In this document: positions 1-64,000 of the stretch, piece by piece
Numbering within the stretch: position 1 is the first letter of the stretch
Layout of the letters: each line of letters starts with the position of its first letter
Source: Azolla caroliniana
Lineage: Eukaryota > Plantae > Polypodiophyta
Assembly (NCBI GenBank): GCA_043228905.1
Contig: JBHGNT010000011.1
Coordinates: 17,050,001 to 17,114,000 of the forward strand
DNA length: 64,000 bases
Direction: 5' to 3'
Notes under the pieces: model-generated
Databases searched by the model: none
Told to the model about the DNA's origin: nothing
What the model saw: the letters and a program-made list of their open reading frames with translations, nothing else
Position numbers and translations under genes: made by a program

Positions 1-1604
1 CTTGCGTTTTTCGTGGGGGTCAGACTCTGGCTTGATCTGTTGCTTTTTTGCGTTTTTGCTCTTTTTTTTTGCGTTTTGGGCCACCGCCACATCCTACAGC
101 GTTTTCTTCTTCTTCTTCTTCTTTTCCGAGTCTCTTTGACCTATTCACCCCCCCAAATCCTTATCCATTCCCTTTTGACGTGTCTTTTTTACTCACTTTC
201 TCCCTCCCCACTTCCTTGGCCCTTTGACCCACCCATTTGACCTATTCCCATCCATCCCTTTATTGACCTTGACCTTTAGTTTTTCTCTTGCTTCGTCATT
301 CTTGAATCGTTGCTTGCCACAAGACATCCTCAGTTTGACCCAGGTTTCTTGCGTCCATATTCTTCAAGCCATTTGTTGTTTCTCTCTGTGCAATTAGTTT
401 GGATTTGACATGCCCGTGCACCATAGCCAAAATGGATTCTATGTTCATCACCCAAGTTTCGTTTCCATGGGTTAATTGATTGCTGAGATTCGTAATTATC
501 AACTCTAGTGATGTATGAAGGAAATAATCACCACTAACTCATGGGGTTTGACAAAATTGAATTTCATACGTCGATGACTCTAGAATGTTATATGTTGTTT
601 TACATCACATCGTCTTATAATGTAGTAATTCTTAATATATAATCACACTTATTCAACATAAATTATAGGGGAAATGCATAGCTTGTAATTCATACACCAT
701 TTCTCTATGAGTCAAAAATTTACTTTAAAAATGAAAAATTAAACTCAAGACTTTGTGGGAAAGATGTAAAATACATATTGTGATTTCTCAATTATGTTTT
801 ATGAGGATGCAAAATCATTCCAAACAATAGTACTGTGAGGACCTAGGTAGTGAGGCTCTATGTCAAATATGATGCGATCATGCTCATGTGCGTGTGGACA
901 GGTGTCAATGTACAATCCATGGAAGCCTACATGTGTTTGGTGTGTTGCCATCTAATGAGTTGCCATCTTTAGGCACCCAACATGGGGATATGTTATGTAT
1001 TAGGTTGTTGGGAGATTGAAACTCGACATATCCTTCTTGTTTTTTTCGCTTTCCTCTTCATCTTCAAAGTCTAATATTGTGAATGGGAATATACATTAGA
1101 TTGTTATTGTGATTATAATTTGTGAACATGAATGATTAGGATGTGGCATTTTTGGATTTCTTACAAAGTATCGTTCACATTCATTTGATGTGGTACGCTA
1201 CTATGAATCTAAGACATTATTAACTTCTTTACACTTGTCTAATTGGTTATTAATCTGAGTATGTGTGATTATAAGGGATGTGCAAAAACTTATCTCGTGA
1301 ATTACAAGGAATCATGGTCGAACAATAAAGAAAACTATACTAGTGCTCCAAAATTAAATGGTCATTGTTCTCTATGAGCTTCAATGGAATTATTAATAAA
1401 AATTCAATAACTATTTATGAATGATATTGTAACAATGAAATAGTCGTTATGTTAATCACTTCCTCTTGAAAGATGTTAAATAGACACGAGGGACAAAATC
1501 AATGTCACACAACACAAAATCACTAGTAAGAGAGGGCAACATTAAATTATAAAATGTTAAAGGTAACCATTATATTGTTCATATATATATATATACAATT
1601 GACA

Positions 1605-2009
1605 CTAAAAACTCGAGCAATTGGTGGAGGATGTAATAACTGGGATAGAGTATCCAATCAAACCACAACGTGTAGTGAGTTGTGTGTCTATGCCATCTGG
1701 CACTCCCACATACTCTTGTGCCATTTGGATCCATTCACATATCCGTTCTCGTTCCACCTCTGATAAGTTGTCTGCAAGCAATTGAATGAATTCTAAAATG
1801 TTATTGCAACAAACCTGTGATGGTTGTGAGTTGAGGTCGAGAATGTAGCGCCAACATGTTAAGACACTCTCTAATAAAATGGTGCAATTCGCCCTATTGC
1901 CTTCCACCATTGGCCACATCATTGTTATATTCCATGTTAATAATAGCATCATTGACCATGTTATGATGTTTGGACGGACAAAATTGTTGCATTTATTGTC
2001 CAACTTCAT
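1605..2009 (-). CDS. Non-specific lipid transfer protein-like (prolamin 8-cysteine-motif family), single exon
   Basis: 134-aa ORF with a hydrophobic N-terminal leader and the pattern C-X9-C-X14-CC-X22-CXW-X21-C-X15-C. The spacing is type-I nsLTP-like, with Cys6 replaced by Trp. The C-terminus (SIPVITSSTNCS) is typical. Confidence 0.8.
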   Translation of the reverse strand: MKLDNKCNNFVRPNIITWSMMLLLTWNITMMWPMVEGNRANCTILLESVLTCWRYILDLNSQPSQVCCNNILEFIQLLADNLSEVERERICEWIQMAQEYVGVPDGIDTQLTTRCGLIGYSIPVITSSTNCSSF

Positions 2010-4316
2010 TATGTTCCTGTATTACTACTCATTTTAAGCCTAAAGTTTCTCAAAGGTTGCAAAACCAAACTTATCATAAACACACTTAATTGAAATCTAT
2101 TTAAGGGATTCTAATGAATCATCATGTAACTCTTTAAGGACGCAAAATGAAACTCATATTGCAATAGATGAAATACAAGGTTCAACTCCATATAATCGAA
2201 ACTATTTTTGGATTCAAGGTTTATAGAAATGCCAAAGTTGTCAATAACTATATGTATATAGAACCTTAGTTTTGTAGATCATTTCAACAACTAATTAGGA
2301 GACACTCAAGGGATATATTTAAGAAGAAAACATTATGGTTTTGAATGGTGCAAATCTTCATGCAAAAACTTGATTGATGCAAAGCTCCATGAAAATGTAA
2401 ACTTTATGGTCGTTATTTTCATGTGAATGCTTACCTTTGGTGCCAAATAGTGGTTGGTTATTACTCCTTGAGAATCACCGGAGCATGGAATCTAAACCTT
2501 TCCAATGAGAATATGTTCCATTCCCAGTTATGCAATATGTTTGTATATATACACTTGTGAGTGTGTATGTATCCTTGATCTATCTTTGTCCACGTTGCCC
2601 ATTTTTTGTGGCATAATATATCATGTAAATTGATAAATCTCGATATCACTATATTTGTTGCACTTAACTACCATCTATCATGTTGTCAACCTAGATGTAA
2701 ATTCCAAACTCCAAACAACACATTGCAAGTTCATCAAATATTGTAATAAAATTTTGTGTGTATTTCATATTACATACAAATCACTTCTCTATTTGAAATA
2801 TCGGGCCTTACTACATTTCTCTTATATGTAACCACTCTTGTTGCGAACTTTCGGGCATTTATATATTTGAACTACATACAATAATTTTTATGTACCCTAT
2901 ATTTCTCATATATTGTTTTTTTAAAGATGTTTGGGGTCATTATATTTTTAGTTACTCATCATCATAGTTATTAACTTTGGAATTGTGAATATGTCACCTT
3001 GGATACATGAAATCTCCCTTTTTAGTTGCTCGCGCCATTATCCAAGGTATGATTTGTGTGTATTATTCAAGAGATCATCAAGATGCCTCGTCAACACTTT
3101 GCATTCAATCTTTAAAGTTTGCTTGCTCTCTAAGTGTTGTGAATAGGAGTGAAGCATGATGGTAAAAAACCGTCACTATTTGATTCCAAGTCATATGGTG
3201 TCCGTTTGCACAACCATGGATATTACTCCATTGATTAAATGCTTAGGGTTTACATATATCCACAAGATTGATTGGGACAACAAATCATATTGTGTTCAAT
3301 GTAGAACAACTATTATCTTAATGCCAATTGACACTAAAAACAATCACGTTGTGTTAATTTACATTCTCCCTAGATACTACCTATTAGGCCCAAGTATTGT
3401 TCCCCAAATTGAAGCTCAAAAGCTTGGCTACAAGTCATATACATCCCATACTACAATTAGTGGAGTGTAGTGCAAATTTGTTATGACTCTACAATTGCAT
3501 GTTGAATTTATGGCACATCCTTACAAAACCATACTCCTCAGATGATCTACCCAATTCTAATAGGGTGGGGGAAAATACATTAAAAATGTACAATACAACC
3601 TTATAAACCCACATTCATTGGTTACCATGACATCATCTCCTCCTTGAGCATTGACTTTAGCAACAATGAATTTGTTGGTTTCCAAGTGACTTTAAAGTTT
3701 ATACTAATGTCAACCTTCTCGTGATATTAGATTCCAATTTTGGCATATTGAACTCTTTGAATCCAATACCTATTGGACTTCATACTTGTTGCTTCAAGTA
3801 GTTTACTTTTCAATGGCAATTTGTGATGCAAAAAGGGGGGTTACTACTGAGAGCATGGGGAATTATGGTTGGCATGAACCCACATGTGCTATGGTTCTCT
3901 TTCTTTGTGGCTATGCTTGTTTGTTCATAGTGTACGGTGTGCAATTAACTTATTGTATATTTGCTCAAGCTTGCATACACATTTCTTTCAAGGGTACTCG
4001 AGCTTTGGTGAGACATATGGTGGGTGTTCATTTAACATGTGAGTATGAGTTACCAGAGACCATGTTTATGCTCACAACTACAAGGTATTCTAAAGGCAAA
4101 TTTGATACGTTGCCTTTCTATAGTGTACTAGGGTTGTTTTGCGAATGTTTCCTTCAATAGAACCTTGAATATTACATTATGGCATACAATTTTGGAAGAC
4201 TAAATAGTTTCAAAGACTTGGTGACAATACAATCTACATACAAAGACCTTAATAATTATGTGTCAAACCCCAATGAGGTGACAAAAACCACTAGAAGCAT
4301 AGTTTTATAAATTTCC

Positions 4317-4492
4317 CATACATACATACATACATACATACGTACATACATACATACATACATACATACATACATACGTACATACATACATACATACATA
4401 CATACGTACATACATACATACATACATACATACATACATACATACATACATACATACATACATACATACACACATACATACACACATACACA
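4317..4492. repeat. (CATA)n microsatellite, continued at 5437-5486
   Basis: Direct reading. The tract is split by the TIR element at 4493-5436. Confidence 0.97.
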
Positions 4493-5436
4493 CCGTGGTG
4501 TCTAACTACTACCAAATATTAAAGAGGCCAAGTGAGGGAATCGCGGAGAGGGACGGTGCAGGTCGCACCGCTGATGGCGCGTTCGATCTCCACCGTCAAA
4601 GATGGATGTGGAATAGGCGCGAAAAAGCGCGCCACGTAAAAAGGGAGCCCGGCTCATACAAAATGGAGCCCGACTCATTAAAGAAGGGCTCCACTTTGTG
4701 AAAGGGAGCCCTTCTCATTCATGTTCAGGGAAGTATAAAAACCCATTCAGGCAAAATGGAGCCCGACTCATTAAAGAATGGCTCCATTTTGTCAAAAGGG
4801 AGCCCTTCTCATTCATGTTCAAGGAAGTATAAAAACCCATTTTCTGTCATTTTCTGTCATTTTCTGTCATTCGTGGGTTTGAGGGTTTAGGGTTTTTGAG
4901 CGAGGCGCACCACCTGTCTGCGAGCACTCGTTGCAAACATCTCCGGTGAGGCACTGCGAGCACCTGCAGTCCAGAGGTAGGCATCATATTCCTTCTATTA
5001 GGTTTTGGTTTTTATTAGGTATCATATTCTTTCTATTAGGTTTAGGGTTGCTTCTAATAGGTACCATAAATGTGTGTATGATTAAATACATGCATGTGTG
5101 TATGAGGGCTCCCTTTCGCAGAGTCGGGCTCCTTTTGACAGAGTCGGGCTCCTTCTTACTGATGTGGTCTAACAGCGGGGCTCCTTCTGACAGAGTTGGG
5201 CTCCCTCTTGTAGAGGCTGTCTGACAACGGGGCTCCTTTTGACAGAGTCGGGCTCCCTTTCGTAGAGTCGGGCTCCTTTTCACAGAGTCGGGCTCCTTGT
5301 GACAGACGTTGTCAGCTTTTTATCCATCTTGGACGGTGGAGATCGAACGCGCCAACAACGGTGCGACCTGCACCGTCCCTCTCCGCGATTCCCTCACTCG
5401 CCCTCTTTAATATTTGGTAGCAGTTAGTCACGAGCC
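4493..5436. mobile_element. Non-autonomous DNA transposon (MITE, Mutator- or foldback-like) with ~110-bp TIRs and subterminal repeats
   Basis: 4498-4607 (gtgtctaactactaccaaatattaaagagg...caccgtcaaagatggat) is the near-perfect reverse complement of 5322-5431. GGAGCCCGACTC motifs on the left face GAGTCGGGCTCC motifs at ~20-bp spacing on the right. An internal ~90-bp tandem duplication spans 4659-4841. No transposase ORF. Confidence 0.88.
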
Positions 5437-8023
5437 ATACACACACACATACATACATACATACATACATACATACATACATACACAGTTACACTACCAC
5501 AGTCTACTACTATCACATTTTTAGAGGGGTGAGAGAGAGTCTGTGACTGCGTGACAGAGCAGACAGAGTGAGAGCGAGAAAGAAATGGCCAGTTTGCGAT
5601 CGTAAGAGCTGCTCACAGAGAAGACAAGAGGAAACATGATCGGCTCTACCCTTCTACGTCGGCTTCAGATTCATCCTTTGCGTAAGTACAGAGCGAACCC
5701 CTAACGTCTGTGTGCTTCTTCGAATGGTTTTCGAAATGTCCTATCCTCGATAATAGAGATTGCATCCAGCATGTAATGGAATGTTCGTCACCAAGATGTT
5801 GATCACAACATGGAATTGTTATTTGCATTGATCTACGTGTATTTAGGGCTTTTCAATTTGATCTATGTGAAACGAATGTTTTTAAAATCAATATCTGTAG
5901 ATCTAAAGTATGATTTTTAAATTCATCCATGTAAAACGACAGTTTTTAAATGTTTGAGTAGACTCAAAATTCAACAATGAACATGAAGTTAAATACTGAT
6001 CAGTGTGACCGTCTGATGTTATATGAATTGATTAATGTAAAAATAAGAGTTTTTTAATTTCATAAACCTTCAATATTCAACAATAAAGAAGAAGTTAAGC
6101 ATGAATGTGGCGTTTCTAAACCTATGCTCTTAATATAATAGGACCTACATTTTATATTTTGATTGATTGTGTAAGACAGTGTAACTTGGGTGTTTTAACT
6201 GTCAGATATCATCAATGTTCAACATCAGAGATGGAATTAAGAACGAAAATTTCTCTACCCAATGTTCACGTATGATTTTTTATAGTTATATGCACTGATA
6301 TCTTTTTTATTTCAAATTACCTGAGCAAGCACGATGCATTGATGTGGCAAATGCAAGGTCATTCATGCTTCAGGAGAGACAAAATAGAAAGTTTTTTTAA
6401 GACTGATTGATTTAATGAGATAAATCTGCAATGCAAGGTGATTCATGCTTCAGGAATATCTCCATAAGATTTCATAAACAACTTAGATATGCAGATAATA
6501 ATTGTTGTATCAGTATGAAATCACAAGGACACGAAAAAGTGTTTCAGTCTCCATTCATATTGGAAAAGAATGCACCATTTCATTATTACAAAAGATGAAC
6601 CTCAAAAGGACAGTGGCGTTACCTGGTACATCGTTGGATCTGACACCCCCATATTTCCTAGAAACTTAAGTTTATTAATTCTTTACATATACACTAGAGG
6701 GATGTTTATTTCATTTATCAAGAATAAGAGGACAGATCTCAAGAATCAAAAGCATGACTGCATCATCTCAGCATATTATTTGATCTCAAATCTACGTAGT
6801 TCATGAAAAAAGTATTAGTTAAATGCAACATTTGTTGATAGACATTTATCTCAAAGGGGAGACTCCATTAGCATGTAATTTGATCTCACACCCCCATAGT
6901 TTTTAGAAACTTAAGCTTGGATATTTTTGGTTTAATTACAAGGTCAACATAACTTCACTGTTCAGCAGATAGATAGATCTGTATAATGTCGTTGAAGGCC
7001 AAATATGGCCACTTAGACCCAAAAGAGCTTGCAACAACATGCCTCGATGTGGGTACAAGAGGTTTCTCCTCTTCTGTGAGGATGAGTTGGTAGGAAAATT
7101 AGAAGATGTGTCATGACCCAGAGTAGTGGTAGTGTCTAGAGGGGTGGCTGACATTGGTTTTCTGAAAAACCCATAAATGATTGATCCACAGACGGCCTAT
7201 TGGTGCACACTATTCTCATCTTCCAGGGTACATATAATTTTGTGATGGAATAAGCTCTTTTGTGATCCAAACCTTTGTGAAATATTGTGCTATTTTCTCT
7301 TAACTTTACAGATGATGTGACCACTAAGAATATGCTTTTCTGATTGAGTGTGGATTGATGCACCTCGTTTTGTTGTATTAAGTTCTGTGTGAAATAGCTT
7401 TATTGAGGAAGACAAGGGCTTCATAGAAGTTGTCAATCTGCACAGTTGAGGCCTTGATGCCATGACTTTTTTGAGATTCCATTAGACTTACACCAAGCTG
7501 GTCTTGCGAAGTCAGGACTGTGAATCGTGATATTCTTTTATAGGGCTCCTACTTCTTCTTCTTCATGCTCTCTCTGTCCTTGCTATTACTGATGCCTTTG
7601 GAGATTACTTGCACAAAGATGTGAGAGCATTGCCTAGTAATACTTCATTTAATGATAACTATTACTTTAGTTTGGGTTATTTCATTCTGGTTGGAATGAA
7701 AATGGGGACAAAACTCTGGAATGGATAACTTATTTTCAAGTTCATGCATACATCGATCCAATTTTGCGTACATGTCAAAATGTGTTCAAGAAGACCAGCA
7801 CTAAAGTTTAATCTTAATCTTGACCAGTGGAATAAAGGCTATTCGTTCATTTCCAGGGAATAAACACATGCAAGCATTTCAACACCTGAAGGGGTCAGAT
7901 AGAGGTGTTCTTAGAAATAATCTAATTGATGGGAACATAAGGTTTCATCAGTGAATATACTTCTTTATTTTCTGAATTGATTTATATACCTGCCATAGTA
8001 AATTAATGTTCATTTTGTGACAG

Positions 8024-9850
8024 TGAACGGCATTTCCATTCTGGGAAATCTGGAATGATTGGCACAACAGTATTGTGTGTTCGTAAAGGACCAACAGTGA
8101 TCATTATAGCAGATGGACAAGTAACTCTTGGATCGGAAATTGTAAAGCCAAATGTGAGGAAAGTAAGGAGAATTGGGGAGGATGTTATCGGTGGATTTGC
8201 AGGTTAAACAGACTCCTTTTTGTAATCGAATTTTTCTATAAACATTATCTTCATCTTGGTATTTGTTGGAACCACTGTAGGAGCCACGGCAGATGCGTTT
8301 ACGCTGTTTGAGAGGCTGGAAAGCCAACTTGAGGAGCATTCAGGTTTAGCATGCATGCAACAGAGTATTTAATATGGGCTCAATGTGATTGAACAACTTC
8401 TTTCCTTTGGGCATTCATGTTTCATGTGGGGATAACACCGATGGAAATATATGTATATGGGCAAATTCCAATTTTAATTTACCTTACTTTCCTAAAACTG
8501 GCCCAACTTTCCCCTCACACCACAAAAGAGAGAAGAAAGGGATGCATTGACCATGTAATTGAGAAAAAGGGATTGGATGATAAATATGATTGCTCAACAG
8601 GGCTTGCTGAAGGCATATTTGAGCAAGTAATGAAACTTAGGAGCATTTGAGGAAATAAAGAAAGGCATATTTGGGAGTTTTTCATTTTATATATAAACAC
8701 AAACCCAGACACACATATATTGTATTGATGTAAGTAAAAATAAAAAATTAGATAGTATGCTCATAACAAATTTTTTCGTTTTCTTGCATAATAACAGGGC
8801 AGGTATTTCTGTCAGAGAGCTTCCAAGATCTGCATGGTCTTTCCTGTTGACTGTTGTTTATTTGTACATTCCACCACACTTATTTTCTTATGATCATGTG
8901 CATGAGAGAAATCTGTTCTTTTTCATCTCTAGCTTACTCGTGCGGCTGTGGAGCTAGCTAAACAATGGAGAACGGACAAGTTTCTACGGCGGCTAGATGT
9001 AAGCACTGTCACTAGAGTTTTCTTCAAGGTTTGGGTTGTGGAAAGTGGTTCGTAAAGGTCATGTTATAGGAGAAACTGTTTGATCATGATCTCAAATTTT
9101 GTACTTTGTCTGACCTTCTTTGTACCTTCAATAGGCTGTAATGGTTGTCGCAGACGCAGAGATTTCACTCACTATAACAGGAAATGGTGATGTTTTAGAA
9201 CCACACGACGGTCTTGTTGGTGAGGAACTTTTATATATAAAAGTCATAAGGAAGCACCAATCTGAGAATTATGTGGCCAATATGAATGCACTATAATCTT
9301 GTATCTTATGTAGCAAAGTAGATATACTTCTCTCTCAAAACTAAAAGTTTCCTTTCAAGTGCTATCTAAAACTTAGTTTTGGGCTTCAGCAATTGGGTCA
9401 GGTGGACCTTATGCCATTGCCGCGGCAAGAGCATTGATAGACATCCCGAACATGGATGCAGAAACAATTGGTGAGCTAAAGATTGTGCTGTGAGGAATAG
9501 CGTTTCTTGTACAATTAATATAAACTTGTATTTTTATTTTTTAAGGAAGTCTGTATTGTACAGTTTGAGTATTTCAAAAAAGAAAAAGCTTATTGTTAGT
9601 ATTGTACATAATATATCTTAAACCAAAATTTGGGACTTGGGCAGCTCTAAAAGCCATGAAGATTGCAGCTGATAGCTGCATCTATACCAACCATAACTTC
9701 ACAATGGAGAAAATTGAAGCCTCAACCTGTCCAATCTCACAGGCGGATGATCAGTCTCACAAAACAGATAGTCATTCACAAAATTCACAGGATGACTCTG
9801 TTTCAAGTAGTAGCTCAACTGACAATAGGAGTGAAAAGAATAAGTCTTAA
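8024..9850 (+). CDS. hslV: ATP-dependent protease subunit HslV (ClpQ), probably organelle-targeted; 5' exon(s) unresolved (candidate ATGs at 5585 and 5636)
   Basis: GT-AG exons 8024-8202, 8281-8343, 8798-8802, 8933-8998, 9135-9219, 9390-9470 and 9645-9850 join in frame: [111 protein letters not shown]...TGNGDVLEP...[16 protein letters not shown]...[15 protein letters not shown]. Thr1 (8064), Asp17, Lys33 and GSGG are intact. Confidence 0.93.
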
Positions 9851-10618
9851 GATTTTGCGCTAAATTTTCCATTGTAGCTTCTGGCTTCATTGTCATGTAG
9901 AATTAATGAGAATGCAATTACAGTGGTACACATCCTCAGCAACTAATTTGCATTTCATCAATCCAAGGTTGTAGATTGGTATATTATACTATCAAGCAAT
10001 GTCGTTTCAATTCTATCTAATGAAGCTCTAGGGAGACATCCTTTTAATGAGAAGAATTTGGGCTCACTTTTTTGTAGGTTTTCGGTTTTAATTATTAGGT
10101 ATGTGAAAACTGAAATGTGCTACCCCAGATTTAGGGAGTAGAAATGGTAGTAACTAAAGCAATTGAATCATGTTAACAATTTCTGATGTTGTAGTACTAC
10201 ACTCTCTTCTCTAAGCTTATTCCTGTATATATGGGAGATGTTATGCAAGGTGATTTTGTCCAGTTAACTGTCAGAAGTCTAATTTAAAAAATGACAAACT
10301 TTTTAAACCTTAAAGCTGTCATTGTCATTGTAGTTCTTTTGTATATCTTTCTTTATATAAAAATATACTCCATCTTGCACTTTAATGGTAATTTGCAATA
10401 TGATACATTAATAAGTGGCTTATTTATTGTAACTTGTTTCTTTTAAAAGTAGTTGGAATTGCGAATTAGTTACTTCATCCATGTAAGCAAGTGAAACTTG
10501 ATCAATTATATATATGATGTTTTGCAGAATTGCCCAATGTGTTGATTAATTACTTGTTTGCATCAACTTCACATCACCCCTATGAAAGCCCAATGATAAA
10601 GCTATGTGCAATCACATC

Positions 10619-10907
10619 TTATATATTGATCTAAGGTAACTTAGCATCCTAAGGTCTTTGCCATTATATATGATATGGTCCAATGTCTGTTCAACAAACA
10701 ATGAATATATCATTTGTAAAAAAAATTCTACATTGGAATTTTAAAGAGTGAGAGTAATCTTAATAATGTCATCACAATACTCATGTTGAGTCTTATATAT
10801 TGATGTAAGGTAACTTAGCATCCTAAGTTCTTTTCCATTAGATGGGATATGATCCAATGTTTGCTATGCAAACAAATGAATGTGATCATTTGTAAAAATA
10901 TTCTAAA
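10619..10907. repeat. Diverged direct duplication of ~110 bp (copies start near 10619 and 10793)
   Basis: ttatatattgat.taaggtaacttagcatcctaag...tccaatgt...atcatttgtaaaaa.attcta occurs twice. Confidence 0.8.
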
Positions 10908-11017
10908 TTAGATGTTGTAAAATGATTTGGTGCTAGACCAATGGCTTTGTTTTTGTCTTCCTCTGTTCATTTAGTTCTTCTTTTATAACATTTTTCTTTT
11001 TTTCTTTAAAAAAAAAA

Positions 11018-11453
11018 TGTTGCCCATTAGTTAGGAAGAAATATAGGATGTACCATATGTACAAGAGCCAAGCCTCATATAGAGCACCGTGGCTTCGATT
11101 AACTCTAAAAAAACATGAAGCCTAGAGTGATCCTTCTTAGGGGAGAAAACCGAGGGTCTTCTATTATAAGATTTTGTTGTATTGTCTACACTTCTTTAGT
11201 TGTAAAACCTATCATAAAGCTCAACATTTGGAGGAATCACTCTCTTCTTCTTCTTCCAAAATGAAGCTACTTTCCCATTAGTTAGGAAGGATTATTACAA
11301 AGAGACTGTACAAGGAGGCTTTTACATAGATTGGGGAATCTCCCTCCGATCAAGTTCAAGAAAATGAGACTAGTTACATCGCCTTTCGGACTGACTACTT
11401 AATGTAAGTACTTGTACATTTGGAGGGATCACTCTAATTTCCCACCTTCAACA
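11018..11453 (+). mobile_element. Possible degenerate solo LTR
   Basis: Begins TGTTG and ends TCAACA, with an internal TATA-like ctattataag. No matching TSD. Confidence 0.3.
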
Positions 11454-13755
11454 CATTTGCCAATTTAATTTCATATATTGTTCTACCAATTTGTAGGGTG
11501 CCCACCTACTCCTCCTCAATTGAGAAGGATCCATATGCATTCCTTGGTTAAATGTCTAAGTCTATATGGTGCCCACACGCACGCGCGCGTGTGTGTATCC
11601 ATGCATGCTGCAACTATTGGATTGATAACTATTGATCATGGTTATGATAGTTTCATATTTTCTAGTGCCATCCTAACAAGAAAAGGAGGTATTATGGTCA
11701 TATGCATCAAAATACTTCATTTTAATTTCAACGAAAGCTAGAAAAATATAATGATTGCAAAATGAGATTAAATGTATGAATGAAATCTCCCTCTTACGAT
11801 AGTGTCATTGTATTCCGAAAATAAAAGAGTTTGCATGGATTCATATTAGGGTCTACTCAATCTTCATAATTAGAAGATGATGTTTTAGTGACATCCACTA
11901 AATGGTTTAAAGGAAGCTTATACGTGGAATGAATTTAGTGATACATCCATGTATGTTGGAGAGAAATTGCCAATGCCTAATGTAGCAATCAAATGTTTTA
12001 ATCATTATAGAAGCGATGAACCTACACGAAAGGAAATCAATCCAAGTACTCCACAAATGCAAACTCGAAATGAATATGAAGATATGAAGAGAGAACATAA
12101 AAGAGGTAGAGGAAGGTTAATAACAAGGCCCAATCAAACAACCTTTAATGTTGCATACACGAGTCATTAAAATGTTTTAATTATTTGAATCATGTAGCAC
12201 TCTATGAGAGGTGAGAGAATTGTGATATGGTATGTGATAGTGGTTGTTGCAGTAATGTCTTTAAAATTAAATATTATTTCAATGATTTACATGTGCCAAA
12301 AATGTGAGAACATGTTGCTACAAGTTGAATACACAACACACCAACAATATAACAATGAACTTAATATTGTGCCACAGATACTTGAACAATGTGACAAGGT
12401 AACATTTACTTCAAAAGGTTGGTATTGAGGAAGCTTGAATCTCAAGCTATGTTTACTACTCTTGAAAATAAAACCATTGCCTAAATCCAATTCGATATTT
12501 AGCTTAAGAGAATTGCACAAATCAATGGTCAAAAGTTTAAGTGAGTTAGAAGTAAGAATCTAGTGTGCGGGCCACTAGAATTTAAGAGCGGTTAACTTAC
12601 TCATTTGTTTGAAGTGTGTCAATTTGAAAACAAATTAAAAATATATATGAGAATATCGTACATGTAGATGTATATGGGGGTCTCCATGAGACAACTCTCC
12701 CTCTAATGGATATTATGTAACATTTATAGGTAGTTTTTTAAGAAATATATGGTATATTCTATGTATTTTGCTAGTTTTCAGAACCTCGAAAACAAGGTTC
12801 AAATGAGAGTAATCGATGAGAGCAAATAAAGGAGGAGGATATTTGTTTCATGTCGATATAACCTACAACAAAGTGGGGTTGCAAAAAGAAAGAGCAATCA
12901 TATAGCATACGTAGCTTGAGCTATGCTATATGAAATGAATGTACCATTATAGTCTTGGGTTGATGCAATAGAGACTTTCATGTATATTATGAACAATGAA
13001 GTATCATAGATTAAGCGTACAATCAATAGCGCCAGTAGAAACGTGGAGTGAGTGAACACCAAATATGTCACATGTAAAGATATTTGGACAATTAGGACCA
13101 ATGTCCTGAAAATGTATCTTTGTCACTATGTTGAACAAAAAGATTATAGGTGTTATAATCTAGTATAAAAGGAGATGTGATATTTGACGAGTTGATTCAA
13201 TGGTATGGAAAGTCTAGCTTCTCTCGGATTGAAAGGATTGAAGAAAATGAGTAACACAAGGATAATAAAGATAGGGATAAGCCCCCAATATCTATTATTA
13301 CACCCGATGAATAAGTAAATATGTTCCCAAAGAGACACTGAAGCATGATAACAAAAAGCTAAAGTAAACCAAAAACCAAAAAGAGGTTCAACTATTTAGA
13401 AGTTTCATAGCCTCTTTATTATAGGGAACCATCACAAGATCTTACATATTTTATGTTGTGAATGTTTTAGCATAACCTATACAATCATCTACATATATGC
13501 ACCTCGATGCAATAAGAAAAAGTATTGCGATATCTCAAGGGGACAAAAAAGCAAAGTTAATTTTATGAGTATTAGAAAGATTTAATACTTAAAGGTTACG
13601 ACAATGCAAGATTTTCAGCTTCAAGAAGTGATTGAAGAACCACATCATGATATATGTTTCCACTAAACACGAAAGTTATTTCTCATAGTTTAGAACACAA
13701 CCAATAAGGACACTTTCCTCTATAGAAGCATGTAGGGCTCTAGTTAAAACAACTT

Positions 13756-14016
13756 GTGAACCAATATGACTTTAAAAAGCTACTAAAATATGTACATATA
13801 GACCATTCACTTATAAGTTTATATGGTGACAATAAGTCAAGCATTTACCTAGCCAACAATTTAGTATTTCATACTAAGACAAAACACATAGAAATCCACT
13901 ATTATAACGTCAAAGAGAATGTTTTGAAGAGTGAAATTGATATAAACCATGACAAGACATATTTACAAATTGATAGGATGTTCACAAAGCTCCTTGTCGA
14001 AAAAAAGGTTTGGTAA
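13756..14016 (+). pseudogene. Ty1/copia RNase H remnant (decayed copia sequence probably extends upstream)
   Basis: YGDNKSSIYLANNLVFHTKTKHIEIHYYNVKE...QIDRMFTKLL matches the copia RNase H motifs DN.SAI.LA.NPVFH.RTKHIEI.YHF and Q.AD.FTK.L. Confidence 0.85.
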
Positions 14017-15099
14017 GTTCGAAGATTTACTCAACACGAGAGAAATCATATAAGGACATGGATGCAGAGAGTTGGAAATATAAGGTCATTGATATACTAA
14101 ACTCCAATATGTTAAGTTTCATGCTCTCTATTTGGAATAACTTTTGAATGAAGCTTTAGAGGGGTATATTTATAAGCAATTATGTAATGTTAAAACCTAG
14201 ATTTAACTTAATCTATAGGTGAGGAAAAAGAAGAGGTAGGTAGTCACACAATGGTGATGATGCATAGCCACCTCTAGTGGTGGCTTAATAGTATGAAAGG
14301 TTCAAAGTCTAAAGATTTCAAAATATGTTTTTGTGGTGTTCATTGTTGAAATTTTGTAATGCGGACACAAACTAGTAGGAATGAAATATTAGTTATAAGC
14401 AATAACTATTAACATATAGAAAATAATGGATAAGGTGCTTAACCACACCAACACCTTTGAGCACATGACAAGAAACGAATATATAATACCATTACTATCC
14501 TATACCACACGAATAGTATCTTGTGTTATACCATGGAAGTTGAGATAAACATATCCAAAAAAGAGAATTTTGAATTACCAATCAGGTCTCAAAAGTGTCT
14601 CAAAATGCTAGTCCCCTTTATATAAAGGGTGCTAGTCACCATGTACAAGAGGGTGGCTAGTCCCCTTTATATAATAATCCAAATCATTAGGCTCCCATAT
14701 TGCCACATGTCGCATATCCAGATAGGTATGTACCAAGTCATCAGACTTAACCTTTAGAATTGGTCCTTGAAGTTATGCTTATATCATTAGGTCACTAACG
14801 TCATCTCTTTGCTTCAATTGGGCACACAATAACCTACAAGATGATGCAAACATGATAAAAAAAAGGATGGTTGTGTAAAAGATGGGGATCAAATGGTGCA
14901 TGATGAAAGCTAAATTGGAATTTTATGTAATTCGCAATTAATTATAACTGAATTCCAAGAAAAATAGTGTTTTGTTTTAATCTCCCAATATATCCTCGGA
15001 CTCGATCTTTGGTTACTTACACAACATGTGTCAATCATTAGCTTGTTTTTCAACAAGTAGCCATTCATTCCATCTATAATCAAAGGAAACTTCATGGCC

Positions 15100-15150
<51 letters not shown>

Positions 15151-15998
15151 ACGTCTTCTAAGACCAAATTTGGCCCATGAGACAATTGGTTTACAACAAA
15201 AATGGGGTATTTACCCATTTATCGAAAGTTTAGAAAAAAGAAAAAAGAACTTAAGCTAAAGAGTTATAGTAAAAAAAACATGTTCTATAAGAAAATGGCT
15301 TTATACTAGGTCTAGTTTCATTTCCATCTAAGTCTCTTGAAAAGACGCGGGAGGTCAAAGGGTTTCGATGTGGATGTGGCCCGTTGGTCCCAATGTAAGA
15401 GGTACCCCAACCATAGCTTCTAAGCGGCGTAGCTCACGTTTCCTTATCTTCTTAATTGTTTCTACTTCCACGTCGAGTTGCTTCGAAGCCCGACATCCGA
15501 GGGCGTTTGGTTGTTCTTTGCATTTCTACTTCATCAAGAGAGAGGCCCAAGTGGTGTAGGTGTAATTGTTCCCGAAAAATTACATTAGTTACATGTACAT
15601 GTTGGGTGAGAGAGAGAGAGAGAGAGTGTGTGGTGTGTGTCGGGTGCGGGGTCTAGGTCTAGCCGAGATCGAGTCGCCCTCTCTTCCACACTGCTATCGG
15701 TGTCATTCCGAGGGAAGGTTCCGAGAGATAGATAGATAGATCGAGAGATAGAGCCTGTGTCCTGTCCTGCCCTGTCCTGTCTTCCCGTGTGAAACCGAAA
15801 GTCGGTTTTAAAAGAAGAAAGTAAGATGGCAGGCTGCAGCCCAATCTGTTTCCACCTCCGTGTACATTCTTTCTGTCTTGTTTCCTGTGTTTAAATTAGG
15901 GTTTGAACCAGTCCCTTCCATATACATACATACATATATATATTCTGCTTCTCATCAATCGTCTCTCCTCGCCTGCCCGCCCGCCCGCCAGACACCAG

Positions 15999-17969
15999 GT
16001 ACACTTCCTTAACCCTTTGTTCTAATGATTCTAAATTCATTCGGTTTCCCTGCTTCCCTTCCCTTCTTTGTTTCGTTTTGTTTACTTCTCGTGATCCATG
16101 GGTTTGCTTTTCAGCGATATATAGCTTGCTTCACGTGTTTGTTTTTTTCTTGCTCCTCTCTGTATTGTATATGCATATGATCTAGGTCTATCATGCGCTT
16201 GCTTCTATCCGGATGTCTATATGATCCAGAGCTTGCTTCTGATGATTCTGGACCATTATCTCCTTTCTTGGTGTGGATCTCTTGATTTTTGACGGACTTG
16301 ATGTTTCTTCTAAAAAACTTGCTTCTTTTTTCTCCGTTTTTTGGATGGCCTGTAATGCTTCTTTGCTTTTCTTTTCAGAATTGTTTTCTTTCACAAAAGC
16401 CTTTTCTTCTTTATTTTTGCTGTAAAACTCCGTTTTGATGGAAGCAGTCATGTATGCTGTCCTGTTCTACATCTTTTTGCTTATAATTCTTTAGAGATTC
16501 AACGACTGTTACTAGAAGCAATCCTGTATTGTACCTGTTCAACTAGTATTGCTTATAATTCAATGCATTCACATTAGTGGGAATTAGAGTCTTTGAAACA
16601 TTTGTAAGCAACCTTATGCACCTAAGCATTTAAAGATTTTAAAATATAACTCATGCTTTTCAGTGCTGCAAATCACTAAGAAATTTGAAAGTTTTTAGAA
16701 TTTATCTGATGATTAGTCTCGTGACCATTTAAAAGATTCAGTCAGTCTCACGTTTAAACATGAGGTTGAAGTTTTCATATCCTGAAGGAATTCTATCATT
16801 GTTTTGAATCTTCAGTACGATGATAGTGGCACACCTCAAAGAAAGTGTTATCTCCAATTTTATATCAAGAAAAATACTGGGGTAATTTCAGTGTCAGAGA
16901 TTTTGATAATTGTTCAAAGTGGAATTGATCTTAGATAAAGAAGGAAATTAGGAGCTTTTCACATCACAGATGTTTTGAGAAGTGGCTTGTTAGCATACGA
17001 GGCTATAACTAATAAAAAATTCTAAAACGCACCACTAAGTATAGTATTCATATTGCTTGTTGTGATGGTATGATCTGAATCCTCTTTGGCTATGTTGTAA
17101 AGATTAGCTTACTAGACATAACCTATTTCCGTGAAAAAGATGTTGCGAACATTATTGAACATTCAATAATGCGAGCAGGATTTGATATGCCAGGAAAATA
17201 TCTCTTTGGGGTTTTTAAATGGACACTAGTATTTGATACAAAGTGAATTTTCCGAGGCGGATTGGAAACTTGAATCATATATCTTGCTATGGAATAGAGG
17301 GGAGTTCTTGACTCCTACCTCTAGTGATAGGATATGTCGTGGAGAAGTGAGCATCTTGTTCTTGTAGAAAGATAGTTACTATAAATAGAAGATTTGTTTT
17401 ATGGAAAGGAAATATTCTTGTATCTTTTAAAACATGGGAATGAGCCAGATGATGTGTTGAAGTAAACTCATTTGTTAAATCCTGATCTTCTAAGAGACGA
17501 GGTTTTCAGGATTCTATGGTTGCTTATATTCCTGACTGCAGTTATCTAGATAAAGAGGGATGGTTAGGATGTCCTAGTGATGTACGGTATAATAAATTGA
17601 TTCATTCAATCCAGTAGATAACTTTATAACTGACGCTTGACAATGGCTTAATAAGTGTTAGCCTACATTCCAGAGGTGTACCTCTAATTAACTCTTAACA
17701 ATGTCTTTCACTTACTTTAGGGTCTGTTTGATTATCACTTTGTACTTTATAACAATGCTTGGACTTTGCCACAATGCATTTGGCTTCCTGACAATGTATC
17801 TAGATATGCATTCATGACACAAGTGGTTTTATCTGACTGCAAGTTAAGATCAATGATTTAGTCCATACATTGCAAATTAATTCCCATGTTTGCCAAATCT
17901 TTCTGTCATTGTATAAATAGTTGCACTGGTTATCTATGACGTGTGTGCTAATTCTTTCTATATTGGCAG
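15999..17969 (+). other. Probable 5'-UTR intron of eIF5
   Basis: CAG|GTACAC donor at 15999 follows a CT-rich leader and a telo-box (tagggttt, ~15897). Pyrimidine tract and GGCAG acceptor end at 17969. Confidence 0.65.
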
Positions 17970-18003
17970 CGCTTCTGTCAAATCCTTGGAGGTATTCATT
18001 GTC

Positions 18004-18171
18004 ATGTGCAAAGATCCATATAAGTTCTGTATGCAGCCATTGAGTCTAAGTCTGAAGGGTGAAGTGTCTCCTTCGACATATCCAGTTTCGTACCATTACA
18101 GCTGGAGCACATTTCATCGTTGGTCTGGAGGACAAGGTCTTCTTCTTCTTCTAGATAAAGGACCTTTTTGA
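18004..18171 (+). CDS. Upstream ORF (55 aa) in the eIF5 leader, likely a conserved peptide uORF
   Basis: MCKDPYKFCMQPLSLSLKGEVSPSTYPVSYHYSWSTFHRWSGGQGLLLLLDKGPF* ends 44 nt before the main ATG. Plant eIF5 mRNAs are known to carry a conserved peptide uORF of about this size. Confidence 0.7.
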   Translation: MCKDPYKFCMQPLSLSLKGEVSPSTYPVSYHYSWSTFHRWSGGQGLLLLLDKGPF

Positions 18172-18215
18172 CTATATTTTGAAAGATTATCTGACTATTA
18201 GTGAGGTATTTCAAG

Positions 18216-19544
18216 ATGGCTCTTCTGAACATTGGGGCTAGCAATCGTGATGATGCCTTCTATAGATATAAAATGCCCAGAATGATTACAAAGGTTGAAG
18301 GCCGTGGCAATGGTATTAAGACCAATATTGTAAACATGGTTGATATTGCCAAAGCCTTGGCTCGGCCTCCTGCTTACATAACAAAATTTTTTGGGTGTGA
18401 GCTTGGTGCACAATCCAGATTTGAGGAGAAAACTGGCACTGCTATTGTTAATGGATCACATGAGACTGTGAAACTTTCTGGTCTCCTTGAAATATTTATC
18501 AAAAAATATGTGCAATGTTATGGATGTGGAAATCCAGAGACGGAGATATTGATCTCGAAAAGCCAGATGATATCTCTCAAATGTGCTGCGTGTGGATTTG
18601 TATCTGATGTTGACATGAGAGATAAACTGACGACATTTATTCTGAAGAATCCTCCAGAGCAGAAGAAAAAGGATAAGAAAGGTATGAGGAGAGCTGAAAA
18701 GGAGCGATTAAAAGAAGGAGAAGCAATGGACGAAGAGATTAAGAAAGGGAAGAAAGAGGCAAAACCCAAAAAGAATTCTGATGGGAATAATGGTCATGTA
18801 TCTAAGAAAGTTTCTGATCGTGATGTGGAAGAAAATTCCCCTGCCTCTAGCCAGAAGGATGATAGTGAAGAAGAGGCTGAAGCTGGTGAAGATGTTCAAT
18901 GGCAAACTGATACTTCAGCCTCTGCTGCTCAGCAACGAATGAAAGAGCAACTTACTGCTGCTACTAGTGAGCTAGTTATGCTAGACAATGCAATTGTCAA
19001 TGGTAACGATGAAAAGAAACCTAAAGCAACAATGAAGAAAATCACGGGTGGTGATGTAGCTAATCCTCCCCTACCAACAAAGGTTCCTGATGTGTATAAA
19101 GGGCTTGTAGAAGAATTTAAGAAGTGTTTAGATGATGGTGTGATTGTGAAACAACTTGTTGAGCGTGTCCATTCTATTCAATCCCAGGATTCTGATAACG
19201 AAACCATGAAGGCCTATTTTGAAGCTTTGTTTCAAGGGACTTCCCGTGGTTTAGCCAAAGAAATCCATAGGAAGAAACTGTTCTTATCTCAAGCTGTGAC
19301 AACTGATCATGCTCAAGGACTTTTACTTGGAGCTGTTGAGGCATTCTGCTCTTCTGGATCTGTGGAGCTTCAGAAGGAAATTCCTTTAGTTTTGAAAATG
19401 CTTTATGATCTTGATATCATAGAAGAGGATGCAATAGTTGCTTGGTATGATGATAATACTATTTCGAGTGGCTTTTCAGTGAAGAAGTTTGCAAAACCAT
19501 TTGTCGAGTGGCTTCAAAGCGCTGAATCTGAGGAAGATGAGTAA
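18216..19544 (+). CDS. eIF5: Eukaryotic translation initiation factor 5, intronless CDS
   Basis: [31 protein letters not shown]2-C2 zinc motif (CYGCGNPET...CAACG) and W2/AA-box C-terminus ([30 protein letters not shown]). The ATG at 18216 has a strong context (aagATGG). Confidence 0.97.
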
Positions 19545-21604
19545 AAATTGGAGGTGTTCTACTTTGTTTCATGAAGGTATTATGTGTGAAGTATATGTCT
19601 ATAGCTTTTCAAGGGTTGCATTCTCTTTATGGGTGGTTGACAAGGACATGATATTCCACTATTTCCATGCTCTTGTTTCCTGTACTTAATGTCCCAACTT
19701 ATTTGAGTGTATTTTTCCTTTCAAAATATAGAACTTATAAGATTTTATATGGAGTTAATTTAAGACTCTTTCCAATTTGTGAAGCTAAATCAGAATTGCT
19801 CCTCTGATTTGTAGTTTCATATAATATACTGCCTTTTTTCTAATGATTAACTTGCAGTTCTCTACTTGTAGCTCTGTTTGATGTATGTCTTTGAGGCCAT
19901 TGTTGGAGGGTTATATACATATTTGTGGCTCCACCTGATGAGAGATCAGTATCTTTGCTGTTTGTCATGGTAGAACGTTTGTAAAGATTTCGGCTGAATG
20001 TTTTTGACAGTTTTCATCAGTTTGACATGTTAGAAAGCTGAGAAATTCAATGCCATATCTTACAACTAAATGAGGTGCTCTAGAGATTATATAGAGTTTG
20101 GTTGATTTAAAAAATATCTAGAAATGAAATATATATTTTGCTATATGTACAACAAAAGTTTGAAAAAGTTTGAAATGGGTCTTCCAAAATGAGGTGAATC
20201 ATGTGATAGGAATGTGCTCTTATTGAGTTTTATTTATTTATTTATATTTTAACATTAAAGTAATAGGATGTTTTGATGCTGTGAACAAATAGATTGTGGT
20301 TAATATACTATTAAGATTCGGAGCTTGTACTAGAATCGCTGAAGTGATGCTTTCTTTTATTCAGCCAATCAAAATTCACATTCTTCATTCAGTAGTAATG
20401 AAATTTGTTCATAATAATAGTTCATAAATTCTTATAATAAATTTCCAATCCTCGATACCCTCTTTATTCAATGGTAATGCAATCAAGACATCATATGTAG
20501 TATATGAAAAGACTTGGACTTATCCCAGGCCATTTGAATTCATTGCAAATAGATTGTCATTCGAAATTTTTACGTTTGACAAAGTTTGATACACCATTTG
20601 ACAACTTCTAAATTTTTTTTATGTTTTGGTTTGTCATCATGTGTAAGTTTTGTGGCAATTGTAGCTTTTGTGTTTGCATTCGAACCACATAATCGTAACA
20701 CAATATGCAATTAAGTGCATACTAATGTGATAGCCAATGCCATACTTGATTTCCTCTAACTGCATTTCCAACAATGCTATTGCTAGTCTCCTCTCAATGA
20801 TGAAGAATAGACAACTCATAGCAACCAAACCCATATATGGGGATGTTGTTTGCTCACTATGAAGTCCAATACTCCTCTAAAATCATTGTGATACTCTATG
20901 TTCACATGATTGGCAATCAATGTTTTTGTGCACCATGATGATGAAGCCCCACAATTCGGGGAAGCTAACAACTATCTCAAGGTTTGGAGTGTGGCAACAC
21001 ACCTGTTGAATAGCTCGATTATTACTAATGTCCATATTTTTGTCTTACAATGGGCAAGGTCACGCATCGAGCAAACTCGTTGAGATACGAGTGGGTCAGC
21101 ATTGAGACGGAGCGTTTCTTTCCCAACGTGATTGCACACGTATGAGAGGAAGGCAGATAAAACAGAGGGCATGTCCCCTACCCGACAAGGGAAACGCTAA
21201 CAAACACATGTTCGGGTGATGACAACAACAGAAGGCGAGGATAGTTTCCGGAACCCTAGAGACCCGGGCTCAAGTTCCGACAACAGAAGCTTTATGGTCT
21301 CATAGGTCATATTTGATCTCGACAATGAATAGAATCTATCTATATATATATATATCACTCCTTCCTTTGTGAGACCATAATCGTTCTGATTCGTTGATCG
21401 GAAGAGTTGAAAGAGTGTGGGATTTCATTCGTTTATCATTTGGAAAACGAAGGCTTGTTGTTTATTTATTATGCTCAGTTCTTTTGTTTGTTATTTATAA
21501 ACAAAAGGTTTAGTTGTTTTATATACCAGTTCCATTGTTTGTTATCATTTCCATTTGAAGCTTCATCATCTTCTTCAAGCTTTCGATCTTCTCAGCGGAC
21601 AGCG

Positions 21605-21650
21605 ATGGTGGATGCGCAGAGAGCTCTCCTCGATGAATTGATGGGAACAG

Positions 21651-21693
<43 letters not shown>

Positions 21694-23902
21694 TGCTTAT
21701 CATTCCATTTTCGTTCTCTCTCCTGCCTCTCTGGCAGCCAGAAACCTCACAAATGAAGAGAAGAAAGGATACAGGGAGATTAAATGGGATGATAGAGATG
21801 TCTGTGGATGTTTTCTTGCTCGATTTTGTCCTCACGATCTGTTTGTCAACACCAAGAGCAATTTAGGTAAGCGATGCTCTTGCGAAAAGTGATAGTTTTG
21901 AATCTCGTCGGTCAAATCTGATTTTTTGTACGCTTTATGTTTATGCTGTTTGTATATATGTATGTATGTATGCGTATATGAGAGAAGACATTTCATTTTA
22001 CCTTACACTGTTTTTAAATTTTTTGTTTGTTCAGGTCCTTGTCCAAAGATTCATGATACTAAACTTAAAGAAAGGTAAATACTTTTATATGCATCGAATT
22101 TGATTGTTATCAATACTGCAGGACTATTTTCCCTTTGTATTTCTTTGCTTTTTGATTTAATAAGAATTAATTGAGTTTTTGTAGTTTTGAGAAGTCAAGC
22201 AGACATGATTCATATATGCCTCGATTTGAAGCGGAGCTTGCGCAATTTTGTGATAAATTGGTATGTGTTTGTGTATATTTTGCATATATTAAAGGAAGTG
22301 GATTAAAAATTCTTCAGCAGATTCTGTGAGCATGGTTTTCAATTGAATTAATTGTGAACTATTTTCTTATTTTTAACGTTTTCAGTCAATGTTATCTCGT
22401 AAACGTTTTCACAGATGTCAAAAAATTATTATTTCAACCTGAACTTAATTAATTGAAATTTCTGAAGTTATTATTTGTCAAATGAAGTGATTTCTATGAA
22501 TGACAGTTATGTGCTGAGTAAAATGGTCTAAATTGTCTCGTTACCAATTTCAAAGCTTACCTTTGGAAGTGCAGTCATCAATGCAGTTAATTTAGAACAA
22601 ATGGGATCTTTATATCCATGTTAAAATTCTAGAATACTCCTTTATGATAATACTACACAGAAACAACAATCTAACTGAGTCAAAACTCAATTACAAGAGT
22701 CTTGTTTTAGAAAGCTGTCTGCTTACTTCAATTCTTCTCGTTTCTCGTTCAGATGAGTTAATTCTGATATGGTTTACCTAATTTTACTCAAAATTAATTT
22801 GCAATTGTGTACTTTAGGATAATACATTGTAATAATTTTGCAGTGTCTCAATGTTACTTGAAATGAAGCCATTATATTATAATTGTGAATTCTAGGTGCA
22901 AGATCTTGACAGAAAACTCAGAAGAGGGCGGGAAAGGATTACTCATACTCACGATCAGGAGGCTCCTCCAATGATGCCAATGTCTACAGAGAAGTCTGAA
23001 CAGCTTTCTATCATAGAAGAGAAGATGACAAAACTTCTTCAACAAATTGAAAGCCTTGGAGAAGAAGGCAAAGTGGATGAGGCGCAAGCCCTAATGAAGA
23101 AGGTTAGAAACCTTGGTTAAGTAGATCTGGGTTTGTAGTTTGTTTTCACTTCTCTTTATTAATACTCATTGGCTCCGTTCTTGGAATCAAGGTTGAATTA
23201 TTAACTGCTGAGAAGAATGCTCTGCTTCAGCAATTGACATTTGCACCAGTACAAGAGAAAAAGATGGCCCTTTGTGAGGTTTGTGGTTCTTTTCTGGTGG
23301 CAAATGATGCTGCAGAGAGGACACAGTCGCATGTTACTGGAAAGCAACATCTGGGATACACCAAGGTTCGGGAATATGTTGCTGAATATAAGGTATTGCA
23401 GTTGCCTTTTATACAGATGAGTTAGTGAAGAAAAGATAAGTAATTGTTTGCTTACATGATTGTACTTCTTACATGTGGATCTATTACAGAAATGAATTAT
23501 CTTTCGATAGTGGTGGAATGAAGGTTTCTTGCTGACATATGAAATTTTTTGTAGGAAAAGAAAGAAAAGATTAGGGAAGAGGAAAGGCTTGCCAAAGCAA
23601 AGGATGATGAAGAAAAAAAGCGAAAACAGAGAGAGATGGAGAATTCCAAGGACAATGAAAGGGGCATGTCAAGAGAGTGTCAATCAAGGGATAAGGATTC
23701 ATATGGTCAGAGATCCAGAGAAAGAGATTATAATCGTTATGGAAGGGATAAGTATAGAGATAGGAATGGAGCAAGAGATAGGGACCATCAGCAGGATAAT
23801 AGAAGGGAGAGAGATTATGGAAGGAATCGATCTCGTACTCCGCCAAGGTCTAGTTCAGAGCATAAGACTGTCACAGTCACTGGAGCATCTGGTCTAAGAT
23901 AA
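21605..23902 (+). CDS. LUC7: LUC7-like U1 snRNP-associated splicing factor
   Basis: Exons 21605-21650, 21738-21866, 22035-22074, 22185-22260, 22896-23102, 23192-23392 and 23555-23902. Contains MVDAQRALLDELMG, zinc finger 1 (VC..FL..FCPHDLFVNTKSNLGPCPKIH), zinc finger 2 (LCEVCGSFL...SHVTGKQHLGY) and an RD/RS-rich tail. Confidence 0.95.
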
Positions 23903-26625
23903 TTGAAATAAAGATCAGCCTTTCTTCACTTTGTCATGGAGAGGCCATGTAGCTTTGTTTCCTTAATTAGCCCTCCATCGGTTCAAGAGAAGGTACTTGA
24001 ATTCCCAAGATCTATAGGCTAGTCAAATGTCAAACAGTTTTCTTTCTTTGAAGGTATTTTGCTATCTTCAGGTTGGACCCTGCCCTTCACCCAGAACTCA
24101 CATTTTTTGGGCGGTTTGGTAACATCATTCTATTGTGGATTATGTGAATGTTATATGATCTTTTCATTGGCATTGGAAATGATAGCTATCTTGATACACA
24201 GGACCAAATGACAATGTCGTATTTGGGTATAAGCTCTATTGACCAAGAACTATTGTGACATTGGGTAGAACTAAGTGTAGAGGATCGTTGCGGTAAGGAC
24301 ATTTATCAGGTTAGTATGTATGTAATCTTATATATTATATATTATGCTACCCATGTGCTCATGAATAGTTAGTTCCATGTATGTGCATTTCATGCAACTA
24401 GATTCAAGAAAAGGTTAGTGATATATTTAATATTTAATTAGATTTGAAGATTGAGGATTTTTATTGAACATGAAAGTCAGATTCTAGGAACCTACTTCGA
24501 TTTTTCTGTCTTTCAAATGGAGCACAAGAAAATTGAAGTAATGTATTTTTTTTCTTAACAAAAGTTTTTATTGGATGTGTGTATAAGCATGCTGCACCTA
24601 GAGCTGAGTTCATAATGGGTTGAATTCATCTGACAATGTATATGTAACTATTACAACGTTCTCGAGCACAGTAATGTCAAGCTCATAAACACAAAAATGC
24701 ATTGCAATTAGTTTGTTAACTAATGAAATCATTAACATGGCATTTTGGCATATCTCGCTCATTACAAGTCCATAAGTGTAACCCCCCCCCCCCCCCCCCC
24801 CCCGCCCCCCCTTCGTCCTATAGCTTGTCTTCCAATAAAATGTATTAAGGAATTTCTTTCACAAAGTTAGTGCCTTACCAACATGTTCCAGGACATAGAA
24901 TTTTTACTGTTTGCTATTTGATTTTGGTAAATGACTTTATATTCTCTTTTATGATGACATTGAACATGTTCTCATTATACCAGAAATGTTTGGGTTCTCC
25001 TACGTGCTTACATTGACATTTTGACAGTCGAAACTGTGCAGTTTTATCGTGAACATAGGCTATCTATTGAGCACAAATTAGGTGTAAGTGGTATTTTCAT
25101 AGTATACAAAGATTTAGGTATGGAACTAATTTGCATTACTTCCACGGGAATATTTAAGAAGGTCAATGTCAAGTGGTTGGCACTTGAGGAATGCATCTTG
25201 TATGTTGTGCTACATGGAATCTGGTATATAAATATCTATGCATGGAACTAATCTCTATTGTTTATGTGTGAGTGTAACAAAGGCCATGTCAAATTGTTGG
25301 GCACTTCAGGAATCTGTATGTCTTGCATGTGCTCTCCTACATGGAATCCAAATATAGAATGATCGATGAATAATGTCTTGTATGGGGAACTTAAGGGTGA
25401 TCAATGTATTAATACTTGTGCAGAGATAGTTTTGGGGCATATTGAGACGGTTCATCACTGACTTCTTCAATGCAGAGATAGTTTTGCTCAAGTAGGTAGG
25501 ATTTAAGGTAAATGTAACAATGTTGATGTTGTGAAGTCATTTCTTATGAACAAAATTACATGTACATGATCCCAAACTTCAAATTTAATACGTTTTTATG
25601 ATGAGCTATGTCTAATTCAGGCAACACCAAATTGTTGATGTTGTAATGCTGTTTCTTATGATGAATTTGTTGATGTACATGATCTCAAACTTGAAATCTG
25701 AAAAGGTTTTACAATGAGCGTTCATTACTTTGCTGTATAAGCATAGGAATACAGAGAAATGCTCGTTTTCTTCAGGTATTATTCCACCTATTTGGTTGTG
25801 CACTATACAATTGAGAGCCTGTATGCGAACTCAATTGTATTGTTGCTATATGCCACATAGAAGTGGTCGATACCAATGATATTGTCCAAGCCCATTTGCA
25901 AATGATGCTTAACTATCTATCCTTCCATAAAGATCTTGTTTGGTTTAGTCTAACCAGATTGTTTTTAATAGTAAAAGTCTTATATTGAAATTACAAAATG
26001 GTTGTTTTATCATGGATCAAACCTTTACATAGGAGTTCCAATTGTATTTAGATGTATCACATATTACGTGTAGGGATAGGTCTACTTAAGGCTACCAAGA
26101 GCATGAATGAGATTCACATTGTGAATAATTGGTTAGCCAACTAAGGTTATAGGTATTTGCAAATCATGCATTCCAAATTATCCCATTTTATAAAGGGAAA
26201 TTCAAAAACTACTTTTAAACCAAGTAGCTATCCAGTGTTTGAAGTTAACTAATTATAGCTGAGCTCTTGGGACCAAGAGACATGCTTCAAGTACAACTAA
26301 ACCAAGGCAAAGTGCAAGACATGTATTGCTGGTTTTTGCAATGCGTGTAGTTAATGGCCTGAGTAGATCAATTTGATTGAGGATATGCAATTTTGGTCTT
26401 GCTTGAATGACAATTCCATTGTACATGTTGCAAGAATGTCTTAACAAACTATACTTATTTGAGGTGCTCATGATCTTCTTGATAAATGGGGTAATATACC
26501 AAGGCACTCTCAAAAGCTAACTTTAACTTTACTCACACTAACTAGAGATCAAACCAAGATGAGCAATTTGTGTTCTTTGGGGTTGCCTAAATGGTTAACC
26601 AACATTAATATTAGTAAAAGTGTGC

Positions 26626-26822
26626 AAAACTTTTGCCATGAATGTATACACCTAGCATCCCTCTAATACATGGTGATTGATGCATCAAACTTTCGCTACG
26701 AATGTAAAAACCTACGACCCCTCTAAAACATGGTGATTGACACATCAAACTTTTAGCATGAATCTATTGCCTAACATCCCTCTAAAACATGGTGATTGAT
26801 GTGTCAAACTTTTGTCATGAAT
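26626..26822. repeat. ~60-bp tandem repeat, about 3.3 copies
   Basis: Unit caaactttt..catgaat.ta...cctaacatccctctaa.acatggtgattga...t. Confidence 0.85.
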
Positions 26823-28514
26823 TGGTTGAAGTATAAAAATGTAGGTATAGAGGTGGTCAAACATCACTCATGTCTTCCTTAGGCCCATAAGCTCACCAAT
26901 AATGTGTGAAGGTGTCATTCATAAACGAGCAAACAAATGTTGAGAAAATGGGAGAATAAGAGAATATGATTGCATGGATCCCATAGATATGGGCCATATC
27001 ACCACCAAATCATGGCCATAATCACTCACTACCTTTTAAGCCACTCAAGGAATCCTAAGTAGTCAACATACTTTGATAATTGCCTTGTTCAACAAACCAA
27101 ATAAAACCACATCATGTCCCTTCAACACTTATCTCCAAGTACTTCTAAGTGTGTTACACGGGCAAGCTTTTGGGAATGCATTCAAAACTTATGAAGGAAA
27201 CTTTCATGCATGGCTTGGAAAGGGGGGAGGGGGTGGTAAGGGGCCTATCTATGTCAACCAAGAGCATGTTGATATTAATGAAAAGTAGCACTTGGTCATG
27301 TTCATTGCTAATTGAATTTTCATATACTAGTGGGTACCAACTTCCAAGATAGATTGCTATGGTCATTGTTGCAAAAGAAAAGCGCATTGAAGAGACGTGA
27401 TAATGCATTTGAATAGTTGTATAACATCCTATCGAAATGCTCACTTGCACAATAAAAGCCGATGATTGTAAACCATGACCTTCATCATGACATAATATTT
27501 ATCCACTTCATGTTTGTTAACTTGTCTCATTATCATTATCAACTGCAAAGACACTTTAGTAGTAAAATCATTTTCATGGATCCTTAAGAACCTAGAGTTT
27601 TTCCTTTTTACATATTTATAATATAGACTATTTCAACCACTAGTACACGTTATCCTTCTAGTGTGATGAACCAAGAATCAATCATCGTTGTTCCACCCAT
27701 GGTGGAGGTTAATATACATTTTCTCTCTCTTTGGGCTGGACCATCAAATCACGCACTCTCTCTCTCTCTCTCTCTCTCTAAGATTGAGCATTGCACCAAT
27801 ATCAATGCCTAGTAAGGGAGAATGAGATACAATTTTAACATCTGAAAGAAAGGAAGAAATAAAAGCATGAATGTTTAAACTCCAAGCAAAGACAATGTGG
27901 ACACAAATTAACAAAGAAAACAAAATTGAGAAAAAAATTCATAGACAAAGTGATGTAACAATATGGGTTTAGGGATATACATACATTATGGGATAACATA
28001 TGCAATATCAAGGTTTGAAACACAAAACAATAAATGTGAGAAAATGTTAACAAAGGAGAAAAGTAGATGTCCAATGGCAATGTGGTACATTCAATTGTAA
28101 TGATCAATGAACTCTTGAAATCGGCAAGTCGCATACCACCAATAGATGAAACGCACCATGGATCAAGCATTTAATAAGGTTTTCCAATAGATTGGCTCAT
28201 GAATTGGATTCAACCAATCCACAAGGAGATACACATAAGTTTAAGTAAACCTTTGATCCACAAGGGTGACATGCTCCATTCGAGAGGGCATTGTTCAACA
28301 TGTCGTAGAAGTGAAGTGTAAATTCTATGGAAAGTCATCCTAGCGGGCACTAGACATGTTGCCATTGTCCACACATGTCAAACACCACATAATGTGTGCA
28401 TACCGTTACTAGGAATTTCAAACTTCTTCTTTGAATGGAAGTAATCTGTGGATTGCGTGTGTCGGGGGTGTGTCTAATTATCGATCGAGGCAATGCAGAC
28501 AAAACACATGCGCG

Positions 28515-28522
<8 letters not shown>

Positions 28523-28557
<35 letters not shown>

Positions 28558-28652
28558 TTATGATGCGAGGTTATCATGAACGTCGGAGGTGACCGCAAAA
28601 TGTCTTCATTTCGTTTATATGAGGATATCGAGAACATTCAAAAAAGCTTTTC

Positions 28653-28688
<36 letters not shown>

Positions 28689-28783
28689 TTATGATGCGAG
28701 GTTATCATGAACGTCGGAGGTGACCGCAAAATGTCTTCATTTCGTTTATATGAGGATATCGAGAACATTCAAAAAAGCTTTTC

Positions 28784-28837
<54 letters not shown>

Positions 28838-29000
28838 TTATGATGCGAGGTTATCATGAACGTCCGAGGTGACTGCAAAATGTCTTCATTTCGTTTATAT
28901 GAGGATATCGAGAACATTCAAAAAAGCTTTTCATTTTACCGCAATGTGTCTTCGTTTCGTTTACGAGGGTATGAAATGAAGAACATTCAAAAAAGCTTTA
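28523..29000. repeat. Compound tandem repeat: (CA)n plus a ~100-bp unit, 3 full copies and one partial
   Basis: gacttatgatgcgaggttatcatgaacgtc.gaggtgac.gcaaaatgtcttcatttcgtttatatgaggatatcgagaacattcaaaaaagcttttcattt repeats almost identically, separated by CA tracts of different length. Confidence 0.95.
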
Positions 29001-29070
29001 CATTTTACCAGACCACACACACACAATTGGGCACTGTATTTTGAACAGCTCATAACTTTGCGAGACGGAG

Positions 29071-29080
29071 AAACCCTAAT
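29071..29080 (+). promoter_or_regulatory. Telo-box (AAACCCTA) near the probable TSS of the SR gene
   Basis: aaaccctaat lies upstream of a GC-richer leader with a candidate donor cag|gttctc near 29194. Telo-boxes are typical of plant gene-expression housekeeping promoters. Confidence 0.5.
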
Positions 29081-30339
29081 GTGCCCGATGTTCTTGAACA
29101 CGCAGAGAGTGTAAGCAGAAGGACGAGGACGTGGTGGTAGGGCAGGCAACGCTTGCGTGCGATAAGATCGATCGACCGATCCAAGCTATACACAGGTTCT
29201 CTCCTTGATAAAAATCCATCTCATTTGTCTGTTTGACAAGCCTTCGCTTGCTCCGGAGAAAATCGCGTCTTGTCATCGAGTATTCTTTTTTTTTTTTCCC
29301 TGTTTTGTTTGAGCGGCTCTTATGGAATGTGTTGTCAATTCAGTGTTTTGCTTCCTTCCTTCACGTAGATCTGTGCAACTACACATGGATCTTAACCTCG
29401 TAGTTGGCCTTTCGCTTCTGTGGTTTCACGAGAGAGACTTCTTGATTTCCGTACTCTTCATTTCGAAAGGACGCTGATGCAATAATGCAGTGTCTGTAAG
29501 AAAAACCCGAGCTTAGTGCAATTTTACATTGTTAAAATTTGCGGTCACTCCTAAAACCTAGGCTTGAGGGTTTGAATAAGGATCCTGCAACCTAAATAAG
29601 GTTCTACGAAAGTTTTAAAAGAAATTGCCTCTCAACAACTGTTGAAAATTATGTTGTGGTCACATCTTAATTTTACTGTTCTGTTTTGGATTCTGAACTC
29701 ATGGATCTGAGAAAAAGCTACGACCTTACTGAAATCCTCTAAGAGAAAACCTCCACAATCTTGAATTTTTTCCCTTCCACAATGATCATAAATGACGTTT
29801 TTTGACTCTTTGCTAAAATTATTTTCTTTCTCTTTGTGATAATTCTTTTCTATACGATTTTGCTCCATTTATGAGTCATTTTAACCATTGACTAAACAGG
29901 AGCATCTATTTTTGTGAACACTGACTCATGGTATTCTACATAGTAAGTGAGATGAACATAATATTATTGTTGATGGATAGCTGATTGAAGCTTTCACAGA
30001 TGAACACTTTATGTACAATTCAACATGGTCCCTTTTTCCTCTTTAATTTGGAAATATTATCTAATCGTATCTATAAATTTACACCATGATTGTTAGTGAC
30101 ATGACCGTCACTTCATTGATGATGTATAGGTCAGTAGAGCACTTACTTTTCCCTCCCTCTTGAACTTTTTCCAAGAATGTATTTGATAGCTATTTCTCTT
30201 GCATCATAACCGGAAGTAATGTGTCAATGACATTGTTGACAATGAGTAAATTTAAACAGGAGCTCTTGTGATGTCTCCTCCTTCTTCCTCTTTATTGATC
30301 TCACAAGTTAGGTATGAAGTTGTGTCACAGTATCAAATT

Positions 30340-30670
30340 GTAACGAATTTAAGCGCATGTAAAGTATGCAATGAAGGCATGGTAGAGGATGAATGTCACT
30401 TGCTCTTCACATGCTCGGCATATAGTGCAATTCGTTCAAGATATGATGACATATTAAGAGGGAGTGATAACTTAAGTGCCATACTTAAGACACCACCTAG
30501 AAGTTTGAGCTCATATGTGTATGCCTTATTCACGCATAGAGACGTTGTGCTTCAATGTATGAATACCCCTTTTTAGGAAGGAGACGCATATCAGGAACAC
30601 ATGTATACTCTGGTCCCATAGGTCAAAATTGGCCTTTTTATGGATGATAAAAAATCCTAATTCTAATTCC
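30340..30670 (+). mobile_element. 3' fragment of a non-LTR retrotransposon in the SR 5'-UTR intron
   Basis: CKVCNEGMVEDECHLLFTCSAYSAIR matches the CX2C...EX3HX4C zinc finger C-terminal to LINE RT, followed by a short A-rich/repeat tail. Confidence 0.75.
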
Positions 30671-31637
30671 AGGTGGTTTTAAAGAGACATTTTTCCGATC
30701 AAACTAATATGCATTTATGGTATTATTGCATTTTGATATGTAGAGGGATGACACCATGATTGTAAGTGACATGACTGGCCGTAACATTATTGATGATGGG
30801 TATATATATGAATGGAACCCGGATGGAGGAGCTCCTCTGATGTCAGTTGCCTATTTTTTCTCCGATTTAGTTGGATTTATAAAGTCATTTTGATATTGAA
30901 GCTTCTTTATGCTTGTTGTTAGTTTAGCTTGGACCATGATTGTAAGTGAATTATCATAACATTATTGTTGATGGATAGATTAATGGAGCTTGGACAGAGG
31001 AGCTCTTCACATGCAATAGTATGGTCATATCTAGGAGCAAAACTGGTCAATTTTGTACCTTGTCCCCTTTTTTCCATCATAAGTTGGATTTAAAGAAACA
31101 TTTATCAGAATGAAGTTAATATGAACTCATGATATTAATGCATTTTGATAGCTAGTTTGGCTTGCATCATAATTGTAAATGGCATGACCATAAGATTATT
31201 GTTTATGGATAGATGAATGGAGCTTGGACAGAGGAGCTCTTCACATGCAGTAGTATGGTAGTTGGGAATGAGGGGAGAAAGCGTGTTCGTGTGCAATTTA
31301 TGAGTATTATGTGTGGACTTTGGAACCATGTTTAGGAGATGGATGGAGGGAGATAAATGGGTTAAGTTTGATAAGTTGCATCTAATGGCAGAGAAGAAAG
31401 CATGGAAGCTCCACTCAATTCAAATAAAATCCTCTTGGTTTGACTCATAGCATCCAATCTCTAGCCCAAATATGAATTCAAGACCACCTCTGTACTCTTT
31501 TATCTGTGGTTGATTGACTGGCTATTGTTAGTCTTGGAAGAGGGTATGATAATGAATCTATACTATTGTAATGATAGTTCAATTTTACAAGTGCAGTGTG
31601 GTGACTAAGGTCGAAATTCAGCACGTGAAGTGCAGCT

Positions 31638-32529
31638 ATGAGCCATCGGTCAAGTCGGACAATTTATGTGGGAAATCTTCCTGGGGATATCCGTGAAGAA
31701 GAGGTTGAGGACCTCTTTCACAAGGTTAGTGTAGATATTATGCAGCAATGATTTCACATCCTCCACTGATTGTCTTCTGAAGGCTAAAAGTTGGGCTAAT
31801 TCTTTTGCTTCCTAATGTGGCTTTGCAGTATGGACCTATTGTTGATATTGATATGAAGCAGCCACCTCGTCCTCCGGGCTATTGCTTTGTTGAGGTGAAG
31901 TATCAAAACTTGATTTTTGGTGAGTTATAACACATGTCTGAGAGTTGACTCATGATCGTTGAATTTCTGTAGTTTGAAGATGAGCAAGATGCAGAAGATG
32001 CAATAAGAGGTCGTGATGGATATAGCTTTGACGGACATCACATAAGGGTATGTTGTAGAAATGGGAAGCTTGATGCTATCGGTATTTTGAAGGAATTGTG
32101 AATTTATGCTGGTAAAGGTGTATCTCCAATTTGAGGATCTTTGTAGTTACTTTCATGAGTGTCTGTCTTTACATCTGTTGCTCAAATATTTGGTATATAA
32201 TGATGTGATGAACATTTTTGCATCGTATTTATAAGCTTCATAGTTATAATTAATGTCTAATAATAACTTTTCAGAAAAGTGATTAAACCAAAGTTATCTT
32301 TTTATCCACTTCTTTTTGTGCAGAAAAGGGTGTCTTTGCCATTTGAGGGTCTTCATATAGTTTTTATCTTGTATATTCCATAGGACCCCAATGTTTTTAA
32401 TGGGTCACTCATTATATCATGTATGGTAAAATTAGGGAATCTGAATGTGACTGTTGGACAATGTAGCTGTAAGGCAGGCTAATTCCATGAACACATTATA
32501 ATTGTTTTGTTGCATTTAGTTCTTGGTTC

Positions 32530-32560
<31 letters not shown>

Positions 32561-34982
32561 TTCAAGAATCGTTATGAGTTGTAATTTCACCTAATGCATT
32601 AATATCATTATTATGTATCTTCAGGAAAGCTAAAGCTTTTATTTTTCCAGTTTGGATAATGTGAAGATACTTATATTCGTAATCATTATTTGTCTGTCTC
32701 TTAGGCAAACGTTTGCCTCTTGTAGATGTTTATCTATCTTTATTTCTCTCTAAATTCATAAGCCCAGTATTCTGCTTTTGCAAAATTTTATTTTTGTCTG
32801 CACATTGTAGTGTATTGTTGTGAATCACAGTGACTCGCATGATTTAATTTTCTTTACATGTAGGTTGAATTGGCGCATGGAGGTCGAGGCCCATCTTCTT
32901 CTTCTGATCGGAACAGTAACCATAGTTATACAGGTGGAAGAGTGGGTGGCGTGTCAAGACGGTCAGATTTTCGGGGTAAGCAATTCATGCGCAAGCTTAT
33001 TGTTATGTTATTGTATTGCACTTTATTTCCCTTTGATCTAAAACTTATCTGACGTATGATTATTTAAATGTAGTTGTTGTAACTGGGTTGCCACCATCAG
33101 CTTCTTGGCAGGATCTCAAGGTTTAATGGATATTTTTTTGTTTTGTCTGTACTTCTTGTCACTTCCTTGCTTTATTGCATTGTTATTGTGGCTGTGTAGG
33201 ATCATATGCGCCGGGCTGGTGGCGAGGTTTGTTTTGCTCAGGTTTTTCGGGATGGACGAGGTGAGCATTTGTATCTGACTTTATTTGTATTATGGTCTTT
33301 AAAACTTTCTGTTTGGTTTTTTACAAATCTGCAATTGATTTATTCTGTGCATGGCTAACATTGTGTCTTATTTTAGGACTTGTGGGCATAGTAGATTATA
33401 CGAATTATGATGATATGAAACATGCGGTATGGATAACTCAAACTTGAGAAGTACATTGTTATATTTATATAGTTCTGTGTTTGTCAAAATCTGAGGGCAA
33501 CAAAGCGTGAACTCCTTGATTTTGGTTCGTCATGTTATGGCGGTCCTGATGTTCTAAGTGGCTGAACATATTAATGCTATGCATATCTTGCCTATGCTTA
33601 AAGAGAGAAGGAAATTCGTTTGTTTCTAAATACTGAGCATATTAATGATCTGCATAGAGATTATGGCTTATACTCTTAACTATGGTTGTATGGGTCTGTT
33701 CAATTTGAGTCCATGAGCAGTAAATCGATTGGATATATGTCTATGCAGATACGGAAATTGGATGACTCAGAGTTTAGGAATCCTTTTGCCAAAGGATATA
33801 TAAGGGTAAGTCTGAGGAATCCACCAAACTTTATTTTATTTGATTATCTTGAAGAAACCAGTCTTAACAACCTTGGCTGCAGGTAAAAGAAGATAGAAGT
33901 AAGGGAAAGAGAAGTCGAAGCCGTAGTCGTAGCCGTAGCCGTGGTCATAGGAGTCGAAGCCCCACAAGGAGCCGTAGCCGGAGCTTGAGCCGCAGTGCTA
34001 GCCGCAGCCGCAGCCGCAGTGCTAGCTATGATAGAAGTCCCCGCAGGTGAGAATGTTCATTTTTATTTTTATTTTCCTTTTGTTATAAATGATTTGGAAA
34101 AACTATGGAATACCCTAAGTTTTCTTCATTTCCTGGGTATTCCAGAGTTTTTTTTCAAATCTTCTCAATTGTTGTGTATGATTGCTAGTCTTTGAGAACC
34201 TTTAAGACACTACATGCATGTAAGCTTTGGGTAAGTTCAGATGATGTATTAGAATTATGTTTATGGAGAACAGTGAACACAACATACCCAACTGTTTTTA
34301 TATTTACCAGAAGATCCTTAAGTTTCCAAAAATGACTAGAATACACTTTGTAGAAATAATTTGAAGGACATTTTGGTAATTCTGGGAATACCTGGGTAGT
34401 CTGGTAAATACCAAACAAGTTATGGTACTCCAGTGTATTTCACCTGATATTATGATTGAGTACTTTACACACTGTTGTGCTGAACCTCTTGTTTTCTTGT
34501 TTTCTTTGTAAAGCCGTAAGGCTCCCAGAAGTAGATCAAGATCCAGGTCAAGGTCACGTTCAAAATCCAGAACTCCTTCACGGTTTGTTTTGCTAGCATA
34601 CCGATTATTCCGATTCAGGGTTTGGCAAACTTTGTCTGTATATGTTATGACTGTGGAATGCTATTTGCTGCAGTAGACAAAGCCAGAGTCCTAGTCCTAC
34701 CCGGGTTAAATCAAGGTCCCCTTCTAGTTCGGTAAGTATGATCTAGTTCGGTAAGTATGATGTAAACTTTAAATTCATATGACCTTGACAACCTAATGTA
34801 CTCCGTCATCTTATTCAAGCAGCCTCGAAAACCAGACCGGAGCATAAGTAAAAGCCCAATACGAAATAAGAGAAGTCGATCAGTCTCTGCGGTATATTAT
34901 TATTTCTGTTTGTTAATATGTTGAATTGCCGATTGCCATTCTATTTTGCTAAGTGTAAGAATATCCTTTTCAGGAAGGTTAG
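31638..34982 (+). CDS. SR protein, SF2/ASF subfamily (SR30/SR34-like)
   Basis: 13 coding exons: 31638-31724, 31829-31894, 31973-32047, 32864-32975, 33074-33120, 33200-33260, 33377-33426, 33749-33805, 33883-34046, 34514-34582, 34674-34731, 34823-34891, 34974-34982. Contains RRM1 ([21 protein letters not shown]), the pseudo-RRM SWQDLKDHMR and an RS domain. Confidence 0.93.
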
Positions 34983-37900
34983 ACACAATTGCAAAAACCG
35001 TCAACAGCATAAAACCTCATGTTTCTGTCTATTGTCAGCATCTCCAGATGCTTCACTTTAATGGCCACATTTATGTGGTCCGGCTGGCATCTATTTAGGT
35101 TTCTCTCCGTATTGGCAGTCTAGTAGTTTTTTGGGAATTCTAACTGTTTTGACACTTATGATTGCACATTTCTTGTGGACAAGCTTGCCTCTTGAGGCAT
35201 CTATCTGTAACTGTTCTTTTGCTATTTGCAAATTGTATGCTGAGAACAATGTAACTTGCTTTAGTTTTAATATTTTTGTTATGTCTGAAAACCCATGGTA
35301 TAGCAGACTTTGCTTGCTTTCATGAATTTATGTAAATTGCATGTGTTACATTCTATCCAATATATTAGTTTGGAACATTTTGAAGCTTTTTAACATTTGA
35401 GTTTATGTGAATGGTATATAATCATGTGATTAGAAACATAGATGAGTCATGAGTTTAAACTTTCTTGATGCGAGATTGTTTTTCCCCATTGCTAATTAAA
35501 TTTGTGACCAAGTCCCTTAAGAGTTAAGTACAAGCACATATGTAGATGGGTGGTATTTCCTAATTTGACCAGAACATCTAATGTTGGAATTTAAAAGGTG
35601 TTTTCTATTGGACTTCTCTCTGTTTCGGGTATATTTCTTTTGAAGAAATTTAATTATGTATATTCTTTTATGCAATCACCCATTATATTTCCATTGCATT
35701 TCAATTCTTGGAAAAAGGTTGGATGGTATAAATATGAAAATGAATTGGAGATGGTGTTGCTTATAAGAAGATTTTGAATACCATAAGAACATACCATCGT
35801 GTGTTTCCAAGGAGAGCCATTGCTGTTCGGGGACTTTATATGGCCTTACACCCCCCTAATCCCAAGCATCGAAATAGGAAAATGCATCATCTAAGTGATG
35901 CTAGGATACTATCTATACATGTCAGTCACAAAAGTCTAAGGGCCAAGAGGTAACTTTTAGCTTTATAGAGTATTGAATGGTCTTTGCCAACGATAGAGAA
36001 TATCACCCATCATGAAGAGGTATATCTATGCATATGCATGTTAAGAGCAGACATGTGTGTAGATATTTCAGGATTGATTCACTTCTTGTTTCGATACACT
36101 TGATTCACTTCTTGTTTCTCCGAGTCATACTTTAATTTTAAAGACAATATTTTGAAAGAGGAGAAAGACTACAAATTTTCAGCTCTATTGAGCCATCCAT
36201 GCTCAATGCAAAACATCGACAGTCTATGTTATCTTTCTTTAATTTGTTACACCAATGGATTTTCCGTGCCCTGCACACCAAATTGACATTTGCTATTATA
36301 ACTATGAGGTAAATGTGCAGTTCTTCTTGGTTTTCAATTAAATCTTTTTACCGCATTTCTTGGTATTCTTCATACAACAAAATCTTGTTCCTGTCCTTAT
36401 CTATGATTAATTTTGTAGGATTAGAGAATCTTTTGCACCTCTCAATAATCTTTCATGCCACACCTCTCAACCATGAGGATATTCACAATATGGTACTTCT
36501 ACAAATGTGCAATAATGTTTTTGCGCAAATGGTGTAAAACACCAATGATTTAACATAGAGAATAATAACAAAAATAGTGTGAGTTATTTGTTATATTTTA
36601 AGTGGGTATCTTTGGGTTGCGTACATCAAATTTTACTTCGATAATAATATTGCATAATTGGTTCACGACTTTGTACAGTGACCAAAAATATGTGGAAGGA
36701 TTTGAGTAATTGAATAACCATCGTGTAAGACTTATATTTATGCAAAGATGGCGATGTATACATTACAAAAGATAAAGTTTGAAATTGAATCAATACTAAT
36801 GGGATACAAATGGGAAGCTTTCAAGAAAATCATTTTCTCATGAACACAACATTGCTTTTCGGTTAGCACTTATGCCTTGTAATAATACTAATAAATGTAA
36901 GTCAAGGAAAAAAATGGTTTGGTGATAAGGAATGCCATGATGATCAAAAGTACTTTAAAACTTCAGTCACAATTGAAGATAATGAAAACAATTGATAGTA
37001 TCTATATGGATAAAAAGCCTTCTTAAAATAAAGGGAAGATGTGGTAAGTTAATTTACAATTTCTTGGCTCCAGCCTCCCAATAGAAGTAAATGTATGTGG
37101 TGATTTTTTCAAAAATCTAAACTCGGAACATATTGACATTTGATATAAATAAAATCTTGTGAACTTGTATATCCATTGTAAAAACTTATTTGAGCACTCA
37201 AATGTGGGAAATATGACATGCATGTTCTCTTCTACAAATGCCTTCAACTTTATTGATCCATAGAAATAGACATATATGAAAAGTGTAGATCTATCAAATT
37301 TTCAATGGAAATCTTTTACTAGATTTGTTGCGAGTCTTAAGAGTGTTGTGGGTGATATGCCTCGTCTAGACAAATAATGACACGATTCAAACTAATGTTT
37401 CTCCATATCAATCCATGTGGGGATTTGTACATAATTGTCTCATTTGTAAAATTTTATAACTAATGGAAGGAGTTTTGTTTTTGGAAAAAAATAAAAAATC
37501 CATATGGGGATGTAAGAAATGGCCATAATAATTTACTATATCGAGTGTTTACTAACATAAATGCATAAGTGCCACATATTCAATAGATGAGCTTGTTCAA
37601 TATTTTCCCTTTTGTTTCTTATGAATTTGTACGTGAGAGATTTGATATTTGAGTTCATATAAGCCTTTCCAGCGTCTCTTGATAATGTCAATGTGAGATT
37701 TATTAAATGAAACTCAGTATTTTCCAAGTGCCCACTACCTCTTACAAATTTGAATGTGAAAATATGCTTAACCTAAGATATTAATCTATGTCTAAACTCT
37801 AAAATGCAAGAACTTTCATAGCACACATGAATGATTGATGATCTTACACATTCTCAATCATTGGGCTTCATGAATAAGGGTACTTTAAAGGGTGGACCCT

Positions 37901-39652
37901 GGTCTGATATATAGGATTAAAAATGACTTAATTGAAGACAATTTTCCATAGTTTTCCTTGACCAAGTACCCACTAGAGTAGATTAATTTATATAAAACAT
38001 CATGTGTACTTCATATAGTAGTTTGAGCCAATATTATGATGGAGAGTGAATGAAATATCCGAAATATCCACTTCATTCAATGTAGGGTATCTTTCATTCA
38101 TTCATGTATATGGTTATCTTTAGCACACATGCATGTCATAAACAATAAGCATTCACACTGACGGACCAAGTGCGTTGTTAAGTGATATCTAAACTAATGT
38201 TACAAACTTACAACAAAACTGGAGTACGCGGATGTGAATTTACGAAGGCAAGAGCTTCACCATGTATTGTATTAGCTAGAACTTGAAGAAACATATACAT
38301 GACTAAGAAAGAAAATCCGTAGGTCCATAACTTCGAAGTTGAAGAGAAAACATTGTACTCTTGCTGCTTCTTTAAACATTCAAATTATGGATTTTTTTGA
38401 ACATTTCAGCTTTGAAATTGCAGCACAATCTTGCATATGCAAAAGGTTGGTTATCCGTTATTATTCCAAATTCGATCGTTTACCAAAATATTGAAGCCTT
38501 AACTTTTAGCTTTCAAAAATTTAAGAAGATGTTGCCAACATGCTTAGTTATAGCACTAATACTTGCAATTTAGTTTGGATTTAGCTAAAATTCTTATATT
38601 TCTAGTTCCTTGCTACCTTTGTTTTTTTTTTGTTTGAATTTCTTTTAAAATTAACTACAGATCTACTCACACTCATCTAGTTGGAATTTTTTCAAATTAA
38701 TGTCAATGGGGTGGGATTCCACATTGGTGGAGACAATGGAATTGGAATTTATGTTCCAATGATAACATTAAACAAAGTTGTATTTATGTGTTGGTTAGCT
38801 CTAGGATGTATCTGTCAAATCGCTAGTGTCAATACTTTCAATGATTTCCCCAAAGCTTTATAATTCTTTTAAGGATTTATTAGGGTATTTGCCAAGAATA
38901 AGTAAACAGTCTTTACATATTTGAGAAACTATCCTAGCATTTGCATACATTTCGTGATTCATAGCATAATTTCTCCAAATAACTTGAACTTTGAACGTTG
39001 CAAGTTCTCCTTAGATCTAGATTGACTACATAAGTTCTTCGTTGAGTTTTGACGGAAATGCTACCTTTAGTTTGATTCTTCGCCCATATTGATCGTGCAA
39101 TCTCTTTGGACGCGAAACCCTCAAGATAAAAAAAATCCCATGCATTATGAGTCATATGAATTTGGAAGACAAACAAAAAAAAATCCCTAGATCCTAATCT
39201 TTATAGAAGTGTTGAGGTAGTATTATTTATGAAATTGATAGAACATACTCACTAGTATGCATTGAGTGTGGCTTCATTGCTTGAAGGTGCGACTCTACAA
39301 AAAGGAAAGGGGAAGATTTTAGTTAGAAAAGCAACTAAAGAAATGATGAGGGGGTATGACATGGAGTTTTCCAAGATTGGGAGACCAAAGTTGGCCGAAT
39401 GTGACATTCATCGTTAATGTTGGTACGATAACCAACACCCAATTAAGACAATAATATTTAACATCATGGCACATGGCAAAGCCCAATGGTCCATGGATGG
39501 TTGTACAAGGAGTGCAGAAGAACTTGGTTTCACATAAGGTCTCTTCCGGCCACAAGTCAAGAAGGACGAAGGGTTGTGGGTGTCCCATGAGCATGGGGGC
39601 ATGAGAGAGAGAGAGAGAGTGAGAGAAGAGTGTGTGAGTGAGTGAGTGAAAG

Positions 39653-39870
39653 AGAGATTAACTACTTCTAAGACCAACATTGGGCCATGAGGCAAATGAT
39701 TACAAACCCCGTCTTCTAGGACCAACATTGGGCCATGCGGGCAAAATGATTACAAGCAAAACACTGTCTACTAAGACCGAAATTGGGCCATGAGACAAAG
39801 ACAAAAAAAAGGATTGCAATACGTGTCTCGAAGTCGAAGATCAAAATCGGGCCATGAGGCAAAGACAAGA
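39653..39870 (+). repeat. Short tandem repeat (~4 copies) with a TGGGCC core; a single related copy at ~15141-15196
   Basis: tctaagaccaa.attgggccatgag.caaa..gattacaa is repeated. Both loci start right after a (GA)n tract with gagagattaac. Confidence 0.75.
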
Positions 39871-39928
39871 ATGATTCGGATAATAATAACGTGGAGAAGT
39901 GTAGCCAATGTATGGAAAATAATACATA

Positions 39929-40426
39929 TTATGAGAGAGAGGGAGGGGTGACCTTGATGTAGGTGGCGACGGCGGCGGAGTTGTGATGGGTGTAGAGTGC
40001 GGACTGCGTGGCGCGGAGGGCGACGTGGGGGTCGGCCGACGGCCGGGGCTTGCGGCGCACGTAGTCCTCCGAGGCCGCGGCCGCGGAGCGCGCCACGGTG
40101 TCCGTCATGGCGCGCGCCGACCGCGATATGTTGACAAGCTTCTGGAACTCCGTCTCCCCAACGCGGGCCGACGCCGCGCAGTACGCCTCCACAGCCCTCT
40201 GCGCCGCCCTCGCCGCCGCCATCTCCGCCGCCTCCGCCGCCTCCGCCGCCGCGAACGAACGCTCCGCCGCCAACGCCAGGCCGTCCACGGAAGCCGTCAA
40301 GCTCTGCGACGCGAACCGATCGTCGCCTTCCTCCACCTCCGCCAGCAGGCGCCTGGACAGGGTCGACGACATCGCCGGCCCGCCTCCAACCCTAACCTTC
40401 TTCCTGTTCCTGTTCCTGTTCTCCAT
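39929..40426 (-). CDS. GC-rich, Ala-rich ORF of unknown function, possibly the first exon of a longer gene
   Basis: 165-aa ORF with strong GC3 bias, a basic N-terminal NLS-like stretch (RNRNRKKVR) and a helical Ala-rich core. Candidate donor ATCAAG|GTCACC near 39952. No family recognised. Confidence 0.5.
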   Translation of the reverse strand: MENRNRNRKKVRVGGGPAMSSTLSRRLLAEVEEGDDRFASQSLTASVDGLALAAERSFAAAEAAEAAEMAAARAAQRAVEAYCAASARVGETEFQKLVNISRSARAMTDTVARSAAAASEDYVRRKPRPSADPHVALRATQSALYTHHNSAAVATYIKVTPPSLS

Positions 40427-40715
40427 CGCCGCCTTCCTCTTCTCTGTTTCAGCGCGCGCACACGCAGGCGTCTGATCTGTGTGTGCCTTGCTTTTCTGTT
40501 TTCTCTGTGTGTGTATGGGGGGGGGGGTGGCTACAGACTATCTGAGTTGGGGCTGGCTGGATCGACGCGCTCCTTCCTTTTAGTCTCTCAGTAACTCATA
40601 TTCCATTAACACACATTGTTTGTTTGTTTGTTTGTTTGTTAATTGCCTATATAACTCTAAAGTATGTGTGTATGTATGTTCATGGTGTACCACAATGTGT
40701 ATGTGGATAGATACA

Positions 40716-40807
40716 TAGTACGTAAGAAATCCGTGTTTGTCTAGCATAACATTCGTTTTCCTACGTTAGAAAACCGAATGCGAATGTTATTCAAACATTC
40801 TTGTGTG
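40716..40807 (+). repeat. ~90-bp hairpin-containing repeat, copy 1 (copy 2 at 49329-49416)
   Basis: atagtacgtaa..at.cgtgtt.gtctagcataacattcg.tttcctacgtt.gaaaac.gaatg.gaatgttattcaaacattcttgtgt occurs at both sites. Confidence 0.9.
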
Positions 40808-43800
40808 TAGTCTCTCCAAATGATCCCCGACACGAGGATTGGTATGTAGCTCCGGGGTGTCGATCACCGACCAACGAGGATGAGAACCGGTATAAGCGTA
40901 GAATGGGGAGACTCGAGTCGAGGAGTGAACAACATTATTATACGCAAACTCCGCAAAGTGGAGAATCTCGGCCCAATCATCCTGTTGATAACTGAGGAAA
41001 CACCGGAGATATTGCTCCAACGTTTGGTTTGTTCGTTCCGCCTGCCCATCGGTCTGAGGATGGTAGCCGAAGGAGAAGTTGCAAGAGACCTTGAGCATCT
41101 TGAAGAGATGCTGCCAAAATTTGGAGACAAATTGTGGTCCTCGGTCACTGATGATACTATCTAGGGGGCCATGATGCCGAAATACCTCACGCATGACAAG
41201 GGCGGCGGTTTCCTCGCTAGTGATGGCCTTAGTACACGGCACAAAATGTGCCATCTTCGTATATCGATCGACGAAGGTTAAGATAACATCGAACCCCTTC
41301 GAGACCGACAGATCTGTGATAAAATCAAGACAAATAGACTGTCATGGCTTACTTGGAATCGGTAAGGGTTCCAACAAGCCATATGGATGGTGTTGTGGCA
41401 TCTTTGCTCGGCAGCAAGCATCACAAGTCCGAACGTAGTTGTCGACAAAACGACGCATGCGGGGCCACCAAAAAGATCGTTGCACTAGCTCCAACGTCTT
41501 AGTACTACCGAAATGTCCCGCCGTATGGGTGTTGTGACAATGCTAGACGATTTGAAGGCGACAGGAGCAATCGGGGACATATACGCACTTTTTAAAGAAT
41601 AACAAACCATCATGATATTCGAATTGTCGGTAGTCAATACCTGGTTATTGAGACTGAGAATAGGATGCCCGAGAAGTATCAATGTGTGCTAGGATGTCTT
41701 GAGCAAAACTATCCGTCTTCAAGTCAACACGTATGTCATCGGTAATCCGTGAATCCATCGGGGTGTGAAAAATCCGCGTCGTGTGCAATCGTGTTGGTCC
41801 CAAGATTACTTGCTTTTGATTATCAAATGTTGGATCACCAGGACGAGGTGCAAGATATGAACGCTGTGATAGTGCATATGCTTTTCCTTGCTGCTTCCCC
41901 GGTCGATATGTGATTTTGAAGTCGAAACACGTGAGGAATTGCGCCCACCGAGCTTGCCGTCGATTTAGTATGCGAGCGTTCTGGAAATAAGCAAGATTTT
42001 ATGATCACTAAAGACAATGACCTGATGTGGAGAGCCCTCTAAGAATTGCCACCATTGCACAAATGAATCCACGATGGCTAATAACTCCTTGTCATGTATT
42101 TCGGAGTTGATTTCCGCGACATCGAATTTACGCGAATGGAAAGCCACAGGATGCAACTCTTCTTTATCTCCTTGTTGAGAAAGGATGCTACCGAGGGCGA
42201 AATCTGATGCGTCGGCCTCCATGATGAATGGTTTTCTTGTATCCGCATGAGCTAGAATCAATGTTGATGTAAAGGCTTTCTTAAGATGCCGAAAAGCCAT
42301 ATCTGCTTCAATGGACCAAAGAAATGCTTGGCCCTTCTTCGTAAGTTGTGTGAGAGGTAAAATAATCTTTGAGTAATCCTGTATAAACTTACGGTAGAAG
42401 TTAGCAAAACCTAGAAAACATTGTACATCTCGTACCAACCATGGAATTTGCCACTCTAGTACAGTTTGGACTTTAGCTGGATCCATGGTGATGCCCTTTG
42501 AGGAGATGACGTTGCCTAGAAATTCCACTTGCTTGCAGTCAAAGCTACATTTTTTTTAGCTTGGCATAAAGACCATTCTCGCGGAGTCGCTTTAGTACTA
42601 ATAGTACATGAGAATCATGCTCTTCCTGGGTCTTCGAATAAATCAATAGATCATCCAGATAGATGATCAAACAGATATCCAAGAGGTCTCTGAATATATC
42701 ATTTGCCATGTGTTGGAAGACTGCGGGTGCATTGGTTAGGCCGAACTGCATAACTGTATACTCGAAATGCCCATACCGCGTGTGAAAGGCGGTCTTCCAT
42801 TCATCTCCTGGTCGGATCCGCACGAGGTTATATGCTCCTTGTAGATCGATTTTGGTAAAAAACTTAGCACCATTAACTCACTCTAAAAGACTTGATATAA
42901 GAGGAAGTGCATACCTATTCCGGATGGTGACCTTATTCAATCCGTGGTAATCAACGACGGGACGAAGTGAGCCATCTTTCTTCTTGACAAAGAAGATGGG
43001 TGCACCGGCCGGAGATTTCGAATGACGGATGAACCCGCTTGCCAAGTTCTCCTCTATGTAGGCTCGAAGGACTTCTAACTCGGTGGGTGACAAGTTGTAA
43101 ATTGGTCCCCATGGTGGCTCGGTTCTTGGTTGTAAATCGATGGGACAATCATAGGGACGGTGATGAGGAAGGGTACCAGCTTTTACCTTGTCAAATACAT
43201 CAGCATAAGGATGATATTTTGTCGGAAGTTGTATTGAGGAGTCCTTCTTAGTAGTGCTGGAAGGATGTACTGATATTGCAAATAGGAACATTGCCTCCTT
43301 GTGTCCTTCTTCGCGTAATTGATGGAGTGAAATGGTCGAAACTCGGTGCGTAGATTCTCGGGGTGGTCGATATCGGACTTCTCTTGTTCTCCAATCTGTG
43401 GCTGGATTATGTAATTCAAACCAAGGTAATCCTAGGACAATGGGATGCTCTGGACTACTAATTATATTAAATGATACTACACACACAAAACTACCTAGGA
43501 CAACTTGAATGGGTTCTGATTCTTCTACAATATTCCTGGAAGCAATGGGACGACCATCAATGACTATTACAGATGCGGGACAAGGAAGTTTTCTTAAGGA
43601 TATCTCCGAAGCTTGGGCAAAATTTCGATCCATGAAACAGGAATTAGCTCCGGAATCTAAAAGTGCTAGGACGGGTACTAGGGGAGTACTTTTAGTACTA
43701 ACAATGACTTAGGCTAGGAACACATTGCTAACTTGCTTGGAAGGAATGGAACCACTAATGGGCTGTACAGATCTAGGGTTGTTGTCCAACCGAACGGCTC

Positions 43801-45863
43801 CTATTTTGGCTGGACTCAATCGTTTAACTCTTCATCTAATTGACGAAGTATTTCAAATTTGTTTGAGATACTTGGGCTATTAGTATTATGAATACTATCT
43901 GACACTCTATTAGTACTATTAATACTATCAGACAGTCCGAAGGGAAGAATTGACTCAGGTTTAGTACAAGCGACGATTTTCTTGGCCTATGGGGACAATT
44001 GATGGCGATATGCCCTGGTCCACCACAATAAAGACATAATCGATTGGCACGTCGTCGTTGCTTTTCTTCTTCCGATAACGGGCCGTGTCGACGCATGGTG
44101 TCGATCTCCATCAGTGTCGGAATATTGGCTTGAGGTACATCGCGTGCAAACGGTTTAGCCGTGACTGAGGTGTATGTGGGTTTCAGCCGAGAGCGTGGTA
44201 TTTGTAACTGACGTTCCGAACGTCGTTCGAAAAGGCGGTTGTCGCATCAGACCGCTCGGCTGATTGCCTCCGTAAGAGACTTTGGTTCTTCGGGGAAGGT
44301 TAAAAGAAAGTCTTTGACATCGTTGTGCAAGCCATAGCGAAACTGCTCCATGAGGGCCTGATCATCCCAGGGGATATCTAAGGCGAGTAGACGGAAATCC
44401 GCCGTGTAGGCAGAGGCTGGACGATCCCCTTGACGCAATCTTCGGATCTTGTTGATCGCCGTCCTGATGCTGTCGGTATCTCCAAAGCAGGCTTTAAACT
44501 CACCAATAAAATCTTCAAAGTTATTAAGCAAGGGCGATTGTTTTTCTAGAAGCAGAGCGAACCATGCAAAGGCTGAGCCGCTAAGTAACGTGCGTATTAG
44601 GCCAACTCGAGATGCATCAATGGGATATCGGGAAGGATGCATCTGGATGACTAAGCGTACCTGATTAAGGAATCTCCGGAATTGCGATCGCGTTCCATCA
44701 AATTTCATAGGAAGTCCAATCTTGGGCTCTTTATGAAATCCTTGGGGACTTGATCCTTGTTGTTGCAACGCTGCTTCGAGTTGTTGTACTCGTAACGCTA
44801 ACTCCCCATGTTGTTGTTGCGTTTGTTGTTTTTCTAAAGCGATTTGTTGCAGATCCCCTATCAACCGTTGGTTTTCTTGTTCCAGGGCAACAAACTTTTC
44901 TTTTAGGCACTGTAGCTCGGAGAAAACAGATTGATATTCTTGGGCGCTAACAGTAGCCATAATATAGGGAAAAGGTTAGGAGGATGAGGGAGAACGACAA
45001 GTAGGTTGGAGGAACAAATTGGTTCAAACAGTCAGGAATAGTACTAAAGCAGAGATGGAATTAGTACTAAAGGAGAGCAGTACTATTAGTACTAAGAGGA
45101 CGGGACTGCGTAAGATTCCCGAAAGAGGAAGTGAGAAGAGGAGAGAGAGAGAGAGAGATAGCGAGTGTTAGAACCAAGGATAAAAGATAGAGTGATGGAA
45201 GAAGGATATTACTGAGCACAAGAAGAAAGGAACGAAATACTAGGAGAAGAATGGATGTATAAGATAGAGAAAGAAAGAGAATGGATACAAGATATGTAAT
45301 GAGAGCTAAAGATTGGTGTTGATTCGAATTGATTTGAGAATACATGTATGCCCTTATTTATAGGTTCCTATAGAATAGCTTAGGACATTCTAGAATAATC
45401 TAGAGGTTTTACAATAATCAATGTAATACAAGAAGTAGCTTTTATTATTTCATATAACAATAAGCTATCTTAATGGTTGAGGTTTTCAAGAATGGATTAC
45501 AAGGTTCGAGGTTCAAGTCCGGGTGACGTCATGTGTTCATGACAGCGAGAATGAGAGAGAGAGAAAGGTGATGACAACAACTAATATATTATATGAAAAG
45601 ATAAGTACAAGTGGCTAAGAGGCTTAAGATTGGCGTTGAACCAATTTGGTTCAACATAATGCCTAGTGCCCTCTTTTATAGTCTTCTCAAGAATAATCCT
45701 GAAGCTTCTAGAATGTTCCAGAGAGATCTGGAATATACATCAATTTTCTATGATAAAGCATAAATGAAAATAATATCCTACGTATTACAATTCATAGTCT
45801 AATGGTAAGAGCTCGACCCATGTAGCATAAGGTCATGGGTTCGAGTCTTGCCATATCCTGACA
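40808..45863 (-). mobile_element. Ty3/gypsy LTR retrotransposon, Tcn1/Tf1-sushi-like chromovirus, 3'-truncated and pseudogenised
   Basis: Sushi/PEG10-like gag from 44960 (EPKIGLPMKFDGTRSQ), CCHC knuckle (CLYCGGPGHIAINC), protease ALLDSG (~43660), RT (YLDDLLIYS), RNase H (ADASDFALG) and integrase (IISDRGPQF, HPQTDGQAER). Multiple stops and frameshifts. The 5' LTR spans ~45030-45863, starts TGTCAGG on the minus strand and has a TATA at 45680. No 3' LTR. Confidence 0.93.
45166..45544 (-). mobile_element. Solo LTR of a related gypsy family inserted into the 5' LTR
   Basis: TG...CA termini (plus strand TGTTA...TGACA) with a 5-bp TSD GCGAG at 45161-45165 and 45545-45549. Aligns to the host LTR around the TATA region (gct.aagattgg.gttga...tgccct..tttatag...ttctagaat). 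Confidence 0.88.
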
Positions 45864-45872
45864 GAGAGAGAG

Positions 45873-48750
45873 CTCATCAGAGAACCTACTCAATGACACA
45901 ACGAGGGATGGAACTCTAATGAACCATCCCCGCTAGCAGATTCCGAGGAGCAGCCTCTGCCAATCGCATTCTCGCCCGAAGAGGAGGCTGAATTTAGGTT
46001 GGGGGTTCATCGTCTAACCCAATTCTCCGAGATCTATAGAGTGGTGGGAGCTCGGCAGAATAGAGGTGAGTGTAGAGATCCTTTACAAGCCTCTATGCAA
46101 GGATTAATTGATACGATAAAGGATGTCCAAATTATTGGAAGATGAATGTGGAATTCGATACCATCGAATCAGTGGGCTCATATGATGTTGGAGCATAGTC
46201 AACTTGATGTAAGAGGTGCTCATGCATTTGTGATGCCTTGGAAACAAGGTTTTAATCATGTGGAGGCAATACGAAAAGGAGATCGGATATTCCCGCTAAC
46301 GATTTGTCTTCTCGGGATTACGTTTAAGGAGTATTTGCCGATGCTTGGAGCGATAGCTTCGAGAATCGGAACAATGGTGAAGGTCCAAGAAAGTATGGCC
46401 ACAAGAATAACTAAAATGTTAGGATTCCTGTCGGCCCAGGATCACTTGAAACCTTACCTACAAAGATAATGCTATCAAATGCAGAAGGAGATCTTATCGA
46501 ACAGAAGGTGGAGTTTGCTGGACCCCCTGAACAATGTTTTTATCGTCAACAAATGGGACACTTAGTTAAGAATTGTCGAAAGAGAAATGATAAATTGGGG
46601 GGGGGGGGGGGGGGGGGGGGGGACGTCGTTGCAAGCATTGTAAACAAGATGCACATTAGGTAGATAATTGCTAGGAGAAATTAGCCTCAGATTGTATGGG
46701 TGTAAGGGCACAAGGGGAAACAAGAGCAGATCAATGGACGACTGTCAAGGCTAATCATGGGCAGATCATGTACAGTGCCTACTCAAGAGACATGCCCCAC
46801 TCCTAATGTGTACAATACATTGGACATAGAAGTTGATATGCAAGAACAAACAACACCCACTAGTGAATGCGGTCACTATAAGAATTTGTGGGATGTTGAA
46901 GGAGGATATACAGATATACTATAAGCTCCATGGAGCCATCCTCTAAGACTCGTAGGATCGGGTCTGGTTCTGCCTCTACTAGTGGTTAATGAGGATCCTC
47001 ACTTGGAATGTTTAGGGCTTGGGAGGCCCCTTGTACCAAAGATATAGAGGCAGGTTAAGACAAGAATTACAAAAGTGTCTTACGAATGGGCCATTGGATA
47101 TTATGATGTTTCAAGAACATCATGTGAATGAGCAACGAATAAGGAACTATGGCACTATACTACCTCGTAGTTGGGAGATGTTTTGGTCCCTAGCTATTGC
47201 CACTCGTGGTACACAAAGAGGGGTGTGTATGGCAATAACACATTACTGGAAATCAAGTATTATATGTAAGAGTCGTTGTTACATATCTTGGAGTGTAGGT
47301 AGGGATTGATTTGGCCCCAGAATTACATGGTGCACCGTTATTGTTAACTTTGAGGAAAAAGTTATTATTGTGGAGCTATGCTAAGTTATCTATGTGCTAC
47401 TATCTATAGTGTGGTATATAGCTTCCTCTTGGATCTTTTCAAAATCACGCATTGGACAAATTCGAAGGTTGGTTCGGAATTTCATATGGGCGAGGGAGGA
47501 TAGAAGTCATGTAAGAGCGAAGGTGGTATGGTGTACGTTGATAAACCCGAAGCAACATGGTGGTCTGGGGATTATTGATCCCCTAGATCAATGCATGGCC
47601 TTGTTAGCAAAGCTAATAGTTCGTGGCCTTTTACTAGGACATGCCCCTTGGAAGCAATTGCTTATGCAAAGATTATATTGTTGTGATCCACCTATGGGTG
47701 GATTATGGACTGATAGTATAAGATGGATCTTTATACCAAACAAGAAATATAGTCTGCAAAGAAAATGGGAGCATGTACATAAAGGGTTGCGACTTTTTCA
47801 ATGCTCAGTTAAGATTGGACGACACATTTTGGCAGCTCAACACTGGACTACACCATTTACTAGTCAATTTTAGACCCATCAAGGGGTCACATCCGAATTT
47901 ATTGGCAAAGTTTTGGAGGACATTATTGGCAAGGAAACAAGGTATGAAAATAAATGTCTTCCAATGGCTAGTAATACATAGAGCATTACCGGTCAGCCAA
48001 TGGTTGCAACAATTAAGTGGACCGACTGCATGCATCTATTGTAGTTGCCAGACGGAGACATTGAAACATTGCTTGTGGGAATGTCAGGCTACACAACAAG
48101 TTTGGAGAAGAGTGTTCCGCATTCTAACCTTTATGTGTAGGGATGGCGGTTTTTCGTGGGGTATAGTAGTCTGGGCTATGATAGCACAAATGATGTGGCC
48201 ATATGAGGCATGTCCAAATGATACGGTTATTAGAATTCAAAGCGGAAGGATAAGCGTGGTGCGACGAAGTCATATGGAAATTCCTTATATGTTAAAGGTA
48301 ATGTAAGAGGTATGGGAGTTGTTATGCACCACCACAATGTGGTTTATTTGATTTGCTGGATGTTCTAAGGTGTTTGATAATACTATTGTTCATCCTGTGG
48401 AAAGTGTATGGAACGTCTGGATGCATATGGTGAATACCTTGAAAGGGCGGTATGATGAAATTAAAGGTGAGACACATGTTGCGGTGTTGCAACGCCTCGA
48501 ATTTATCGCCTATTGGAACAAGGGCCCTTTTCTCACACTACAAAATGCAAGAGCCATCTGGTGCCTAACACCACCAGTATGGTTGTTCCCACCACGAATT
48601 ACATAACTAGGTTAATGAGTGGTGGAGTGTTGATGCTATCTATCCTTTACGGATGGGGACCCATGGAAGGGTGCAACATATCGAGGGAAGCTTGATGGTA
48701 GGTAAACATTCTTGTAACAATTGTTTATATTTTCAGGGAAATAATAATAA
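45873..48750 (+). mobile_element. Degenerate L1-like LINE with an internal deletion
   Basis: ORF1 remnants with a decayed zinc knuckle (CFYRQQMGHLVKNC). The endonuclease start MRILTWNV*GLG...IMMFQEHH at 46989 jumps to the post-RT region (RNFIW...PKQHGGLGI) and the zinc finger (CIYC..ETLKHCLWEC). Many stops; (ATA)n tail near 48740. Confidence 0.85.
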
Positions 48751-49127
48751 TAAGCACACATGCATTCACTCATTCCTCTTTTATCTTTTTGCACAAACAC
48801 ATGACCACACACACACACACACACATTGGCTCTCTAACAATGAATTTTAAATCAAAACATGTACATCTTTCATATACAGAATTTTATTTTCTATTTAGGC
48901 TAACATGTAATTATAAAATAATAAATTGCGCCAATTTTCACCCTACGATAAAAACTATTGCATCAAAGGTTTTGACTTCTATGCCTTCATACACCCTTGG
49001 TTTGACACCCATTGATAGAACTCTAAACCATGATGTTGATCCTTATTATCAAACCAATTACGAAATTACACATACAATGTCACCAAGGATTATTGGATGT
49101 ATCAACTTAGATGCCTATACCTTAGCA

Positions 49128-49805
49128 ATGGTTCGGTTCAGTTTAGTTCACAAGTGGCAAACTCAAACCATTCAAAAAAATTAAAACTTATACCGAATGA
49201 CGAAACCATTAAAACCGAACGGAGACAAAAAATCCAAACAACTGTTTTAGAGATTTTCAAACCATTAAACCGTTACTTGCGGTTTCACAGTTTAGTTTGG
49301 GTTTTCAAGTTAGGCCAAATTTCAAAGCATAGTACGTAAAATTCGTGTTCGTCTAGCATAACATTCGCTTTCCTACGTTGGAAAACGAATGTGAATGTTA
49401 TTCAAACATTCTTGTGTTTTTTTTCCCCCCATTTTTTTAATGTTTTTTTCTATTTTTTATTTACCTAATAATAAATAGTTAATCCAAAAGTATGGTATTT
49501 ATCATTCTTTGAGGGTGTTTTTTCTTGTTTTTCTTACGCGTATGGTACGTATGGTTCATACTATGTTTCAAAGTTTTAAATTTTAAATATTTTTTTCTAA
49601 AATGTCAAAATTAGGTTTAAAAATGAAAAGGTTATTTAAAAAAAAACTTTAGAAAATAATCAAGTGACAACCCTAAACGATCAAACCTTTTAAACTGAAC
49701 CGAAACCAAATTGTTTAAAAAAACTTGAACTTGAACTAAGCCAAACCAAACCTTTAAACGATTAAGCTGTGGTTTCATGGTTCGTTTGTGTTCAAACCGA
49801 ACACA
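49128..49805. mobile_element. AT-rich MITE-like element with AACCG/GGTT motifs, related to 54174-54519 in opposite orientation
   Basis: 49600-49710 aligns to the reverse complement of ~54220-54320. Many aaaccg and ggttc motifs. Ends are poorly defined. Confidence 0.55.
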
Positions 49806-50670
49806 GGGTGCAACTGGTTTATCAAGAGATCGAAATCAAGATGAAGGATGAGCTTTCCGATTCCAAGCTTGCTAGGATCTTCATTTCATGATGAAGCTAA
49901 GAGGATAGTTAATATAAAGGCTAAGGATGTCAAAAGTATTGGATTTTCATAGCCTTGGTATATGGCGACAAGTCACGCTCAAAAGAGGCTGGCAATCCCA
50001 ACTTCCATTAATCAAAGGTATTAACATGGCAAATATCGTTTGTGGTTTAATTCTTGGAGATTCTTTGATTGAATATGTTTTCTTTTGTGGAATTGTGGTA
50101 GAACATAGTTGGCACTGATTTTTATATTTTGAAGTTTATAAATGTGGTGTGGTTTTCTTTCAACGTTTTCTAAAAAAACCTTTCCAATGGGTCATTTCGC
50201 AAGTGAGTGTAAGCGTATTAATATCTCACTTTCAATTTGTACTTGATTATTTGATGTTTTAAGGGTTTGTGTATGAGGAATGAGTGTGTGTTTGCAAGAC
50301 AATTTGGATTCTATAAGTACACTTGAAAGTTGAAAGGATTGTTGCTTTGGCAATTTTATTTGTTGTTAGAAGTTAGTTATGTGGGATGAAGAGGAATTAT
50401 GATTGTGTAACTTGGTTGGCCACCATATTCCTCATTTGTAATCACCCATTGGCTACATACTTTGTTGTGTGATCTTGGCAAGTCATAAAATTTGGTGCTC
50501 CATTTGTATGGTAGTTTAGTCTTTACAAAACAGAAGTGATATATATATATATATATTGGAGCAAGTTGAAATTCTTTCATCCGTGGAGTGTTTGTCTTGC
50601 TTATTGGTCACCATAGTCCATTATGGTACCATTGTAGTGTTCGCACCGGAGAGAGAGAGAGAGAGAGAGA

Positions 50671-53035
50671 ATTTCCTTGATGGGGGGAATGTACAAGATT
50701 TTTGCAAAAGTGATGGCCAATAGGTTGCATAAGGTTTTACCTTCTATTATTCATAAGGCTCAATATGGGTTTTTAGCAAAAAGAGACATTTTACATAATA
50801 TTTTAAATGTTCAAATGGCAATTGACTATGCAAAGGAGTCTAAACAAGAATTAGTGTTGCTACAATTGGATATCGAGAAAGTCTATGATAATGTGGATTG
50901 GTCATTTATAAATCAATTGATGTCTCATATGGGTTTTGGTGATCGTATGTCTAAGTTGATATACACATTAGGGGAGGGTTCGGTTTCACATGTGATGTTT
51001 AACGGAGGAGTAACCCAACCGATTTCTATTCGGAGGTTAGTTAGACAAGGATGCCCGGTAGGTCCTTTACTATTCACTATTGTGACACATCCTATTCTTG
51101 TTAAGTTACACAATATGGCTATGGGGGAAGAATTGCTTGGACTAAGGTTGCCATCAGGGAAGCCATGTATTATTCAAGCTCTCACAGATGACCATATTAT
51201 GTTTTTAGCACCTAATCAGGAAAATATTAGTAAGACAAGAGATGTGTGGGAATTGTTTTCAAATGCTTCAGGGTTGAGAATTAATATACATAAATCTGTC
51301 CTCATTTCATGTATAGAACAAGATGTGTTAGGGTTGGGGTGGTCAGGAAGGATAGTACATCGTGGTATGATTTGTCATCATCTTGGATATCCAATTGGGG
51401 TGGAAGTTTCTCATGTGAAACTTATTGAGTGGGTATCCAAAAGGTTGGAGGATAAGTTTATGTATTGGAGGTCTCAATTTTGGCCTTTTCATGTACGACT
51501 TAAGGTGGTCCAATCGATTATGGTCTCTATGGTATCTTATTATCTTCCTTTGCTCCCATGGTCAAAGAAAGCTCTTGAAATGTTGTCACTCTCGATGCGA
51601 ATATTGTTATGGAAAAGAGAAGGGAAAAGTGCCTTGTCATGGTTGGCATGGGATCATGTTTGTACTCCGAAGCGTCTTGGTGGGGCATCAATATTGAATC
51701 TATATGAGCATATGGTGGCTCGTCGATTTACTTTCATTCGATTCATGTTTGAAGGTGTACAACCTTGGACAGAAATGGTGGCATACTTTATAGAGAAGAA
51801 CGGAATAAAGCTTGGAAACATGAAGGTTGAAGCGAATTGGTGGAATGTAATTAATTCTGACAGGGATGTCAAATGTACAGGGTCTATGATAGTTAATCAT
51901 TTGTTGACATCTTGGCAAAGTATGTTGGATTTTGTGGAATGGCATTCCCCACAAGAAAGGCGATGTGCCAATTCATTACAAATGGAGGTTTTGGCAACAT
52001 CAAGGTTGTTGAGGTGGGAAGGTAAACAAATTCTTAACCTTCAATTTAATCGAATGACTAGATTGGGTTTAGTAAGAGTTAAGGATGCTATATTGGTTTC
52101 ACAAAGAAGATTAATGGCTTTTCGAACAATAAGATCAACATTTCGTATTCCAAAAGGTTATAACTTTATTTGGGATAAGTTGCAACAAATACTATCTTCG
52201 CATGAGCCAATTCCTGATTTAGATGGGTGATCTCAAGAGCTTGATTGGAGGTTTGTTGGAAATAAGAGATTGACTATGATCTCAACGAATGTTGCTTATC
52301 ACAAGTTGATTGACAAACATAAGTGGTTGGAAGAAAGGGTTATAAAGATATGGGGTTTTCATAAGCCCATTACTTGGTGGTTTCATGTGATCAAGGCAGG
52401 TTGGTGTTCTCGATTGATGCTACGAGCCAAGGTATTTATTTGGAGAGTTATGGTTGGAGCTTTACCATTAGGGGATGCATTAAAAAGAATAAGCATTACT
52501 AAAGGATTGTGTTTCTTTTGTTCGGTGGAATTGGAACATAGTAGGCATCGATTTATTTCATGCCCGATGGCAAGGATGGTTTGGAGGTGTATTAGTTTAG
52601 TGTGGATGTCTCTAACAGGAGTAAGTCTATCTTCCTTCAGTTGGGTTTTTGCACATATGGAGAACAATGAACCGATGCCTCATTTTCAAATTATTTTTGA
52701 GTTCTTGAGTTATTGGGGGTTATGGTTCAATTGGAATATGCAGAATGTCTTCATTTTTTATTCGCAAGTTGGGGTGAGAAAATATGTTCTAAAGTTAAAA
52801 GGACTTCTTTTGTGGCAATTGACAGTGCTAGAGAAGTCACAAAATCTCAACCACGAAGAGAGAGAACTCTGCAAGGTCACATATCATCATATTCGCCATT
52901 TGAATTGGTGTGTAGGGTGGCATTGAGTTTGGTGTCGTAGTTTTCTTTAGATCCCTAGATAAAAGGGATTTTATAGTTTGTTGTAAGTTAGTCATGGTGG
53001 TGTTTTTTCTTTCGTAATGAAAGCCATTATTTACG
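50671..53035 (+). mobile_element. 5'-truncated L1-like LINE (RT and zinc finger) flanked by (GA)n
   Basis: ORFs 50677-52230 and 52270-52926 are in the same frame, separated by a TGA. RT motifs: QYGF, LDIEKVYDNVDW, VRQGCP, ALTDD, SGLRINIHKS, HLGYP. CFFC..E...HRFISC finger. Confidence 0.92.
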
Positions 53036-54173
53036 AAAGAGAGAGAGAGAGAGAGATGTACCAAAGACAAAATATGTATATTAACAAAGGGGGGGAATCA
53101 TGTACGAAAGACAAAATTGATAATGGAATCATTGAATGCCTATTGATCTAAGTAACATAAGAAAGGCAAGTGGCCACCTCACTACCATCTCACTATCTGT
53201 CATATTGCAAGGGATTGCATTCTATAGTCTTATGTATGTCTCTAACTACTTATGACAATAAGACAATAGTAGTTATTCCTTATCACATAGAATAGTTCAT
53301 ATGAATAGAAGGAAGTGGACTTTAACACATGTGGGTGCACTCACCACAAGTGTGTTCATATGAACACATATTGAGTTTGATTGTCAACATAATTTAAATT
53401 TTAGACCAAGGTTTCTCCATAGGACATCATGAAAACCCAAAACACTTGTTCCTATTTTGTTTTTGCTTTCAAGTTATATTGCAATAGCGCAACTTGAAAA
53501 CCATTAATAAGACTTATTGTTATGTCACGATGTCTACAAGTAGTGTTTTAGAATTCATGATCATTCACATTTTGGTTCATGGTGACACGTGCTATGAATT
53601 TATTAATTGGGTTAATACCCTATTTTATGAAATGTGTTTTTAAAGATTTAAAAACTCCATTTTTTTATGTCAAACTATATGCTAAACTTTGAGAAATGGT
53701 TAAAGTAGCCTTGTTTCCAAAACAACCAAAAGGAAGGGAATACAAGCTTTTTCCCATACACCTTGTGGGACTAGATGGCCACTTTTCTAATAGATAAGTA
53801 TCATGGGCATTTACTCTATGTTATCAGTATTGATGCTACAAGAGGTTTATTTCCTATTTTTGCTTTTGTTGTCATTAATGATGAGAATGTAAGGGGTTGG
53901 CATGGGGAAGCATTGGAGAAGGTTCAATAAAGAGTATAGAATGTTGGAGGTGGTTTATGTCACTACGACTACAAGATCAAGCTAACATACTCCATAGAAT
54001 AAGGGGCAAATGGACAATGAGATCTAAAATCGTAAATGCTCTATTGCTTGGGGAAGCTGCTATATTCGATGGGTTTTTGGGCGGTCCCACAGAGCATGTT
54101 GGATTGATTCTTAAATACACAAATACACAAAATCTAGAGTTTGTTCTTAGATAGACAATTGGGGGGTGAAATC

Positions 54174-54519
54174 TAACAATCGGTAACGGTTCAGCTGAAC
54201 CGTGAAACTAGGGCTTAATGGTTTAAACGGTTCGATCGGTTTTAATGGTTTAATGGTTTATTTTGAAATTTTTTTAAATAATCGTTTCATTTTCAAGCCT
54301 TATTCTCACATTTTAGGAAAATCTTTAAAATTTTGAAAAGTTAAAATTTAAAATAATGAAAATTTAAAATTTTAAAAATTTTGATGTAAGTTGAAAACTG
54401 AAACCAAACCACAGAACCGTGGTTTGAACGGTTCGGATTAATGGATTCATGGTTTGGTTTAAGTTTCGAAAATTTTAAACAGTTCGGTTTTGACACCCTC
54501 GAACTGTTGCCGATTGTTA
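54174..54519. mobile_element. MITE with ~18-bp TIRs and TA flanks
   Basis: The left end taacaatcggtaacggttc and the right end gaactgttgccgattgtta are reverse complements with 2 mismatches. AT-rich interior. Confidence 0.7.
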
Positions 54520-55597
54520 TGTGTGCCTCTCAAGTGCCATCACAAGATCTTCATCATCTTTAGAAATCAAAAGTGGGTTATTTTGATGAATAGCGAAGTA
54601 AAGTGAGGCATTCAAATAATTTAGCCAATATTTAAAGTGAAAGATTGAGTGTATGTTTTCAAAAGAGTGTGAAGATAATATAAACATTGCAATAGGCTTC
54701 TTTTGGGAGGTGTACTAACCGATAAACAAGCAATAGACATGCGTGCACATGGAAGCTTAAACTAATGCATCCCGATAAAAACATATTGGAGGAAACATAT
54801 CGATCATCTCATTATGTTTAGGATTTGTACTTAACTAATCCATCATGGACACCATACAACTCTATGTGTCACGACACACTTTCTACGAGTAGTACTCGTA
54901 ATTCATGGGTCTTCGTGCACACTATTGAATGGGATCAATGTCCAAGAATGAAGAATGAATTCATCGAATATTTGAATCCATCCTTTTCAAGTTCGAAAAG
55001 AATTTGAAAGTTATGCATAGAGTGTGTTTTTGCACGGACTAAAATACCTTTGAAAGGATTTTCAATTTGATAAGGTGTGAGTTCCTATCAAATTGCACAT
55101 GAGGTTGTCTGAAAACGAAAATAGTGTGAAGTGATCTATATACATATGTATAGTATATTTTTCCAATGTAAACTTATGACTTTCTTGATTTTTTTTTCCC
55201 AAAAACGATTTTCTTGAACAATCACATATGGAAACATTGAAACGATTGTGTATTTATATTGCAAGTCTCGTCTAGTGTAGGGCATACAATATTTTATTAC
55301 AGCATTGTCTTTCAAGAACACTTACCAAGACTTGTGTTATCACACCTACCAACACAAAACTATAATAAATTTGTTCATGGAGCCCTTGTAACTTGCAAGT
55401 CTTTTTAGTGAAAATCCTTTTCGAAGTTCAACATAGAGATGAGATAAACGATTTGTGTTGTGTCTTCCTACCAATATACTTAAATTTAAAAGTAGGTTTT
55501 CTTAACTTGGAAGGGAATAGGGGCATGCATAAATTAAAGACATGATCATAGATATTGTGCATATGTCTACGAGGGGCACTCATAAGACTTTCTAGAA

Positions 55598-55833
55598 TCG
55601 CTTGCACGTATGAAAGTGCTTTAGTTAGGTCCGTCATTCCAAAAATACTCCTACTTGATTTTGACAGTGACAAGCATAGAATTAAGGTTTCCGAAATAAT
55701 TATTGAACATGAGTCACGACCATTCGCTTGCATGTATAAAAGTGCTTTAGTTAGATCCGTCATTCCAAAAATATTCCTACTTAATTTCAACACTGACAAG
55801 CATAGAATTAAGGTTTCCGAAATAATTATTGAA
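55598..55833. repeat. Tandem duplication of ~110 bp (126-bp period) downstream of the reductase gene
   Basis: tcgcttgca.gtat.aaagtgctttagttag.tccgtcattccaaaaata...gacaagcatagaattaaggtttccgaaataattattgaa occurs twice. Confidence 0.9.
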
Positions 55834-55942
55834 GATAAGATAAACACTTTGCATCAATTAAGCTAGCTACATCATTGACCTTCTCGAAAACCGTCTAATA
55901 TATCTAGGGAGACGTAGGGTCATGGGGCGTTCTTATCATAAG

Positions 55943-57664
55943 CTAGACATATTTATCTAGGTATTCGCTAGCCGTGGTGTACTTCACGTCGGGGTAAAGG
56001 CTCGAGGCTTCCACGCCATTCTCCCCGATCTCGAAGTTGTACTGATCCCCTCTCACAAAGATGTTGTGCACGGTTGCCAACACAATGTTCTTGGGAATGG
56101 GCGAAGCTGTCGAAAGAAAACGGCACTAGGTTTTAGTCATTGTGTCAATGAAACTAACACATACATCACATGGTAGTAGAAGAAAGATCCACTTAAAAAG
56201 GCAAAGAAATGTTGCTTACTCTTGATAAGCACAACCATGTCCTCCTCCGACACATATTCTCTTTCCAACTTGGCTCCGATCTTGCTCTCCCACAAGCTCA
56301 CGACCTCGTTCACCGACAAAATGTTACCCGGAGGCCTCAAGTACACGATTTTGTTGAGGGTCCTCGGGTCATCGATTGTCTTGATGGTGAACAAGCCAAT
56401 GTCCTCTTCCTTGAGGAAAATAGCTATAAGAGTAAAAATCAAGATTTACAAAAAAGAAGAGTTTTGAGTTAGTGTAAGATGTTGTAATGAATGTGTGTAA
56501 AACATAGGCATGGTCCATGGATATTGAGAACCTCACCTTTGGCATCACCAGAGCCATAGATTGTAACCTTGTCCCTTGGGGGAGATGGCTTCCCGAACTG
56601 CACAAGGTTGCTAAGGGAATACCCGGCAAACGCATTGCTAGAGATGTAGGTGTACGGGATCCCAGCCTCCTCGATCTTCCTACGGATCGTTACCTTCTTG
56701 CCATACATGGTGTTCACGGGCTCGAGTGCCTTGGCGTGGTCGACATCATTGCCGAACTCCGATGGAAGAAACCTCTAATAATATCGCAAAAACCCCCGAG
56801 AAAGTGTTAGAATTGAGATTAATGCCTAATATTTTAATTTTTGCTAAATTGCCCTAATATGTCAATGCATTGTCTATACTAGGATGTTTGGATGACATTT
56901 GTGAGAGGAGTGGAGAGTGTGTACCAACACATTCCCTGCTTCTTTAATAGCAGCTATGATCTTCTCTTGCTCGGGGATGGCAGGCCCACCGACGGTCGAG
57001 ATGACGACATCAACCTCCTTGATGGCAGCCACAAGGCCTGCATGATCATCCAAGGATCCCTGCAAAAAAGAAAAAAGACATGAAAACATTTAGGTCTGAA
57101 CCTTCTATGCACTATGATATCGGGTTTTAACTAGATTTTGTCTTCGAATTTACGACCGGAGGCCGGGTTGTATCACGACAAATCATGTCATAACATCCTG
57201 AGCTTCTTCTAGTCACATAATTAGAAGGGGGGGGGGGGGGGGGGGGGGGGGAAGCATTGCTAGTGTAACAAACTACAATGGAGAAAGCTCAAGGCTTTTG
57301 GACTAAGCAAGAGAGAATTATATGCTCCTAAAACCCTCATGAAAATCAAATCTTGGAAATTTAGCAAAACACGCACACGATGGGACCGCGAAATACAAAA
57401 TGTTGGACAACAAAATCTCCTAGAGGATTAGGAGAGTGGTTATGTTATTATGTTCATGGGTATTTTTTTCAAGTGTGTGTTATATACCTCGACCAATGTG
57501 ATGCCGAGGTCCTTGAAAGAAGACACGAGTTCGGCCTTGGTAGTGAGAGTGGAGGGCCTAATGAGGATAGAGGTGGGGTGGCCCTCGGCAATGCTGGCAC
57601 GAGCCACGTGTTTACCGATGTATCCGGTCGCACCGATGATGAGGACGCGGCTCTTCACACCCAT
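55943..57664 (-). CDS. Isoflavone-reductase-like / phenylcoumaran benzylic ether reductase-like (PIP family, NmrA fold)
   Basis: Exons 57664-57488, 57059-56925, 56774-56537, 56423-56220 and 56106-55943. Motifs: GATGYIG NADPH-binding, VDVVISTVG, RFLPSEFGNDVD, catalytic Lys (KKVTIRR), DDPRTLNKIVYLRPP, EASSLYPDVKYT. Confidence 0.95.
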
Positions 57665-60162
57665 ATCGCTAATTACGGGACGAAGAAGGAAGGGAGGAGG
57701 AGAAGGAGAAGGAGGGAGGAGAAAGAGAAGAAGAAGAAGAAGAGGAAGAGGATAAAGGCAAAGTTTTAGGAGGTGAGGGTGGTGGTGTGGAGGAGCTATT
57801 AGGGACAGCTTCTTGTCTGCACTTTGAGTCTAAAATGTCAGCTTGTGTTGTGTGTATTTTCAGTTGGGTTGTGTTGCAAGGCAAATGTGTGTGTGTGTGT
57901 TTGGTTGGTAACATGGCCTTTGCTTTGTATTGTTTATATAGGAGGGAAAGGTGGGCACTAAACAATGAAGAAGCATGGAGGAGAGAGTGTGTGTGTGTGT
58001 GTGTGTGTGCATGGCACGAGAATGAAGAGAGCTCAACCCTCGTGAGCCTAGAACTTGCTCTTCCTCGTTCGATTCAATAAATACAACACCACCACCTTCT
58101 ATATCTCTCTTATATCTCTCTTCTTGTAAAGATACCAAACCCCCCCTCTCAAATCTACTCTCTCTCTCTCTCTCTAGATACCAAGCCCCCTCTCAAATCT
58201 GTACTCTCTTTGTCTCTCGTGTACATATACATACATATTGTGTAAAGGAAATTCCTTTTTCAGTCTTGTCTTATGAAGTTTCGCCACGCCATGGCTTCCC
58301 TTTTCGATACCCTACTCTTGTTGTTCAGGTGAACACAACATACATATAATATATAGATCTCACCGCCTTCGTAAGTAGATGTTTATATATGACCCAACAT
58401 CAATTAACTTGTATTTGTACCTGTCCACATGATTTTTTAGACCATCCCTTGTCTATACACACTATGAATGTAACACCACAAACATCAATTCTGCCCCACC
58501 TTGTATCTTTTGCACAACACCCCCAACCCCACCCTATGGTATTTTACCCCTCCCTACACTTCTACCCCCCGGAACCTTGTCCTTGATATATATTTTCCTT
58601 TCTAATAAGCCATACACCATTGTAAATTTGTTTACCTTTGGGCAAGCCAAGTTTTTATTAGCCCGTGCATCGAGGAGGTTCCGTTTCAAATATCATTAAG
58701 TGAATGTAGTCATTTTACTTGATTATGTGAATGAATGTAGCTCAGTAATTTCACTCATTTACTAGGTGATGCTATATTTATGGCACTGGCTAACCTTTAA
58801 TTTTTACAATATGTTGTGGAGCTTTTGGAATCTCTACCTTGGGAAACTCCATATTTTCATCACCCATGCCTCACATATATTTTTTTATCGAGCCCTAAAT
58901 CCTACAATATTTGCAATCTTTACCTTGAAGTAAACACGTTTTTATCCATCAATGCACTAAACAATATCAGAGATCTTTTTTGTGTTCGAATTGTATCATA
59001 ATCGTAAGGTTAGACAATTGTCTTTAAAAATGAGGATTATCACCTACTGGTAAACCCTATTTTACTATCAACATGTTCACCAAATAGTAAGCCCTCGTTT
59101 TACAAATCAAGCACCATAGTTCCATTCTTGTTTTTGCCATTAGGATTGTATCATATTGCTAAGCCCTATTTTTTCATCAATCCATTCTATGGTATTACAA
59201 ACCTCACCAATCACACTCATTTACTAGATGACAATAAGCAATTAAGTTATCCCTTTATAATATTAATTGCAATAATTTTTTGCACGACACATTGCAAAGT
59301 GTTGAGTTATCCATCTTTATTATTAATTGCAATAACTTCTTGCATGACACATAGTAGAATGTAAGAGTTTAAAGTAATATATAACTCATGTGGTGTTATC
59401 AAACATATGTTCTCATTCTCTCCCTCTCATAATTACCTTATCCTAGTATTAAGCTCAAGGCCTTGAGTTCAAGGCTCAACTTTAACACCTCCTTATTGCA
59501 CCATGCATATTTTGCCCATCTTCCATCACCTACAGTGGAAGATGGGAAGACATGACAGCTAACTCAGATTCTTCAGATTCTTTCCTATGAGCACACTAAA
59601 CATGTTGAGCTCATTTGATTCCATCATTATCCACACATACAAAAGCATATAACATTGCATCTCATTCGACCCTTCAACATCTCATATCAAAACAGGTTTC
59701 CAACATGAGCATCCTTCCAGAGATAATTAAGCATCTATGTCATGATATGCCATAATTCAACGCATAACTATCAACATTACTCTTGAGAGCATAAAAATCA
59801 CATAAAAGCAACAACTTTTCAGAGCATCTAGAAAACAAAATCCTGGGTCCCGTCTACCAAAGGAAGAAAATCTTCTTTCTAATATTTCTGATACAGCCAC
59901 TAGAACTTCCACATCCTTACCCATTAAACCCAACTAGAAATGGAAAACAGACGCTATACATTTGAACCTACGTCAAGTTTAAAAGTAGCAGACTAGGAGC
60001 TGCAAATGGAAACTCTGCATATGGACTTTCATGTAACGGACAAGAAGCTGTAGCTTCTTTATGCACTAAAAATCCAGATTGGAAGAGTCTTACGTTTACA
60101 TTAATGCATAAGAAGCTTTTGTACATCATGGGAAGTTCAATGGAGCAAAAATTGCAACCATT

Positions 60163-63100
60163 TTACTGCCCCTTGTATACTTGCAAGGTAGTTACACTAA
60201 TACAACCAAGGAACGAGCGTGCATCAATATTCAAGCTCTTTATATCCAATATAGGAGATCCATGACTCCTCAGATTACCAACTACATTGAGAGTATTTAC
60301 ATCCCATAGAAGAACTGAATGTGTCTCATTGTCCCCAAACGCAAACATATTTTGGGTAAGAGATGAGTTCATTCTCGTTCTACGGACAATGGCAGATCTG
60401 TGAATGCCAATCGGACTTACATGGCCAAACATTGGGGTTCCATATTTCCACTCATTATTCGCATTAGGCACTTCTTCTTCTTGCATCTCAACACTGCTAT
60501 TTACATTTCTTGTCAAAGGAACATGAGCAGCACGAGTATGTGATCCTAAATTCACTTGTGAGCTGACCTGCGAAGATAATCCACTGGATCCAATTACATT
60601 GGATATTGTTATGCACGGCTTTGGTCTGAAACTGGAAACAGCTATATTTGCAAAATGATCATATGCAAGAGCAATACAAACTCCTTCATTGTCAACATAA
60701 GGTACTGGACGGGGCCTGCAATAAGGTCAAATCTCCAGATTTAGATGACATTCATATGAAATTATACAATAAATATTAGGATACCTGCAGTCTTCAACAG
60801 CTGATGTTGTCATCTCCCAAAAATAGACACCACTAGAGGAAGCACTCAAAATTCCATTCTTCCTGAGGCTATCCGAAAGGTTAGACTCATTTATGGGTTG
60901 TAGAGTATGGACTGGTTGTCGAGAAAAACCGTGTATAGATCGCAAAGGATGTGAAGTTTGCCTGAGGTCAAATGCAATCAAACTGCCATCCTGTGCACAC
61001 AAAATATAGTGTCCATGTAATAAAATTGAGATCCACCATGGGTGGATATAGATCAAGAAAAGATTTATGGAAGAGAGAATATCATCATGACATCTAACCT
61101 GACATCCAGCGAAGACCTGATTGGGTTCATTTGGATCCCATGCACAAGACCAGCATGGGCTCTAACAGATTAACACAAAACAAGCATCAAGTTTTTCTGG
61201 CCAAAAGAAAATAACAGCGAAAAAGGATATTCACAAATGCATGAGTATGAATACCTGTACAGTATATGTAAGAACAATGTTATTGCTCTCCAAACTGTCA
61301 TATTGACAAATGAAAAAGTGTAAGCACACACATGGTTCTAAAGCAAAATTGTAGATCATGTAGAGTTGAAAATATTTCTGACTAACCTAAGAAGAGACAG
61401 ACGTTTTCCCAATGAGGCTACCAATGCCAGCCTCCCAGGAAGTCTTCCACCAGGTGGAGCAATACGAACATCCATTACTGTCCCCGTTCCTTCAGGTAAT
61501 GGCATGATCATGTTATCAGACAGTGATAGTAAGCTTATCTGATACAAGAGAGAAAACGGGATAAGCTTACATGTTTAATGTACTTTGGTTAATCTTGATT
61601 CTAAAAATAAAAAACAATTCTTCCTCAAATTGTTCTATCATTGTAATTGCAATTTACAATAGTTCATTTATACTATTTGACACAAAGTCAATAATAACCT
61701 ACAAGGGAGTATATGATACAGTTCAATTATATGAAACCATCATAGTGAGAGATTTTAGGATACCTTATTCAAGCAGAAAAGTCCATTTGAAACTTTTTGG
61801 GCCACTAATATCATCTTAGACAATGCATCCATGTCAAAGACTCTAGCCCCCGGCAAAGAGAACTCCTCCTGAAAACTAAGTCAATATCAACTTTAAGCAT
61901 ACAAAATTAAGTGCCATGTGAACTATCAGTTGGTGTATGGAATTTACACTTTTCTACAGCTACTGATCTCAACCTATTTCAGTGATTATGTAATATATAT
62001 ATACATATGCTAGTGACCCCTATTGTTAAGGGAATGACTATGTTGTTTATGTTTCTTCTTCACAAAATACCACACTGCTGCTTACTATGCAAGTTGACAC
62101 TCTTAACATTGTAGAATTATCCATGGAGTAAGTTCTTTCCTGCCTGTATATTGCAGCAAGATCTACCGGTACAGGGATAATTGAATTACAAAGAGAATAA
62201 TCAGCTATTATCAATCTGCAATGTTTGGAAAGAATTCATAGCTGATTATTCTCTTTGTAATTCAATGATCCCTATTATCAATCTGCAATGTTTGAAAAAA
62301 CTTCACAGCTAATTATTCTCTTTGTAATTCAATGACCTCTGTAACGCAATCTGCAAGCATAGATATGCTATTGCATCTTTCAAGGATCTCAAGGTATTCA
62401 TCATGTATAGTCCATTCCTATTAGGAGTAATTATTCATGTATGCAACACTGCACGTTAAGTTGCATCAATTTTTATGACAATGAGATATTAATTCTAAAT
62501 GGTTACATCCCCATGATACAAACTCTCCTGGCTCACCATATACGTCACCCAAAATATATTGGTATTATACTACCTTCATCCTGTATGGATGGACGAGATT
62601 CAATTAATAGTCTCTCATGCTAACTATAGGTTGTGTTGCTTCTCAAACCTTGTTCGGGCTTGTTGGTAGCTTCCAATCAATTCTTCTAACTTTTTCATTC
62701 AGTTGTTTCACAGCTCACTTTTACAAAAATGTTTCTTCCCTTCGGGTTGGGGACATTTAAGATGTCTTAATTTTGAAAAGTGCTATTTCGGCAAAGCATA
62801 GAGCTAGGATAAGATTAGATATATATCCAAAAATGGGAAGCAAAAAGAAAGGAGAAAAAAAAGACAGAGAAATCAATACGATCAGGATAATCTTTTGGGA
62901 AGAAATTGAAGACACCTTTCAGGGGACATGAGACAATCCAACTCATCAAGACAAGTTATCACTAACTTTCCAATAGCTACAGCTCTACCCAGATCTCAAG
63001 GCCTCAATATGTTCACAGTATGTCTGTGTTCTACAACAATAATGTAAATGGTACTAGAGTTTTTTCATTAATGTTGAGGAAACATCAAAAAATAAACCTG

Positions 63101-63750
63101 AGGTGTAATGGCTCACCCAAGATCTCCTAGGAAAAGCTAATACGTTGTACACCCACATTAATCTTCAGAGAATACAATTCAAACCCAAATTTCCAAAGAA
63201 TGATAAACTCACCTGTAGTTCAAAACAATGACCTTGTCGTGAAGTACTTAATCCTCATACGTTGTACACCCACATTAATCCTCAGAAAATACAATTCAAA
63301 CCCAAATTTCCAAAGAATGATAAACTCACCTGTAGTTCAAAACAATGACCTTGTCGTGAAGTACTTCTGTCAGTCTCACAAATGTACCCTTTCTGATGAG
63401 ACAATGCTGCTTCCATTGTTTGTTGTCTTTTATAGCCAATTTTATCAAAAGCTCCTCTATTGGATTGATAACCACTATACTTATTTCTTTGACCTGGCAT
63501 AGACAAGTCGATCGTGTTCCATCCTGTAACACCCAAAAATAATGAAAATACAATCCAAATGAACAAGGAGTAGATACCATGAAAAACAAAAATAAGAAGA
63601 CTGAATTTCTTATTTATGCCACTAGCTTGCTTTGAGTTCTAGGTAAAAGTAGGAAAATAATACCAGATTCCCTGACAGCATTGTAGGTATGTCTTTCCCT
63701 GTTAGTGAATCTAACAGGCTCATTTTGAGCTTCCCGACTCGCTAACAATC
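60163..63750 (-). CDS. RFWD3: RFWD3-like E3 ubiquitin ligase, WD40-containing 3' part; RING and 5' exons lie beyond the window
   Basis: Exons ~63750-63663, ~63523-63330, 61868-61764, 61538-61387, 61294-61255, 61161-61099, 60990-60785 and 60715-60163. GARVFDMDA, ASLGKRLSLLSLESNNIVLTY and PCWSCAWDPNEPNQVFAGCQDGSLIAFDLRQT parallel the RFWD3 WD40 motifs. The RING domain is not visible here. Confidence 0.75.
62173..62335. repeat. Intronic 36-bp inverted repeat with a duplicated loop and right arm
   Basis: 62173-62208 pairs with 62238-62273 (35/36). 62206-62268 is repeated at 62273-62335. Confidence 0.9.
63140..63366. repeat. 117-bp-period tandem duplication spanning an exon end and 5' splice site
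   Basis: 63140-63249 and 63257-63366 are near-identical. Both contain actcacctgtag (minus strand CTACAG|GTGAGT). Confidence 0.95.
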
Positions 63751-64000
63751 CCTGAAATTAAAGCATCATATAGCATAAGATATCGTAAAAATTGGATATT
63801 GTTGTAATTTCAAAGCAATCAAAGTCTAGTGAAAAATAATTTCAGGGTTCTATGCTGTCTGGATATACTGACATGCATCATTATCGCATTGGAATGTCAC
63901 ATTGTTATCTAAGGCATGCCTATGTTATCATTCATATGTGGTGATTGGGTTATATTGCATTCTTTTGGTGCTATTAAATAAATAAATTTGTGCAATTCAA

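What the first reader, a model, noticed from the sequence alone, without database searches (positions are those of the whole stretch)
8798..8802. A 5-nt micro-exon (GGCAG) is required to keep HslV in frame
Seen: exon 8281-8343 ends ...CAT TCA G (phase 1) and exon 8933 starts CTT ACT CGT (phase 0). Direct joining frameshifts to a TAA within 10 codons. Between them lies a T-rich tract followed by ataacAG|GGCAG|GTattt. Inclusion gives [14 protein letters not shown], restoring the conserved Hsl[12 protein letters not shown] motif exactly. Inference: this is a non-triplet micro-exon whose skipping would act as an NMD switch, and it would cause gene predictors to mis-annotate this gene.
Basis: partly seen in the sequence, partly recalled or inferred. 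Interest (0 to 1): 0.8.

Follow-up and report, generated by a model that had tools for sequence, protein, structure and literature searches.

The report
Conserved five-base exon in fern protease
A fern's gene for the bacterial-type protease HslV contains a real exon only five bases long that spliced transcripts keep and peat moss shares; it trips up gene-prediction software, but it is likely an ordinary always-included plant micro-exon rather than an on/off switch.

Summary
The five bases at 8798-8802 are a real exon of a nine-exon nuclear hslV gene of a fern (best hit Adiantum). Of 8 public runs laid, 6 gave spliced contigs. All 6 use the micro-exon's acceptor, 4 carry the fully spliced form with the five bases, and 0 show skipping. 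The same AG|GGCAG|GT lies in two Sphagnum-like loci and one fern locus. The mis-annotation claim holds: 4 of 12 land-plant species have a public model lacking these residues. The NMD switch by skipping is unsupported. The off-pathway form actually seen keeps the 130-nt downstream intron (4 of 6 runs), which carries an early stop. Most microexons in Yu et al. 2022 detain the upstream intron instead. This exon is not among that paper's 45 clusters, but 5-nt plant microexons are a known kind. Verdict: new member of a known kind; modest interest.

The parts
5511..5681 (+). exon 1 (5' leader and start of the N-terminal extension; ATG at 5636)
   Evidence: Loose ends before 7857 map to 5652-5681, followed by GTAAGT. 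The 5' edge is inferred from the 171 extra letters of the X2 contig.
7857..7941 (+). exon 2 (N-terminal extension)
   Evidence: contig pieces and joint
8024..8202 (+). exon 3 (mature N-terminus: T1, T2, D17, K33)
8281..8343 (+). exon 4, ends in phase 1
8344..8797 (+). intron 4 (454 nt, upstream of the micro-exon)
   Evidence: joint 8343->8798 GT..AG in X1, X15, X4
8760..8785 (+). branch-point-like CTCAT (8760-8764) and U-rich tract (8771-8785) ahead of the micro-exon acceptor
   Evidence: Sequence and (14 of 26 T at -30..-5, the highest of the 8 introns by a margin of 1). Function inferred.
8798..8802 (+). exon 5, the 5-nt micro-exon (phase 1 in, phase 0 out): last two bases of Gly68 and the codon of Gln69 of the mature protein
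8803..8932 (+). intron 5 (130 nt), often retained; in-frame TGA at 8848-8850
8933..8998 (+). exon 6, starts in phase 0; the TAA of the skipped frame lies at 8959-8961
9135..9219 (+). exon 7
9390..9470 (+). exon 8
9645..10061 (+). exon 9 (stop at 9848-9850, then 3' UTR; 3' edge approximate)

Best explanation
The five bases at 8798-8802 are a real coding micro-exon of a fern hslV gene, present in spliced transcripts and shared with peat moss, and likely included constitutively rather than skipped as a switch. Shown: exon 4 ends one base into a Gly codon, the micro-exon completes Gly and adds Gln, and exon 6 resumes in phase 0, giving a 271-residue HslV. Shown: the upstream 454-nt intron can be removed while the downstream 130-nt intron is still present. 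Inferred: the two introns are removed one after the other, the upstream one first, helped by the branch point and U tract. This fuses the five bases to exon 4 so that the micro-exon's donor acts as the end of an ordinary 68-nt exon, and removal of the 130-nt intron is the slow step. Inferred: molecules that still hold that intron are unfinished nuclear intermediates or, if exported, NMD targets (stop 148 nt before the next junction). Inferred: the exon exists because two old introns five bases apart, each seen alone in other eukaryotes, are both kept in seed-free land plants, and the exon is held by the reading frame. Inferred: the product is imported into mitochondria.
For:: joint 8344->8931 with two letters between, which spells exon 4 + the five bases + exon 6, in X1, X2 and X3. 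In X2 one 1,101-nt contig runs through exons 2-9 with no other letters; the same joint in X4. Joint 8343->8798 (GT..AG) running on into intron 5 in X1, X15 and X4, plus a 188-nt contig over 8795-8960 with an exon-4 loose end in X5. No direct 8343->8933 joint is listed in any run. In X1 and X4, introns 3 and 6 have zero depth while both flanking introns are covered; identical AG|GGCAG|GT in L008 and L010 (introns 125/186 nt; Sphagnum-like, 245/262 and 236/252 identities) and in L011 (fern, 492/130 nt); spacing across this stretch is fixed at 30 residues in 160 of the 172 proteins with both anchor motifs (223 held), from bacteria to plants. PMC8831610 (sections 6, 7, 9, 19 read): about half of plant 1-15-nt microexons are non-triplet, most coding ones have PSI >0.5, and flanking introns are removed consecutively and often detained.
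Against: All runs are assembled contigs whose RNA status is a guess; they drop rare variants and their depth is not an expression measure. NMD would hide a skipped isoform, so 'constitutive' is an inference from 0 of 6. X15 and X5 list no fully spliced contig across the micro-exon (both tables were cut, and a filter drops records). X5 also covers the start of intron 7 (depth 7.35) and most of intron 4 (10.7), so retention is not confined to intron 5 in every run. The upstream-first order is the minority pattern in PMC8831610 (4 of 69 upstream-only; 32 of 49 mixed cases favour downstream-first). L008 and L010 are 94.8% identical, so the moss evidence is one lineage. Mitochondrial import was not tested.
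Confidence: 0.8

Rival explanations
1. Regulated intron detention: the micro-exon is always included, but removal of the 130-nt downstream intron is controlled (for example by heat or development) and sets how much HslV mRNA matures.
For: The intron-5-retained, intron-4-spliced form is seen in 4 of 6 runs, from 4 studies and 3 organism labels. Contig depths are 13.7 against 8.24 fully spliced in X1 and 16.2 against 41.2 in X4. It carries an early stop 148 nt before the next junction. X2 and X3 show only the fully spliced form, so the level may vary.
Against: Contig depths are not isoform levels and no conditions are known. Intron 5 is no more conserved than the gene's other short introns against the fern relative L011 (93.1% versus 91.9-95.8%). 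Detention next to microexons is common without known regulation (PMC8831610 section 7).
Confidence: 0.13
The micro-exon's own end (CAG|GT) could serve as a recursive site for this.
For: The skipped product would qualify for NMD (stop 122 and 203 nt before later junctions). NMD and contig assembly would both hide it.
Against: 0 of 6 runs with spliced contigs list a direct 8343->8933 joint or an 8343->8803 joint. The micro-exon's donor has the best match to CAG|GTAAGT of the gene's 8 donors (7 of 9). Every transcript-derived fern, liverwort and moss protein that spans the site has G-Q-L, although a skipped RNA would not yield a full protein to be listed.
Confidence: 0.05
3. Not a real exon: the frame is restored by another cryptic exon or shifted splice sites, and the motif is chance.
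For: Four other short in-frame candidates without a stop exist in the gap, and the motif alone is expected 1.36 times in the window.
Against: Contigs of 4 runs spell exactly these five bases between exons 4 and 6, and 4 runs map the acceptor at 8798. The same site is kept in moss and fern loci.
Confidence: 0.01

Closest known systems
Conserved plant coding microexons of 1-15 nt (Yu et al. 2022, PMC8831610; MEPDB, PMC12409088), especially the 5-nt cluster 7 in Peptidase M1 genes
   Same: Internal coding exon of 5 nt, non-triplet, GT-AG flanks, U-rich upstream intron, retained flanking introns, missed by annotation with truncations, short deletions or wrong extension of a neighbouring exon, and conserved across land plants.
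   Different: Different gene. No Proteasome/HslV motif is among the 45 cluster motifs, and a cluster needed three of nine land plants, seven of them flowering plants (species table); no flowering-plant name appears among my HslV hits. The intermediate seen here keeps the downstream intron, whereas most cases there keep the upstream one.
Potato invertase 9-nt mini-exon (cited in PMC8831610 and PMC12409088; its dependence on a branch point and U tract is recalled, not read)
   Same: Tiny constitutive exon preceded by a branch-point-like motif and a U-rich tract, spliced in two steps.
   Different: Triplet length, so skipping keeps the frame; upstream intron detained according to PMC8831610.
Eukaryotic HslV (ClpQ) of the mitochondrial HslVU protease, e.g. 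TbHslV (PMC2277460)
   Same: Two N-terminal threonines after an extension, Lys33, and 67% identity to alphaproteobacterial-type HslV over 172-175 residues.
   Different: Fern protein with a 57-residue extension and a Ser-rich tail. Location, activity and the HslU partner were not tested here.

Membership tests
Plant internal coding microexon (1-15 nt, Yu et al. 2022) | internal exon of at most 15 nt with canonical GT/AG flanks | tested here: met
   5 nt, AG at 8796-8797, GT at 8803-8804
Plant internal coding microexon (1-15 nt, Yu et al. 2022) | transcript support across both junctions | tested here: met
   Contigs of 4 runs span both junctions. The paper's rule of 5 raw reads per junction could not be applied because only contigs were served.
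Plant internal coding microexon (1-15 nt, Yu et al. 2022) | same size and phase in several species | tested here: met
   L008, L010 (Sphagnum-like) and L011 (fern) at DNA level
One of the 45 MEP clusters | listed cluster with matching motif and size | tested here: not met
   The motif row of the source data has no Proteasome entry, and 'proteasome', 'HslV' and 'PF00227' are absent from the 6 readable supplements. Six clusters are 'Unknown' but are numbered 12 or higher, after the 6-nt cluster 11 (ordering by size is my inference). The main supplementary PDF and the 2,398-exon list could not be read.
NMD-coupled alternative (poison or frame-shift) exon | the alternative form creates a stop more than 50-55 nt before a later junction (rule recalled) | tested here: met
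   skip: 122 and 203 nt; intron-5 retention: 148-314 nt
NMD-coupled alternative (poison or frame-shift) exon | the skipped isoform exists | tested here: not met
   0 of 6 runs list it; contigs cannot prove absence
NMD-coupled alternative (poison or frame-shift) exon | isoform stabilised when NMD is blocked, and regulated by condition | not testable with these tools
   needs cycloheximide or upf1 RNA
HslV (ClpQ) peptidase | match to HslV models above cut-off | tested here: met
   The close fern relative P0003 scores 258 and 247 bits against cut-offs of 137 and 157.75. Window exon 3 alone hits the same models at E 1e-14 and 2e-13, below cut-off as a fragment. The window model is 73% identical to P0003 over 260 residues.
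HslV (ClpQ) peptidase | Thr1, Thr2 and Lys33 (PMC2277460) | tested here: met
HslV (ClpQ) peptidase | HslU partner, dodecamer, ATP-dependent activity, mitochondrial import | not tested
   No HslU search and no structure or localisation prediction was run. The extension is basic and Ser-rich (6 R, 3 K, 5 S, 3 acidic in 57 residues), which is only compatible with a presequence.

The most novel reading that the evidence does not exclude
Seed-free land plants may throttle their bacterial-type mitochondrial protease at a five-base exon: the upstream intron is removed first, and the stop-carrying downstream intron is held back in a regulated way, the reverse of the usual microexon order. The exon itself would have arisen where two older introns, each found alone in algae and protists, came to be kept together.
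Probability: 0.13. Interest if true: 0.55.

Novelty: new member of a known kind. Interest (0 to 1): 0.3.

Why it matters
It fixes a gene model that is broken in several public plant annotations. It also adds a microexon family that surveys weighted to flowering plants could hardly have clustered. A correct model matters because HslV of ferns, mosses and liverworts is little studied: one paper says plants encode neither HslUV subunit (PMC7050145, passage read), which the hits here contradict for seed-free plants. The frequent downstream-intron intermediate gives a simple test case for splicing order around very small exons. None of this changes a general principle.

Tried and rejected
No whole genome is held for this window, so paralogues and hslU were not searched. 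The run search listed no holder on record as RNA. Of 8 runs laid, X12 is probably DNA (no joints) and X14 gave nothing; both were left out of the 6. Other cryptic exons in the gap were rejected. Extra conservation of intron 5 as a sign of a regulatory element was not found. Of the 11 loci from the metagenome scan: L001 (moss-like) ends 161 nt into intron 4 and is uninformative. L004 overlaps L011 at 100% over 1,910 nt and then departs from it inside intron 4, so it was not counted. L009 is bacterial with no intron. L002, L003, L005, L006 and L007 have only the upstream intron. The pattern demanded an intron start after exon 4, so it cannot find genes without that intron. Literature: 'HslV' + 'microexon' gave 0 papers. 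'HslV' + 'land plants' + 'intron' gave 4, 'HslV' + 'Physcomitrella' + 'mitochondria' 1, and 'microexon' + 'plants' + 'misannotation' + 'proteasome' 2; none of these listings concerns this exon. Searches gave no plant HslV paper in their listings. The scan's earlier notes returned three unrelated bacterial windows. My first exon coordinates were off by one and were corrected.

Full report
Observation. Joining the two directly reaches TAA at the tenth codon (ends 8961). Including the five bases gives G-Q-L and an open frame to 9850, 271 residues from the ATG at 5636. Of 74 AG..GT-bounded candidates of 1-60 nt in the gap, six are at most 20 nt with the right length class, five of those are free of stops, and only this one gives G-Q-L. 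The motif alone is unremarkable in the window (1 found, 1.36 expected). In a gap this size it arose in 0.6-1.4% of 20,000 simulations.

The gene. Exon 3 is 96% identical over 49 residues to a protein of Adiantum nelumboides and 88% to one of Ceratopteris, so the window is fern DNA. The protein is HslV. The close relative P0003 passes the curated cut-offs of both HslV models and matches solved HslV chains at E about 1e-58. The window model has Thr1, Thr2, Asp17 and Lys33; Thr1, Thr2 and Lys33 are the residues that PMC2277460 (passages read) names as essential. The gene has nine exons; the micro-exon is the fifth and supplies the end of Gly68 and Gln69. The stretch around it has a fixed length, 30 residues between two anchor motifs, in 160 of 172 proteins that hold both motifs, out of 223 held. 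A 57-residue basic extension suggests mitochondrial import as in Trypanosoma; this is inference.

Transcript evidence. Eight public runs were laid, all as assembled contigs and none on record as RNA. Six show spliced joints at GT..AG; X12 looks like DNA and X14 gave nothing. X1, X2, X3 and X4 show a joint from 8344 to 8931 with two letters between. Because 8344 and 8931-8932 happen to match the first and the last two bases of the micro-exon, this spells exon 4, the five bases, exon 6. In X2 a single 1,101-nt contig carries exons 2-9 with no other letters. X1, X15 and X4 show a second joint, 8343 to 8798, that runs on into the 130-nt intron, and X5 shows the same form as a 188-nt contig with an exon-4 loose end. 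So all 6 runs use the micro-exon's acceptor, 4 of 6 show the finished form, 4 of 6 show the downstream intron still in place, and 0 of 6 show a direct skip. The reverse intermediate (downstream intron out, upstream intron kept) is not listed either. Contig depths were 8.24 finished, 13.7 downstream-kept and 7.1 upstream-kept in X1, and 41.2, 16.2 and 5 in X4. These are not expression levels. In X1 and X4 introns 3 and 6 have no depth, but X5 also covers the start of intron 7 and most of intron 4.

Conservation. A scan of metagenome contigs for the end of exon 4 followed by an intron start gave 11 loci. Three are land-plant loci that reach the site, and all three have AG|GGCAG|GT: L008 and L010 (Sphagnum-like; flanking introns 125 and 186 nt; 94.8% identical to each other) and L011 (a fern; 492 and 130 nt). 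Both moss loci have CTAAT-type branch motifs upstream. The exon is therefore shared by mosses and ferns. Five algal or protist-like loci (L002, L003, L005, L006, L007) have the upstream intron at the same phase-1 position but no second intron, though the pattern selected for that intron. Conversely, models of Klebsormidium (P0120) and Cymbomonas (P0069) carry an insertion beginning with Val right after the Gln, as expected from reading into an intron at the downstream position (inference from proteins). One algal genomic ORF (P0050) reads through both positions. The Mesotaenium model P0014 continues in the shifted frame from this point, which suggests but does not show that it has the micro-exon. 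The simplest history is two old introns five bases apart, kept together in land plants.

Mis-annotation. I held named models from 12 land-plant species. Four have at least one model that lacks the G-Q junction. A. nelumboides (P0002), Riccia sorocarpa (P0010) and Marchantia polymorpha (P0205) have the same six-residue deletion. Another M. polymorpha model (P0007) has K-T-S in place of Q, and Ginkgo Gb_05900 (P0006) stops three residues after the Pro. Two Physcomitrium models insert N-V-W; this fits a donor nine bases further on joined to the same micro-exon, so I did not count them as misses. One old Selaginella model lacks exon 4. Ceratopteris, R. fluitans, M. paleacea, Ceratodon, Diphasiastrum and Sphagnum models are intact.

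Mechanism. Shown: inclusion, the upstream-first intermediate, and conservation. Inferred: a branch-point-like CTCAT 35 nt upstream and a U tract drive removal of intron 4, which makes a 68-nt composite exon. Intron 5 then leaves more slowly, although its donor is the best match to consensus in the gene (7 of 9). Retaining intron 5 ends the frame at 8850, 148 nt before the next junction; skipping ends it 37, 122 and 203 nt before later junctions. Either form would be an NMD target by the recalled 50-55-nt rule. That makes the exon necessary, not a switch; a switch needs a regulated alternative form. None was seen for skipping. For retention, the form exists but regulation is untested, and intron 5 is no more conserved than its neighbours against L011 (93.1% versus 91.9-95.8%).

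What is known. Yu et al. 2022 (PMC8831610; sections 6, 7, 8, 9, 19, passages and supplement searches seen) found 2,398 microexons of 1-15 nt in ten plants. About half are non-triplet, most coding ones are included in the major isoform, many are mis-annotated in the ways seen here, and flanking introns are often detained. There the upstream intron is more often the detained one, so this gene shows the minority order. The 45 clusters include a 5-nt exon in Peptidase M1 genes but no Proteasome motif. PMC11096116 (passages read) describes gradual intron gain creating microexons on the way to land plants. A search for 'HslV' with 'microexon' found 0 papers.

Verdict. A real, conserved, probably unlisted micro-exon: a new member of a known kind. 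Interest 0.3. The boldest reading not excluded, regulated detention of intron 5, has probability about 0.13.

Noticed in passing
window 5636-9850: Ferns, lycophytes, mosses, liverworts and Ginkgo all have HslV hits, while no flowering-plant name appears among the listed hits (only the best 120 of 8,000 were listed). PMC7050145 states that plants encode neither HslUV subunit, whereas PMC2277460 lists Plantae among possible holders.
   Followed up: partly
window 5585-5605: A six-codon upstream ORF lies in the 5' leader, ending 30 nt before the hslV ATG.
   Followed up: no
window 4317-5485: The promoter region holds two CATA microsatellites (4317-4490, 5436-5485) and short tandem arrays. The units at 4639-4841 and 5106-5306 look like reverse complements of each other, suggesting the two ends of a small inserted element.
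   Followed up: no
window 7857-7941 and 9135-9219: Runs X1, X3 and X15 each hold two versions of exons 2 and 7, one identical to the window and one differing at 7 and 5 places. This points to a second copy (homeologue or paralogue) in those organisms.
   Followed up: no
window 8525-8561 and 8625-8682: Short stretches of intron 4 match many unrelated contigs with loose ends on both sides, so they are probably fragments of a dispersed repeat.
   Followed up: no
L002 and L005, first codon after the upstream intron: In these two protist-like loci the codon split by the upstream intron reads Asp rather than Gly, at the same intron position.
   Followed up: no
L004 versus L011: The two contigs are 100% identical over 1,910 nt, but L004 departs from L011 about 210 nt into intron 4, which suggests an insertion or a misassembly in L004.
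   Followed up: no
P0020, P0216 (Physcomitrium): Two independent annotations carry an N-V-W insertion before the Gln. It fits an alternative donor nine bases into intron 4 and may be a real minor isoform; the five transcript-derived members of the cluster that span the site lack it.
   Followed up: partly
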